A DNA stretch of 63,153 bases, filler included, from Reticulomyxa filosa (Eukaryota; Protista; Foraminifera), in NCBI GenBank assembly GCA_000512085.1. It is 14 parts of 14 records of this genome, joined end to end, with 100 filler letters (N's around TTAATTAATTAA, not from the genome) between each part and the next. Parts side by side here need not be neighbours in the genome. Positions count along the whole stretch, not along the records: positions 57,974 to 63,153 come from ASPP01004949.1; 13 more parts are not named here. One strand, given 5' to 3'. The translations under genes and the position numbers were made by a program. The notes under the pieces are model-generated. The model worked only from the letters and a program-made list of their open reading frames with translations, did no database searches and was not told the origin of the DNA. This document shows positions 1 through 63,153 of the stretch, piece by piece. Positions within the stretch are counted from its first letter, which is position 1. Each line of letters opens with the position of its first letter.

Positions 1-2109
1 ATGCAAGACAGCAACACTTGCTTCAAGATATCTGGACATCTTCTTCTCAATACCCACAGCTTATAGAATTGTCGTATTCTAATTGTTGTAAAAACAACAA
101 ACAACAAATCCATTCAAAGTGTCCAGACAGAAAAATGCGAATAGTCAATATTTATTTTAACTTCAATCGTTTTCCAAAAGCATTCGCATCAATGAAGCTC
201 TATTACTTGACAAACAACAAACTCCGATTTGATATATTCCTCAAACCAACGCGAAGACCATACAAACGGTATCTTGGAAATGTTTCAATATTTTTGATCT
301 GTCGATATCAAGGGGGGAGGGGGGGTGGTAAGTGATTACCAAAGAACATAATCACAAATACATGTATAGGTAGATAATCGATATTTGGCCAAATTCTGTG
401 CACTGACGAGTTGGAGCGCATCGAATGAAATATCTCCACAATCATTCATAATCTTTGGTGAAGATGCATATTGACATTTCATTTGTGTTGCATATTCGTC
501 CATATCATCTACTTTATTTTATCAATATGTATATACCAACCATCACCAGTTATCATATTTATTGACGCAATTCATATATCATTAATAATATTCGTCGATA
601 TTTTGCTGCTATTTTTCTCTTTTCTACTTTCCTTAAGTTAATCTTTTTTTTTTTTTTTTCTTCTTCTTCTTCTTATCAATATCAATCTTTTTCTTGGTTT
701 TAATACAAACCTGAAGTACATCATTCTACAATAAAAAAGTACATGCTAACATTATGTTGATTAAGACATTATTACAACAATTGAAAATATGGTTCAAATA
801 ATATATACCTTCAAATAGAGCACGTTGCCTTTGTCATCTCATGCGATCACTCGTGGTATGAGTATACTTTAAGATCACCAGTGTAATTGTGAATATATGC
901 AAATAGATACATTTGCGAAGCCATTCCAAGATTATTGAGCGCGATCCGGATGTTCATTTTTTTATGGACGCGCATGTGCTCGCAACGATTTCCAGATGAA
1001 TGATGCACTAAATTGTCAACGGCGACATTGATAAATTGGAAGCCGTATTCACAAAGTACTCGCTATTTGATTGCTCTTCAAATACGATTTGAATGGAAGA
1101 CAATGGAGCACACTATCATCGGAGGGGGGCCATGTGGACAATAGATTGTGCCAATATCATCTGCAATCGAGGAAAGCCGTTCAATGATCCCAATTCGGCC
1201 AAACATGGTCAGCAACGGATACGTACTATGTGCCGACTATGATGTGATCAAATTATTAATAATTCGAACGCCTTCACTGGGATATATTTTTTATATCAAA
1301 TCTATACAATTACAAAAATCAAGCATTAATTGGAGATTATTGGAAAAAAAAGACAGGTAACTATTTGATCACAATTCACTTTAACTTGTTTGTCTTTCCA
1401 TTACACAAGTGTCCCTTTTGATAATGATATTGAAAACGTAGGGCTTGGTGCTGCGTGTTTCGATGTGGTATCTTGAAGGCGAAGTTTAATTCTTAAGCAT
1501 TCAAAATATCGATTATGTGGAGCGCTTCTTCGAGTTCACATTGCCACCTTTATTCAATAACAATTATTCCGGTACATTTTTATCAATGGAGCTGGACGGT
1601 ACGACTATTGTAGTGGATGTGTGTGTTTTTTTTTTGAGACGATTTCACTTTCATGAATGCTTGTATGTTGAATAGCGAGTTCTTGATGCTGTCGGGAGCG
1701 CATTATTGGTTATTTAAAATGAGGACAGATTATATTCATGTATGCACATAGAATCATCATCCAAACGACGAATAAATATTTATACATATACACTAATATG
1801 TTTAATGCATTGTCGCCTGCAAATAAAGTGGAGATAATGATACAGCGGCCCAGTTGAATATAACAATGAAAATGTGAAATGTGGTTGTATTGTGCCGCCG
1901 AGTATAGTGTAATGCTTGCTTCTTGACGATCACTACTTTATATCTTCACAACATCTTTAAGCTCCATTTGATCGGGTCCAATGCAAATCTATTATTATAA
2001 GTATGTTATCATATTTAAATAAACAAACAAACAAAAAAATACTTAACTATTGTTGTATCCTCGCACGAGGCAACAATTCCAACAAAAAAAATTCAAAAAT
2101 AAAATTACA

Positions 2110-2360
2110 ACGATTATCTTTTTTTCATTTTTTCTTTTTCACCTTCTTTTTTTTTTCATTTTATTTTTATTTCTTTTTTTTTTTTCTTATTTTCTTTTTT
2201 TCTTTCTTTTTTCTATTTCTTTTTTTATTTTCTTTTTCTATTCTTTTTCTTTTTTTCCATTTTCTTTTTTTTTTTTTATTATCATCTTTTTTTTTTTCCC
2301 CCTTCTTCATTTCCCTTTTTTTAATTTATTACTCTATTTTTTTTTTTGCTTTATTTTTTT
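2110..2360. repeat. Low-complexity T-rich tract (non-coding)
   Basis: Runs of T interrupted by C/A; generates the spurious poly-Phe ORFs 2003..2362 and 2050..2613. Confidence 0.85.
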
Positions 2361-2817
2361 AACCCCACCACCCTTAAGTTTTTTTTCTTCACCCCCCCCA
2401 CTTGACCTTTTTCATTATTTTTATACATTGTACCTAATATCTATATACACACAAACAAAGTTACATTTATATTTTTTAAAAAACAAAACAGAAACGTTTA
2501 ACTCCAACAAGCGGGGATCCATTCAGGCTAAGTTATCTTTTTTTTCCCTATATAAACACTTAATACATATTTGTTTTGTTTTTGGGGGATTGGGAATAAC
2601 AATAAATAAATAAAAATATAAACATATAATTTTTTTTCTTTGAAGGGGGAATTCCTATTACTTCAAAACACAAACACACCACATCATATAATAAAAGTAT
2701 ATATGAAAACATTAATACAAACATAATCATACTTTTTTTGCTCCTTTCGGAGGCGGGGTGGATTTCGACCCCGATTTTCTTTTTCATTTTTCATTTTTTT
2801 TTTATTTTGTGTGTGTG

Positions 2818-2917
2818 NNNNNNNNNNNNNNNNNNNNNNNNNNNNNNNNNNNNNNNNNNNNTTAATTAATTAANNNNNNNNNNNNNNNNNNNNNNNNNNN
2901 NNNNNNNNNNNNNNNNN
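2818..2917. other. Artificial contig-joining spacer (N44-TTAATTAATTAA-N44); first of 13
   Basis: Identical 100-nt spacers at 2818, 5370, 6669, 12190, 19167, 27378, 41239, 43913, 45895, 53321, 54686, 55940 and 57874. The TTAATTAATTAA core places stops in all six frames. Base composition changes abruptly across some spacers. Confidence 0.98.
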
Positions 2918-5369
2918 AAAAAAAAAAAAAAAAAAAAAAAAAAAAAGCATACCGGCATTGATAGGCGAGCGGATAGCATAGGCAGTGTAGAGATCCTCTG
3001 GATGTTGCCACTCCACAATGGAATTGTTTCCCGGAGAAGAAGTGCTGATCGCGTATTGGAGCAAGTTGAATATGCTAATCAAACAGCTGCGCACTGACGA
3101 ACCGTACGCGGCCACATTGCCAGACTGTTGGACAATGGTGAGCATTTGATCACTGGCTCCTCGTGCAGTGAGAATGTCTTGACTGCTAAGAACGGGCGGG
3201 GCAAACATGGCATCTGCGCTGAGCATGGAAAGGAAGCGATCGGTGATTTTGCCATTGGCGTGACCGTCTTGGGGCGGACGATAGGACAAGCAGCTCGAAT
3301 TATACATTACCGCATACAATTGCGTAAACAGGGACAGCGACACATTCGACAAGGTCGTGGTGGACACACTCAGCTGATATGCCGCTTGTCGCAAAGCCTT
3401 TGCCAAGTGATTTATTTGTAAACATTGATCGTGACAGACGATTGCAAGACATGTTTCAACTAGTATTGAGACCAAAACACAAATATATAAAACAATAATT
3501 GGAAACTGCATTGGTCGTATCGTCAGTACACCAATCGACATCGCTTGCGATTGAATTGAGAGTGGAGTATAGCATTTCCACCAAAGCATTGCACACCAAT
3601 TTGTTACTTGCCAATGTTGCTGCGGACGTCGATATTGTCTTTTCATATTATTATTGTTGTTGTTGTTGTTGTTGTTTTTATTTTTATTTATTTCTGGTTT
3701 TGTTAAAAAAGAATTCGACTATGAAGAGAAACAATGATGTATATGCAATGTATAATAAAGAGAGCACTAACAGCAGCGACGGATTGATACGCCTTCAATG
3801 CAATGTTTTGTTGCAAATTGGACTGAACACTTTGCTGCAAATCATCACAAATGTTGGTAGTGCCATTGCCAGCATTGGCAGGTGCAACCGTAAACACGAC
3901 CACATTTTTGCCAATTCCGCCATACAAGTCCGTGGCGTATGCCCATAACGTAATTTGCCCATCTGGCAATTTCAATCCAGACAACGACAGACTGCTCGTA
4001 TTGCCCACTAACAACTGCTCCGCGCCGCCATTTTGTTGGTACGTCAACGTGAATGTGTAAGGCCCGTACGACCCGTACACATGTACCACCGCCACTGTAA
4101 AGTCCGTTATCAGCGCCACGCCTCCGGAGCTTGGAGTGACGAGCACTGCTCCCACCACCGGGCGTGGCGTTGCAACAAAGCCTAGTGACGCCTTGCCAGA
4201 GAATAAGCTACCCGGTTCAGAGATATTTTGTACCGTCACATTGCATTCGAACGTCTTTAATTATTATTTGTTATATACATACATACATACATTATTTACA
4301 CAAAATATACATATATATATATATATACACACATATACAAAACATAGAGAGTCCCATCCGTTAAAGTGGACTCCGGAATGATCAAGATCGACGAGTTCTG
4401 AATCTCTTTGGTAGACCACGTATATGCCGAGAGCAAAGCAGAAGTCTCGGTCCACTGCCAGGATACGACGCGACAAGAGTGGCACGTGGCGACGGCGTAC
4501 AGATAAATGGGAGAAGACGAATACAATTGCGACTGCGTCGTGGAAATGGAGATGGAAAGAGGTCGAGTGACTACGTGGATATCGACGGAATCCATATTCA
4601 TACGGGTGCTCTCTGTTGGATCGGTGAGGATCAATATCCACGTGTACGTGTGTTCAGGCACCATCGTGAGGGATGGAATATGCAATGTCGACTCGTTCGA
4701 AAGGAACTTGGGCCATGAGAAATTCAAATACGCACTGTTGTTTGCAATCTCCTCCTGCAAGTATCCATCCACCAAGAGTTGCCATTCAAACAACAACGAG
4801 CCCACCACCCCGTCGGTCTCATTCCAATCGCGAGATTGCAAACTTCCATCCAACGTCAACGCCTCGCCATACCATAGTTGTCTATTTCCACCGGGAATTC
4901 TCGCCAATATTCCCGATGACACAATCTCTACGTCAAACGAGTTCGATGTCGTCATTGCAAATACACTATTCTCCAAACTCATTGCAACAAATGAGTATTT
5001 GCCGATCTATTCACACCATTTACAGTTTGCATTATAAATACATAGCATATATGTGTATATGTGATATATCATATATGTTATCTTTTGCACATACTTTCAC
5101 TAGTCCAGCTGGAATTGTGATTCGATTACCTTGACTTGTATATTCAAACTCGGTCCAAGATCCATTTTGAGTAAAACCCAGCCTTTTTTTTCCCCCCCCC
5201 CAAAAAAAAAAAAAAAAGTATGTATACACGTGTATATAAAATATGTGGTATTAACAAAAACTAGGTAATCAAATACTAACCATTGAAATTCTAAAGAAAC
5301 AATTTGTGAGCAGTTGGAAGGAAAAACAGCATTGACCTCCAATTGCAAAGGCTTTCCAATAACCCATTG
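2918..5369 (-). CDS. REJ/PKD-module protein (polycystin-1/REJ-like ectodomain), multi-exon, partial at both ends
   Basis: Minus-strand exons in ORFs 5100..5348, 4296..4982, 3703..4239 and 2870..3646, separated by (TA)n-rich introns. The motif ARIPGGNRQLWYGEALTLDGSLQSRD and strands LLFEWQL, YTWILILTD, YTFTLTY and LKLPDGQITLWAYATDLYG match the REJ module pattern; a helical region follows. Confidence 0.7.
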
Positions 5370-5584
5370 NNNNNNNNNNNNNNNNNNNNNNNNNNNNNNN
5401 NNNNNNNNNNNNNTTAATTAATTAANNNNNNNNNNNNNNNNNNNNNNNNNNNNNNNNNNNNNNNNNNNNAAAAAAAAAAAAAAAAAAGTAAATAAAACGA
5501 GTACTACTGTCTCGCTCAAGAACAAGCAAAAAAAAAAATTAAAAAAAATAGAAAACAGAAGTATCCAGGAGTAAATAAGAAAAG

Positions 5585-6640
5585 ATGTCAGCAGGAGCTG
5601 ATGATAATGATGATGAAAACGGTTGGAACTTTGACGCGGACAAGTATATGTGGATACAAGAGCGAATGAAGAAGAGAGAGGAGAGAAGAAGGAGGCCAGG
5701 GACATTGGAGTTTACAAAGAAGCAAGAGGAGGAGGAGAAAGAGAAATCGAAGCAAGAGGTGTTGGAAAAGAATAAGGAAAAGAATGCAAAAGAAAGACAA
5801 GCAAAGCAAAAGAGAGAAGAGACGATGCAAGAGAAATACGAAGAAAAGAAGAGAATAGAAAAGGAAGAGAAATTGAAAGAAGAGGAAGAAAGACAAGAGA
5901 AGTTAACGGAGAAGGAGGAGCAAAAAAGGAAAGAGAAAGAAAAGGAAGACGAAATCAATAAGAAGCGAGTGAAAGATTATCAAAAGATGTTGGCAAAGCA
6001 AAAGAAAGAGCAAATCAAAGCGTTATCACGAGCCAAAGGGGTATCGAAAAATAAAAATGAAAATAATAATATCGATAAGCAAAAAAACTTGGAACCATCG
6101 TTGGCTAAAAAACAATCGATAAACAAAAAAACTTTATCGATCGATATGAAAGATGACATTCTCAAATGTCTTCGCGAAGGCCAATTGGACAAGGTCAACT
6201 ACTTTGTCCAACATCACCCTCCCGAGATTTACAAGAAAGACCCTTTGAAAAACAACGTCTTGCATCTCTCTTGTCGCCATGGCAGCACACAGGCGCTCCA
6301 ACTGTTTCTGCCCTTCATGCAACAGATACATATCAACGCACAAAACAACGACGGAAATACCCCTGCTTTGATTTGCATTTTAACCAATCATTTCGATTGC
6401 TTGCAAGCCTTACTTCAATACACTTCTCTCTGCGACTTGGATTTGAAATTCTGTTTTGTTGTTGTTGTTGTTGTATATACGTTGTATATACATATATGTA
6501 ATATGTATATATATATATATATATATGTATATGTTTTTTGTTTGTTTGAAATTATACATCCACATATTGAATGAATAGAGATTTTATGTTTTGTGATTTG
6601 TTATGTTATATAATAGCATGGACGAACTGCTTTGCTCGAG
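5585..6640 (+). CDS. Ankyrin-repeat protein with N-terminal charged coiled coil, 3' partial
   Basis: E/K/R-rich helix, then ankyrin motifs KNNVLHLSCRHG and INAQNNDGNTPALICILTNH. After an intron, a further HGRTALL exon lies at about 6617. Confidence 0.8.
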
Positions 6641-6768
6641 GTTTTATGCTTTTTTTTTTTCCCCCCCCNNNNNNNNNNNNNNNNNNNNNNNNNNNNNNNN
6701 NNNNNNNNNNNNTTAATTAATTAANNNNNNNNNNNNNNNNNNNNNNNNNNNNNNNNNNNNNNNNNNNN

Positions 6769-7475
6769 TTTTTTTTTTGGAGACAAGCAAAAAAGACTCA
6801 GCGGCTGTCGGAATTTCGTGCGATGCTTTTTTTTTGCGGACAGTGACGTCTCCGATTGAAATGACGAGTCGTCATCATCTCGTTTGTTATTTTTCTTGAC
6901 TCTTCGTCTTTGTCGCGCTTTTGAATTGCTGCTCAAATAGGAGTCCAAGGAAGACGAAGAACACTCTCTTTGTAGCTTGCTTTTCTTTTTTTCAATTGGT
7001 GGAGCCACTTCTGCACACACGTTCCAAAATACCAATAGTTTTTTTAGTATCCCTAATTTTTTATTAAAAAATGTTTCCAAAAAAAAGTACTTTGAGCTAT
7101 GCATATACCATTATCTTTTGAGGTTTGATCAAGCCACTGCAGATTGAACACACCTCCTGAATCAAAACCTCTCTTTTTTGCGTGATCGGGGTCGTGTCCT
7201 ATTATCTTGTTGATATCTATTTCCCCACTCGTGCTCAAAAAATCCAATAATTTACTTTCAATATTGAAGGCGACATGAAGAATTAACAATATTTGTTGAA
7301 CTGAGACTTGTAGGCTGTTGACAGTTGCTTGTAATTGTGACACCTTTTTGTTAGTTTTCGCACATTTACTCAATATAATAACATAAATTAAGCGGGGAAA
7401 AAAAAATATTGACCTTGTAGATATTGTATCCATCTTCTACTGATTCGGTCTTTACCGAACCCTGCATTGCTAATG
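6769..7475 (-). CDS. Hypothetical protein (spliced, basic/Ser-rich C-terminal part), partial
   Basis: Coding-like ORFs 7053..7433 and 6721..7104 with plausible GT-AG boundaries; no recognisable domain. Confidence 0.35.
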
Positions 7476-9089
7476 CCGGGGTCTGGATTTACAATTGTTC
7501 CCAAAAAGTACTTTTCGAATTATATCCGATTCTCATTTAATTACTAACAAAATAACAAAAAAAAGTTGAATTAGATATGCTGATGGATGTTTCTGATACT
7601 TTTGCATCTCTATAACTTTTACTCAAATCTACAATTATTTGATAAAAATATTAGAACATAACTTTTTTAAAATTTTTGCACTGAAGGTCGTCGGACTAAT
7701 CCTTGATTCACTCCACACCACTTAACTATATACGCCAAAGTGCAAACAAAGAAAGTCGAAAAACACCTGGTCCAAATAGTACATTCACTAAATAATACAA
7801 AACGAAAAAAGTGCAATTTTAAAACAAAACAACTAATTTCAATTTCAAAAAATTTATCAAGCAAATCATTTCAATTTTTCTTCTGGTTTAATAATGGTGC
7901 AATTGCTTTAATTATTGACAATAATTACTTACTGTTGCTTGTGATGCTACAATTTCATCTTTCAATTCTATTATTTGATTACTTTTATGTTTTCATTCAC
8001 TCCATTATTTGTTTAACTTTTATTCTTTGATTTCATCAAAATATCTTTGTAATTTGGAACTTTGGGTTTTTCTTTTGGATTTATTATTACTTTCACTTGT
8101 TCATTATTATAAATTTTATTTCTTTGATATAATTTCAATTTACTTACATTTATTATTTTTTAAATCACATTACATAATATTGTATTATTTGCATAACACA
8201 GATTTATGTAATATTTGATTTTTTCCTTTAATTACAGTTTTCAAATCTATTATTTATTTTTCCACAATAATTGCATACTTTCGAATCATTTTAATCTTTT
8301 GCAAAATTATTCACTTGAAACACTTTCTGTATTATGTGAAATTTTATCTTGAACGACATCATACTTTTCAAAGATTTCACGTTTCGCTTCATTAAATCAA
8401 TATTGAATTCTTTTAATTGACCGCTTTTTGAACATACAATGTATTTGCAAATACCACTTTCTTCAATCACAATATCAATATAAAAATTTTGCAATGTGAT
8501 TACTATATAATATACAAAAATTTTTTAGAAATTTAATGCAATGTTATGTCTTTTTCTTTGATTTTTTGCCACATAGCCAATAAAATTCACAAGTAAAATA
8601 ATCTTTCAAAATAAACTTCAGATCTTGTTAGATGTTGAAGTAAGACTCTCGCTTGTGCTTGTTTCTACTTCAAAAAACGACTTTTTCAGTCAATTTGAAA
8701 ATTATTATAAAGTGGCCTAATTTTTTTTTACAACTAAAACATACTTACAATCCTTGGGGCAATCATAAAAAAGAGCTTAGCTGCTTTTTGTCACAATATC
8801 TATGAAGCTGTATTAAAAGTATAAAGATATATAACCTTTGACGTATTTTTTACTTGGTTTTGAAAGAGTGTAGAAAACTTCAGATACATTATGAAATCGT
8901 GATCCGGCCTTTTGAAATGATATAACACAGTAAGTATTTGAGAATGTAATGTAAACGTGGTTGTGAACACAATCAAATCATAAATAAAAGTAAAAAAGCC
9001 TACACAACAAATAAGTCAAATCAAAAGTTGTTATCAGATACATATTTTTCCCGAGTCTTACAATCCATTATGAATATTTGGGTCAAAAA

Positions 9090-12000
9090 TCATTTTCGAT
9101 TGGATTTTTGCGAATTTTTACCGCGTTGCATAATTACTGCGTGTGGGGGTTTCCACTCCTTGGGATCAGCTAGAGCATTTTCTTTCCAAAACCTGAAACC
9201 CAACACACTTTCCAGAAACATACGTTGATTTTTATTCATTTCAATTTCAAGGAAATACTTTTTTTCTTCTCTGGTCATGCCTTGTTTGGATGAAATGTGA
9301 ATTGTCTATGTTAAGGCAGCACATAAACATGACACAAGTTGTACACGTTTTGTGTTTTTACAAAAAAAGACAAAACTTCCGTAATTTCTTCAATCATTTC
9401 ATTTGCAACTTTTCTCCTTTCATCATTCCCATAAATTGCGATATAAAGTTTAGGGAGCTCTTCAGCAAAGTATTCTAAGTTTCTCCCATGTGATAATAAC
9501 CAAAATGGGAGGAAATAATTGGGAGAATAGACAATTGGTAATAAATTTTGTGTTTGTGTTTGCGATTTGTGATTCAAATTGGGCAAGGAATTTTTGAAAA
9601 ATTGAATATTATTAACGGCATCAATTTCCTCTTTTTTTCCCTGGATTAATTCTATTTTAATTTGACACTCTTTGCTAATATAATCCAATATCGATTCTTG
9701 AGACACCAAATAGCGACGATACGCCTCGCTATTTTGTACGTTGTATGTCGCCGAGTATGTACGGTTGGTTAACACTTGTGCATGAGTCGATGATATTGGC
9801 AAGTACTCCACTTTCTTTTTTTTTTGAATTGGTTATGTATACGTATTGTTATTAAAGTATTCGATTGAAAGGGGTATTTTTTTTTTAAAAAGATGTACAT
9901 AACTTGGAATAAATCTCGTAACAAGTCAATGGCTATTTCTTTTGCCAAATCATTGCCATAAAAAAAGAGCATTTTTGAATCGGGATCGATTTGAATATCA
10001 CATTGACTATGTTTGCGAATGTTATCCAATCGGGTTTCATGTTTAATTGCATTTGCAGTGGAGTCGACAGATGACGTGTCATTGGAATCATCCATCGAAA
10101 TGACTTCTTCGTCCTCTTTTCCTTCGTTCGAGTGAATAAACTCGTGTGTGTCCAATTCAAATGGGAGATTTTCTTCGAGCAATACAGCAAGTTTGTTGCC
10201 GACATAAGCATAGCCGATATTTGAGCAGATTTGCCTGTAATCTTCGTTGATCATTTGCAGTTCCGTGGACACTAGTCCGTCGTTGCTCGTCGCATGCAAT
10301 GGTAGAGGCATGACGTGGACACAGTTATTGAATGGATCATTGTGCACAAATAAAGTCGAGTATTTCTTTCGACAACATTTATTCAGCGCTTGTGCCAATA
10401 CAAGTCCTTTCGCTTTGTTTTCGATTGGAAGGCTTTGCGATTTCTATTCAAGAGACATTCACAATTATAAATAAATAAATGTACACGCATATATGTGCAT
10501 TTATTTATTTATCATTTCGAAACAATAAATAAATAATAGAAATAAACAATAAACCTCAAAACAGGCATTTAAATACTGTTCTGCCGATTGAACGTTTTGC
10601 AGTTTACCCAAAATGCGAAAAACAACACCCGACGAAGACACCGTTTTCGAAATAATAGTTTGCGTGTGTGTCTGTAAAGGGGTGAGGAGCTCACGTTCGA
10701 ACGTTTCGTCGCTCCAACATTGACTGCTGGAAATAACGGGCAAATGCAAAGGAGGTGGATGCTGTTGTGAGGGAGGAATAGCCTTTCGAAGCATAAGTTT
10801 TTGGTGGCAATCAAAATCCACGGCCGTGTATTCTTCCAACAATTGCATAGCTTTGTCATACACTTTCACTCGCAACAACGGGTCGTCTGCCAGAATGATC
10901 ATTTCTTTGGAATTTAATGTTAGTTCACAATTATATTTGCTCTCCGATTTGGGAAAAAAATGCTCTAGCACCTCGTAGTCTTTACTCGACTCGCTCAATG
11001 GAATGTGTTTGATGGACTGGCCAATTACTTGCAACGTTTGTAGAGCCAGTTGGAGTGACTCCGTCTTCGTGGCATTGCCAAGGAGTAACAAGTGATGTGG
11101 ATACTTGTCTTTGTTGTCTAACACATAAATGCGAATCGACGCTTCGTTTTCGATTTCCCTTAGCATTTTCTTATTGTTTTCTGTCAATAGCGACACCATT
11201 TGATTTACATTCACCACCAAATAATTATAGTTCTATATACACATATGTATGTATGTAACAAAAGCATAGAATGACAATTCCAAATAAGCGTAACAATAAT
11301 AATAAATAATAATAATAATAATAAAATATCAACTTTTAAAAATTGTTGAATTTCATTGAATACTTGCTTCGCCCAATGTTTACGGCCATAGATCACCAAA
11401 TCGAAATTATTATGTTGAACGGACTTCCATGCAAAGAAAACTTTTGAGTTGAATTTTTTCCACACACTTTGCATCGGCTCTTGTTTCCAATTGAATAGTG
11501 TCTGACGCAACAAAGGATTGTCTCGCAATAACTCGTTCAACTGGGATAAGGACTTGTCAGCGTCATTGTCAATGTAAGGCTGCCACTCGTGTGGACTGCA
11601 TATCTCTTCCAATTTTGCTTTGATGTTGGCGAGTCTGTCCGGGGTTATGCCCTTTTCATCGTACACGTAGATGTTCCATTTGTTGTCGTAGCATATCTCA
11701 CATTCTAAATCCAGTTGCAACTTATTCATTAGCACTTGTCTTTATTTAATGTATGTGCAAATGACTCAAGGAGAAGAAAAACAAAGGAATATACCAAACA
11801 AGCTACAAACGTGCTAGTGCGCTGTTGGCCATGGATAGGTTTGGAGTCAGAAACAATGGAGCGCATGAGACCCTGGAAATGCATGGCATTTTGGAGTGGG
11901 ATGATGTGCGTGTGATCCATAATGTGTTGAATCTTTTCTCGTGCTTGTTTTTTCGCCCTGTTCGTTCCAATTAGTAATGCTTTGCCTTCCCACGCTTTGT

Positions 12001-12170
12001 CAAATGGAATCCATGGTTTCACCCAACGCCATTTTTTGTTCGTTTTTTTTAGCATTCGTTCAATCTTTTATTTATTTATTTATTTATTTGTAGTTCAAAC
12101 ATATTCGTATGATAATATTATATTATCCTTTGGCTGTGACGGAGGAAGAAGAGCATTCCACTTTCAAAAG
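9090..12170 (-). CDS. Multi-exon protein with tandem degenerate KH-like repeats, 5' partial
   Basis: Exons in ORFs 11729..12055, 11211..11735, 10501..11220, 9769..10398, 9311..9811 and 9090..9278. A hydrophobic strand-G-amphipathic helix motif recurs (LLIGTNRAKKQAREKI, VIYGRKHWAKQVFNEI, FRILGKLQNVQSAEQYL, FFYGNDLAKEIAIDLL, AIYGNDERRKVANEMI). Confidence 0.55.
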
Positions 12171-12289
12171 GCAAAAAAAAAAAAAAAAANNNNNNNNNNN
12201 NNNNNNNNNNNNNNNNNNNNNNNNNNNNNNNNNTTAATTAATTAANNNNNNNNNNNNNNNNNNNNNNNNNNNNNNNNNNNNNNNNNNNN

Positions 12290-12323
<34 letters not shown>

Positions 12324-13919
12324 CAAAAAGTTACAAAAAAAAATGTTAAAAATACATGAACAAAAAAAAAAAAATAAATGCAAAAGGGACTTTTCTAAAA
12401 AAAAAAAAAAGCAAAGTATGACAGTAAGTGCAAAAAGTGCAAGAAGGGATAGCAAGGTGGAAAAAAACAAATCAATCAAGCAAAAAATAAAAAATAAAAA
12501 ATAAAGAAAAATAATAGCCGGCAAAAATAATGAATGACAGGACCCTCAATAGAATATCAATCTATTCAAAAAAAAAAAAAAAAAAAAACAATGAATTTAT
12601 AATTTGATCAAAGATAATGAATTGGTTAGACTATAAATCAATAACGTATAACTGCATTGACCATAAATATCCAATGACAACGGCCGTCGTCAGCCGATAA
12701 AAAAAAAAATGTAGGCATCGCAATGTGTATGATAAAGTCTCGACACTCTATTAACACAGTGTACCACTGGCAACAGAGATTGAGACTAGTGCGTTCATCC
12801 GCGATGAACGATTTCACCAGTCCTGCTATTGAAACGGCGCGATGATGGGATGCAACATCCGATGACAAACACATGGTCGTCGGCGTGGTCTTCGTTGCTC
12901 ATATCATCCGCCCGCCTACCAAATTTCTTGTTGCGATGTTGATCGCAACTCCTTAAAAAAAAAAAATGCGCCGACGGCTGACTGACTCCACCACAACATC
13001 CACCATTCCATCTGCAATAATCCACCAACAAAAAAATAACCAGGAGCCCACAAATCCAATATCCACGAATAATCCTAATAGTCTGTATTATTCAAATTTT
13101 CATAACACTCCAAACTTTTAGCCTTAAAAAAACAAAACAAAATAAAAATCATTTCTTTAACCTTTTTGGAGCGATATCGACGTTGATTCCAACGGATCAC
13201 TAGAATCTTGACACTACGACTTTGAGAACTGCTCTAAAAAAGGGGAGAAAAGGTTCATCTTTGACAACACTTTCAACTTTTTCACTCACCAAAATTCTCA
13301 AAAATATTTTTTGTTTGTGAACAGTCAATAATCAAAATTAAATTGATGCCTAGCAGTAATGCAACATTTTTTGAGACACACAAGCGATATCTATTTCAGA
13401 TGATTGAAAAATTAAAAAATGTAACAAATTTCTTTGATACTATCACCTATCGTTCATTATTTAGTCAGTCCTTTTCTATGAGCAAAAAGGAATTTTAATA
13501 ACATAAGTCCTTTAATAAAAAATTTTTAATTTTTTAACACTGAGAGAATATCTTACTTGAGAAGAGGAAAAAAGGATTATAGTGGCCACAAATAAAATAA
13601 AAAAACGCGTAATAAGTTTGGTATAAAAATATAATTTAAGGATTGCGTACAGTTGCAAGTAGCAAAGACTTTGAAGTCCTTGGAGCTTGGCAAGAGGACT
13701 AATAAAGAGGGTTTGATGAAAGCTTGTTGCGAGATATGTACTTCAAAAAGTACAAAGAAACCCAAAGAATATTGATTGTTCAGTATCAAAAATGGGTTGG
13801 ATCTTTGAAATCGCAAATGAAAGAAAAACAAGAAAACTCTTTAGTTATTTTTCATTTTCTGTTTTTCGGTCCAGAACCTAGCTGAAAACATTTTTTATAG
13901 TTAGATTATGATTTAACAC

Positions 13920-14430
13920 AGTCAACTGCCTTCTTCATGTTGACACATTTCGTCATCATCCAAATTAATCAATACATTCACTCCACATACCAACTGGGTA
14001 TCAAGTATTGACTATTCAATATTTGATTATTGTCAATTCATTTGTTTTGGATCAGTTCGTGTATGTGATGTTGATACTAACAAACAAATTCAATCATTCA
14101 CATTCTGTGTATTATGTGAAATTTCATCATATCATAACCATCGTCAAAATGTCGCTTGTTATTCATCAAATTGTAAAACAATCCGTTTTTGGGATTTCAA
14201 AATTGAAAATATTTGTTGGACATCTAAAGGTTGTTGCGGCATTGAATTCTAATCATTAATGGTATTATATATTTATGTTCTGGATCTAAAGACAAAACAA
14301 TTTGTTCATTGAACGTTGAAACGTCCAGGTCATTACATGCATTCAATGGATATGTACATAATGTTTGGAGTGTTGATATTTCACTATTGCAAAGCAACAA
14401 CGGTAAAAGTAACAATATTGGTGTTATTGT
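13920..14430 (+). pseudogene. WD40-repeat pseudogene of an expanded lineage-specific family
   Basis: Frameshifted pieces SSKLINTFTPHTNWVSSIDYSIFD, KTIRFWDFK, LCSGSKDKTICSLNVETSRSLHAFNGYVHNVWSVDISLLQSNN, with multiple stops, indels and a truncation. Confidence 0.8.
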
Positions 14431-14722
14431 TACACAGTATCATAAAAGAAGATAGCACAACTATCTACTCCTAGTCACTACAAGTTTGTTAATTTTTTTT
14501 GACTATCAAAATGTTGGTGCATAAAAAGAAAAGATATCAAATTTCAAAATGCACCAAATAAGATCAATTGTAAAAAAAAAAAAAGAATACATTGCATGCG
14601 AGCAATGTCTCGTTATGTATGACAAAAATAACTAAACCAAAATGAGCAGTTGAAACAAATACTCTTGATTGATTGGTTTTTGTGGGCTTACTTTTGCATA
14701 ATTTGCAAACTTTTGATTGAGA

Positions 14723-15929
14723 TTATCCCCAGATCTGGATCGAATCATAAGTCCAAGTCACGAGTAAGATCCCATCAGGTGAAAATGCAGCTCCTTTCAG
14801 TTTTCTGGAAGGAGTTTGAAATTGTTCCAACTGTTGCCCTGAAAATGCATCCCAAATTTGAAGAGCAGTCCCCACAACCGCCAATATAGCGCTTCCATTG
14901 GGTGAAAGTTGTGCCCTATGTATAATCATTGAAAAAGTGAGCAGCGTGAAAATGTTTTGCCCTGATTGGATATCCCAAATTCGAATGGTTTTATCCCAAG
15001 ACCACGAAAGAATGGACTTTCCATTGATAGAGAATTTGACCCCACGTAATGTATTGGTATGTCCGTGAAATTGTGTCGTCAATTTTCCTGATGCAATATC
15101 CCATAATCGAACTGCACAATCGTCAGACGATGATGCGATCGTAAGACCATCTGGTGAAAAGCTTACTCCATTTATATTGCCAGAATTTCCTTCCAATGTT
15201 TGTATTTCCTTCCCTGAAGCAATGTCCCATATTCGAACAGTGTGATCCATCGAACCCGAAACGATGCTCTCGCCCTTTGTGTCACAATCGACACAAGTAA
15301 CAAAGTCTTTATGTCCTTTAAAGACATACAATTGTTTTCCTGATTGCACATCCCATAATCGAACTGTTCCATCATCTGAACATGACACAATTTTTGAATT
15401 GTCTGGTACAAATTTTACTTTTGCTACAAAACGAGAATGTCCTTCTAGTTTTTTGACTTCCCGTTGGGCTGCAACATCCCAAATCCTAATTGTATTATCA
15501 TCGGCGCACGATACAAGCATACGGCAGTCTGATGAAAAGTTGGCATCGTTGATCACGTTAGAATGGCCTTTAAGGATTATCCTTTCTTCAAGTTGTTTCA
15601 CCTTGCAAAGTTTGTTTGTACAATTATCAATTCCGTCAATTGCAACTGTCAAACAACAATGTGGCTGTTCTTCGATTGAACTTAACATAATCAACGATTA
15701 TCTGATCCAGATCTTCGATCCATTTCTGATTTATCAGTTTGCTTTGGAACCAATGACTTATTAAATGTTTGACTGTTCGTTTTGTCTGTTTAAAAAAAAA
15801 AATAATATTAATATCATGAAAAAAAAAACAACAAACTGTTGCAATTTGAAAAAGATTGTTAACTACTATTGGCAGCTTTAAATCTATATGCACGTCAAGC
15901 GTTGGATTTTTTTTGCTTTGCCAATTCAT
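14723..15929 (-). CDS. WD40-repeat protein (about 7 blades) with short N-terminal helical motif, spliced
   Basis: Canonical GH...WD repeats (LKGHSNVINDANFS, DNTIRIWDV, FKGHKDFVTC, DHTVRIWDI). An upstream exon HLISHWFQSKLINQKWIEDLDQIIVDY joins through a GT-AG intron. Confidence 0.92.
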
Positions 15930-16305
15930 TCGATAATAATTTTTGTAACGCACAAAAAAGGTCTTTCAAAAGGTTATTTTTGAAATTGTGAGTGTTTAAT
16001 TTTCAACCCGACTTTCCAAGGCAACATAAAACAGTCTTGCAAAACATACTGGACATGGATGAAGATTAAATTTTTTTTTTTTTGAGAAGAAACAAATATA
16101 CAAAGAAGATAACACATTGAATGATCTCTCCTCTTAAAAGAATAATTATATAAATAATGAAGAAAAAAAAAAAAGTGTCAAATGGAAACGACATTTGTTG
16201 CACAATTGGGAACGGATTGAAAGCTTGGCAAGGAATAAAAATGGTTGACTGTCAAACATTGACACGGTTGTAAAAAAAAAAAAAAAACCCGAAATTTACA
16301 GAAAG

Positions 16306-18197
16306 TTAGGAATCTTGCCAGTCTTTGGGGAATTGGAAATGTTCGCAAACGGCGGCAAAGAGTTGTTGAATGGGTTGTACAGGGACGTCGTATTGTTGCA
16401 AGTCCTTGACTTCGTGAGTGCGTTTTCGTTTTGCGTTTTTGTCGTATTCGCGCTGCAGCCATTGGGCATACTCTCGAGAAAAGGGAGGCAATTGAGCAAA
16501 CTCAAAGATTTTTTCGATGCATTGTTTGACATTGGATTTCAAGTCGTCGTAGCGAACGACCAAGCATTGACTCGAGTTCTCATTGTCATTGTTATCGACA
16601 TCAACATAGTTGTTGAGATAATCCAACACGCACTTCCACTGTTCGAATCTGCGCCAGATGACATTTCTGGCGGCAGTGGGCCACAGCTCGCGCATGCGTT
16701 CGACTCCGTACAAGGTGGTCCACGACTTGTGCATGAGCGACAAGTTGCTGCAGAGCATTTCACGAGGGTCTCGCACGAGCAGCACGATTTTGCAATCGGG
16801 GAAGTAGTCCTTGACAATGGGTAGACACCACGTCAATGACGGCGACTTGGCGATGACACGAATATTCACCACCTTGTCCTTTTCGTACTTTTGCTTGTAG
16901 TACACTTGTCGTCGCAACATGTGTCTCAAGAATATGCATTGGTACTTCCAATCTCGGTAGCGCTCGACACTCGGCTCTTTCCATTCCAATGCTTCATCCG
17001 ACACGTCTCGTTTGGATTTTTTATTCTTTTGCATTTGCTTTTGTTTTTGTTTTTGTTTTTGTTTTTGCTTTTGCTTTTTATTTTTTTTTGGAGACTTTTG
17101 CTTATCGTCATCATCGTTGTTATTGTTATTGTTATTATTGTTGTTGTTGTTGTTGTTGTTGTTTCGTTTCTCTTGACGACGGTAGTGTAAATACTCCAAC
17201 ATCGAATCCCAAAAAAAACCCACGGGGTGACACTCCACCCAAAAGTCACCCGCCAAACAGTGCATTGAAAACAATGCCTCCTCGTGTGCGTCGCCGTTCA
17301 GTCGATAATCGTATGCTCCTTCCAATACGTCATACGCTATTTAATAAATTATGTTTAGTGTTGTCATAATTATATGTGTTTTTTTTTAAATACATAAGTA
17401 AATAAAAAGAGAATGCGATTTTGCGGGTGCAATAGCACACCCACAAATAAATAAAATAAAATATATACATATATATATGTATATGTATATGTATATGTGT
17501 ATATAAATACCTTGGTTCTTTTCCAAAAAGTAGTCGACAAAGTGGACCAAGGGACGCACAAACACGCGCAAGAAGAGAGATGGGGTCAGTATCTCCCACA
17601 GACGGTGGACGACAAAGGCGTCCTTCCCTTGCGTCGTCGAATGGGTTAGCACTTGGTGCAAATACGATGTCCCACTTCTCGCACAACCCGTCACAAACAC
17701 TGGCTGCTTCACCACCGTTGTTTTCAGTTTCGAGTATGCCAATTCGTCCAACATCGCTGATATCATCATCAACGACTGAAACACGTATATCAATGGCGAC
17801 ACTGAAAACACGCCTATTGTTTCACATATATGTGTACATGTATATATGTGGTCACCACGAATATGTCAGAAAAAAAAAATGTGGTGTACATTGGGAGAGG
17901 GATTATTTTTTTTTCAATAAATAAACATTTACTTATTTTATCTTTTTTTAAAAAAAAAAAAAAAAAAAAAGTGTGTGTACAGTGCACAAAACTCAAGACC
18001 CCCAAGAGCTTATACATCGACGCAAAAAGAATGCCATGTCTTTGTATACCCCATGACCACGATCCCAAAAGAATGTGGTTGCTCAAAAGGTAAAACGGTA
18101 GGGTGGACAGAAAATATATCGAACATGGCACAAACACAATCACAAATGACAATATCAGCGTCACTGCTTTTGTTGTTTGTGTCACTATCCACTTCAA
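16306..18197 (-). CDS. Sulfotransferase (Sulfotransfer_3-type), N-terminal membrane anchor, multi-exon; start uncertain
   Basis: 5'-PSB loop VFVTGCARSGTSYLHQVL, 3'-PB motif KIVLLVRDPREMLCS, and VVRYDDL; hydrophobic N-terminal segments. Confidence 0.85.
17035..17163 (-). repeat. Coding microsatellites giving poly-Asn/Asp and (KQ)n insertions in the sulfotransferase
   Basis: (AAC/AAT)n and (AAACAA)n runs in frame within ORF 16306..17325. Confidence 0.85.
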
Positions 18198-20212
18198 ACT
18201 CGTCTTTTTGTCTTGATGCTTCTCCTGCTCATCAGTGCTCTTTTTATCTCCACTTTCTTTGCCAATTGGTTCTAGTTTTTCATTTGTTCATTGTTTATGT
18301 CTGATTTTGTTTTGTCATTTCATCAACGTTTTCTTTTTTATTTGTTCTTATTTTTTTCCCAAGTTTAGAGCGCTACGTGCAACACGACCTGTCACGTAAG
18401 GAGGAAATGGATATGAACATTGTTCTGTCTGAGATTTAGAATCGACTTCTTCTGAGTTTTCTTCACTTTGTATTTGCTGTGAGTTTTGTTTCTTTGGGCT
18501 GGACATGATTGCAGAAAATTTATGGATGGGGAAATAACGTCCTTCAAAGCTTACGAATTGTTTTAAAGAAAATTCAATTTATTCTTATCTTTTGTAGATA
18601 GTGAAAAACAGCTAATTATTTTCATGTCGTGACATGATCTTATAATGTTTAGCGATGCAAAGTAAAAATACAATACGATCTTCTCCAATCACTATCATTT
18701 ACTAATAGAAAGAACAACTTAAAAGAAAGGATTAGTGTTTCGAGTTTGGCGGATATTATTTTTTGTCTTGGTTCAAGTTTGAACCACACAAAGACTTTAC
18801 AAGAATGAACTGCGCAGAAGGGAGTTTTGATTGAAGCTCTTTTAATTTTTGGATTGTACTTTTTTATTTGTGTGCTTTTTTTGTTGTTTTTTTTCCTCTC
18901 TTCGAAATTGCACCAATCCCAAAACTTCAAGAACAAACCATCACACATCAACAAATTTAAAAACAAGTGGAAATTTAGTGATGTCCATGTTTGCTCTTGT
19001 CATCTTCTTCTTTATAATGAACACCTTTGTGAGGAACGATTCCAAACAAACGACCTCTGAGGAAACAAAAAGTAACAAACCAATCAAGCCAAACCAATTG
19101 AATGAACAGAAGGGAAGAAAACATGGAAAAAAAATTATAATGTCGCATACACATATTTGTATATATNNNNNNNNNNNNNNNNNNNNNNNNNNNNNNNNNN
19201 NNNNNNNNNNTTAATTAATTAANNNNNNNNNNNNNNNNNNNNNNNNNNNNNNNNNNNNNNNNNNNNAATTGGTTTGTTTCTTTGTTGTTTTTTCTCCCCT
19301 TTTTTTTTTTATTTTTCTATTTTTTTTTTTTGCACATTTTGGACAACCTCAATGCTTGTTGAATTGTCTTTTGTGACAAACAGTTTTTCTCTTTTTTTTT
19401 TCTTTCTTCCTTTTTTTGGTTGGTTGGTTGCTATGTTTAGTGTTGTCAAATTTATCGTCCTTCCTTCCATTTTGCAATTGAGAAATCCTTCTATTTTCAT
19501 TTCTCTCTTCTCCTTTTTTTTTGGTCTTCCTTCCAAGACCCCCCACCACCTAAAAAAAAAAAAAAACACTTTGACACCAGTTGATGGCATTTTGAGTGCC
19601 GCGTTTTGTTTTTGCTTCCTTTTTTGTTTTTTGAATTAATGACTTGTGAATGTTGTGTCGATTTTTGCTGCTGTTGTTGATTTGTTTTTATCTGTTTTGT
19701 GCTATGTCTTGTTCTTTGGGACTATGTTTGTTGAATGCAAAGCGTCAGGGATGCTTGTCGCACTTATGGTATTTGTGTGTTCTTTTTTTTGTCAACTTTG
19801 TTTTACAATTGACTGGTTGTTTGAAACCCAATGAATTGTCATGAGACAGTCACTGGCAAATAATTTTATTTTCCAAGAGCAACAACTAAATTAATAAGTA
19901 GCATAACTTTTTATGTCAGAAAAAAACAAACTTGAGTGTAGTAATGCTTTTTACTTGTTTTTTTTGCGGTCTTACCGTTACAAGGTCGACACTAAACCTA
20001 AAACAGCATTCAATTTTTTTTTGTGAAAGACAGCGGCTTTCTTCGAAGCCCAACAATTTATTACAACATATTCATTACATTTTTGATTTACTTTCGATTA
20101 CGTTAATAGTTTCGTATCTTGCCGTCCCAAGAAAGAGTAAAACACACGTGGTTTCGTACGAGGGTCTGAGTTCACTTTTATTAAAAATAAAAATTTCAAT
20201 CTCAGTTGGAAG

Positions 20213-20723
20213 ATGAGTAGTTTGGAAGACGCAAAAAAATCAAAAGATGAAAACGATTCAACAGAATCTAAAGATTCGACAGAATCGAAAGAAATCAAGT
20301 CGCCAAATTCAGTATCACTTCCAAACACAAAAGACGGGGACGATACAGAAGCGGGACAATCAGCGAAAAAGTCAAATTCAGCAAAACCCAAAACAACAGA
20401 GAAAGTAAAGGTGAATGATGTCCCGCAACAAGTGAGTAAATATGATGTGGAAATGTCTAAGAAGTTGGGCAAAATTTGTAGCGAAGCAAGTCGTGGGAAA
20501 TTGAAACTTAAAGATCCAAAAAAAAAAAAAAAAAATTGAAGATGACAGTCTAAATAATAAAAAAAGTTGGCTTACTTCAAATGCGTTTAAGAAGGACAAT
20601 GTTGGTTCTCTAGCAAAAAATGAGAGAAAACAAAAAGGTAAATCAAAACTTAAAGAAATCTCTGCAAGTGACGCTTTGGATAAAAGAGTTAAAAATAAAC
20701 ATGATAAATTTGCCTGGTTTTAA
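20213..20723 (+). CDS. Small Lys/Ser-rich hydrophilic protein, frame broken inside an A18 homopolymer
   Basis: ORF 20213..20539 stops right after the poly-A. A one-base length change continues the frame IEDDSLNNKKSWL...KHDKFAWF to the stop at 20723. Confidence 0.55.
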
Positions 20724-21199
20724 ACCAATACCGTGTTTCCCATGGTTTAAAACTTTCAACAATTGTGTTTTTTAAAAAATTGTTATTATTTTTTCAATTA
20801 ATGTCCCAATCATTTCGCTTTTTTTTTTAATTTTCAATAAAAAAATACAAAAGAATTCTTTAAAGAAAAACCAGTTTGCAATCAACACGAGCTATTCACC
20901 ATTTCACAAAGTAATCTTGACTTTGGGGTGAATTTTAAACGTTAAAGTACTTGAAAAAAGTCTCTCCAAAACACGGACCTACGATATAGTTTTTGTTCTT
21001 AAGTATCCAAGGTCTTTCAACATCGATAAAAATTATAATGGAAACGTGGACAGCTCAATAACACAAATTTGTCAATGCTCGAAAATAAACATTTTGGATC
21101 GTTGCTACTTTTATCCTCAACTAGAGCAACTTCTCACGATAATTGGATGTGATAACTCTACTGAGCTTTTCTAAGGTTAAAAATTTACCTTTTAAATTT

Positions 21200-23413
21200 A
21201 TGGAACAAAAAGCTAAAGAAACTGCAAATCTAAGCATTGAAAGCGCCTTTGAAACTCTGGACCATTTGCCAATATCACTTCAGTATCCTCAATGTGTGGC
21301 ACACAAAAATGAAATTCTCATTTGTGGGGGCTACCAACACAACAAATGCTATTCATATCATACAATTAAAAAGCAATACAAGTTTATCTGTTCTTATCCC
21401 GAACATGGCCAATCCAATAGAAGTTGTGTGGTGAAATGGGCAAAAAGCAGCAATGCAAATGCCAATGAAATTACTTTGCTGTCTTTTGATGAAATTGACA
21501 ATAATATTTTGGTAATGAAGTATGTGAGTGTTTGGAATATTGAAAACGGCGATGACAATATCAGAGTCATGACAGAAAAGAGAGTTAATGAATGGATACC
21601 CCTTGTTGATAACAACAACAAGCCGATATCCTTTGGCGTCTTTCATGTTGATCACCGTGGTACGCGTGCAATCATTGCTGGTAGCAATAACCATTTGTTG
21701 TTTATCACTTATAATCCAAACAAAATCAGTGTGTTTAATTTAAATATATGTAAAACCATAAGGCGTGCTAATCTACCAACAGATGAAAATTCAATAATAT
21801 ATCATTGCTTTGTATCAAAGACTGTGAATACAAATGCAAGTAAAAGAATGCATGAAATGGTGTTATTTTGTGATAGAACAGGGCTGTCGATTTTGTATGA
21901 TGAAGATGCCAATGAATTTACATTTAATAATATACGAGTTTGTGCAACTCTTAGATCACTTTTATCTTATGGATATGTTTGTGTAAATAATTACATATTA
22001 TTTTTTGGTGGATGTAATATTAATGATAATAATACTTCAAATGGAATATACAAATACTCAATCATGGAAAATAAATGGATGAAATTTGAAGATAATTTGC
22101 CCATTTCATTATGTGATTGCTCTTGTGTATTAAATGAAGATAATACATTTATAAATATTCTTGGAGGTTATGATGGGAAGGAACCTTTATCGCAACATAT
22201 CAGAACAAATGTAAATAAATGGATGCAAGCAGATGCAGCAATAGATAAACTTTGGCTTGTGGATGAAGAAGAAAAGAGAATGTTGGAAGAAATTCAAATG
22301 GACTTGGAAAATATTGATGAAGATTTTGATATTCAAAAATGGAAAGTTAAGTTATTTTATATATATATATGCGCAAATATATAGGTAATTGATTTTGAAT
22401 TATTTGTAATAAAAAAGAGGAAAAAAGCAATTGACGTGGTAATTGCCCATTGGGTTCACTCATCATCCATTAAATTGGGTTGGATCAATGACTTTACTGT
22501 CATCGTTTCAAAATATATTTTGAGGAAATATTTCAAACCGTCTCGAATTTTTCAGGATTACACTAGTGAATTGTATAGTGTAAGATTTTCACCAGATGGC
22601 AAAAAAATTGTGTCAAATGACAGAAGTGGACGCATTTTAATGTGGGATACAAAGCTGGGAAAACAGATTGGAGAATTGGAAGGACATTCAGATATGGTAT
22701 ATGACGCACAATTTTCGCCAGATGGTACTATGCTTGTGTCATGCTCTGGTGATAATACAATACGATTATGGAATTTGGTGTCGTATGACAAAATAAGAAC
22801 ATTGGAAGGACATTCAGACTCTGTGACAACAGCGGAATTTTCTCCAGATGGAAAAATTATCGCATCTGGCTCATGTGATCAAACAATTCGATTATGGGAT
22901 GTAAACTCTGGGCGAGAGTTACAAAGAATTGAATACCATTCCGATTGGGTGAATGATGTGGAATTTTCACCTGATGGCAATACAATTGTGTCTTCATCTT
23001 CTGATTGCACGATTGGAATTTGGGATGTGAAAACTGGTAAAAATATAGCGATATTAAGTAGACATTCACGTTATGTAATGACAGCACAATTTTCACCTGA
23101 TGGTTGTTTTATTGCCTCGTGTTCAGGGGATTGTACAATCAGGATATGGGATGTCATGTCGGGAACAGAAGTAAAAAAATTAATTGGACACTCTAAAGAG
23201 CTAGTTGCTGCACGGTACTTTCCAGATGGTCAATCTCTTGTCTCGTCTTCTTTTGACGATACAATCCGATTATGGGATATACAATCAGAAATAGACATAC
23301 AAATTTTGCGGAAATATCCTAACAGCGTAAGGGGAATGGATGTTTCGCGAGATGGAAATACAATTGTTACCGCAGCACAAAATGGGACAATCCGATTGTG
23401 GACAGCAATATGA
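21200..23413 (+). CDS. Kelch-like beta-propeller + WD40 beta-propeller fusion protein
   Basis: Exon 1 (21200..22345) has kelch motifs EILICGG, ILFFGG and INILGGYDG. A phase-0 GT-AG intron 22346..22417 joins it in frame to the WD40 exon (LEGHSD..., TIRLWD repeats). Confidence 0.8.
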
Positions 23414-23872
23414 AAGCATGTGGACAAAACACAATTGTTTGGAAAATCATGTGCTGAGTTTTTACCTTGTATCACAAAAGTTCAAACAAACGAAACGCTT
23501 TGATGCTCTTTTTCCCGAAGTTTTTCAGATTTGGTACTATTTGAACTATGAAAACAAACTTGTTTATTAATTTTATCATATTTTTTGTATGATTGAGATG
23601 ATTGTCATCTTTAAAATTTTTTGAAAGTAAATTTAAAACTGTTTCGATATCAATTTAAGTGTCAAAAGTTTATCAATATAAAAATATTCAAATAGCAAAA
23701 ACTTGAAACGTGCGAACAGAATAAGACTATCACTAAATGATGAAAATGACCTAGCTTTGAATATATTTATTTATTTTTACTGCAGAGAAAAAGAAAAAAA
23801 GGGAATATGTTTAAAAAAACTGCGTGAAAAAACAATAATAATTAATTATTGAATGAACTTTTCTTTAGCAAC

Positions 23873-25902
23873 ATGCCATCATGGTCGCTCTTGACACTTT
23901 TTTTTTCATTAACCTGGGGGATGCCTCCAAATATATTATTTATCATGACAGACGACATTGGTTGGAACGACGTAGGGTTCCACGAGTCAACTCCGATCGA
24001 AACACCACATTTGGATGGGTTGGCCAAGACAGGTCTGTTACTGAACAACTACTACGTGCAGCACGTATGCACACCTAGCAGAAGCGCCTTTTTGACAGGG
24101 AAATATCCAATCCGTCACGGACTACAGCACCACGTGATATTACCAGGAGACCCTTATGGGTTGGATTTGAACGAGTACCTATTGACTGAGTTTTTGAAAA
24201 AAGACTCGTCCCATAGATATCATACACATTTGATTGGCAAATGGCACTTGGGATATTTTGACATTCGTTACACCCCAATTTATCGTTATTTTGATACGTT
24301 TTATGGTTTTTACATGGACATGCAAAACTATTACAATCATCAACGCCATCATCAAGAGTTAGGAATTGACTTTCGTAATGGAACCTTGCCTATTTCTTCG
24401 TTTCCGTCCCTTTATTCTACCTTTGTTTATGGCAATGCTACCAATGATTTGTTGCTCCATTACGCACGACTGCAGCGTGATCCCAGCATTTCATACAAGC
24501 CTTTTTTCATTTTTTTGGCCTATCAAGCTGTTCATCAGCCCAAGCAGGTTATGTCCTATATACATATATATATACAAATTATTCGTACATGTCTCGTACA
24601 TGCATTCTTTTTTTTTTAAAAAAAAAAAAGAAAAAAGAAGGGGTTGTTTTGCTACATGCACGCCCTCTTCTGCTACATGCATAGGCACCGACCGAGTATA
24701 TAAACAAGTATTGGAAGAAAATCGAAGATAAGGATTACCGGAACATGGCGGCGATGATGAGTGCATTGGACGATAGCGTGGGAGAGATTGTGAAGACGTT
24801 GAAGAAGAGCGGACTGTGGGAGAATACGTTGGTGATATGGAGTAACGACAACGGGGCAGGACACATGGAGGCAGGCTGCAGCAACTACCCGTTGCGAGGA
24901 GGGAAGAACACGTTGTGGGAAGGAGGAGTGAAAAGCATTGGCGCGATAAATGGAGGGGCGTTGCACGTGCGTCGTCGAGGACAGATATCGAATGCGTTAT
25001 TCCACATCACAGACTGGTTTCCGACGTTGATGGAGTGGGTCGATCCTTCGCGCTTTCGCACATTGGCGATGCAGACAAAGGTATCCCTGATGGACGGCAT
25101 TTCGCAATATCAAATGATTCAGTTTGACAATCAATCAATGGATGTATCCAGACATGAAGTATTGCTCAACATCGATCCTATTCGACGTGAGGACTGTGAA
25201 CAAAGTTATAAAGTATATCTTCAAACAAAAGATAAAAAGAAGTCGTCGTCGTCGTCCTTCTGTACAGCGGCTATTCGCAATGGCAAGTGGAAACTTATCG
25301 TTGGAAAACAAAGTCAAAACGACGCCAAACACAATCGCTTCACGAAACATGGATGGAACCTTCGCTCCGAATATGCGATGAGCTCCAAATCTTCGGTAAA
25401 GTGCAATTCGCGCTTGCGCGACACGTGCAACGACCATACCTTGCAAAACGGAGGCTGTTTATTCGACTTGGAAAACGACCCTTGCGAGTTCACCGACTTG
25501 TCCGCCGCCTATCCTTTCGTCTCTCAACAGCTCCATCGACGTCTCTTGCACTATCAAACACTCATGACTCCTCCTTTTCAATTGACCCATTCCAGTCAAA
25601 TGTCCTTGGCCAGTCCTTCCCATTTCCAAGGTTTTTGGTCCCCGTGGCTCGGACCTTGTCATGGCTATGGTGATCATCTTTGTACTAATATCACTTTCTC
25701 TTCTTCTTCTTCTTTTCATTCCCAATTTAATCACACTTTTTTTTATGCTCCCAAAGGTGCCCATTTTTTGTTGACCTCTTTGGAAGACCAACAATCACTT
25801 TCTCCTTTCTTTCATTGGCTCTTCATGCTTGTCGCCTTGCTTTTCAATATGTCTGTCCTATTCTTCGCTGTGAATTATCTTTATCGCAAAGTTTTTCGTT
25901 AG
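23873..25902 (+). CDS. Arylsulfatase (ARSB/ARSI/J-like, formylglycine-dependent) with signal peptide and C-terminal TM
   Basis: PPNILFIMTDDIGWNDVG, active-site CTPSRSAFLTG, IGKWHLG, SNDNG, YPLRGGKNTLWEGG and CLFDLENDPCE. One phase-0 intron at 24548..24684; hydrophobic C-terminal helix. Confidence 0.93.
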
Positions 25903-26095
25903 TCACTGTTCCATTTTTTTTTTGTAGCGTGCTGTGTGTGCGCACGTAATTCCATGAATTTTAAAAATCTTCCTTGTAATACTACGCTTTTAATCTCTTT
26001 ACACCAAGGAGAACGAGGAGGGACGAAGGAAAAAAAAGATAGCAATAATCCATAGCTTAATCCATTACTAAACTCGAAACAAGAAAATAAGGCCA

Positions 26096-27377
26096 ATGAA
26101 AGCTCTTATTTTAGTACTATGTATTGGTTTGGCAAGTAGTTGGTATGATAATAGTTTCTGTAATTCAACCTGGAACTGCAACGATACTGTGGTCATGTGC
26201 GGCAACGAAGGCAAGCTTTGTATCATAAGATAATATATTGAACCAAAAAAGGTCACTCTTTTAACATTGTTTTTTATTATTATTATTGTAATTATTATAA
26301 TTGTCATTCGTCGTCCTAAAAAGTAAGCAGCATATGTAAACTTTCAAAAGTGATTGGATTGTTGTTTGTCGGGGGAAACAAACGGTATCGGATTAACAAA
26401 AAACTGTAGGACCGAAAAGCCTTTGTATGTGTGTAACCGGAAAAGAAAATGGACATCATTACTGTATCCAAAGCGAGGACTGTCCAACCTCATCTTGTTC
26501 GACCAACAATGATTGTGCAAGTGGTCAAGTGTGCGCAGGGACATGTTGTGGAGGTAAGATTGTATCCACGTTTGTGTTTTTTTTTTTTAAATTAAAAAAA
26601 AGAACCAAAATAAAAAAATAAAAAATAATAATAATAAAAAAAAAGCAGCTTTATACGTGTGTAATGTATACAAATGAATACCAAAGCTGGCAATTGTTTT
26701 ACACTGTGTGGCGCACAGTCCAGTTCCAACACTGCCATTTCGATCTCGTCCACAGCAATAGAATGGGAGGCAAGCAAATTTCCGGAGACAACTACTTTGG
26801 TCCCGGCGACGTCGACCACAACCATCACCAGTGAGCTTTTTTGTTCCTATTTTGATTGGACCTGTGGTTCCTCAGTCACACAATGTGGAGCTTTAGGTAT
26901 GTGTAAAAGGTATTTCCTTTTTCCCTTCCTCCTCCCCCCTTGGTATTATCATTCATAATTTAAAAAAATAAATAAGCCAGAAATATTTTTTTTTTTTAAA
27001 AAAAAAAAAGGAATCTGTCATTTTGCTTTTGTGGCACAAATGCTGAGAATGAAAATAATTGCTTTATGAACGCATACTGCGGAGAACTGCAAAGTTGCAA
27101 CGAGACTTCAGATTGCCCTACTGGATACGCGTGTGGAATTGGATCGTGCTGTCAGACGAGCAAGTGTATGCAAATCTGTGAGGACAACGAATTCCTTAAA
27201 AACGCTACGTTGCCCGTGCCGGCACCGACCTATCCACCTGTTTCTCCTGTTTGCAATAACGACCAATTCTACGGTTGTTCCTGGAACTACACCAAATGCG
27301 GGGAGAGTGGTAAGCAAATTTTATGTATATTTTTTTCTTCTCCCCCCCCCTTTAAACCATACACCCCTTCTCAATAT
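26096..27377 (+). CDS. Secreted Cys-rich repeat protein with Thr/Pro-rich linkers, multi-exon, 3' partial
   Basis: Signal peptide MKALILVLCIGLASS. Repeated modules FC..W.C....CG / C.C.T...C...C...DC..G..C..CC...C...C, separated by TTT/PAPTYPP linkers. Confidence 0.7.
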
Positions 27378-27636
27378 NNNNNNNNNNNNNNNNNNNNNNN
27401 NNNNNNNNNNNNNNNNNNNNNTTAATTAATTAANNNNNNNNNNNNNNNNNNNNNNNNNNNNNNNNNNNNNNNNNNNNTTGTTATTTTTAGTAATTGCCAT
27501 GAATGAAAGTTGCTGTCCAGTCAATATACAATTGATCAAATGTTCATTGTTGAACAGCTGCTGTGATGAGTGTTGTAAGAAAGCTGTGGAACTAGTTTCA
27601 AGTTGGGGAGCGAAAAGTTCAACAAAATAAAATATC

Positions 27637-30600
27637 ATGGCAACGAAAAAACAGCTAGCTCAACAAAATAGCTTTGATGTTGGGTCATTGCTGGACTCAG
27701 TGCTGGTAAGAGCGCCGAATGATCAATTTTATTTCACTCGGATCATGCATGCTCCCTTCATTAAACAAAAGAGGGGGCAAAAAAAAAACAATGAATCAAA
27801 AAAAAAATATGATGGGGTAACAGGATGATGATAACATGCAAGACTTGTTGAATGGAGTGGAAGATGACGAGGAAGAAGCAGACGCAAACAAGAAAAAAAA
27901 AGAAGAAAAGAGCACACCAGCAGTATCCTCATCAACAAAGGCAGATAATGCAGCGGACAAGCCGAGCAAAACACAAGCAGAGAAGAAAAGAGACAGCGAA
28001 ACCGCACTTGATGGAATGTTGGAAGAGTTAGAACAGAAAGGTCCAAAGAAGGGTACAGCCAACAATTTGGAAGGTCCAGCGTTGGAGACGAAATCAGACA
28101 CGCAAAGGATCAATGAGTTGGACCTGAGTGACATTGCATATTTGGAAAATGAAATCAAAACTGAAGCCGAAGCTGTGCCAACTCAAATAGCAGCAACAGA
28201 ACCTATAAAAACAGCATCATTTGAATCAGATAAAAAAAGTAATGCCATAAAAATTGTTGACCGTTCATGGGCTCCTGTTGAGGTCATGACCACTGGACCA
28301 ATGAAGAATGCAGTTTGTTTTTTTTTTTTACGTATTACTTTTTTTTTTTTTTTAATTTTTTTAAAAAATAATCAAATTTTTTTAAAAAAAAAAGAGCGTT
28401 GCCGACACAAAAGAAGGACAAAACACAATCGATGAAGCAGTAATAACGCTTTTGCATCCTGATTTTTTTAACTTGGAGAGAATGGCACGTCGAGAATTAC
28501 TTCGAAAGCACGAGCCAAGGATTCGCAATTGGCCAGTGAACACCATTGACGAGAAGATCATACGTGTGGCGGATTGCATTAGTCATATCGACCGTCTGCC
28601 GATGGTGGACATGGCCGTGTTGGACCAATTCGACGAGCCGGACCTGGCGAAAGAGTTTTATCTCCGGCGCATCGAGCTGGAAGAGGTCCAAGAAATTCCG
28701 AGAAAATATTTCGAACAAGAACAGGTCAGAGAGGATTCCAAGACCAGCAGGGGGACGACCATCGGTGATTATTTTGCCTCTGAAACCAGTGATGCCTTGG
28801 GTGCCATCGGTGGATTCAGCGGAAAGACATTCGACGCTTTGACGTCACTGGTATATCATACCTTTAACAATACATGCCAACATTCAAAACACATTTTACA
28901 ATAGAGAGTAAATAAATGTATATTATGTACGTATATACAAATATATGTTTATATATAATACATATATATATACATAAAAGTCAAAATCAAACTATTTAAA
29001 ATTTTTTTTTTTTTTTGTTTCATATAAACCTCCCCCTTTTTTTTTTTTCCCCCCCTTTTCTGATGATTTACTTGAAAAATAATAGGGCTCCCAAGACAGA
29101 GGGGAAAAAGGACTCGTATGTGCCGGCTGTGGCTTGGAGATAAAATTCAAAAAAAAAAACCGTGAGAAAGACTGCTTTATGGCGTACAAATGCGATAAGA
29201 TAGACAAAACGTTTTTGTTCCACGACTTTTTGTGCGTGAAACTTCGCAAGATGAAGGAGGCCATTCGGTTTTACGTGTTTCGAGCAGAGGTGACGGACAG
29301 CACGATGCTGGATCCTGAGTCGTTGAGAGCGGCGTTTATTGGCATTGACGTGGACGCCAACATGCAAAAGAACCCGCGCGTGAAGCCGCAGTACTTTACG
29401 ACCCCTCGTCGCGGCGACCACAACTACTCCAGCACGGAGAAGGAGGACGAAGAGGAGGAAGACCCGGAAGAAAAGGAGCGATTGGAGCGCGAAAAGGAAA
29501 AGGCAAGAAGACGAAGATCGAAGCATCGATCGACAGTGACATTACGGTCCACCATCACCGAAGACGCGTCAGCGGCAGAACAGAAGGTGACGATTCGCCA
29601 CGAGGCCTTTCGACGATATCGCTCGCATGTGACGATGATATTGGAACGGATAGACGATAAGAGACGTGTGGGTGATGACGAAACGTACAGCGACCGGTTT
29701 GAGGACCTGCCCAAGGTGGTGTTGTATTGCGACTTGAACGAGTTTGGGGTGTCGCTGTGGGAGTTTGTCAGCGATGCATTGAAGTCAAAATTTCGTGAGC
29801 CGTTGTGGCGAGTGTTGGAATTCTTGGCATTGGAAATGGGCACTAACAAGGTGCTCGACTTGCTGAAACGACACACACATTTGATGGCCAAACATACATT
29901 GGAACAGTTTGATCGCGTCGCCAAAGCCACGATCGAAGGCAGCAAGTACCCTATTGCCTCTTCGTTGCGACTGGCCGCATTTATGAATCAACGTGCTCTG
30001 GACGACTTGTCCAATCAAGAGGCGTTCATCGACATTGGACAGTCGTATGAAAATGTGGCGAAAAAGTTGCTGAAGGAAATTGAAAGTGATCACTTGTTTG
30101 CACTTTTAATCTTAATCCCCACCGATATTGATTTGCAGTCAGTAATGGAGTTGGCCTTACAATATGAGTTGATCAACTTTTTAGAGGAACCTCGCATCGT
30201 GCGTGTCAGCAATGCCATTTGGAGTGGAGGCTTGGACTTCCTTCGGCCAGAGGTGTCTTTCCAGGAATCGGAAATGGACTTGAAGACACTCTACTACAAA
30301 CTGTGGAACTTTTCCGGAAATTTCTATTTTTCCCCCGTTGGCAAGTTTGCAACGTCGTCCACACTGTACTTGCTGTATTTGGCATTGTTCTCCTTTGTGA
30401 CCTGGATGTTGACGTATGATTACACTCCGGAAAAAACCGGTCCCGAATTGGTGCTGTGGGTGGCCTCAGCAGGGTATGTGGTAAATGAGATACTCGAGTT
30501 TTGGGTGTCCCCTTCGGAGTACTTTTCATCGGTGTCGAATTATTGGGATGTGTTTATTGCATTCAATTGGATGATCTTGTTTTATTTGCGATTTATCAAT

Positions 30601-32355
30601 CATCACACATTAATACGTGACAGCAATGGCAATTTGGATGAAACCCAGTGCCGAAATCAAGGCACTACCAAAGCATATATGCTATTTTGGGCAATCCAGT
30701 CCGTCTTATTCTGGTCTCGTGTCGTCAAAATTCTTCAAATCTCACGAGGCGCAGGTCCTTTGATTCGGATGGTGATGAACATGTTGAATGATGTGGCCAA
30801 CTTTGGATTGATTTCCATCTTGTTTTTGGTGGGTATTGCATTTGCAGTGTATTACATCATTGGCAAAGATTTGCAATCGGATGAAAGCATTCGATTGGGC
30901 ACCTTATCGAGTGTGACTTTGTACGTGTTTCAAACGATTTTGGGACAACAAGATTGGGGCTCTGTCAATAGTTTGAAGGATAAAACGACGAGGGAGTATG
31001 TGTTTGATCCCAACCGATCGAACTTGGTATTGTTCATCATCTTCTTCTTTAGCGTGTTTGGGACGATTTTGTTGATCAACTTGTTGATTGCCATGATGGC
31101 CAATACCTTTGAGTCCGTCAAGGAGAAATCCAATTCCCAATTGAATAAGCAGCGTATCGAAACCACCATTGAATTGGACCATTCCAGGGCTGTCGCACCT
31201 CCTCCCTTGAACGTGTTTGCAGGACTGTTCTTTGCCTGTTGGATAGCTCTTGAGTTTGTCGTGTGGCTGTTGACATTTGGATATCGACAGTTTAATGAAG
31301 ACTCAGTGTCGCCTTTGAACAAAGAGCCATACCAATATAATGAATCGGACGAGGTTGTGTTTATGAAGGGAAAAGAAAAGATCAAGGGCAAAGTCACCGT
31401 ACGAAGAAAATGCTTCGATCGAATCAAAGGGAAAAAAAAACTCAAAAATGATGGACAACAATATGCCACAAAAACCAATAATATTGAGGCAGACATTACC
31501 GAGGAATGGGATTGCATAGTTGTGTCTAGCTCCAAGACAGTGTATCATGTGTTTGATAATGAAATCATTAAGGTAAATAAGCCACTCTTTAAACGTCGAT
31601 CAACGAAAATCCCCTCGTTGCTTGAAGAAAATCAATTTTGTCGATATTGTCGTTACAATTTGACGGAAGATCGAATGCACATTGAATACTATTTGCAACT
31701 GTTTGATGAGAGAGGTATGCACGTGGATCCCGTGGACAAACAGTACATGCGGGATTTGTTGGCGTCCACTGATCGATTTGGATTACCCACTCCTCATTTG
31801 TGTGAAATGTGTCCCAATTGTTATCGCCCTTTCAAAGTCGAAAATAATGAACCAGACACAATCAATAGGTTATTGTACATATTTGAAGTCGTGTCCTATA
31901 TTGCTTTCAAACTTGTCGTCTGGCCCACTTTGTTAATTTTGCTATTCCTTCCTGCTAACATTGCAAGATTAGTCGATTTCATTAGCAGCAAATTTGTGGC
32001 AGAAGTATCGGAAGAAAAAAAACAACAAATGTCTTCTATGTTCAGAACCGAAGGAAACAATGAGTACAGAGGTAAAGTAAGGGAGGCATCCAAGGAAGAC
32101 GAGGAAGTGACCGAAGTTGTCAGAAGAATTGATGGAAATGTTCAAAAATTGGAAACAGCTTTATTGGGACAAAAAAATAAACCAGGTGAAGCTAAGGAAG
32201 ATCCATCGATGGAAATTTCTTTAGAAAGAGACGAATTTGATGTGAGAATTGATAAAATGCGAGCCGAAATGAACCGAAAATTTGAGGAAATCGCTGATGT
32301 CCTCGCTGTTATTTTGAGAAAACAACGACAACTGGCAGAGAAGGCTCAATCATGA
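27637..32355 (+). CDS. TRP-like cation channel, 4 exons
   Basis: Exons at about 27637..27705, 27824..28312, 28394..28850 and 29085..32355, with phase-0 GT-AG joins. Six TM segments; S4-S5 GAGPLIRMVMNMLNDV, pore YVFQTILGQQDW, S6 LLINLLIAMMANTFESV, then PPPLNVF and a C-terminal coiled coil. Confidence 0.87.
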
Positions 32356-35329
32356 AAGAGAATTGCAAATGTTTTTGTGTGAATATGTTTTTTTGTTAAC
32401 TGCTTTCCACTCTTGTTTCTGGGCGTGTTCTGCAAACAAATATTAATAAAGAAAAAAATTAAGAAAACTGTGGAGCTCCACATTCACTTTCTCTATTAAA
32501 GTAAAAATACATGCGAAAACAATTGAACCCGTAATTTATCTGTACTTTTTTACTAATCACTAACAAAAAACAAGAAAAAGATACAAAAAAAACAAATTTG
32601 CAAAAAAATAAAAATTCAAAAAATCAATAAGCAAAATACTAAGTTCTAGAAATGATAAAAATGTTTGTAATTGACAAAAAATTGTAGAAAAATGAAATGT
32701 ATTTTGAAACACTTGAAAGGTTCGTAAATATTTTTAAAAAATATTGATTTTTGAGTTAGAAAATCGATCATTTTCATAGTGTTCCATTTTAGTGTGTCGG
32801 GACTTTTGCACTAGAGATTTGATGTTTATCGCAAGTTAAACTGCGAACAATGTTTTGATACTGAATTTTTACAAAAAAATATTCAATTAAATCAGCAATC
32901 TTTCATTATATCAATTATAAATTAAAAGGCTACAGGTAGTTTGAATAATGTTATACTTACACTGTAGATATAAAAAAGGCGACTAAAGTTGACTCTTTTT
33001 GATCGAATTGTGATGTTTTTTGTGTTATTTTCCTTCTTTTTATACTTTTCAGTAAGGGTAGATTTTTCTTCAAGTCAGCATCTCGATATATGTTGATTTG
33101 AAGCAAGTAGAGTTCTAATTTTGTCTGCTTTGAAGTTGGAGTCTGAGTATCTGGAGCATCTGCTCCTCCTTTCTCGGCAGTGGCCATACTTTACTTGCAT
33201 TTGTTCAATCAGCACTCTCCACATGCTATATCCTAATTGACACTTACACTTTTCAGCAAAATAAATTCAATCGCGGGACAGTATACTTGTTTTTGTGATG
33301 TTATTTTCATTCAATAGAACATGCAAAGTAAGTTTATATGTGTCTTTTTCCGTATTGAATGCTGTATACTGATTTTGAAACGCCATTCTTAGAAAAATTC
33401 CTTCTACCAAAGTATAAGAGTTATTTATCACTTTTATTCATTATTTCAGAACTTCTTTTTTAAAAAACCACTAACTTTTTCACAATAGCGTCACCTTTTA
33501 TATTTTGTGTTACATTTTTGTTATAGAATTTTTCTGTTAACGATAAAACTGCGATATTAACACTTTAACTGTTTTTGCGTTTCGAAACGGTCAAAGAAGA
33601 GGCATTTGCCCTAACCGTGTCATATTTTTTAATTCCTTTAATAATAATTTTTGTATCACATGCTTTGCCACTTTATTTAACAAAAGCATCCACTTTCATG
33701 GAAAAAATAAAACAAAATTTGGATTGCTTGCAAGACGCTTTGTAAAATTTATTATCAGTCAATTTACCTTAAAAAGGTGTTGATGTTTAAATAATATTAA
33801 AATTAATATTTGCAAAAATCAAATAACAATAAATTGGATTTTATATATGTGATGACAAAATTACTCAAATATTAAAATAATAAAATTTCTATTTGAAAGA
33901 ATAATGTATTGTAGATATTTTCAAAAGAGTGTGAATGAAATAATGATTTCCCACATTTTATTACAAAATACTTTTGTCATAAATGCCAATAACTCTTTTT
34001 AGTTACTTAAAGTTATGTAAGAAATGTTGAAAATAAATTAAATATTTGCAATTATTATATCATAAAAAATTTTAATAAAAAAGTAAGTAAATACTTTCAA
34101 TACTGACAATTTCTTTTATAATGTGATTAAATTAAAATTTTTTTAAGTTCAAAAAATTCATTTTTTGATAAATTTCACATCATTTTTTTAATTAGTTACG
34201 ATTCAAGAAAAAAAAACTCAAGATTTATTTAAATGAACTAGTCTCTAGATGTCATTGTGTAAATTGATGCCCATATTGATGACTGATATTAGTCTAAAGT
34301 TTAAGTACAGTTTATTTGCTTTGTGCAGTCTATTTTGATATGTATAACAAGTCTGGAATTATATGTGTTAAAGCGTTATCGATATTTTTTTGTTTAATTT
34401 TATTGATTGCTACACTAACAAGTTAGGTATATATATTTTTTTCATTTAGATATTTTTTTTGTTTTTTTAGGAAGGACCGTTTTAGTCCGTGAACATCGTA
34501 ATGTAAATTCTTCAAACTTCAAACTATTCCATCAATCACAACAATCCCAACAATCTCAACTATTCTAACAATTATAAATCTAACAACACCACAAATAACA
34601 ACTTTTAGAAATACACAATTTTTCGAGATTTATGAACTGAATATAAAAAAAAGCGAAATCAACAACAAGATTAAATAAGAACTTATGTTTTTTAATTTAT
34701 TTGCAATAGTTGTTTGATTTTGTTTGTTCTTGATTACTTTCAACATAAGTAATTTTATCTTTGTTTTTTTTCCAGTTCAATATTGTTTGACGAATATTTT
34801 GGACTTCAACTTCATTTTTTTTTATGTCTCCAAGAAAACGAAAGACATCAAATTTGTTAAAATTTTTTAAAAGGGAAAGAAAGTTAAAAACAAATTGACA
34901 ATTAAGAGTTGCGTTCTCACTTTGTAAGTTTATCACCAATCATATACTTCAAAACGCACTCTTGACAGATCCAAAATTTTTGTTGCTTATTATCTGTAGT
35001 TTGATTTCCATATTGTTGTTTTTGTTTTTGTAGTTGTTTTGCTCGCTTTCTCTCACAAGCTTGAAAACACAAAGTACTAAAAAAATGCGAACAAAAAGAA
35101 ACATGTAGTATTAAAAGAACAATTGTTATTTTTGAAATAAAAAAGCATATCAAAAACAAATTTAGCTTTCTGAAAAGGTTAAAAAATTGATAGGTGCGCT
35201 TTTTCTCGCATTATGAGTTGTCAATTTTTTTTTTTGCTTATTACATTAGCACTGAACACTAAAAAGTTTGTTTAAAACAAACACCCAGTTGACACAAAAT
35301 GATCAAAATTTTTTGTCTAAGTTTTTGTG

Positions 35330-36900
35330 TCGAATATGCTCTACTTTTGTGTTTTTTGTGGTCCTTATTCAAATGGTGATTATGTCTTTCGTTGCCTTGA
35401 ACTCTGGCAAAAATTTAGTACGTCATAATATTCTTCGTGTCTCCTTTGACACCGATGTATCAACATCGCAAAAACTATTTCACTACAAATTTCTCATTAA
35501 AAATGCACAGCCCTAACTCTTGTCATTAAGCCGAACAAACATTTACCTTTATTCAAAAGAGTTCTCGGCATTATAAACTGATCAGGATCTATGTCTCGGA
35601 ATTTCAAAAAAATTTGCCAATTTATTTAACTTTTCGAATTATGTGATATATGTTAATCCTTTAGATTATCCAGAATGTGTTGATGCACTGATGAAAAACT
35701 ATGAGCGTGTTGATAAAATTGCAAATAGATCTGTTATCCTGGCTTGCTTCGATACATTATAGGCTTACCAATCGCACCCATTTGAAAACTTGCAATATGC
35801 CTCCGTCTTTGTGGACAAAAGAGTCGCTGTCCGCAATACTGGACGATGCGCGTTTTCATAATTTGTATTCTCACACCGGATTTAAATGATTATTTAACCC
35901 ATTGAATTCAGTACGACAAAATGACACCAAAGGCAAAGAACCCAAAATAGCTTATTTGCAAATTGGTCTAATATACTTGCTTTATTTATTAATTTTTTTT
36001 TGAAAAATTAACTATTTTTACATTTTTATCTTAAAACAATAGGAAAATGTGCAACAAGTTCGACAAATAGAATACTAAGAGATCAAAACGAAATGCAAGA
36101 AAAAAAGTGGTTTGCAAAGCCTGTGCACGTACACAGAGGCTCATTTGTAGATCACGTCAGCTACAGAGCGGATTGTTCATTTACGTTTGTGAGAGATCCA
36201 TTGTTTCGTTTGGTGAGTGCTTATTATACTATCACTTCCTTCCTCTGGAAAAATAAAATCCAATTTGATGCAGGAAATATTCCAAAATCTGGTTTGCTTG
36301 TTTCACTTTTGAGAAGAAGGTATAAAAATTGAAAGTGAAACAAAAACCAAATATAATCTTATAACTTTTTTTTGCAAATTTATAATGGGATACATATAGA
36401 AAATTATGTGCAAATTATGAAAATGTCCAAGTTTTGGAATACAACCGGAGAACCTCAAAGATTCCGAACATTTGTTTACGAGATTATCAGTTTCTTGAAT
36501 CGATTTGCTGGTCTGCATTCACTGGAACACGTAATGAATCTTAATGCAAGCTTAGCTCCTTTTTATGGAAGTGATATACATTTTATAGGACGTGTGGAAC
36601 ATTATTTAGAACATTGGAAGCTATTGTCGGAGTATGATCATGTAAGATTGCTGTTCAATACGTGATGACACATTTCGCCGTGACATGCACCTAGAGGGAG
36701 TGTATTCACCTGTTCCGCACAAATGGCAATTAGATCCAACTTATGTAAAATTGCTATCTTTAGACAAATGGAATCATTTAAAGAATGACAAGCTTGAGTT
36801 GTCTGCATACAACCATTGATCAACAAATGCTAAATGGCATTGTGGAACATTATTGGCAAGATTATGTGTTTCAACTATGAAGTTAATTATCCATTAAATT
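35330..36900 (+). pseudogene. Golgi-type sulfotransferase (Sulfotransfer_2-like), disrupted
   Basis: Spliced 5'-PSB IAYLQIGKCATSS, 3'-PB FTFVRDPLFRLVSAYY, IHFIGRVEHY and HYWQDY. In-frame TGA at 35887 and frameshifts near both ends. Confidence 0.65.
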
Positions 36901-37219
36901 TGTACTACACAGGAAACTTTTTAAAATACTGATATCTTGTTATCATTGGACACTGTATTGTAACACTGTACAAATCGAACTTTTAATATAAGTTTATTTA
37001 AGTTAGAAATCATGAAGAAATAATTTTTTGTTTTATCAGCTCAGATTGCAACAAAAAATATGTAAGGCTCATAAAAAAATATACTGAAAAATAACAGTTT
37101 ATGAACATAAAAAGATTCCAATTTTTTAAAAATTACTCAAATTTAATATTTGTTTCGTACAACTTTTTAGTATATGATTGTTGCAATAAAAACTGAAAAT
37201 GTAGTGGTATTCAGTGTAC

Positions 37220-40200
37220 TCAAAATACAGCAATTGAAAAAAAAGACAAATCACCCAAAATCGAGAAAAAAAAATTAGTGTTTTCTTTTTTTACATTCTT
37301 TACCACATAATCGACTGACAAAAGATCAGATAGCTCAAATCCATCTTCAATGGCTTTTTTCAAACCTTCTGTTACTTCATTGAAACTAAAGAAGTTTATT
37401 GTGGGTGTGTTTTTTGTTGTTGTCGAATTAGAGAAAAAACAATACAATGTGAATTGTAAGTACCTCATTTCCGGCTGCGATTCAATTTTATTAATGAGTG
37501 GCTTCATTCTCAAATTGATATCTTCGAATAACGCCAAGAGCAAAGTCGATCTCACAGTTCCTGTTCCCTCAGGATCTAATCCTCGGAATATGGCATTTGC
37601 TAAATGCATGGTTGGATTTTTTACCAAGTCCAATTGCTGGTAGTAATCGTAAAAATCGTCCCATGACCATTGAATTTTTTTTATTGTTCTCATAATTTCC
37701 TATTTTGATTGTTTCATTATTCACCCAAATCAAAGCTGACAGACACATGAGACATATCAAATCCAAAAGAAGACAACTCCTTGTGCATAAATGTTTTTTG
37801 TTTTTTAAAAATTTTTGGATAACTCCAATTGTTTCACGCGCTTTGAAGGAACAATAACCCAATCGATCTTGAATAAAGTAGATCAGAGTATCTTGCTAGC
37901 CAATCACAAAAATAAAAATGTGGCTCAGAAAAAAAAAATAAATCAAAACAAATAAAAAATAAAAAACTCGTAGTGTTCTTCTTTGGCCGGTCGCATCTAA
38001 TCGTACAAAATATTTGCGATCTCGTTCTTCACGAGTGATGGGATCATATCCTTTACTAATTATTTAAAAGCCAAACAAGACACACGGTCAAATACGCCAT
38101 TAACAAACAAAGCAAGCGTATTAATATAGCAATGGAGAAGAGAACAGAAAAGCAAGGAAAAGTGATAACAACAAATAATGATAATAATAAAGTGGTTGAA
38201 CTGAGTAATTGCAGATATCCAATTTCTTGCGGCCTCAATTCGATCTAAATTTTGAATTTTGGAATACACGTTGCCAGGTAACAATTCGATAGAAGCGACC
38301 TTAATGTAAGAAGGCGGGTAGGAGGGGGGAGGGAGGGAGAATCATATTATACCACAATGAACACATGCATACGCATACAAAACAGACCTTAAACCAAGAA
38401 TCACGGAGTGCATCTTGAATGTCCGGCCTTTTGAAATAAGTGGGTTCCAATAGTTTTGAAAGGAACTGTTTTAATTCTGTGGAGCACTTGATATCTGTAA
38501 TGGGTATGACAGGATTTTGTGTTAAGAGTTGGGTGATAAAGTTTTGCAAAGTGGAGGCAATGTACGGCAGCGTGCCTGTCACCAACGCATAGAGCAATAC
38601 CCCAACTCGCCATGTGTCCGCCTTGCGCAGAGTTTTGCCATTCAATTCTATGGACATTTTCGTGGCCTCGTTGTCCATGAGCAGTGCCAGTTCCGGAGGA
38701 GTGGAGCTCATCATCGATGCTATCAAACAAACAAGTGAATTATATATACATATACGTATATTAAATAGGAGATACAGGACAGAAAAAAAAAAAACAAAAC
38801 TAATTTGTGCGACTTGTTCATTCGGTTCAATAATGACAGATCTGGAAAAATCCATCAAAATAGGTCGTAATTGCATATCGAAAGCCAAATGATCTATGAA
38901 TGTCCGATTGTTATATTCATTTTATGCAGAAAAAGAAGAGATATGATTTTATTTGTTTTAAAAAAAAATTAACCGATGTTGAGGTTCAAATTAACACAGT
39001 TGTGTTTGTGACAAAATAAGATGGTTTCCATCAAGGATTTAATCACTTGAGCGACAAAGTTTTCGCTGTAGCGGATGTTTCGATTTCTTGCTTCCAACAG
39101 CATATCCGGAAACGATCGTATGATCGGACTTTCTGTGACACATGAGTAAGCAAACTTGTCGGTGCCATGGTTCAGCTTTTTGATGACCGTATTGTACTGC
39201 AATTTGTTTAAGATATGGCACATCGAATGAAAGGAGCGTTGGATCGACTCGGCATCTTCTCCATGAACAGAGCTCGTGCGCGGGATCACAATCATATCCA
39301 TCTGTTCCATTCTTGTGCGTCTATCCACCACGGTGACCAACAGTACATTATTCCATCGCTTGCGACAGCGCTTGATGATGAAGTTGCTCCACAATGGTTG
39401 GCGACGATAAAGCAATCGTCCCAACTATAAACAAACAGTGTATATCGTTACAGTTACATTCCTTATACAAATCAATCAACTAATCGAAAACAAACAACTA
39501 ACAGAAATGACTAAGGGCACAGCTCCAACAACCGTGTCTGATGCCTCTGACAAGTCGTACACAATTTCTCCGAAAAACTTGCCGATATCTCTCGCCGAAA
39601 TCAAATGGGCATGTTCACCTGCCACTGCCCAAAACAGCTCATCTCTTTCCAAATCGGTCAACTTAACGTCCAGCAAGGCGTTGACTCTGGCTCCAAAGTC
39701 GTTCACCGTGAGCAATTTCTCGCTGACGGACAACCTCCTTCCACTTCCATTTTTGTCTGTGGGCACGGATATCAATGTCAAGTCATTGTTGACTTTTGTT
39801 TTGTCGAACAGCATTGTTATCACAAGCTGTTTATTATATTGTTATTGTTTTTTTTTTTATCGAACACAAACATGTAGGTATATATGTATATGTATACGTA
39901 TATTACGTAAAACATATTGTATATAATAAATACTAACCTCCAACTTTTGTTGCAAATTAATCTTCCTTGCAATGTCTTCAGTGACTGCAATTCGATCTGA
40001 ATTTCCATTTCCGTCTTCAATTTGCAAGACAACGAGCCCAGGTGTGAGATGCACAAAGTCAGCAAATCGACTATTTTTCCCTTTGACGTAGTTGGAGCGA
40101 TCAAAGACGGGAAATTTGTGATGGACAAATTGGGCCAGATCATATATGTTCAGTCCCTCCACGCCGGCTTTGTCGACGCGAATGCGCATATACACTTGCA

Positions 40201-41115
40201 CGTCTTTCATCAATCTTCGCAAATCTCTGTCTTCCACCTCAATGAGTTTTTGCTTGATTTTCGGAATGTATTCGTGTTGTTGATCCGTGGGCTCCACTGT
40301 CAAATACGAACCATACAATCCCAAATTCTATGTATGTGTATATGTATATGCATATACGTACAAATCAGTTTGAAGAAGGGAGAGGGGGGGGGAAAAAAAC
40401 AAAACTTGCAATTTGGCTGCCAAGGTTAATTGATCGGATTGTTTGGATGGAGCATCATGTTTGTTTTGGAACGAAGGCAGCTCAGCAACTACATCATCAT
40501 CTTCTTCCTTATCGCTAAAGTCGGCGATGATTATGTCATGACCCACCATGGATTGATCCTTGTACTCATCTCTTTTCCTCTCCTCGTCTTCCTGATCGAC
40601 ACCATTGTTTCTTGTGGATGCCGTGGCCGTTGCGTTGAACATCGCATGCGACGACTCGACATCGACCTTCTGCAGTTCGAGTTCATGATGTGAGAGGGGA
40701 TAATCAGAAGGAGAGACAAGCGAGGCGAATCCGGGACGGGACTTGGACGTAGTGGACCCTTGTTTATTGTCATTGTCGTTGTCATTGCTATGTTGACTCT
40801 CTTGCGTATCAGCGGAGGACGCCAATGCTGCCATCTCTTGTTTCAACGTTTCATCAATCGCGTCGAAAATCTGCTTTTGGAATGTCATTTCTTCCAATGT
40901 CGTCACCGACTTGGTCAGCCAAACGAAAAACTGGTCGGCTGTCACCGCTTCGCGATTTTCCGTATCAATCCATCGAAACACCTTTTCCTGCTCTTCCACC
41001 TCAAATCTCAGTCCAAAGTCTCGAAATAGCGCTTCCAATAGCATGCTGTCTAAATGTCGAGTTCCTTCCAAGTCGACCTCTTCCCACGTTATCATTATTC
41101 GATTCATATGATCTC
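37220..41115 (-). CDS. EF-hand + LOTUS/OST-HTH-like + pseudokinase + degenerate calmodulin-like domain protein (CDPK-like), about 11 exons, probably 5' partial
   Basis: Checked in-frame GT-AG joins link ORFs 40328..41167, 39857..40324, 39476..39823, 38969..39424 and 38301..38888; the final exons run into 37220..37693. Kinase C-lobe KADTWRVGVLLYALVTGTLPY and FLSKLLEPTYFKRPDIQDALRDSWF; EF-like loops IDTENREAVTADQF, LDATGQRTL and LDPEGTGTVRS. Confidence 0.7.
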
Positions 41116-41193
41116 TCTTTTTTTTTTTTTTTTTATTAAAAAAAAAAAATAATAATAATAATAACAATAAAAATAAAAAAGAAAAATTTTATT

Positions 41194-41225
<32 letters not shown>

Positions 41226-41441
41226 TAAAATAGCCGATNNNNNNNNNNNNNNNNNNNNNNNNNNNNNNNNNNNNNNNNNNNNTTAATTAATTAANNNNNN
41301 NNNNNNNNNNNNNNNNNNNNNNNNNNNNNNNNNNNNNNACACGACATCATCTAGGTCGGATGACTCGGAAAACAAAAGTAGTCTCAAAATTAGAAGAAAT
41401 GGTAAATGTAACTATAAAAATGTGGTGTGCTTTAACACAAG

Positions 41442-42062
41442 ATGTCACGTTTAGCTATTTTCAAGCAAAAATCATATCTATCTTTAGGTAAAGACTCTCA
41501 CTTTAGAATCGAAAACAGTAAACAAAGTGGATATGATAATTATGGGAATCCTTATCTTTATAGTTCCAGAATTCATTTAATCGATAACTTACTTGATCAT
41601 ACACGAAATTTTAAAGTTCCCTTAGACTTGTCTTATGATGCTAACGAAGCTCATGAATTGGAGCAGAAGAACCCTAATTCTGATAAGATGCTAGTTCCAA
41701 ATAATTTAGCTGACTTGGAATCCTATATAAGGAAGGCTAATACATTTTATCAAACAGAGAGTTATAAAATGCTCAATGCATGTGAACTGCAGATAGGAAT
41801 TAAAACCGGATTGTTGATTGGAATCCCTATTCTAATCGCAGCAGGTTTTACTATTGCTAATAAAATAAATGTACTGGTTTTTTCCGCCATCACCCTCGGT
41901 TCATTTCTATTCACAGCACTAGCTCTATCTCATTCTATAATTTCTTCTTATTCTCGCACTATGGAAAATGCACTGCCTTCTCAAAGTTTAGGAAGCTTCA
42001 TTGATGGCTTAGGAGCGCTACCGTACCCAACATTTTTAATGGAAACGTTAGTGCAATGCTAG
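41442..42062 (+). CDS. Hypothetical protein with a C-terminal TM hairpin (bacterial contig)
   Basis: Intronless 206-aa ORF with two hydrophobic helices, converging on nadE; no recognised domain. Confidence 0.65.
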   Translation: MSRLAIFKQKSYLSLGKDSHFRIENSKQSGYDNYGNPYLYSSRIHLIDNLLDHTRNFKVPLDLSYDANEAHELEQKNPNSDKMLVPNNLADLESYIRKANTFYQTESYKMLNACELQIGIKTGLLIGIPILIAAGFTIANKINVLVFSAITLGSFLFTALALSHSIISSYSRTMENALPSQSLGSFIDGLGALPYPTFLMETLVQC

Positions 42063-42148
42063 CTATAATCATAGACAAAGATGTTAGAAGAGATTTAGAA
42101 TCAACTAGACAGAGAGTCGCGTGGGAAAGATAAGGTAACAATAAAGCT

Positions 42149-43783
42149 TCACATGAACTTATTCGTCACAGGGTATCTTCTATCTTTATTAAATGAAACT
42201 TTATTAATTTTTGTACCAATAGGCCCTTGCCGTCTTTTATACTCATTTGCTACGATCATTTTAAAAATTCTTTCCACTAATTTTTCATCAACCCCTGCAG
42301 CAACAATTTCTCGGATTGATTTATCTTCTTCAATAATTTGATAGAGTATTTTATCAAGAACATCATAGGCAGGGATTGTATCTTGATCCTTTTGATTATG
42401 CCTCAATTCAGCAGTTGGAGCTTTGGTAATGATTCTGTTAGGAAAAAGCTCAATTTTATTTAATTTACTTTTATGTGGGATATTTTTATTTCGCCAATTT
42501 ACTAGCTGATAAATTTGAGTTTTATATAAATCCTTAATCGGAGCGAATCCTCCGCTCATATCTCCATATAGTGTAGTATAACCTGTAGCAGATTCAGATT
42601 TATTACTCGTTGATAACAACAACTCATTAAATTTATTAGAAATTGCCATCATCAATAGGCATCTAATTCTTGCCTGTAAATTTTCTTCAGTGGCGTCTTC
42701 AGACTTTCCCTTAAAGCTTGCATGAAGCTCTTCTAAGCATGTTGCAAATATTTTTTGAATTGAGATTTGATCTAAATTTATTCCAGCATTTTCAGCAATT
42801 TGTTTTGCATCTTCAAAACTCTCTATACTTGTATACTTTGATGGTAACATTAAGCATCTAACATTCTCAGCACCTAATACATCTGAAGCAAGCACCGCAA
42901 CTAATGCTGAATCAATACCTCCAGAAAGACCTAAAATTATTTTTTTAAAACCATTTTTATTTAGATAATCACCCAATCCTACCATCAAAGCGTGATAAAT
43001 ATGGTTTAGTGAGTCGTATTCTATTTGTTCACTTTGCTTTATGACCTGAATTTGTTTATCGGTTAGAGAGTAAATTTCTGTGGTCTCTTGCCAAAAGCTA
43101 GGTTTCTTAACTAATTGTCCAGAATGGTTAAGAACAAAGCTGCCTCCATCAAATGTAAGGTCATCCTGCCCACCGAATAAATTAACATAAAATAATGCTT
43201 TTTTATATTGTTTAGCAATTTTTGTTGCAAGTTCAAGGCGCTTTTCCTGTTTTCCAATTTCAAATGGAGAAGCATTGATAACTATAAAAAAATCGGCTTG
43301 CTGGTCATTTAACTGATTAGCAACATCATCATACCACATATCTTCGCAAATCATACAACCGAGCTTTGCATGCTTAAAAACTAACGGGCTTATTTCGGTG
43401 CCAGGTTGGAATATTCTTTGCTCATCAAATACACCATAATTAGGGAGATTAATTTTATTAAAAGTTCCAGATATCCTACCATCTTCTATTAATATACCTG
43501 CATTATACAACTTAGCTTTTTGAAGTAGAGGAATAGAAATTATAATCCCAGTAGTTTTTCCTTTAGTTAAATCACATATCAACTCTACTTTTGCTGTAAT
43601 TGCTTGTAAAAAATCTTTATTTTTAGTTAAATCTTCAGTGAAATACCCAGTTAACGCTAACTCAGGATAAACAACTAAATCAACCTTATTTTTAACTGCT
43701 GAAGCGTAGCAATTGTTTATAAGGTTAAAATTATAGTCTAAGTCCCCTACTATAGGATTTATTTGAGCTATTTCTATCAGCAT
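42149..43783 (-). CDS. nadE: Glutamine-dependent NAD+ synthetase (bacterial)
   Basis: N-terminal CN-hydrolase domain (YPELALTGY, KINLPNYGVFDE, ICEDMW) and synthetase domain (LGLSGGIDSAL, ENLQARIR, NKSE, GYTTLYGD, APTAELR, EYKRRQ); intronless, 544 aa. Confidence 0.96.
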   Translation of the reverse strand: MLIEIAQINPIVGDLDYNFNLINNCYASAVKNKVDLVVYPELALTGYFTEDLTKNKDFLQAITAKVELICDLTKGKTTGIIISIPLLQKAKLYNAGILIEDGRISGTFNKINLPNYGVFDEQRIFQPGTEISPLVFKHAKLGCMICEDMWYDDVANQLNDQQADFFIVINASPFEIGKQEKRLELATKIAKQYKKALFYVNLFGGQDDLTFDGGSFVLNHSGQLVKKPSFWQETTEIYSLTDKQIQVIKQSEQIEYDSLNHIYHALMVGLGDYLNKNGFKKIILGLSGGIDSALVAVLASDVLGAENVRCLMLPSKYTSIESFEDAKQIAENAGINLDQISIQKIFATCLEELHASFKGKSEDATEENLQARIRCLLMMAISNKFNELLLSTSNKSESATGYTTLYGDMSGGFAPIKDLYKTQIYQLVNWRNKNIPHKSKLNKIELFPNRIITKAPTAELRHNQKDQDTIPAYDVLDKILYQIIEEDKSIREIVAAGVDEKLVERIFKMIVANEYKRRQGPIGTKINKVSFNKDRRYPVTNKFM

Positions 43784-44028
43784 TAATTAACATTTTATAT
43801 TTTTTAAATACGATAAGATCAAAATACACTAACTACAAGTCATATTCATGATTACAAGCTTAAAAAAATTAGAGAGTCTTTACCAATAGGTAGTTATACC
43901 ATTTCCTGAAGTNNNNNNNNNNNNNNNNNNNNNNNNNNNNNNNNNNNNNNNNNNNNTTAATTAATTAANNNNNNNNNNNNNNNNNNNNNNNNNNNNNNNN
44001 NNNNNNNNNNNNAAACATATATAAATAG

Positions 44029-44766
44029 GTCGATTGAACAATAGTAAAGATGGGAGATATGTGAATGGATTTGTAATACGAAAGTTAGAGGATCGCAATC
44101 AATGGTTGTTGCACATGTGTGAAGTGATTTACGCGAGCGAGAGAAACAAGTTGGAAATGAAACGTCGATCCGACCCATCTGAATATCAACGCATCTCTCT
44201 TCAATTGGATGCTCGTTCCAAAACTTCCGCTACCATGTTCTTTTTTTTTTTTTTTTTTTTTTGTTGGGTGAGAACAAAAATTTGATTGGTTGCAAACTTG
44301 TTTCTGTAATGTGTTCTGGGGTTGTTCTTTGTGAAATAATGGTTGTGTGAACAGGAACGAGACGGAAAATAGAGGAGATGAAATGAAGGTGACATCAAGC
44401 AATAGGGTCACTCGCATGAGCAGCAGACCGGAACCAGCCGAAAAAGAAAAAACAGACAAAGATTACGTTGTGACGGAAAGGATGTCACAGTGGACACAAC
44501 CAACAAGCGCTCTTCTTTCACAAGATTGGGAGGCCACCCAAGACGACATTAACAGTGTCCAAAAAGAAATTTTAGCCAAAATTAAAAATAGCAAATTGAC
44601 TGCGACCAGCCAAGGCATCGACTTTTATTCCATACTCCAACTTATGCGCAATCGCTTCACTTCCAAAAATGCCAATGAATTGCAGATGCATTTGCAGCAA
44701 TTAGTCGACATTGGCTATCTTTTCAATACTGTTGATAGCCAACATTTTAAAACTTGTCAATTTTAA
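44029..44766 (+). CDS. RPA2: Replication protein A 32-kDa subunit (end of OB fold + C-terminal winged helix), 5' partial, spliced
   Basis: GFVIRKLEDRNQWLLHMCEVIYA resembles the end of the RPA32 OB fold. LQQLVDIGYLFNTVDSQHFK matches the RPA32 C-terminal GxIYSTxDxxHFK motif. Confidence 0.75.
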
Positions 44767-44776
44767 ACATAGTCAC

Positions 44777-44807
<31 letters not shown>

Positions 44808-44979
44808 TATTGTTTATTCAGTCTTGAATAAATTTTTACTGCAATTCTTAATGCTTGGGAAAATATCTTTTTTTTTTAGAAGGTTTAAATGAATTGGTTT
44901 AAAGTATGATAAAAACAAAATTGCACTATCAAAAAAAAACCTTTTTTTAGGCGAGTTTCGCACCAAAAATGGTTAGAAA

Positions 44980-45700
44980 ATGCTACCTAAGTGGATACTG
45001 TCTGCTCTCTATGGTTTCTAACTTTGAAAGCAGCGAAACAAGATTTTGTGAAAAGTTTGAATAAATCCAGTTTTGCTGACTTTGTTTCATCTCATAAGCG
45101 TGTTTTAGTAGAGTTTTACACACCATGGTGCGAGCACTGCAAAGCGATGCAATTAGAATTTGAAAAAACTGCAAAACATTTGCAAAAAGATGGAGCAGAG
45201 ACTGAAGATGAAAATATAAAGTATTTGTTTGAGGGAGATCTAACAAACAAGAACGAGTTGCAGGAATGGATTGCAAAGTATATGAATGGACATGTTCAAA
45301 GATTTTTTAAATCACAAGACCCACCAAAATAAATGATGGCACGATATGTGATGGATATATACATATACATGTATACAATAATATAAATCATGTGTATATT
45401 AAAATAACAGGCAAGACCTTGAAAATATTGTTGGAAAAGACAAACATATATTTGTTGATTTTTATGCACCATGGTGTGAACATAGCAAGAGATTAGAACT
45501 AGAATATGATAAAGTTGTAATGGCATTTTCAAATTCACAACACATTATCATTGCAAAAATGGATGTAATGCAAAATGATTGTTCTCAAAAAATTCAACCA
45601 TTTCCTACACTTATTTCTTATCCAAAAGGGTCAAAAAAATGGCATTCAGTACAATGGAGGACGTACTGTAACTGAAATGATAGACCGGTTACATATATAA
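44980..45700 (+). pseudogene. Protein disulfide isomerase pseudogene (internally deleted, frameshifted)
   Basis: LVEFYTPWCEHCK and a second site VDFYAPWCEHSK; FFKSQDPP, IIIAKMD and PFPTL fragments. Most of the b/b' region is missing, with stops and frameshifts. Confidence 0.75.
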
Positions 45701-46103
45701 ACATGATGTTTGTAAAGATAATTTGTATTTAAACGATTAGACAAAGGTACATTAATTTTTGTATGATAAAATTTTCTTTGTTCAAGAGAACCATTTACAT
45801 TTTGAGCTTTTTTGATTGTATTTAATTAAGGTTTTTATCTTAAATCTTGTTTTTTGGATTAAAAAAAAAAGGATTATTCCCAAATTCGAATAGTNNNNNN
45901 NNNNNNNNNNNNNNNNNNNNNNNNNNNNNNNNNNNNNNTTAATTAATTAANNNNNNNNNNNNNNNNNNNNNNNNNNNNNNNNNNNNNNNNNNNNCCCCCC
46001 CCCCTTCCTCCTTTGCCCTTAAAATATTCCAAACCTATGGTCACTGTTGTTGATCTTCTCTCAATAATTTTTTTTTGCGTTTGGGATATCAATTGTGCAC
46101 AGA

Positions 46104-49100
46104 TAGGAATGGAAACATTGGCATTGAAATTTGTCGGTGATTTGACAAACTTGTTAGCATCCGACCCAGAGAGCTTGGATATGGCCTATCGAACACTGTT
46201 AGCCGGAGCATATCATTTACAAGCACACCTGCAGATGCTATGTCTTAACTGTGCTTGTTTGGAACAAGAACCTAAACATGACAAATCTGAGCAAATTCAA
46301 GGTCAGGGTCAAGCACAAGCACAAGCACAAGGACAGGGACAAGGACAAGAACATTCACAACAGTTTTCCCACTCAGTGTCACAGCATATCCACAATTTGC
46401 AAGATGAACTATTTGCACATCCTTTGTCAGTAGAAGAAATTACAAAACTTAGCCAATCAACAACCCATCGAAGAATGGATGAGATTTTCGGCTTCATTCA
46501 GTTTGAAGTATCAATTCGTATCCAATACTGGATGGAGAGATCGCTGCAACTGACCCGAGATGCGATTATGCGAGCTGCGGAAAATGAGAAATGGGATCCG
46601 ACCGAAAGTAGATCTCTGCATGCCAATGATGCCAATCTTTTGTCTCGAGAAAAATCTTTTGATGTGCACGACAGAGGCCGAGCAAGCACATACTCAGATG
46701 ACGACCGAGCGACATATGCGCCATTTATTACAGATTCGTTTCTTTTCTTTGACAACGCAATTACTGCGTATTTTATGAATATCAAAGGATTCCCTCCAGA
46801 AGCAATGCACTCTTCCGAACAGTTTTTCCAACAAATGCGTGAGCTGGTCGAATATGTTCTGAGCATTATCAATGGCTCGTTTGCAGATGTGGAGACAATT
46901 GAAAACGAAACGGGTCCGGAAGAGAATGCCAAAGAGTCGCTGTTTGGACTTGGACATGCGGGCAAAATTAAAAAAAAGAATACACAAAAAGTATTTGCTC
47001 GCCACATTTGGAAGCATTTTTCATTCACAAAGCACCAAGACAAATCTTTCCATTGCGATGAAACGGAAGAAGGTTGTGTCAACCGTGATGTCGTTATTGA
47101 AATGCAAGTATTGGAAGACGAGCAGTTCAAAAAAGAATTAAAATACACCTGCGTCAAATTCTCGAGCATCTCACGTGCTCAAGAAATCATTCCGGAAATG
47201 AGTGGTCAATTGCTGAAGCACATTGATAGCTTGGAAATCCCCATTGAACCCGTTTAGTTTATTTATGATTTACCATGTCAAACAAAATCCTCGTTTGTAA
47301 TTTGCAAATTGTATTGATAGTCGGTTATATCAAAGACCTTGTTTTTTTTTATGTTTAAAAAAAAAAAAAAAGTTTCTGAAAGAGAGATTTTCAAAATGTC
47401 GAGAAACGTTGAAGAACGCCTGCTACAAATGCGTGAATGACTGCAAAGAAATTGTTCAAGCGGCAATCCCTCGGGCCGCACGTTCGATGGCATGCCAATT
47501 TTTGGACGTGCAAAACTCGCAGTTTTTTAGCTTAAAACTGTACGCACCTCGACGTGTGCCATCCACAACGATCATCAAAACTGGTTTGCTGCAGAAAATG
47601 GTCGATTATTTGAATCAGTGCGACCAATATTTGAAAGTCAAAGATATGAGAAAACTGACGTGTTGTTTGGCAGGGGTATTTGCTCAACGAATGCGTGACG
47701 TGTTGATATCTCCAAAGACTATGCGGGTATTTATCTTCAGTGATCACACAGTAATCACCGAAGACTTTGAAAAGGTGTTGCAATTATTCGACGAATTCAA
47801 CGAAATTGACTTTGATCGAAAGCGCTCCCCTGTCGATCAGCCCAACCATCCGTTTTTCCCTTATTACGAAATTGTGAAATATATGGAAATCCCAACCAAA
47901 AGTCTGGTCCATCAACACAATGTCATTATGGCCGAAAGATATGAAGAACAGTCAAAGCGAATAACACCTCTATTGAACGCTATGCCGACCACGGTTCTGC
48001 CCTCTGTCCTTCCTCTGCAAACTAAAAACGCTCCCACTACAAAAACACTTCCGGAAGAAGAAAAACAAACCCAGGAACAGTCTGAAGTCTTTTCCATTGC
48101 AAAAATAGCAAGTGAACTTGTCTCTTCGCAATTAAGTCAACAGTATATTACACCGTGGGATCATCCCATTTTTTCTGTTCTCGCTCGTCGTAATGAAGAA
48201 GAAGCGCAACTCTATGTAACACACTTCACAGGCAAGGATGAAGCCGCAGTTGGGTCTTTTTATTATGCATGATCCACAAAACAATGTGTTGTACAAGCAT
48301 AATCTGTTATCTCTTGCTCTCTTTCTTTTCTGTTTTTCTATCAAACTCTTACTAAATCATCAACTCTCCTCTTTTCCTATGACATTGCACATTTGTCCTT
48401 TACAACTTTCAGGCACTTGATCTGAACAAAGCAAAGGCAGTCGTTCGAGTAATCGTGCACAAGGCCAAAAATTGTGCTGCCATGGACATTGATGGCACTT
48501 CTGATCCATGTTGAGTCAATATCTTAAGTTATTGTTGTTGTTTTTTTTTTTGAGGAGTAATCTTGTTTGTTCAAATGTACTGTTGACCTATAGATGTCAA
48601 TGTCACTATTCACTCCATCTCTCAGTCGACTCGGGTCATTCGACGAACGTTAACTCCAACATGGGAGCAAGCTTTAGATTTTGAATTTAGCCATAACATT
48701 TTGGCAGCTATTAAGAAATCTGGTTTGTTTTTGTTTTTAAAAAAATTAATTAAATAAATAAAAAATGTCATATACTTTGGGCTTAATCAGGTAAGTTTAT
48801 GATATTGTTTGAAGTAATGGATTGGGATCCATTATCACCTGATGAATTTGCAGGCTATCAAGAATTAACCGTTGATGTTGGTCAAGAGAATGTGGAAGAA
48901 GAGTGGCTGAAGCTGCAAAACAAGCCAAAGAACAGTGCATCCAATAATCCAAATTCCAATGTGACCAATGAAAATAAGACCACTGACGATGTGAACAGAG
49001 GTGAACTTCAGGTGAGTGTTGAAGTTCAAAATATTTGGTCATTAATTAATGAATTGAAAGATGAGGACAAATCTTTTCTTTCACTTGCAGGTCTGGAGAA

Positions 49101-49167
49101 TGACAAAATCAAAAATCTTTCTGCGAATAGAGAAAAAAGGAAACTCTCAAAGTTTTTTCGTTTTTAA
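46104..49167 (+). CDS. Munc13/Unc13-like protein (MUN/MHD helical region + C-terminal C2 domain), 5' partial, multi-exon
   Basis: Helical ORFs 46013..47257 (WMERSLQLTRDAIMRAAENEKWDP, MHD1-like) and 47409..48272. Spliced C2 domain VRVIVHKAKNCAAMDIDGTSDPYV...TLTPTWEQ...FEVMDWDPLSPDEFAG. The C2 call is firm; the MUN call is inferred. Confidence 0.65.
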
Positions 49168-49529
49168 TTTTTTCCAATGTTTTTTCTTTGCTTTTTAGGT
49201 TTTTTGTTTGCGTTGATATTTAGATTGTAGTATTTGATTTGTCGCTTTTCGTTTAATTATTGATAATCCTAGTTTGTCATCTTATAACTTTTTCTTATTA
49301 AGTTTTAATCAAATTTTGTGATTCTTCAAAAATTTCTCCAACAACCACTTTTCTGATTTTTTGTTCTTGCTTTGTATGTCACTTTTCATATACAATCGCT
49401 ACGAAAATTTGGTGAAGTAGCCCTTATTATCATTAGTTTGACAGAGATGTAGAGTTTCAACAACTAGAGCAAATTGTACCACAAAAAAAACCTTCTTTTG
49501 TGTCGGAAATACTCTTGATTCTTTTTTTA

Positions 49530-50285
49530 ATGGCATTTTTGGAAACAAGAGCTGTTGAAAATGTCGACAAACCAGCAGAAGAACTGTACAGCAAAAAAAT
49601 TACTCTAAAATTTGACGAATGGAAAAAAGAGTACGACGCTAGAGACCTACAAAGTCAAGCCCACTCTGTGGGGCCTCGAATGTATTTGGGTCCGCTAAGT
49701 GTAGCACATAATGTGAATGATTTATTTTATTTGAACATTGGGTATACAGTGACATTAACAGGGGATGAAGAAATATCATCGCAAATCCCGATTAGGGATG
49801 ACACTCGCCGTTTGCATTGTAAAATGTTAGATACAGTGGCATCGAACGTTTTATCTCAAATGACAAAAGAATATCCGAGGATGGTTGACTGGGTAAAAAG
49901 TAAAATGTCCAAAGAAGAAAAAACACAAAAGAATGTATTAGTTCATTGCTCCTCAGGAATCTCAAGATCGAGTAGCTTTGTCATTTATTACTTAATGAAG
50001 AATGATCAAATGTCATTGCAAAAGGCCTATCATCATGTTTTTACAATTAGGCCTTGCATACTGCCCAATGATATGCTATTTCAGGGCTTGCAAAATTTAG
50101 AAAAAGGACTCTTTGATATAACAGATGCATCCATGAAAAGCAATGATTATTCTGCTTATGCTTTGTATGTGATGTTGAGATGGATCAAAAATATTACTTT
50201 AAAGTCTTGCTATCAAGCCCTCGAACACTGTGAGGGAAATGCAGATCGTGCTTGTCAATATTTAATAGATTTGTATTCTTCATAA
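49530..50285 (+). CDS. Dual-specificity protein phosphatase with C-terminal UBA-like domain
   Basis: MYLGP, catalytic VHCSSGISRS, YLMK and IRPCILPN; C-terminal CYQALEHCEGNADRACQYLI. Confidence 0.88.
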   Translation: MAFLETRAVENVDKPAEELYSKKITLKFDEWKKEYDARDLQSQAHSVGPRMYLGPLSVAHNVNDLFYLNIGYTVTLTGDEEISSQIPIRDDTRRLHCKMLDTVASNVLSQMTKEYPRMVDWVKSKMSKEEKTQKNVLVHCSSGISRSSSFVIYYLMKNDQMSLQKAYHHVFTIRPCILPNDMLFQGLQNLEKGLFDITDASMKSNDYSAYALYVMLRWIKNITLKSCYQALEHCEGNADRACQYLIDLYSS

Positions 50286-51513
50286 AAATTTTGTTAAGGC
50301 ATTTGGTTCGTTACTGTTCTCTTGCAACAAATTTAACTTTCAAATATTGTTCTGACATTCTATTACCACTTTTTTATTTAAAGACAAATGTCAATACACT
50401 GAAATACTAGTAAAAATAGTTAAGTCAACACCGAAAATGTCTGTCGAGATACAACGTTGTATATGCAATTTTGTGAAAAACAATTGAACGAACTAAATAC
50501 GCCCATATCGAAACAATTTATCAAATAAAATAATATCATCCAAAAATATAAAAACTTAACAGGTGTTAAATGTATGAGAACTAACAAGTTTTCAACGCAT
50601 ATTAAGAGTGTAGAACTATTGGTTATAAAATATTACAAACAAATATATTACTATAATACTTTTATTAATATTAGTTTTGTGGTTGTGGTACAAAAAGTGC
50701 ACAAATATGTAAAAATAAAAAAACTATGCTAAGAATCAAATCGAAAAAGGTCTAATTAAACAATATTTTTAATAACGTAATAATTAACTTGATCACTATC
50801 ACTTAATGAAAAAACAGTTTCTATTTACTTAAATAGAATTATGGCTCTCTTTTCATTGCTTTATTGCTTGATATTGGCTACTTTATTGGCATCATAAAAA
50901 TGAATATTGTACGATTGAATTTTTCACTTTATTTTACGGCTATTCGAAAAGTGTAATAAAATTGAAGTATCGAAAGATTTGTTCAAAAGGGGTCAGTTCC
51001 AGTTTTTAATTTTTTATCTGTCATGTTTTTACTTTCCTTTTAGTTCTTGTACATAAATACTTGTTCTAAGTGCTAATTACTCTTGTAGTCCAAGTTTTTG
51101 TTTTGTTTTTTTGTGATTTTTGAGTTTGAACAAAACAGAACAAAATAGTTTTTCAAATACTTTTGTATCATAATTTTCTTTTAGTGTGAATTTTTTTCAA
51201 AATATTATACTTCTGATGCTTGTTTTGGGGAGTATTTTGCGCCACTTGTAATATTTATGGAAGAAATACAAGTTTTGCTGATTTATTTATAAAGAGTCGG
51301 TATGCAGTGACATGGTCATCCCAAAAGAACTTTCGTAAATCCAGTGAATCAATTTGAAAATTAACAAAAGAAAATACAAAGCATATTTTTATTAACGAAG
51401 TTTGGAAGTTTTCAGTTGTTTGAAGTAGTGATAAATTTTGTATTTGCAAGATTTGAAATAAAAAGACAAGTCCCCAAAAAAATTTCGTCTTGATTTCAAA
51501 TGAATGTTTTAGA

Positions 51514-52693
51514 TCAGAACGACAAAAATTTGTATCCTGTAGGGCCCAAAAATTTGTTTATGAATTGAATCATCACCGCAGGCCCACATTCCAGGACAAG
51601 TAAATCGTCAGAAGGTTTTGGAAAGATTTGTTTCACCAAATCTTCGGTCACAAATCCAACACCTCCTTTCCATTCAACACCAACCGGGGCCTATGCATAA
51701 CAAAAAGAAGTGTAATAATGAAAATAAGAGAATATACAAATAAAACAGAAACAAGACAAATAAAATACGGCAAACCTTGTCCAAGATAAAAAAGAGATGG
51801 AATCGTTTGTGCTTCTCGGCCAATTCTTCTAATTCTTCACGCAATAGTATGTCATCGACAGACCGGTTTGCAAAAATCAAATAAATTTCAGTTTCGTCGT
51901 TTGGATCGGATAGAATTTGATTAATGACTTGTAGCATGGGGGTAATACCCGTACCACCCGCAATCATTCCAACTTTCTGGAATTTGATTACACCTAAAGG
52001 AGACTCCACCTTCAATCTTTGTTGTTCTGCTGATAATGGTCTCTCCAGATCGATTGTTCCTGGCGCCGTGTATGTTATGCGACCTGTCAAGTCATCCATT
52101 TTTAGATTGTATTTTTTTTTGGTTTGATTAGATTATTTTAGTTTGTTTTTTGAAAATAAAATCGAAATACAAATTCTTTTTAATGAAAATAACCTTCGGG
52201 ACCCTTGACTTCGACGATATCTCCTACTTTCAGACTGTTTAAACGTTGTGTAAGTACACCTTTCTCGTAAATTTTTATGACCAACTCAAAAATTCCCAAA
52301 TCTTTATCTGAAGATACTGGGGTGTACGGCCTTGATATGAAATTGCCGTCGTCGTCTTTGAAGTCGGGCACCCGCAACATTAAATGTTTACCTACCGGTA
52401 ATCCTAACATTGATTTTGGATTTGAGAGATTGAATACAAATCGAACCGTATTATGCGACACATTCACTCGTTTTGCCAATTTAAACTGACGCCATTCACC
52501 CTTTTTCAGTCCTGTAATTTCATTGTGAAAACATCTCGTTGTGTTCAAACAACAAAAAGAAGACCTATTTTATACACTTACCTTTTGGTGCCGCTTCGGT
52601 TGCGTAAGTTGTGTATATAACATAGACAAGTGCCACTCCTACAACTGCACCAAAGGCTAAAGGTCTCCAATCAAATTTTGTTTCCATGTTCAT
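51514..52693 (-). CDS. NADH-cytochrome b5 reductase, N-terminal anchor, 4 exons
   Basis: [39 protein letters not shown] and LIFANRS; last exon ...[10 protein letters not shown]...FLSF* ending at 51514. Confidence 0.93.
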
Positions 52694-52875
52694 TTTTTTT
52701 AAAAACTATACCCCCTTCAGCCTTGTTCAAGTTTTTCCTGAGAAAATTTCTTTTAAATATTTCAACTTTCGTGCACGATCGAAGAGTGAGTACAAAGGTT
52801 TGCATAGATTTGTATTGCGAAATCACTTTGAGTAGAAATATATCTTTTTTGTAAAAAAAAAGTCGAAATTTAAAA

Positions 52876-53266
52876 TTAAGCCATTTTCTGTGTTGCATAG
52901 TGTTTTATTTGTTTTATGAACTCAGCGATATTATCATAATTTAGGCCTTGTGCTTGAGCATCAACAGCATTTCCACCTCCCCGTCCATTGATAAGAGCAA
53001 CTGCACTGTTTAACCAATCTTTGGCGTTTAACACTTTTGCCAATGGTGATGTCCCTGGGACGTTGATTTTTACCATCACCTTGCTCTTAATTTCAAGTTC
53101 TGCAACAGATATCCATATGATTGGTGTTTGTTCTGCCACCTTGTGAAATTCATTGATGCCTTCTGAAATAGCTTTGCTGTCCAATCCGACATCAACTCGT
53201 TCCACAACAAATGACAATTTTTCTGCAATCGCTTTTTCTGCCAATCGTTTGCCGTATGTTTTGGCC
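52876..53266 (-). CDS. Alanyl-tRNA synthetase C-terminal (C-Ala/DHHA1) exon, 5' partial
   Basis: LNAKDWLNSAVALINGRGGGNAVDAQAQG is the typical eukaryotic AlaRS C-terminal motif. Confidence 0.75.
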
Positions 53267-53420
53267 TTTTTTTTTGTTTGTGTTATTATCACAGCTTATT
53301 TATTAAGTAAAAAAAAAAAANNNNNNNNNNNNNNNNNNNNNNNNNNNNNNNNNNNNNNNNNNNNTTAATTAATTAANNNNNNNNNNNNNNNNNNNNNNNN
53401 NNNNNNNNNNNNNNNNNNNN

Positions 53421-54685
53421 AGCGCGCAGTGGCGATTGGCCGCCCCTTTGGGCCTTCCGGTGGAGCCCGAGGTGTAGATCACGTACGCCAGGCTCTCCCC
53501 ATGCAACGCCACATCGGGGTCGTGCTCTGGCTCACCACCGAGATCCAGCACATCGAGCTCCAGCACCTCCAGCCGCTCGGTCGCCGGGATACGTTCCCTG
53601 ATCCAGCTTTGCGTCAGCAGCAGCCCGATCCCACTGTCCTCAACCATGTAGGCCAGCCGCTCGCCCGGATACTCCGGGTCCAGCGGCACGTACGCTCCGC
53701 CCGCCTTCAGGATCGCCAGCAGCCCCACCACCATCTCGATCGAGCGCTCCACCGCGATGCCCACCTTCACCTCGGGCCGCACTCCCAAGGCAATCAGCCG
53801 GTGCGCCAGGCGGTTGGCCCGCGTGTTGAGCTCCGCGTAGGTCAGGACCTCATCGCCGAACACCAGCGCGGTGGTTTCCGGACGGGCTTGCACCCGCCGC
53901 TCGATCAGCCGGTGCACCGGCTCCACATCCGGGTACCGCCGCTCGTTCACACCCCAAGCGGCCAACTGCCGACGCTCGGCATCACTCAACAAGTCGATCT
54001 CGCCTACCGCCTGCTCGGGATGGTCGGCCAGCGCCCGCAGCACCGCCACGTAGTGGCCCGCCATTCGCTCGATGGTCTCAGGCTCGAACAGCTCCCGGGC
54101 ATAGCTGAAGCTCACCTGCACTCGCCCATCCGCCGCCTCGCCGCTGTCGACCGTCAGCTCGAACTGCGCCCCCTGCTCCCCGAGCTCGTAGCCCTCCAGG
54201 CTCAGCCCAGGCAGCTTCTCCAGCGCCCGCCGGTCCTGCCGCTGGTGGTTGTACAGCACCTGGAACAGCGGATTGCTGCCCAGGTTGCGCTCGGGCTGCA
54301 GCGCCTCGACCAGTTGCTCGAACGGCAGGTCCTGATTCGCCTGGGCGCCGAGCGCGGCTTCCTTGGCTTGTCTGAGCACCTTCTCCAGGCTCATGCGCCC
54401 TTCAATCACGTTGCGCAGCACCTGCGTGTTCACGAAGAAGCCCACCACCCCTTCGGTCTCCACACGGTGGCGGTTGGCGATCGGCACGCCCACTCGAATG
54501 TCGTGCTGCACCGTGTAGCGCTGCAGCAGCACCTGCACCGCAGCCAGCAGCACCATGAACAGCGTCGCCCCTTCGGCCTGCGCCCGCTTATACAAGCTGC
54601 TCACCAACTCCGCAGGCAACTCGATGCCGCAACTCGCCGCCGTGTAGCGCCCGTTGGCGCGGCGCGGATGGTCCACCGGCAACTG
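53421..54685 (-). CDS. Bacterial non-ribosomal peptide synthetase fragment (end of condensation domain + start of adenylation domain)
   Basis: C-domain motifs VGFFVNTQVLR, QDLPFEQLVEAL and NPLFQV; A-domain A1 LTYAELNTRANRLA, A2 LKAGGAYVPLDP and A3 LAYVIYTSGSTGRPKG. GC-rich, intronless and fills the whole contig. Confidence 0.96.
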
Positions 54686-55249
54686 NNNNNNNNNNNNNNN
54701 NNNNNNNNNNNNNNNNNNNNNNNNNNNNNTTAATTAATTAANNNNNNNNNNNNNNNNNNNNNNNNNNNNNNNNNNNNNNNNNNNNCATTTTCTTTGTAAT
54801 GGCATTTGGTTACTTTTACCTGCCACAGATACAGTGTTTCTTATGTTTCGACATAAAAGGATCTAAGTCACCATAAGAAATTTATTTTTTTAGATGAATA
54901 GACCGACTATTTTTTTTAAAAAAAGATTATTGGAACAAGAGCGTTGCAATTATGGCACAAAGGAAGCAGATGATGGCAGCAATACTGAAGACAATCAGAA
55001 TGCTCAGTCGAATCCTGAGTCCGTTTGGACGCAAATACCAACGATGATCACCGCATATCACATTTGTTGCGGTGGATCGCAAGCAAATGGAGGTTATTTA
55101 TTCTTTTTTATACCCTTTTTTTTTTTAATTAAAAAAAAGCTAAATTTAAATGATGATTCTAACAAGTTTTTTTTATGTGTTGAAATAAAAAAGTAGACTG
55201 ATAAACATAAAATGATTTTTTTTGTTTTGTATGAAAATGTGAAATTGAG

Positions 55250-55800
55250 TGAAGACTGTCAATAGAAGTAGGTCCAACAGATAACGTCCACTCACACCGG
55301 ACTCAATAAAAGAAGTAAAGGAGTATGATGATGTATTATTTGATGATGCATTGGCAAACGAGGGTGCCAACGGTAATGTGGACGGCGCCTTTTTTCAGTG
55401 GATGCAACTGCAATGAAGCGACAATGTACGTACAGTGCATGCACATACGTATACCAGACCAACTGATGACCAAGCAGCATGTAAATTATATAATCAATCA
55501 CAAATACTTGAAAGGATTGCAGCTGCAGCTGGCGAACGTCCTGAATAATGCATAAGATAATCCCATTCTCAAATCCAAGCATTATCTTTGTCGTCGCATC
55601 ATATTGTGGTTATATGCCATAGCGAACCTGGGACGTAGCTGCCGTCACTCTACCCGGCGTGGTCGTGTCTACTTCGTATGTTGGTATGCATAACAATAAC
55701 CACACGTCGAATCTAATTTGGATTGTATTGCAAATGATCCTTTTTCGAGGCAATTGTTGAGATTCTTAAAGCACTGGACGCGCTATGTCTTTGAATATCC
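55250..55800 (-). pseudogene. Possible degraded purple acid phosphatase-like (metallophosphoesterase) remnant
   Basis: Frameshifted pieces WDYLMH, LVWYTYVHALY (cf. xxFxGHVHxYER) and KGAVHITVGT occur in the expected order; heavily disrupted. Confidence 0.3.
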
Positions 55801-56039
55801 ACAATAAAGAAAAACTTGGCGGGCTTGTCCTTGTCAATACAACTTGTTGCAACACAAATAAACCAAAAAAAACAGTTAAACATTTAACAAAAAAGGAAAC
55901 GAACAAAAGATAGTTTTTGTCATTGAAGAAAAACTCAAANNNNNNNNNNNNNNNNNNNNNNNNNNNNNNNNNNNNNNNNNNNNTTAATTAATTAANNNNN
56001 NNNNNNNNNNNNNNNNNNNNNNNNNNNNNNNNNNNNNNN

Positions 56040-56175
56040 TGATAAAAGTGTTCGTTTGTGGGATATTCGATATGGTCAACAAACTCAAGTGTTCAATGTG
56101 CATACAGATCATGTATGGTCTGTTGAATATTCACCATTTGTAATAAAAAATAATAATGGTAATTCAAATGTGACA
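56040..56175 (+). pseudogene. Truncated WD40 family fragment
   Basis: DKSVRLWDIRYGQQTQVFNVHTDHVWSVEYSPFVIKNNNGNSNV, after which similarity ends. Confidence 0.7.
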
Positions 56176-57363
56176 AAAACATTTACTTAAGTGGTTTTGG
56201 ATCTTCTACCTCTTTAATTTATCTTTAATGTCTTTTTTTTGGGGGGAATTTGTTATCTTCTTTCCATTTACTAGTCTTTCACTCTTTATGTTGTAGCTGT
56301 GTGCAAAGCGAATATATCCTTTATATCATATTCTATATGCCTTTACACCATTTGGGCATGTAAAATAACAAAAGCATTATTTTGAACAATAACTTGAGAA
56401 ACAACAAGTCCATTTAATGATTACTGTTTGGAGAACAAATGAGATAATGCAAATATTAAGTTATCCACAGAAATAAAAAAAATTTTCCAATAGATGAAAT
56501 AACATGCACAACAAGTTATTTGTTGTTTAAAAAATTTTTAAATTTGTTAGAAATAAATCATTACAATTCAAAATTTGGATAAAACTTGAATTATTTCATT
56601 TTGCATTTTGTGTTAGATGACAAGCATGTTATATTTAGGAATTATCAATTATATAAAAGGAGATAAAATGGAAGTGTTATGAACATACATTATTGGTTTA
56701 TTTAAAAATATCGATGAAAATCATCAAGAAAAAAATCATTATGTAAACCAAGAAATCAAGGCTATTGTGTATTAATTTTTTTCGACTTTATTGTTTATTT
56801 GTAAAAAAATTTCACTCCATTTTTAAAAAATATAATAAAAATGTTTTGGGTTTTTTCTTTTCTTAAACAGGACTTTTTGTGAAAATGAAAAAGATCAAAG
56901 AAAAAACCATGTTGCCTTGAATGTGGAGGAGAAAAAAAAGTGGCAGTTTTTTCTAATTCTTTTATCTTTTATTTCATTTATCAAATTTTGTTATTTTTAC
57001 TTCGGTGTCAATGTCTTTTTTCAAGTGCATACCTTGCTTCAAATAAGTTTCAAAGTAAAATACCTTTAATCAGCTTCGAAAGTAACAATGCGCACTTTCA
57101 AAATTTTAATTTAAAAAGAAAACTATTGAATGTTTGGTTTGCGCCCACCATCGACGTCGTGAGGTTTGTGTACTGGTAATTTTGAGTGCGCTGTCAGCAC
57201 GATAAAAATAGCTATTTCAAGTGAATTTTGTTTTAAAATGTTTACTGTTTTTTTTTTTGCAATACAATGAATTGCTTCTTGCATATTTGTGAATAAAGGT
57301 AGCAGTAAGAAGTTAAAAAATTTGTGGGCGACATCGTTAAAAAAAAATCATATATCAATAAAT

Positions 57364-57853
57364 ATGAAGTCCTTTGGACGCCTGCGTTGGGATTGTAATC
57401 CTTTGTTTTTTGCAAATGTGAGATCATTTTCATCAAAATTCAATCTTCAGCAAGCTCTGAGTTATTCAATTTATTTTTTTTTTAAAAAAAAGGTGCTTTG
57501 GGTCGTCACTAAAAACTGAAAAAAGTGGTGTTGGTTAAAAATGAAACTTTGTGATACTCAGAGGCACCTGAGAAACTTCTTTTGACCCCCGGACCATTAT
57601 CATCAAGTCCGACAGTCAAGCAAGCCATGTGTCGAGATTTTGGAAGCCGAGATGGAAGTTACATGTATCTTTGTGCTTTTTTTTTTTTAAAAAAAAAAGG
57701 AAAATGGCAACTGTGTGATGTACATTACAATGCATATAAAATACGTATCACAAACATTTGGAAGAATTTATCGACTTGGTTCGCTCAGTAAGACAAGGAA
57801 TACTTGATGTCGAAAAACTGGATCCAAAAGAATTCACTTCTATTTTGATGCAA
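57364..57853 (+). CDS. 2-aminoethylphosphonate:pyruvate transaminase (PhnW/AEPT-like), intron-containing, putative mitochondrial presequence, 3' partial
   Basis: Splicing out 57461..57561 and 57658..57764 gives MKSFGRLRW...VRSFSS...[46 protein letters not shown]...FTSILMQ, the class-V aminotransferase PhnW N-terminus. Confidence 0.8.
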
Positions 57854-57973
57854 GTTTAACAAACAAAAAAAAGNNNNNNNNNNNNNNNNNNNNNNNNNNN
57901 NNNNNNNNNNNNNNNNNTTAATTAATTAANNNNNNNNNNNNNNNNNNNNNNNNNNNNNNNNNNNNNNNNNNNN

Positions 57974-58221
57974 CTGGAAGTGCCAGAGGTGGTCATTATT
58001 TTGCTTATATCAAATGTGGACAACGATGGTTTGACTGCAACGACTCTAGTGTTACTCGAATTTCGGAGTCACATGTATTATATGTAAATCTGTTTACATT
58101 TCTTTTTTATAATAATAATTATTATTTGTATTGTTGTGAAATAAAGGTAACTGATAATGGTCAAGGATATGTGTTTTTCTATCGAAGAAAAACGTTATAT
58201 CAGAGTGAAAAACAGCTCTAA
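57974..58221 (+). CDS. Ubiquitin-specific protease (USP/C19), last two exons, 5' partial
   Basis: His box GSARGGHYFAYIK...WFDCNDSSV, an intron, then GYVFFYRRK...* at 58221. Confidence 0.87.
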
Positions 58222-59103
58222 AGTTTTTTAATATTGTTTTTTTCATGACAATATTTCAAAAAAAAAAGAATTTCAAAGTCAAGCTTTTTTTTTTTATACA
58301 ACTTGATTATGCTTGTTTCATTTTTAAAAAAAATTTGTCGTTGCTTTTGCAATGAAATTTATATTCAATTACTTAACAAATGTTCTCTCGATGCGATTAT
58401 ATATAGCAACGTAATTGAAGATTGCAGGTAGAATTAAAAAAATTGAAACCTAATTTATTTTTTTTTAACAAAAGTACTGTAGTACGAAATGTTTTTTATT
58501 TGTAAAACTTTTTGAGCGTCTTATGAGATGATCAATTTTCTATTTAAAAATCAACATTTTGATAACTTTACTAGTAATATTTCAACTTGTAATGATTTTT
58601 AACAATCAAAATTTTGTGTTAATGCTATTTTTGACTTGCTTATGTTTTATTATTTATGTTACTTTTATGTTTTAAAGCTTTTTGTTTTTTAAATAGCACA
58701 GAAAACTTTAATCTTTTTATTATTAAAATTTTAGAGTTAAATATAGATTGATTAAAAAAATATTTGCTTTAAAAAGACTTGATATTATTGTTATATCTTG
58801 AATATTATTTTAATAAAAATATTAATACAAAAAAATTGTGTACTTATCAACAATACATAAGAAAAAATGTAATTCTTGTAAATATAATAATATATAATAA
58901 TATTGTTTAAAAAAACATCTTCAAGTACATTTCATTTTTTTTCTAAACAAAAAATGTTTGATTATCTTCATAAAATACTATTTTCATGGTATCAAGACTT
59001 TTGTCCTTACATATATTGTTAAAATAAAATATCAAAATTACATTAAATAACTGACTTTTTTTTTTTACAGTTTTTGATTAAAATCCTCTCAAGATATTCT
59101 AAA

Positions 59104-59622
59104 ATGGCACATGCTTCATTTGAAACTAATGAACAAGAGGGTATAGAAGGTTGTGTAGATGACTTTATAGATGATTGTTTGGATGAATTTTTGGAAGGCA
59201 ACGACCCTAAAGCAAAAGTTTTCAAGAGGATAGTCATACAAAAAAGTAATCAAAGACAAATAGTCTTGAAGAATGCTCGAGGTAATTGGACATTACAAAG
59301 ATTAATTGAAGCATTAAAAGATGAAGATTCAGATCTTTCTGGTTTCAGTAATTTTACTCTCATTTATAATAGTCATGTACTTGATGATCAAGTTTTGTAT
59401 GAATTACGTACAGCAAAAAAAAAAAAAAAAACAAAAACATTTAAAATAAATAAATAAATAAAGAAAAAAACACTTTGGGATTATGGAATTAAAGACGATG
59501 CTATCATTAGAATAATGTTTACAGTACTTGGTGGAGTCACCTTCAAGATAACAACAATGATATGTTCTAAAAAAAGGAATAGAGAATATTTTGACATTGT
59601 CCACAGCAACAAAGAGATATAA
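59104..59622 (+). CDS. Divergent ubiquitin-like protein with acidic leader, VLGG motif and 28-aa C-terminal extension
   Basis: Exon 1 is 59104..59391, with a phase-0 intron at 59392..59463. Exon 2 KKTLWDYGIKDDAIIRIMFTVLGG parallels ubiquitin [23 protein letters not shown]; GG at 59530..59535. Confidence 0.75.
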
Positions 59623-60072
59623 ATATTTATAACAGATTGGATAAATTGTTTTCCCCATTCAAGGTAAATGTTTACTCCATTTTTTTTTATTTTTGGAGTG
59701 AAGCAATTATTTTATTTTTACTAAAAGATTTTTTATTTGGATAATAAGAAATTATAAATTATATACATATAAAATAGGCCTTTTGCCTTATTTTTGAGTA
59801 TCTTATTTCTGTCACGTATCTGTTTGTAATTGATTAAAGTGAACAGATGATTCAATTGTTATTGATCTATTCTCTAGCATCATGTTTTTTGTTTTTTTTA
59901 AGATTTTATGGAATTGAAAAAGAGTGATTATATGTGTTTCAAAACTCTTTATTTTTGATTACAATCAATTAATTTTGAATTTTTGCCCACATTTTAAAAA
60001 AAAAATAATTAAGAAGACAAACATGCAATTATTGAAAAAAAAAAAGTTAGAGTTATTTGTTACACATAAAAT

Positions 60073-61408
60073 CTACTCTCCTTTTTCCATTTTTTCATAA
60101 AAGAATACGTACACACACGTCGTTCTTGATGGATTATACGTGGCTAAGTGTATATATTAAAAAAAAAAATTAGTAATGATTTGTGATTATGAAAAAAAAG
60201 AAATAAAAATAAAATAACTGAAGTTTGCTTAATTGTAGAAAGATCATTGCAATAGAAATATTGATTATTGGTTCTTTACATAAGCATTGCAATGTCTATA
60301 TTTGCTATGACCCAAGTGACAACATTTTATCTATTTTAATCTATTTTTACACATAAAAATTTATTATTATTATTGGAAAAAAGTAAATAAATATATGTTA
60401 ACTGATAGATTAGCAATCATATTCAATTTTTTAAGATCAATCAATGGATCTATAGTAAGATTGGATAGTATTCTTGAATTTTCAATTTAATAATTAATAC
60501 TTGATGGAGTTGCCATATCTACACATAGGATATTTAATATTATTTGTAACTTCTTTTGTTGAGTTTTGTAGATATACATTTCCTTTTAATTGATCAATAT
60601 ATTAATTCTATGTTTTATAGTTAGTTTTTTGTAAGACACTTTTTTTTTTTTTTTTACTTAACATATTCGTTTAATGGATATGAAATGGATCAATATACAA
60701 ATTTATCAAATAATACATGTTCAAAGGAACATTTCAAGTATTTTTGTGTTCTACATTCCATACCTTTTTTTTTTTTTTTGAATATATTTTCAAATTATAA
60801 GTAAATAATAACGTATACAATCACACTCTTTTTTTTTTTTCTTTATATATAAATATAAATTTAACAAAAGTTTAACCTAAAACAAATAACAAAAATCGAA
60901 ATGGATCATTTTGTTTCCCTGAGTAAGAATCGAGATCAATATTTACGGATCGAATCTTTTGAACAAATTCAGTAACTTTTTCTATACTTTAATTATTTAT
61001 TGCCCAATACACTGAAAAAAATGATTTTACAATTGTTATTGAAAGAATTATATATATTGAATAATATATATATTGTCTAAATTTTTGACAATGAGCTAAA
61101 CATTGCATTATTGAATTAGTATAGCAAGAGTTACTATTCCATTTCAACGCTAATGGTTTTTGTATTGCTACATATACACATATATATATATTATTTTTTA
61201 AAAATAATATAATCTTCTAACTGTTATATTCAAAATCATTTTGTTTTATCTTGTATTTTTATCATATTATGATTTACTTATTTGCTGTTCTTTCAACTTT
61301 AATTCCTCTATTTTATAATTAAATGTTTCTTTTATTTCTTTTTGTAACTCTATTAAATTTATTTTTTAATTCCTCTTTCTTTTTGCTAAATTTGTTGTTT
61401 GATTTCAT
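60073..61408 (-). pseudogene. Decayed ubiquitin-specific protease (USP) gene, absent from the ORF track
   Basis: Minus strand, in correct order: Cys box LALKWNSNSCYTNSIMQCLAHCQKFRQY (Cys at 61124..61126), GKQNDPF, VLIIKLK, His box HLGHSKYRHCNAYVK/QYFYCND, and YVFFYEKM. Stops and frameshifts throughout. Confidence 0.75.
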
Positions 61409-61683
61409 TAATATTAAAGATATATAATTGTTAATGTTGTAGAAAATAATAAAATGCATTTTTTAACTTAGAAAAATTGATTTATCTTTATAAAGTACTG
61501 GTAAAATGATACTTTATAAAAAATATTTTTTTTTTTTTTTTTTAAGAAAGAAATCAGTTGAAATAATATTTTTCGTAATACACTATCTTAAAATATTACG
61601 AAATGAATAGAAATTCAAATTTTTTTTAAAATTGAAAAAAAAACAATCATATACTGTAATTACTTTTTTTAAAGAATTTGTTT

Positions 61684-62833
61684 TTAATTTGGAACAACTG
61701 TGCAAACAACATTAGAATGTTCTGGTTTCCATTGAACGAGACAGATCATACAAAATTCACCTTTGCAATCAGGACATTTTACATGTTTGCATCTTTCTGT
61801 CCATTGAATCATCTATAATTATTAATATATAAATATATAAATATATAAATATATAAATATGTATATATTTATATATAATTGAAACTGCTCTGCATTGGGT
61901 ATTTAGACAAAGTCGTAATGTTGGAACATTTGCAATACCACTAATTGTTGCAGTTTTACTATTTCGAAGCAATTCTTTAGCTAGAGGAGATATTTCAGTT
62001 TCTTTATTTGTACTCTGCTCATATTTTGCCATTAAATCTTTATTTTCTTCTGGTGTTAATTGTGCTAACCATGCAAAATCTGAAAAGGATAATGATTTTC
62101 CGCAACTTGTTGAAAATTGACATTTCAAGACACTTGGTCGGCGATTATTGATTTCATCTATAAAAAAAATAATTTATAAAATAAGAAAAACATGGAGTGA
62201 AAAAAAAAAATATATGGAGTAAAATAAAATTTGGAGTAAAATAAAATTTGGAGTAAAATAAAATTTAGAGTATATCCAAACTTTTCAACATATTATACGC
62301 TGTTTCAGCTGATGTAACTGTACCACAACATGAAATTTTTGCATTATAATATCCTTCCACTAATTCATAAGTATGACTAAAACATCCATCTTTTACAGGT
62401 ATAATATTCTTTGGCCAAGTTGTTAAATCCTTTGGATATTGACGTTGTATAGAAGTTCCACCAAGAACATGCCAAACAGTGGATATCATAGAATTATCTT
62501 TAAATCCAAGTTGAGCTAAAGTTTTACTCTATTTAAATTAAAAAACAAAAAAAAGAAATATATAATTAATTTATTTTTTTTTGGAGTTAGTTATTCTTAA
62601 AAGTACAAAACTTTATCATTCAGCTCATGACTGTTTAAATAAAGAGTAACAGATTTTGCCTCAGCAAAATTTGAATCTTTATCTTTCAATTCTTCTAAAA
62701 ATCTTTGTAATGTCCAATTAGATGGGATATCTTTTAGCATAAGACGCTTTTGATTACTTTTGTTAACTACAATGTTTTTATAAATTTCAACATTTTCTGC
62801 AACAAAATTGCCAAGATTAAGTTCTTCGTCCAT
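61684..62833 (-). CDS. Ubl(VLGG)-RING1-like-RING2(Rcat) RBR-family-like E3 ligase, 4 exons
   Basis: Exon 1 is 62833..62612; exon 2 starts at 62528 (SKTLAQLGFKDNSMISTVWHVLGG). Degenerate RING follows (CFSH..AKISCCG..CQFSTSC). RING2 reads CLNTQCRAMIQWTERCKHVKCPDCKGEFCMICL, with the stop at 61684. Confidence 0.78.
62216..62266 (+). repeat. Intronic tandem repeat, 3 x 17 bp
   Basis: GGAGTAAAATAAAATTT repeated three times. Confidence 0.9.
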
Positions 62834-63153
62834 TCTTTTTTTTTTTTTTTTATTAGAAAAGAAGTTAGTTAATTAAGCAAACAAACAAACAAAAACACTT
62901 CAAGGGGTTTACTTTTTCTAATAGTTCATTATTACAGTAGAACAAAAAAGAAAGTTGATACCTAAAATGGCACTTTATGAAGATAATTGATTTTCTCCAT
63001 GAAAAAAAACAGTATTTAATCAAAATTTTTTAATTAAAAGAAAATATCTATGAATTGTGTAGTTTTTAAATATCATCTTTTAAAATTTTTTTTTTTTTAA
63101 ATTTAAGCTCATCATTTGTTTTTTTTCTATTTTAGTTTTTAGAGATGTTTTAT

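Follow-up and report, generated by a model that had tools for sequence, protein, structure and literature searches.

A putative Ubl-ligase family, so far seen in Foraminifera only, in a small and partly decayed cluster of ubiquitin-system genes of Reticulomyxa filosa

Results

We describe here the gene content of ASPP01004949.1, a 5 kb contig of Reticulomyxa filosa that was analysed in its entirety and that forms the last part of the window, the whole stretch of 63,153 nucleotides along which all positions are counted. The contig carries four features: the C-terminus of a USP whose remainder lies beyond the contig edge, a small Ubl gene (RFI_05707), a decayed USP, and a Ubl-ligase gene (RFI_05708). 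All four lie where the original prediction, made by reading the sequence, had placed them, and its observation that every recognisable gene here belongs to the ubiquitin system also holds, the leftover open reading frames being free of domains. It had seen no E1 or E2, and Pfam searches of the contig, leftover reading frames included, likewise found neither; there were also no Rfam matches. Judged by these assignments, the contig holds a small cluster of ubiquitin-system genes that is partly in decay, with the following parts.

57976..58083, plus strand: second-to-last exon of the edge USP, with the His box (Pfam UCH, own USP profile); the 5' part lies beyond the contig edge
58084..58146, plus strand: USP intron, 63 nt, phase 0, GTAAAT...AG (read from sequence)
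58147..58221, plus strand: last USP exon, with the motif YVFFYRRK and the stop codon (aligned to USP C-terminus)
59104..59391, plus strand: RFI_05707 exon 1, ATG at 59104, acidic N-terminus and first two thirds of the Ubl (translation)
59392..59463, plus strand: RFI_05707 intron, 72 nt, phase 0, GTTTTG...AG (same Ubl position as the ligase gene intron)
59464..59622, plus strand: RFI_05707 exon 2, last Ubl strand, VLGG, tail and stop (translation; paralogue alignment)
60076..60156, minus strand: decayed USP, probable C-terminal motif VYVFFYEK (own USP profile; weak evidence)
60992..61147, minus strand: decayed USP, Cys box with the catalytic Cys (Pfam UCH, own USP profile, tblastn)
61684..61812, minus strand: RFI_05708 exon 4, RING2 (Rcat) with predicted active-site Cys and His, stop (Pfam; alignment to ARIH1, ARIH2 and CUL9)
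61886..62157, minus strand: RFI_05708 exon 3, with the RING1-like region's last Cys pair, a helical linker, the IBR deletion site and the first RING2 Cys pair (family alignment)
62282..62528, minus strand: RFI_05708 exon 2, end of the Ubl, linker, RING1-like region with few zinc ligands (family alignment)
62612..62833, minus strand: RFI_05708 exon 1, start of the Ubl (identical to residues 1-74 of P0002)

The edge USP has no annotation in the GenBank record. About 60 C-terminal residues, from the His box to the stop, lie on the contig, and the Cys box lies beyond its edge. These residues match Pfam UCH above the cut-off (E 1.2e-6, profile positions 208-243 of 254) as well as a USP profile of our own, made from 32 metagenomic USPs (E 1.2e-12). 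The intron happens by chance to be in frame and free of stops, and in alignments with USP relatives it corresponds to a gap of 21-25 residues. The His-box region is 50-64% identical to many marine eukaryote USPs, and by this region the protein appears to be a generic USP.

The second USP is preserved chiefly as a Cys box (Pfam UCH, E 3.4e-6; own USP profile, 20.7 bits; tblastn, E 0.011) that is followed directly by an in-frame stop at 60991-60989. About 1 kb downstream, in the correct order relative to the Cys box and at a spacing that fits, the VYVFFYEK fragment scores 4.0 bits against our profile (positions 378-396), which makes it the second-best fragment and places it above all control-strand fragments. 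The intervening region has many stops and is unrecognisable; neither tblastn with full-length USPs nor a six-frame profile search in which stops were read as X recovered the middle of the gene, no Pfam match was found in the VYVFFYEK region or in the stop-free inner fragments, and no significant His box was found with Pfam or our own profile. A match, FLKCGQKF, at 60000-59977 is out of order with respect to the C-terminal motif, and we regard it as a chance resemblance. Because of the in-frame stops after the Cys box and the lack of a significant His box, we take the remnant to be a pseudogene.

The public model of RFI_05707 (P0001) reads through the 72 nt intron, across which the family proteins P0003 and P0024 align with a 24-residue gap; the gene appears to be mis-annotated, and the wrong public model is corrected here. 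A word search with exon 1 gave no match; the spliced and the annotated models are not the same, and comparisons were made exon by exon rather than with the joined spliced protein. The GG codons are at 59530-59535, so that VLGG ends at 59535, and are followed by 28 codons and a stop. The closest relative is P0003, which retains a decayed RING1-like region. The exon 1 portions of the RFI_05707 and P0003 Ubls are 64-65% identical with a dN/dS of 0.15, and we consider the short-form Ubl to be under purifying selection, whereas the tail after the GG, 28 residues in RFI_05707 and about 120 in P0003 with about nine alignable codons, is by the same alignment not conserved. No exons matching the remainder of P0003 were found downstream of RFI_05707, which we interpret as a cut-down derivative of the Ubl-ligase family consisting of a Ubl, a GG, and a short unconserved tail only. 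The gene had been predicted to encode a Ubl precursor, and the GG and the tail are indeed present, but the relationship to P0003 points to a truncated member of the ligase family rather than to a family of stand-alone modifiers. The Ubl-only form is present in two species (RFI_05707 and P0003), and the Ubl tree gives no answer as to whether the short form or the species split came first.

The four-exon model of RFI_05708 is identical to the annotated protein P0002 (289 aa), with GG codons at 62462-62457. Exon 4 matches Pfam IBR_1 (E 1.6e-6) and IBR (E 8.6e-6), both above cut-offs, and its predicted active-site Cys (codon 61791-61789) aligns with the catalytic Cys of ARIH1, ARIH2 and CUL9 and is followed by x-His. 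The region from the GG to the linker helix contains five Cys and one His, compared with the eight C3HC4 zinc ligands of a full RING1, and has no Pfam RING family match; of the RING and RING2 originally assigned to this gene, RING2 stands, but the other is RING1-like by position only, with most zinc ligands missing. Residues ~230-280 of P0024, which fall in the IBR, have no counterpart in the continuous exon 3, and there is no IBR remnant in the introns; the IBR was apparently lost by an in-frame deletion within exon 3. A search of exon 3 against solved structures gave no match, and the predicted whole-protein fold of P0002 is poor (pLDDT 39). We also considered a single minus-strand gene fusing Ubl, RBR and USP, which is ruled out since the ligase stop coincides with the end of the relatives. 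RFI_05708 is the longest branch of the Ubl tree and, because of this together with the missing IBR and the degenerate RING1, may itself be losing function.

The two Ubls are paralogues, as predicted: they align in exon 1 (E 1e-17, 42-47% identity, 47% over 59 aa) and in exon 2 (E 2.5e-4, 41% over 27 aa), their phase-0 introns fall in the same alignment column and have the common donor GTTTTGTA, and both end in VLGG. Against solved structures, the Ubl family profile matches polyubiquitin (E 3e-7) in an alignment that starts at ubiquitin residue 1 and runs as far as the C-terminal GG; the match list otherwise consists of ubiquitins, ubiquilins and RAD23; matches obtained with an exon-1 half-profile are spurious, being helical repeats that match the LKDKD helix. 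The Pfam ubiquitin match lies just below the cut-off (E 2.4e-5, 24.4 bits against 25.4). The predicted domain fold (pLDDT 72.7, core 75-85) resembles ubiquitin and NEDD8 with Foldseek TM scores of 0.80-0.86 (target-normalised), and both the profile and the model indicate a ubiquitin-derived domain with the beta-grasp fold.

A family profile search of 1.84 billion proteins returned four true representatives, with ranks 5-23 being noise from LKDKD helical repeats. Expansion of the Ubl family was among the observations that would have spoken against the original prediction; the family is not expanded, and expansion therefore does not explain the USP-Ubl adjacency. Besides R. filosa and environmental relatives, the family has members in Nonionella stella and Bolivina argentea, and every named member belongs to the Foraminifera; the nine known sequences represent only about five independent lineages, and the environmental contigs (1 kb, gene-only) are assumed to be transcripts. 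The IBR is well recognised in the complete relative P0024 (residues 207-262, Pfam IBR E 6e-15). The RING1-like region conserves only C, CC and C-x5-C in the freshwater clade, and keeps C-x-H-x2-C and C-x2-C in the marine members, with two other ligands missing. It is very probable, from these alignments, that the family plan is an N-terminal Ubl with GG, a degenerate RING1, an IBR and an Ariadne-like RING2, and that the family is lineage-restricted. Databases label its members merely as "hypothetical" or "IBR domain-containing" and a literature search found nothing on it; the family, defined here, appears to be new and is so far seen in Foraminifera only.

The GG had also been expected to be conserved among paralogues, and it occupies the position of ubiquitin G75-G76 in all nine sequences, as VLGG, VVGG, VAGG, LRGG or LHGG, with the Bolivina tail, LRGG, the same as that of ubiquitin. 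Ubl identity between the freshwater and marine clades is 16-26%, yet the GG is kept. In seven of the nine the GG is internal, and the family alignment shows a conserved YP...WPK linker after it. Among the freshwater clade ligases, conservation is highest in the Ubl exon (60%, compared with 45-47% for the rest).

Discussion

The lineage-specific Ubl module originally proposed for this locus survives in altered form: there is a lineage-restricted, ubiquitin-derived family, but its Ubl forms the N-terminal part of a ligase derived from the RBR type and is not a free-standing modifier. Birth and death of genes, also proposed, is visible in the paralogue pair, the IBR deletion and the dead USP. The family suggests that an RBR-type ligase can be maintained even though its RING1 is half-degenerate and even though, in one species, the IBR is gone.

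The best explanation as a whole, which we hold tentatively and at somewhat under an even chance, is that proteins of the Ubl-ligase family are made as fusion precursors cleaved after the GG. The ligase would take ubiquitin or a ubiquitin-like protein from an E2 onto the RING2 Cys and then pass it on, and the Ubl-GG junction would be a deubiquitinase cleavage site. Cleavage is suggested because the GG is present in every sequence and because the short-form Ubl is constrained and its tail is not, the combination of constrained Ubl and divergent tail being the pattern expected of a tail that is discarded. That the family Ubls are cut at this position is by itself nearly, though not quite, an even proposition, and the GG could instead be a hinge retained for structural reasons. 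There is a precedent in FUBI-eS30, in which USP36 cuts a GG-ended Ubl off its fusion partner (PMC8354635, PMC10611586). Were the Ubl to be cut after the GG, the family would provide the first known case of a ligase made as a Ubl-fusion precursor; it could also show a new modifier arising out of a domain of an enzyme, and this within a major group of eukaryotes with a hardly studied ubiquitin system.

A plausible alternative, to which we give roughly a third of our belief, is that the attached Ubl regulates the ligase in cis, by auto-inhibition or activation, or docks a partner, with the GG a relic or hinge and the small gene a decaying duplicate or decoy. Parkin and HOIL-1 are examples of RBR ligases whose N-terminal Ubl can function without being cleaved, and the foraminiferan proteins have the same architecture of Ubl followed by RBR. 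The mostly internal position of the GG and the conserved linker behind it also fit regulation in cis. However, the GG survives here even where the rest of the Ubl has diverged between clades, and the Ubls of parkin and HOIL-1 are not known to retain it. The short form, with its constrained Ubl and GG and its decayed ligase part, is also hard to explain by cis regulation only.

The more elaborate possibility is a private conjugation module: the adjacent USP would process the Ubl to its mature form, activation of the Ubl and its attachment to targets would follow, and the RBR-type ligase alongside would act as its E3. The exclusively ubiquitin-related content of the contig, the tiny size of the Ubl family, which means that the adjacency is no by-product of expansion, the conserved GG, and the occurrence of a Ubl-only form in two species all speak for it. 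Nevertheless we consider it unlikely: there is a single genomic context, with the relatives on gene-only contigs; of the two USPs, one is a generic-looking fragment and one a dead gene; the contig has neither an E1 nor an E2; and local duplication makes the two USP-Ubl adjacencies one event. In its strongest version, a private foraminiferan modifier would have been born from a domain of an RBR ligase, to be released at the GG by the linked USP and attached by the parent ligase, and RFI_05707 and P0003 would be a stage of the modifier becoming its own gene; this too we think improbable.

Least likely is that the four features are decaying duplicates in a repeat-rich, fragmented genome, adjacent through local duplication and none of them working now, since, although the USP pseudogene has in-frame stops, the ligase combines an IBR deletion and a degenerate RING1 with the longest branch, and the small Ubl gene is truncated, the reading frames of both Ubl genes are unbroken, their GT-AG introns are intact and conserved in position, dN/dS relative to the environmental relatives is 0.15-0.26, and the catalytic Cys-x-His of RING2 is intact.

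The preferred reading, of ligases made as GG-cleaved fusion precursors, can be set against several known systems. ISG15 is a lineage-restricted Ubl with its own USP (USP18) and E3 (HERC5), and this system resembles the module first proposed for the contig in having a young, fast-evolving Ubl, a precursor with GG and tail, and a dedicated USP and E3. However, the E1 and E2 of ISG15 are known and the genes of that system are unclustered, whereas here no E1 or E2 lies on the contig, and processing and conjugation of the Ubl are hypothetical.

Parkin and HOIL-1 (RBCK1) share the order of parts, Ubl and then RBR module, and are the nearest named clusters in a language-model look-alike search, which we treat as a lead only. 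The foraminiferan proteins differ from parkin in having no RING0 and no parkin-type RING Pfam match, with only about 25 residues between the GG and the RING1-like region, and from HOIL-1 in lacking an NZF and LTM. The family RING2 is nearer in sequence to Ariadne than to parkin, and the closest relatives by sequence are the Ariadne-type RBR ligases (ARIH1, ARIH2 and the RBR module of CUL9), with the IBR and RING2 of P0024 aligning to ARIH2 (E 7e-6). The foraminiferan family nonetheless lacks the Ariadne domain and the acidic or UBA-like N-terminus, having an N-terminal Ubl instead, and its RING1 is without most zinc ligands and without a Pfam RING match, RFI_05708 being also without an IBR.

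The natural Ubl-fusion precursors (ubiquitin-eL40, ubiquitin-eS31 and FUBI-eS30) offer the remaining comparison. Although the partner here is a ligase rather than a ribosomal protein, cleavage is only predicted, and the Ubl diverges fast between clades, these precursors likewise place a GG-ended ubiquitin fold ahead of an unrelated protein.

Results

What is new here is a variant ligase, predicted from its domains to be of the RBR (RING1-IBR-RING2) type, with an N-terminal ubiquitin-like domain (Ubl) that keeps its GG. It is encoded on ASPP01004949.1, whose 5,180 bases are the entire contig in assembly GCA_000512085.1 of Reticulomyxa filosa, a naked freshwater foraminiferan. The contig has a GC content of 16-31%, with richer exons, and only two annotated genes, RFI_05707 (protein P0001, 188 aa, hypothetical) and RFI_05708 (protein P0002, 289 aa, "IBR domain-containing"). 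The original prediction of four features was confirmed in that an edge ubiquitin-specific protease (USP), a small Ubl gene, a dead USP and a ligase gene were all located; the remaining ORFs gave no domains and the contig no Rfam matches. Our own USP profile was built from 32 metagenomic USPs.

Features of contig ASPP01004949.1
57976-58083 and 58147-58221, plus strand: edge USP, His box and C-terminus (Pfam UCH E 1.2e-6; own USP profile E 1.2e-12)
59104-59622, plus strand: small Ubl gene, intron 59392-59463 (72 nt, phase 0); translation has VLGG followed by 28 codons
60156-60076, minus strand: dead USP C-terminal motif (own USP profile 4.0 bits, exceeding every control-strand fragment)
61147-60992, minus strand: dead USP Cys box (Pfam UCH E 3.4e-6; own USP profile 20.7 bits)
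62833-62612, 62528-62282, 62157-61886 and 61812-61684, minus strand: ligase exons 1-4 (exact match to P0002, 289 residues)

The identity of the four-exon ligase model with P0002 means that an independent annotation chose the same splice sites, and all three ligase introns are thereby confirmed. RFI_05708 is without an IBR, and because the gap falls within a single continuous exon we attribute it to an in-frame deletion; a missed exon was considered and rejected on the same ground. The RING2 Cys-x-His is intact, with the Cys aligned to the catalytic position of ARIH2, CUL9 and ARIH1 and the x-His next to it; the whole-protein fold was too poor to use. Tandem repeats fill most of two ligase introns (62204-62272, a 17-nt unit in 4.1 copies; 61820-61877, the 8-nt TATAAATA unit in 7.2 copies). 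Four of the five contig introns open with GTTT (GTTTTG twice, GTTTGG and GTTTCA; donors at 59392, 62611, 62281 and 61885) and are not GTAAGT-like; only the USP intron has a GTAAAT donor, and all five end in AG.

The two Ubl copies are 47% identical over 59 aa in exon 1 (E 1e-17) and 41% over 27 aa in exon 2 (E 2.5e-4), and their introns occupy an identical alignment column with an identical donor, GTTTTGTA, which bears out the proposed paralogy and common intron position. A 59-nt block encoding the NWTLQR...LKD helix (59283-59341 and 62662-62720) is 85% identical in nucleotides (50/59) in proteins 47% identical domain-wide; the helix may be under very strong constraint, or gene conversion may have occurred locally. 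Pfam does not recognize the single Ubl exons, and an exon-1 half-profile gave spurious helical-repeat matches only. Pfam ubiquitin matches residues 1-105 of P0024, a full-length relative, at E 2.4e-5 (24.4 bits, slightly below the 25.4 cut-off), and a seven-sequence Ubl profile finds polyubiquitin at E 3e-7 in a list filled by ubiquitins, ubiquilins and RAD23, the alignment spanning ubiquitin residue 1 through the GG. The predicted fold of the P0002 Ubl (core pLDDT 75-85) has its strands and helices in the ubiquitin order, and superposes on ubiquitin and NEDD8 with target-normalised TM of 0.80-0.86 at about 2 Å.

When 1.84 billion representative proteins were searched exhaustively with a profile, only four true matches emerged: both genes on the contig, P0003 (227 aa) and P0004 (319 aa). 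The JGI call for P0004 on its contig (L001, 30-1089) begins at an internal GTG, and the true ORF from the ATG at position 30 gives the 352-aa full form, which was also recovered on its own as P0024. The family alignment, used in a word search, brought in environmental P0025/P0028 as well as P0026, P0027 and P0029, whose sources are the foraminiferans Nonionella stella and Bolivina argentea; the environmental contigs, treated as transcripts by assumption, have no poly-A at their ends. Complete members consist of a Ubl ending in GG, a linker of ~25 residues, a RING1-like region, an IBR and RING2. In every member the RING1-like region is short of several zinc ligands, and it gives no Pfam RING match. 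By domain content the family is one of RBR-type ligases with an N-terminal Ubl, the conserved GG being the unusual trait. A language-model search ranked parkin and HOIL-1 nearest, which we treat as a lead only; identity with either was rejected since the RING0 of parkin and the NZF of HOIL-1 are both missing.

Substitution patterns demonstrate purifying selection on the family genes, with dN/dS of ~0.15 for small gene exon 1 against P0003, at synonymous sites near saturation, and 0.19-0.26 for the computable ligase exons against P0004. In the freshwater clade, no part of the ligase is conserved better than the Ubl exon (60% identity versus 45-47% elsewhere, including RING2), and between freshwater and marine clades Ubl identity drops to 16-26%. 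The GG is retained in all nine sequences (as VLGG, VVGG, VAGG, LHGG or LRGG), the conservation among paralogues on which the original prediction depended. The Ubl tree fully supports the freshwater/marine split and groups both window genes with P0003 (90/88), the ligase having the longest branch, and leaves undecided the order of the short form and the species split.

The small gene was compared exon by exon. Its exon 1 shares 65% identity with P0003, 54% with P0024 and 42% with the neighboring ligase. P0003 runs beyond VVGG into a decayed, cysteine-free RING1-like region and ends where the IBR begins, with no continuation found in other frames; beyond the GG, the small gene has a few residues in common with it before stopping, with no further exons detectable. 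From the exon-1 identities, the decayed region in P0003 and this abrupt stop, the small gene is, on sequence evidence, derived from the ligase family by truncation, and such a short form is present in at least two species. The VLGG and 28-codon tail are as originally described; as to origin, the earlier label of Ubl precursor gives way to a ligase derivative. In the short form the Ubl and GG are constrained, and the tails (28 versus about 120 residues in P0003) are barely alignable.

Both ends of the public model P0001 are probably incorrect: by translating the Ubl intron it loses the last strand and VLGG, and ahead of the ATG at 59104 it gains ~70 low-complexity residues. Both P0003 and P0024 align colinearly with the spliced model and that ATG. 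The splice assignments have two supports, the database model and relatives that lack introns and are colinear. Within the small gene, the part coding for the acidic N-terminus carries a 24-nt tandem repeat (2.3 copies, 59142-59197); an acidic, D/Y-rich N-terminus of this kind also occurs in P0003 and is absent from the ligase forms.

The edge USP is present as a 60-residue fragment, the remainder lying beyond the contig end, and with 50-64% identity to many marine eukaryote USPs its His-box region marks it as a generic USP. Its intron (58084-58146, 63 nt) is stop-free and in frame, so that a transcript retaining it would still code for a USP, with 21 extra residues ahead of the last conserved motif. 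The dead USP lies downstream of the ligase gene, and its Cys box, directly followed by an in-frame stop, and its C-terminal motif are the top two stop-free minus-strand fragments with our own profile. They are in the correct order and ~1 kb apart, which fits a catalytic domain some 330 residues long, and therefore a decayed USP is correctly named, demonstrable at its two ends only, the middle being unrecognizable by every method tried.

Discussion

We consider it close to an even chance that the Ubl-GG junction would be cut by a deubiquitinase. This is favored because the GG survives divergence of the domain past recognition, and because the short form retains the GG and a Ubl under constraint, with an unconserved tail. 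The main rival, a plausible if somewhat less probable one, is a parkin-like regulatory Ubl that stays uncleaved. The conserved GG makes the cleavage hypothesis directly testable.

The original interpretation holds in part: the Ubl with its conserved GG stands, but as the N-terminal domain of a predicted RBR-type ligase. The full module originally envisaged, with a dedicated USP, a conjugated Ubl and its own E3, is unlikely. With tens of USPs in a eukaryotic gene set of tens of thousands, a chance USP neighbor is improbable for a pre-specified gene, but this contig was singled out in hindsight from a large scan. It is also the only genomic context, the relatives being on roughly 1-kb gene-only contigs; one USP is a generic fragment and the other is dead, and the two USP-Ubl adjacencies count as one event given local duplication.

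Like other RBR ligases, the ligase would presumably work by way of a thioester on RING2; the IBR and RING2 of the complete members are nearest by sequence to the Ariadne-type ARIH2, CUL9 and ARIH1. Under the cleavage model, the proteins would be Ubl-fusion precursors, analogous to the ubiquitin-ribosomal fusions and to FUBI-eS30, which is cleaved by USP36 (PMC8354635, PMC10611586).
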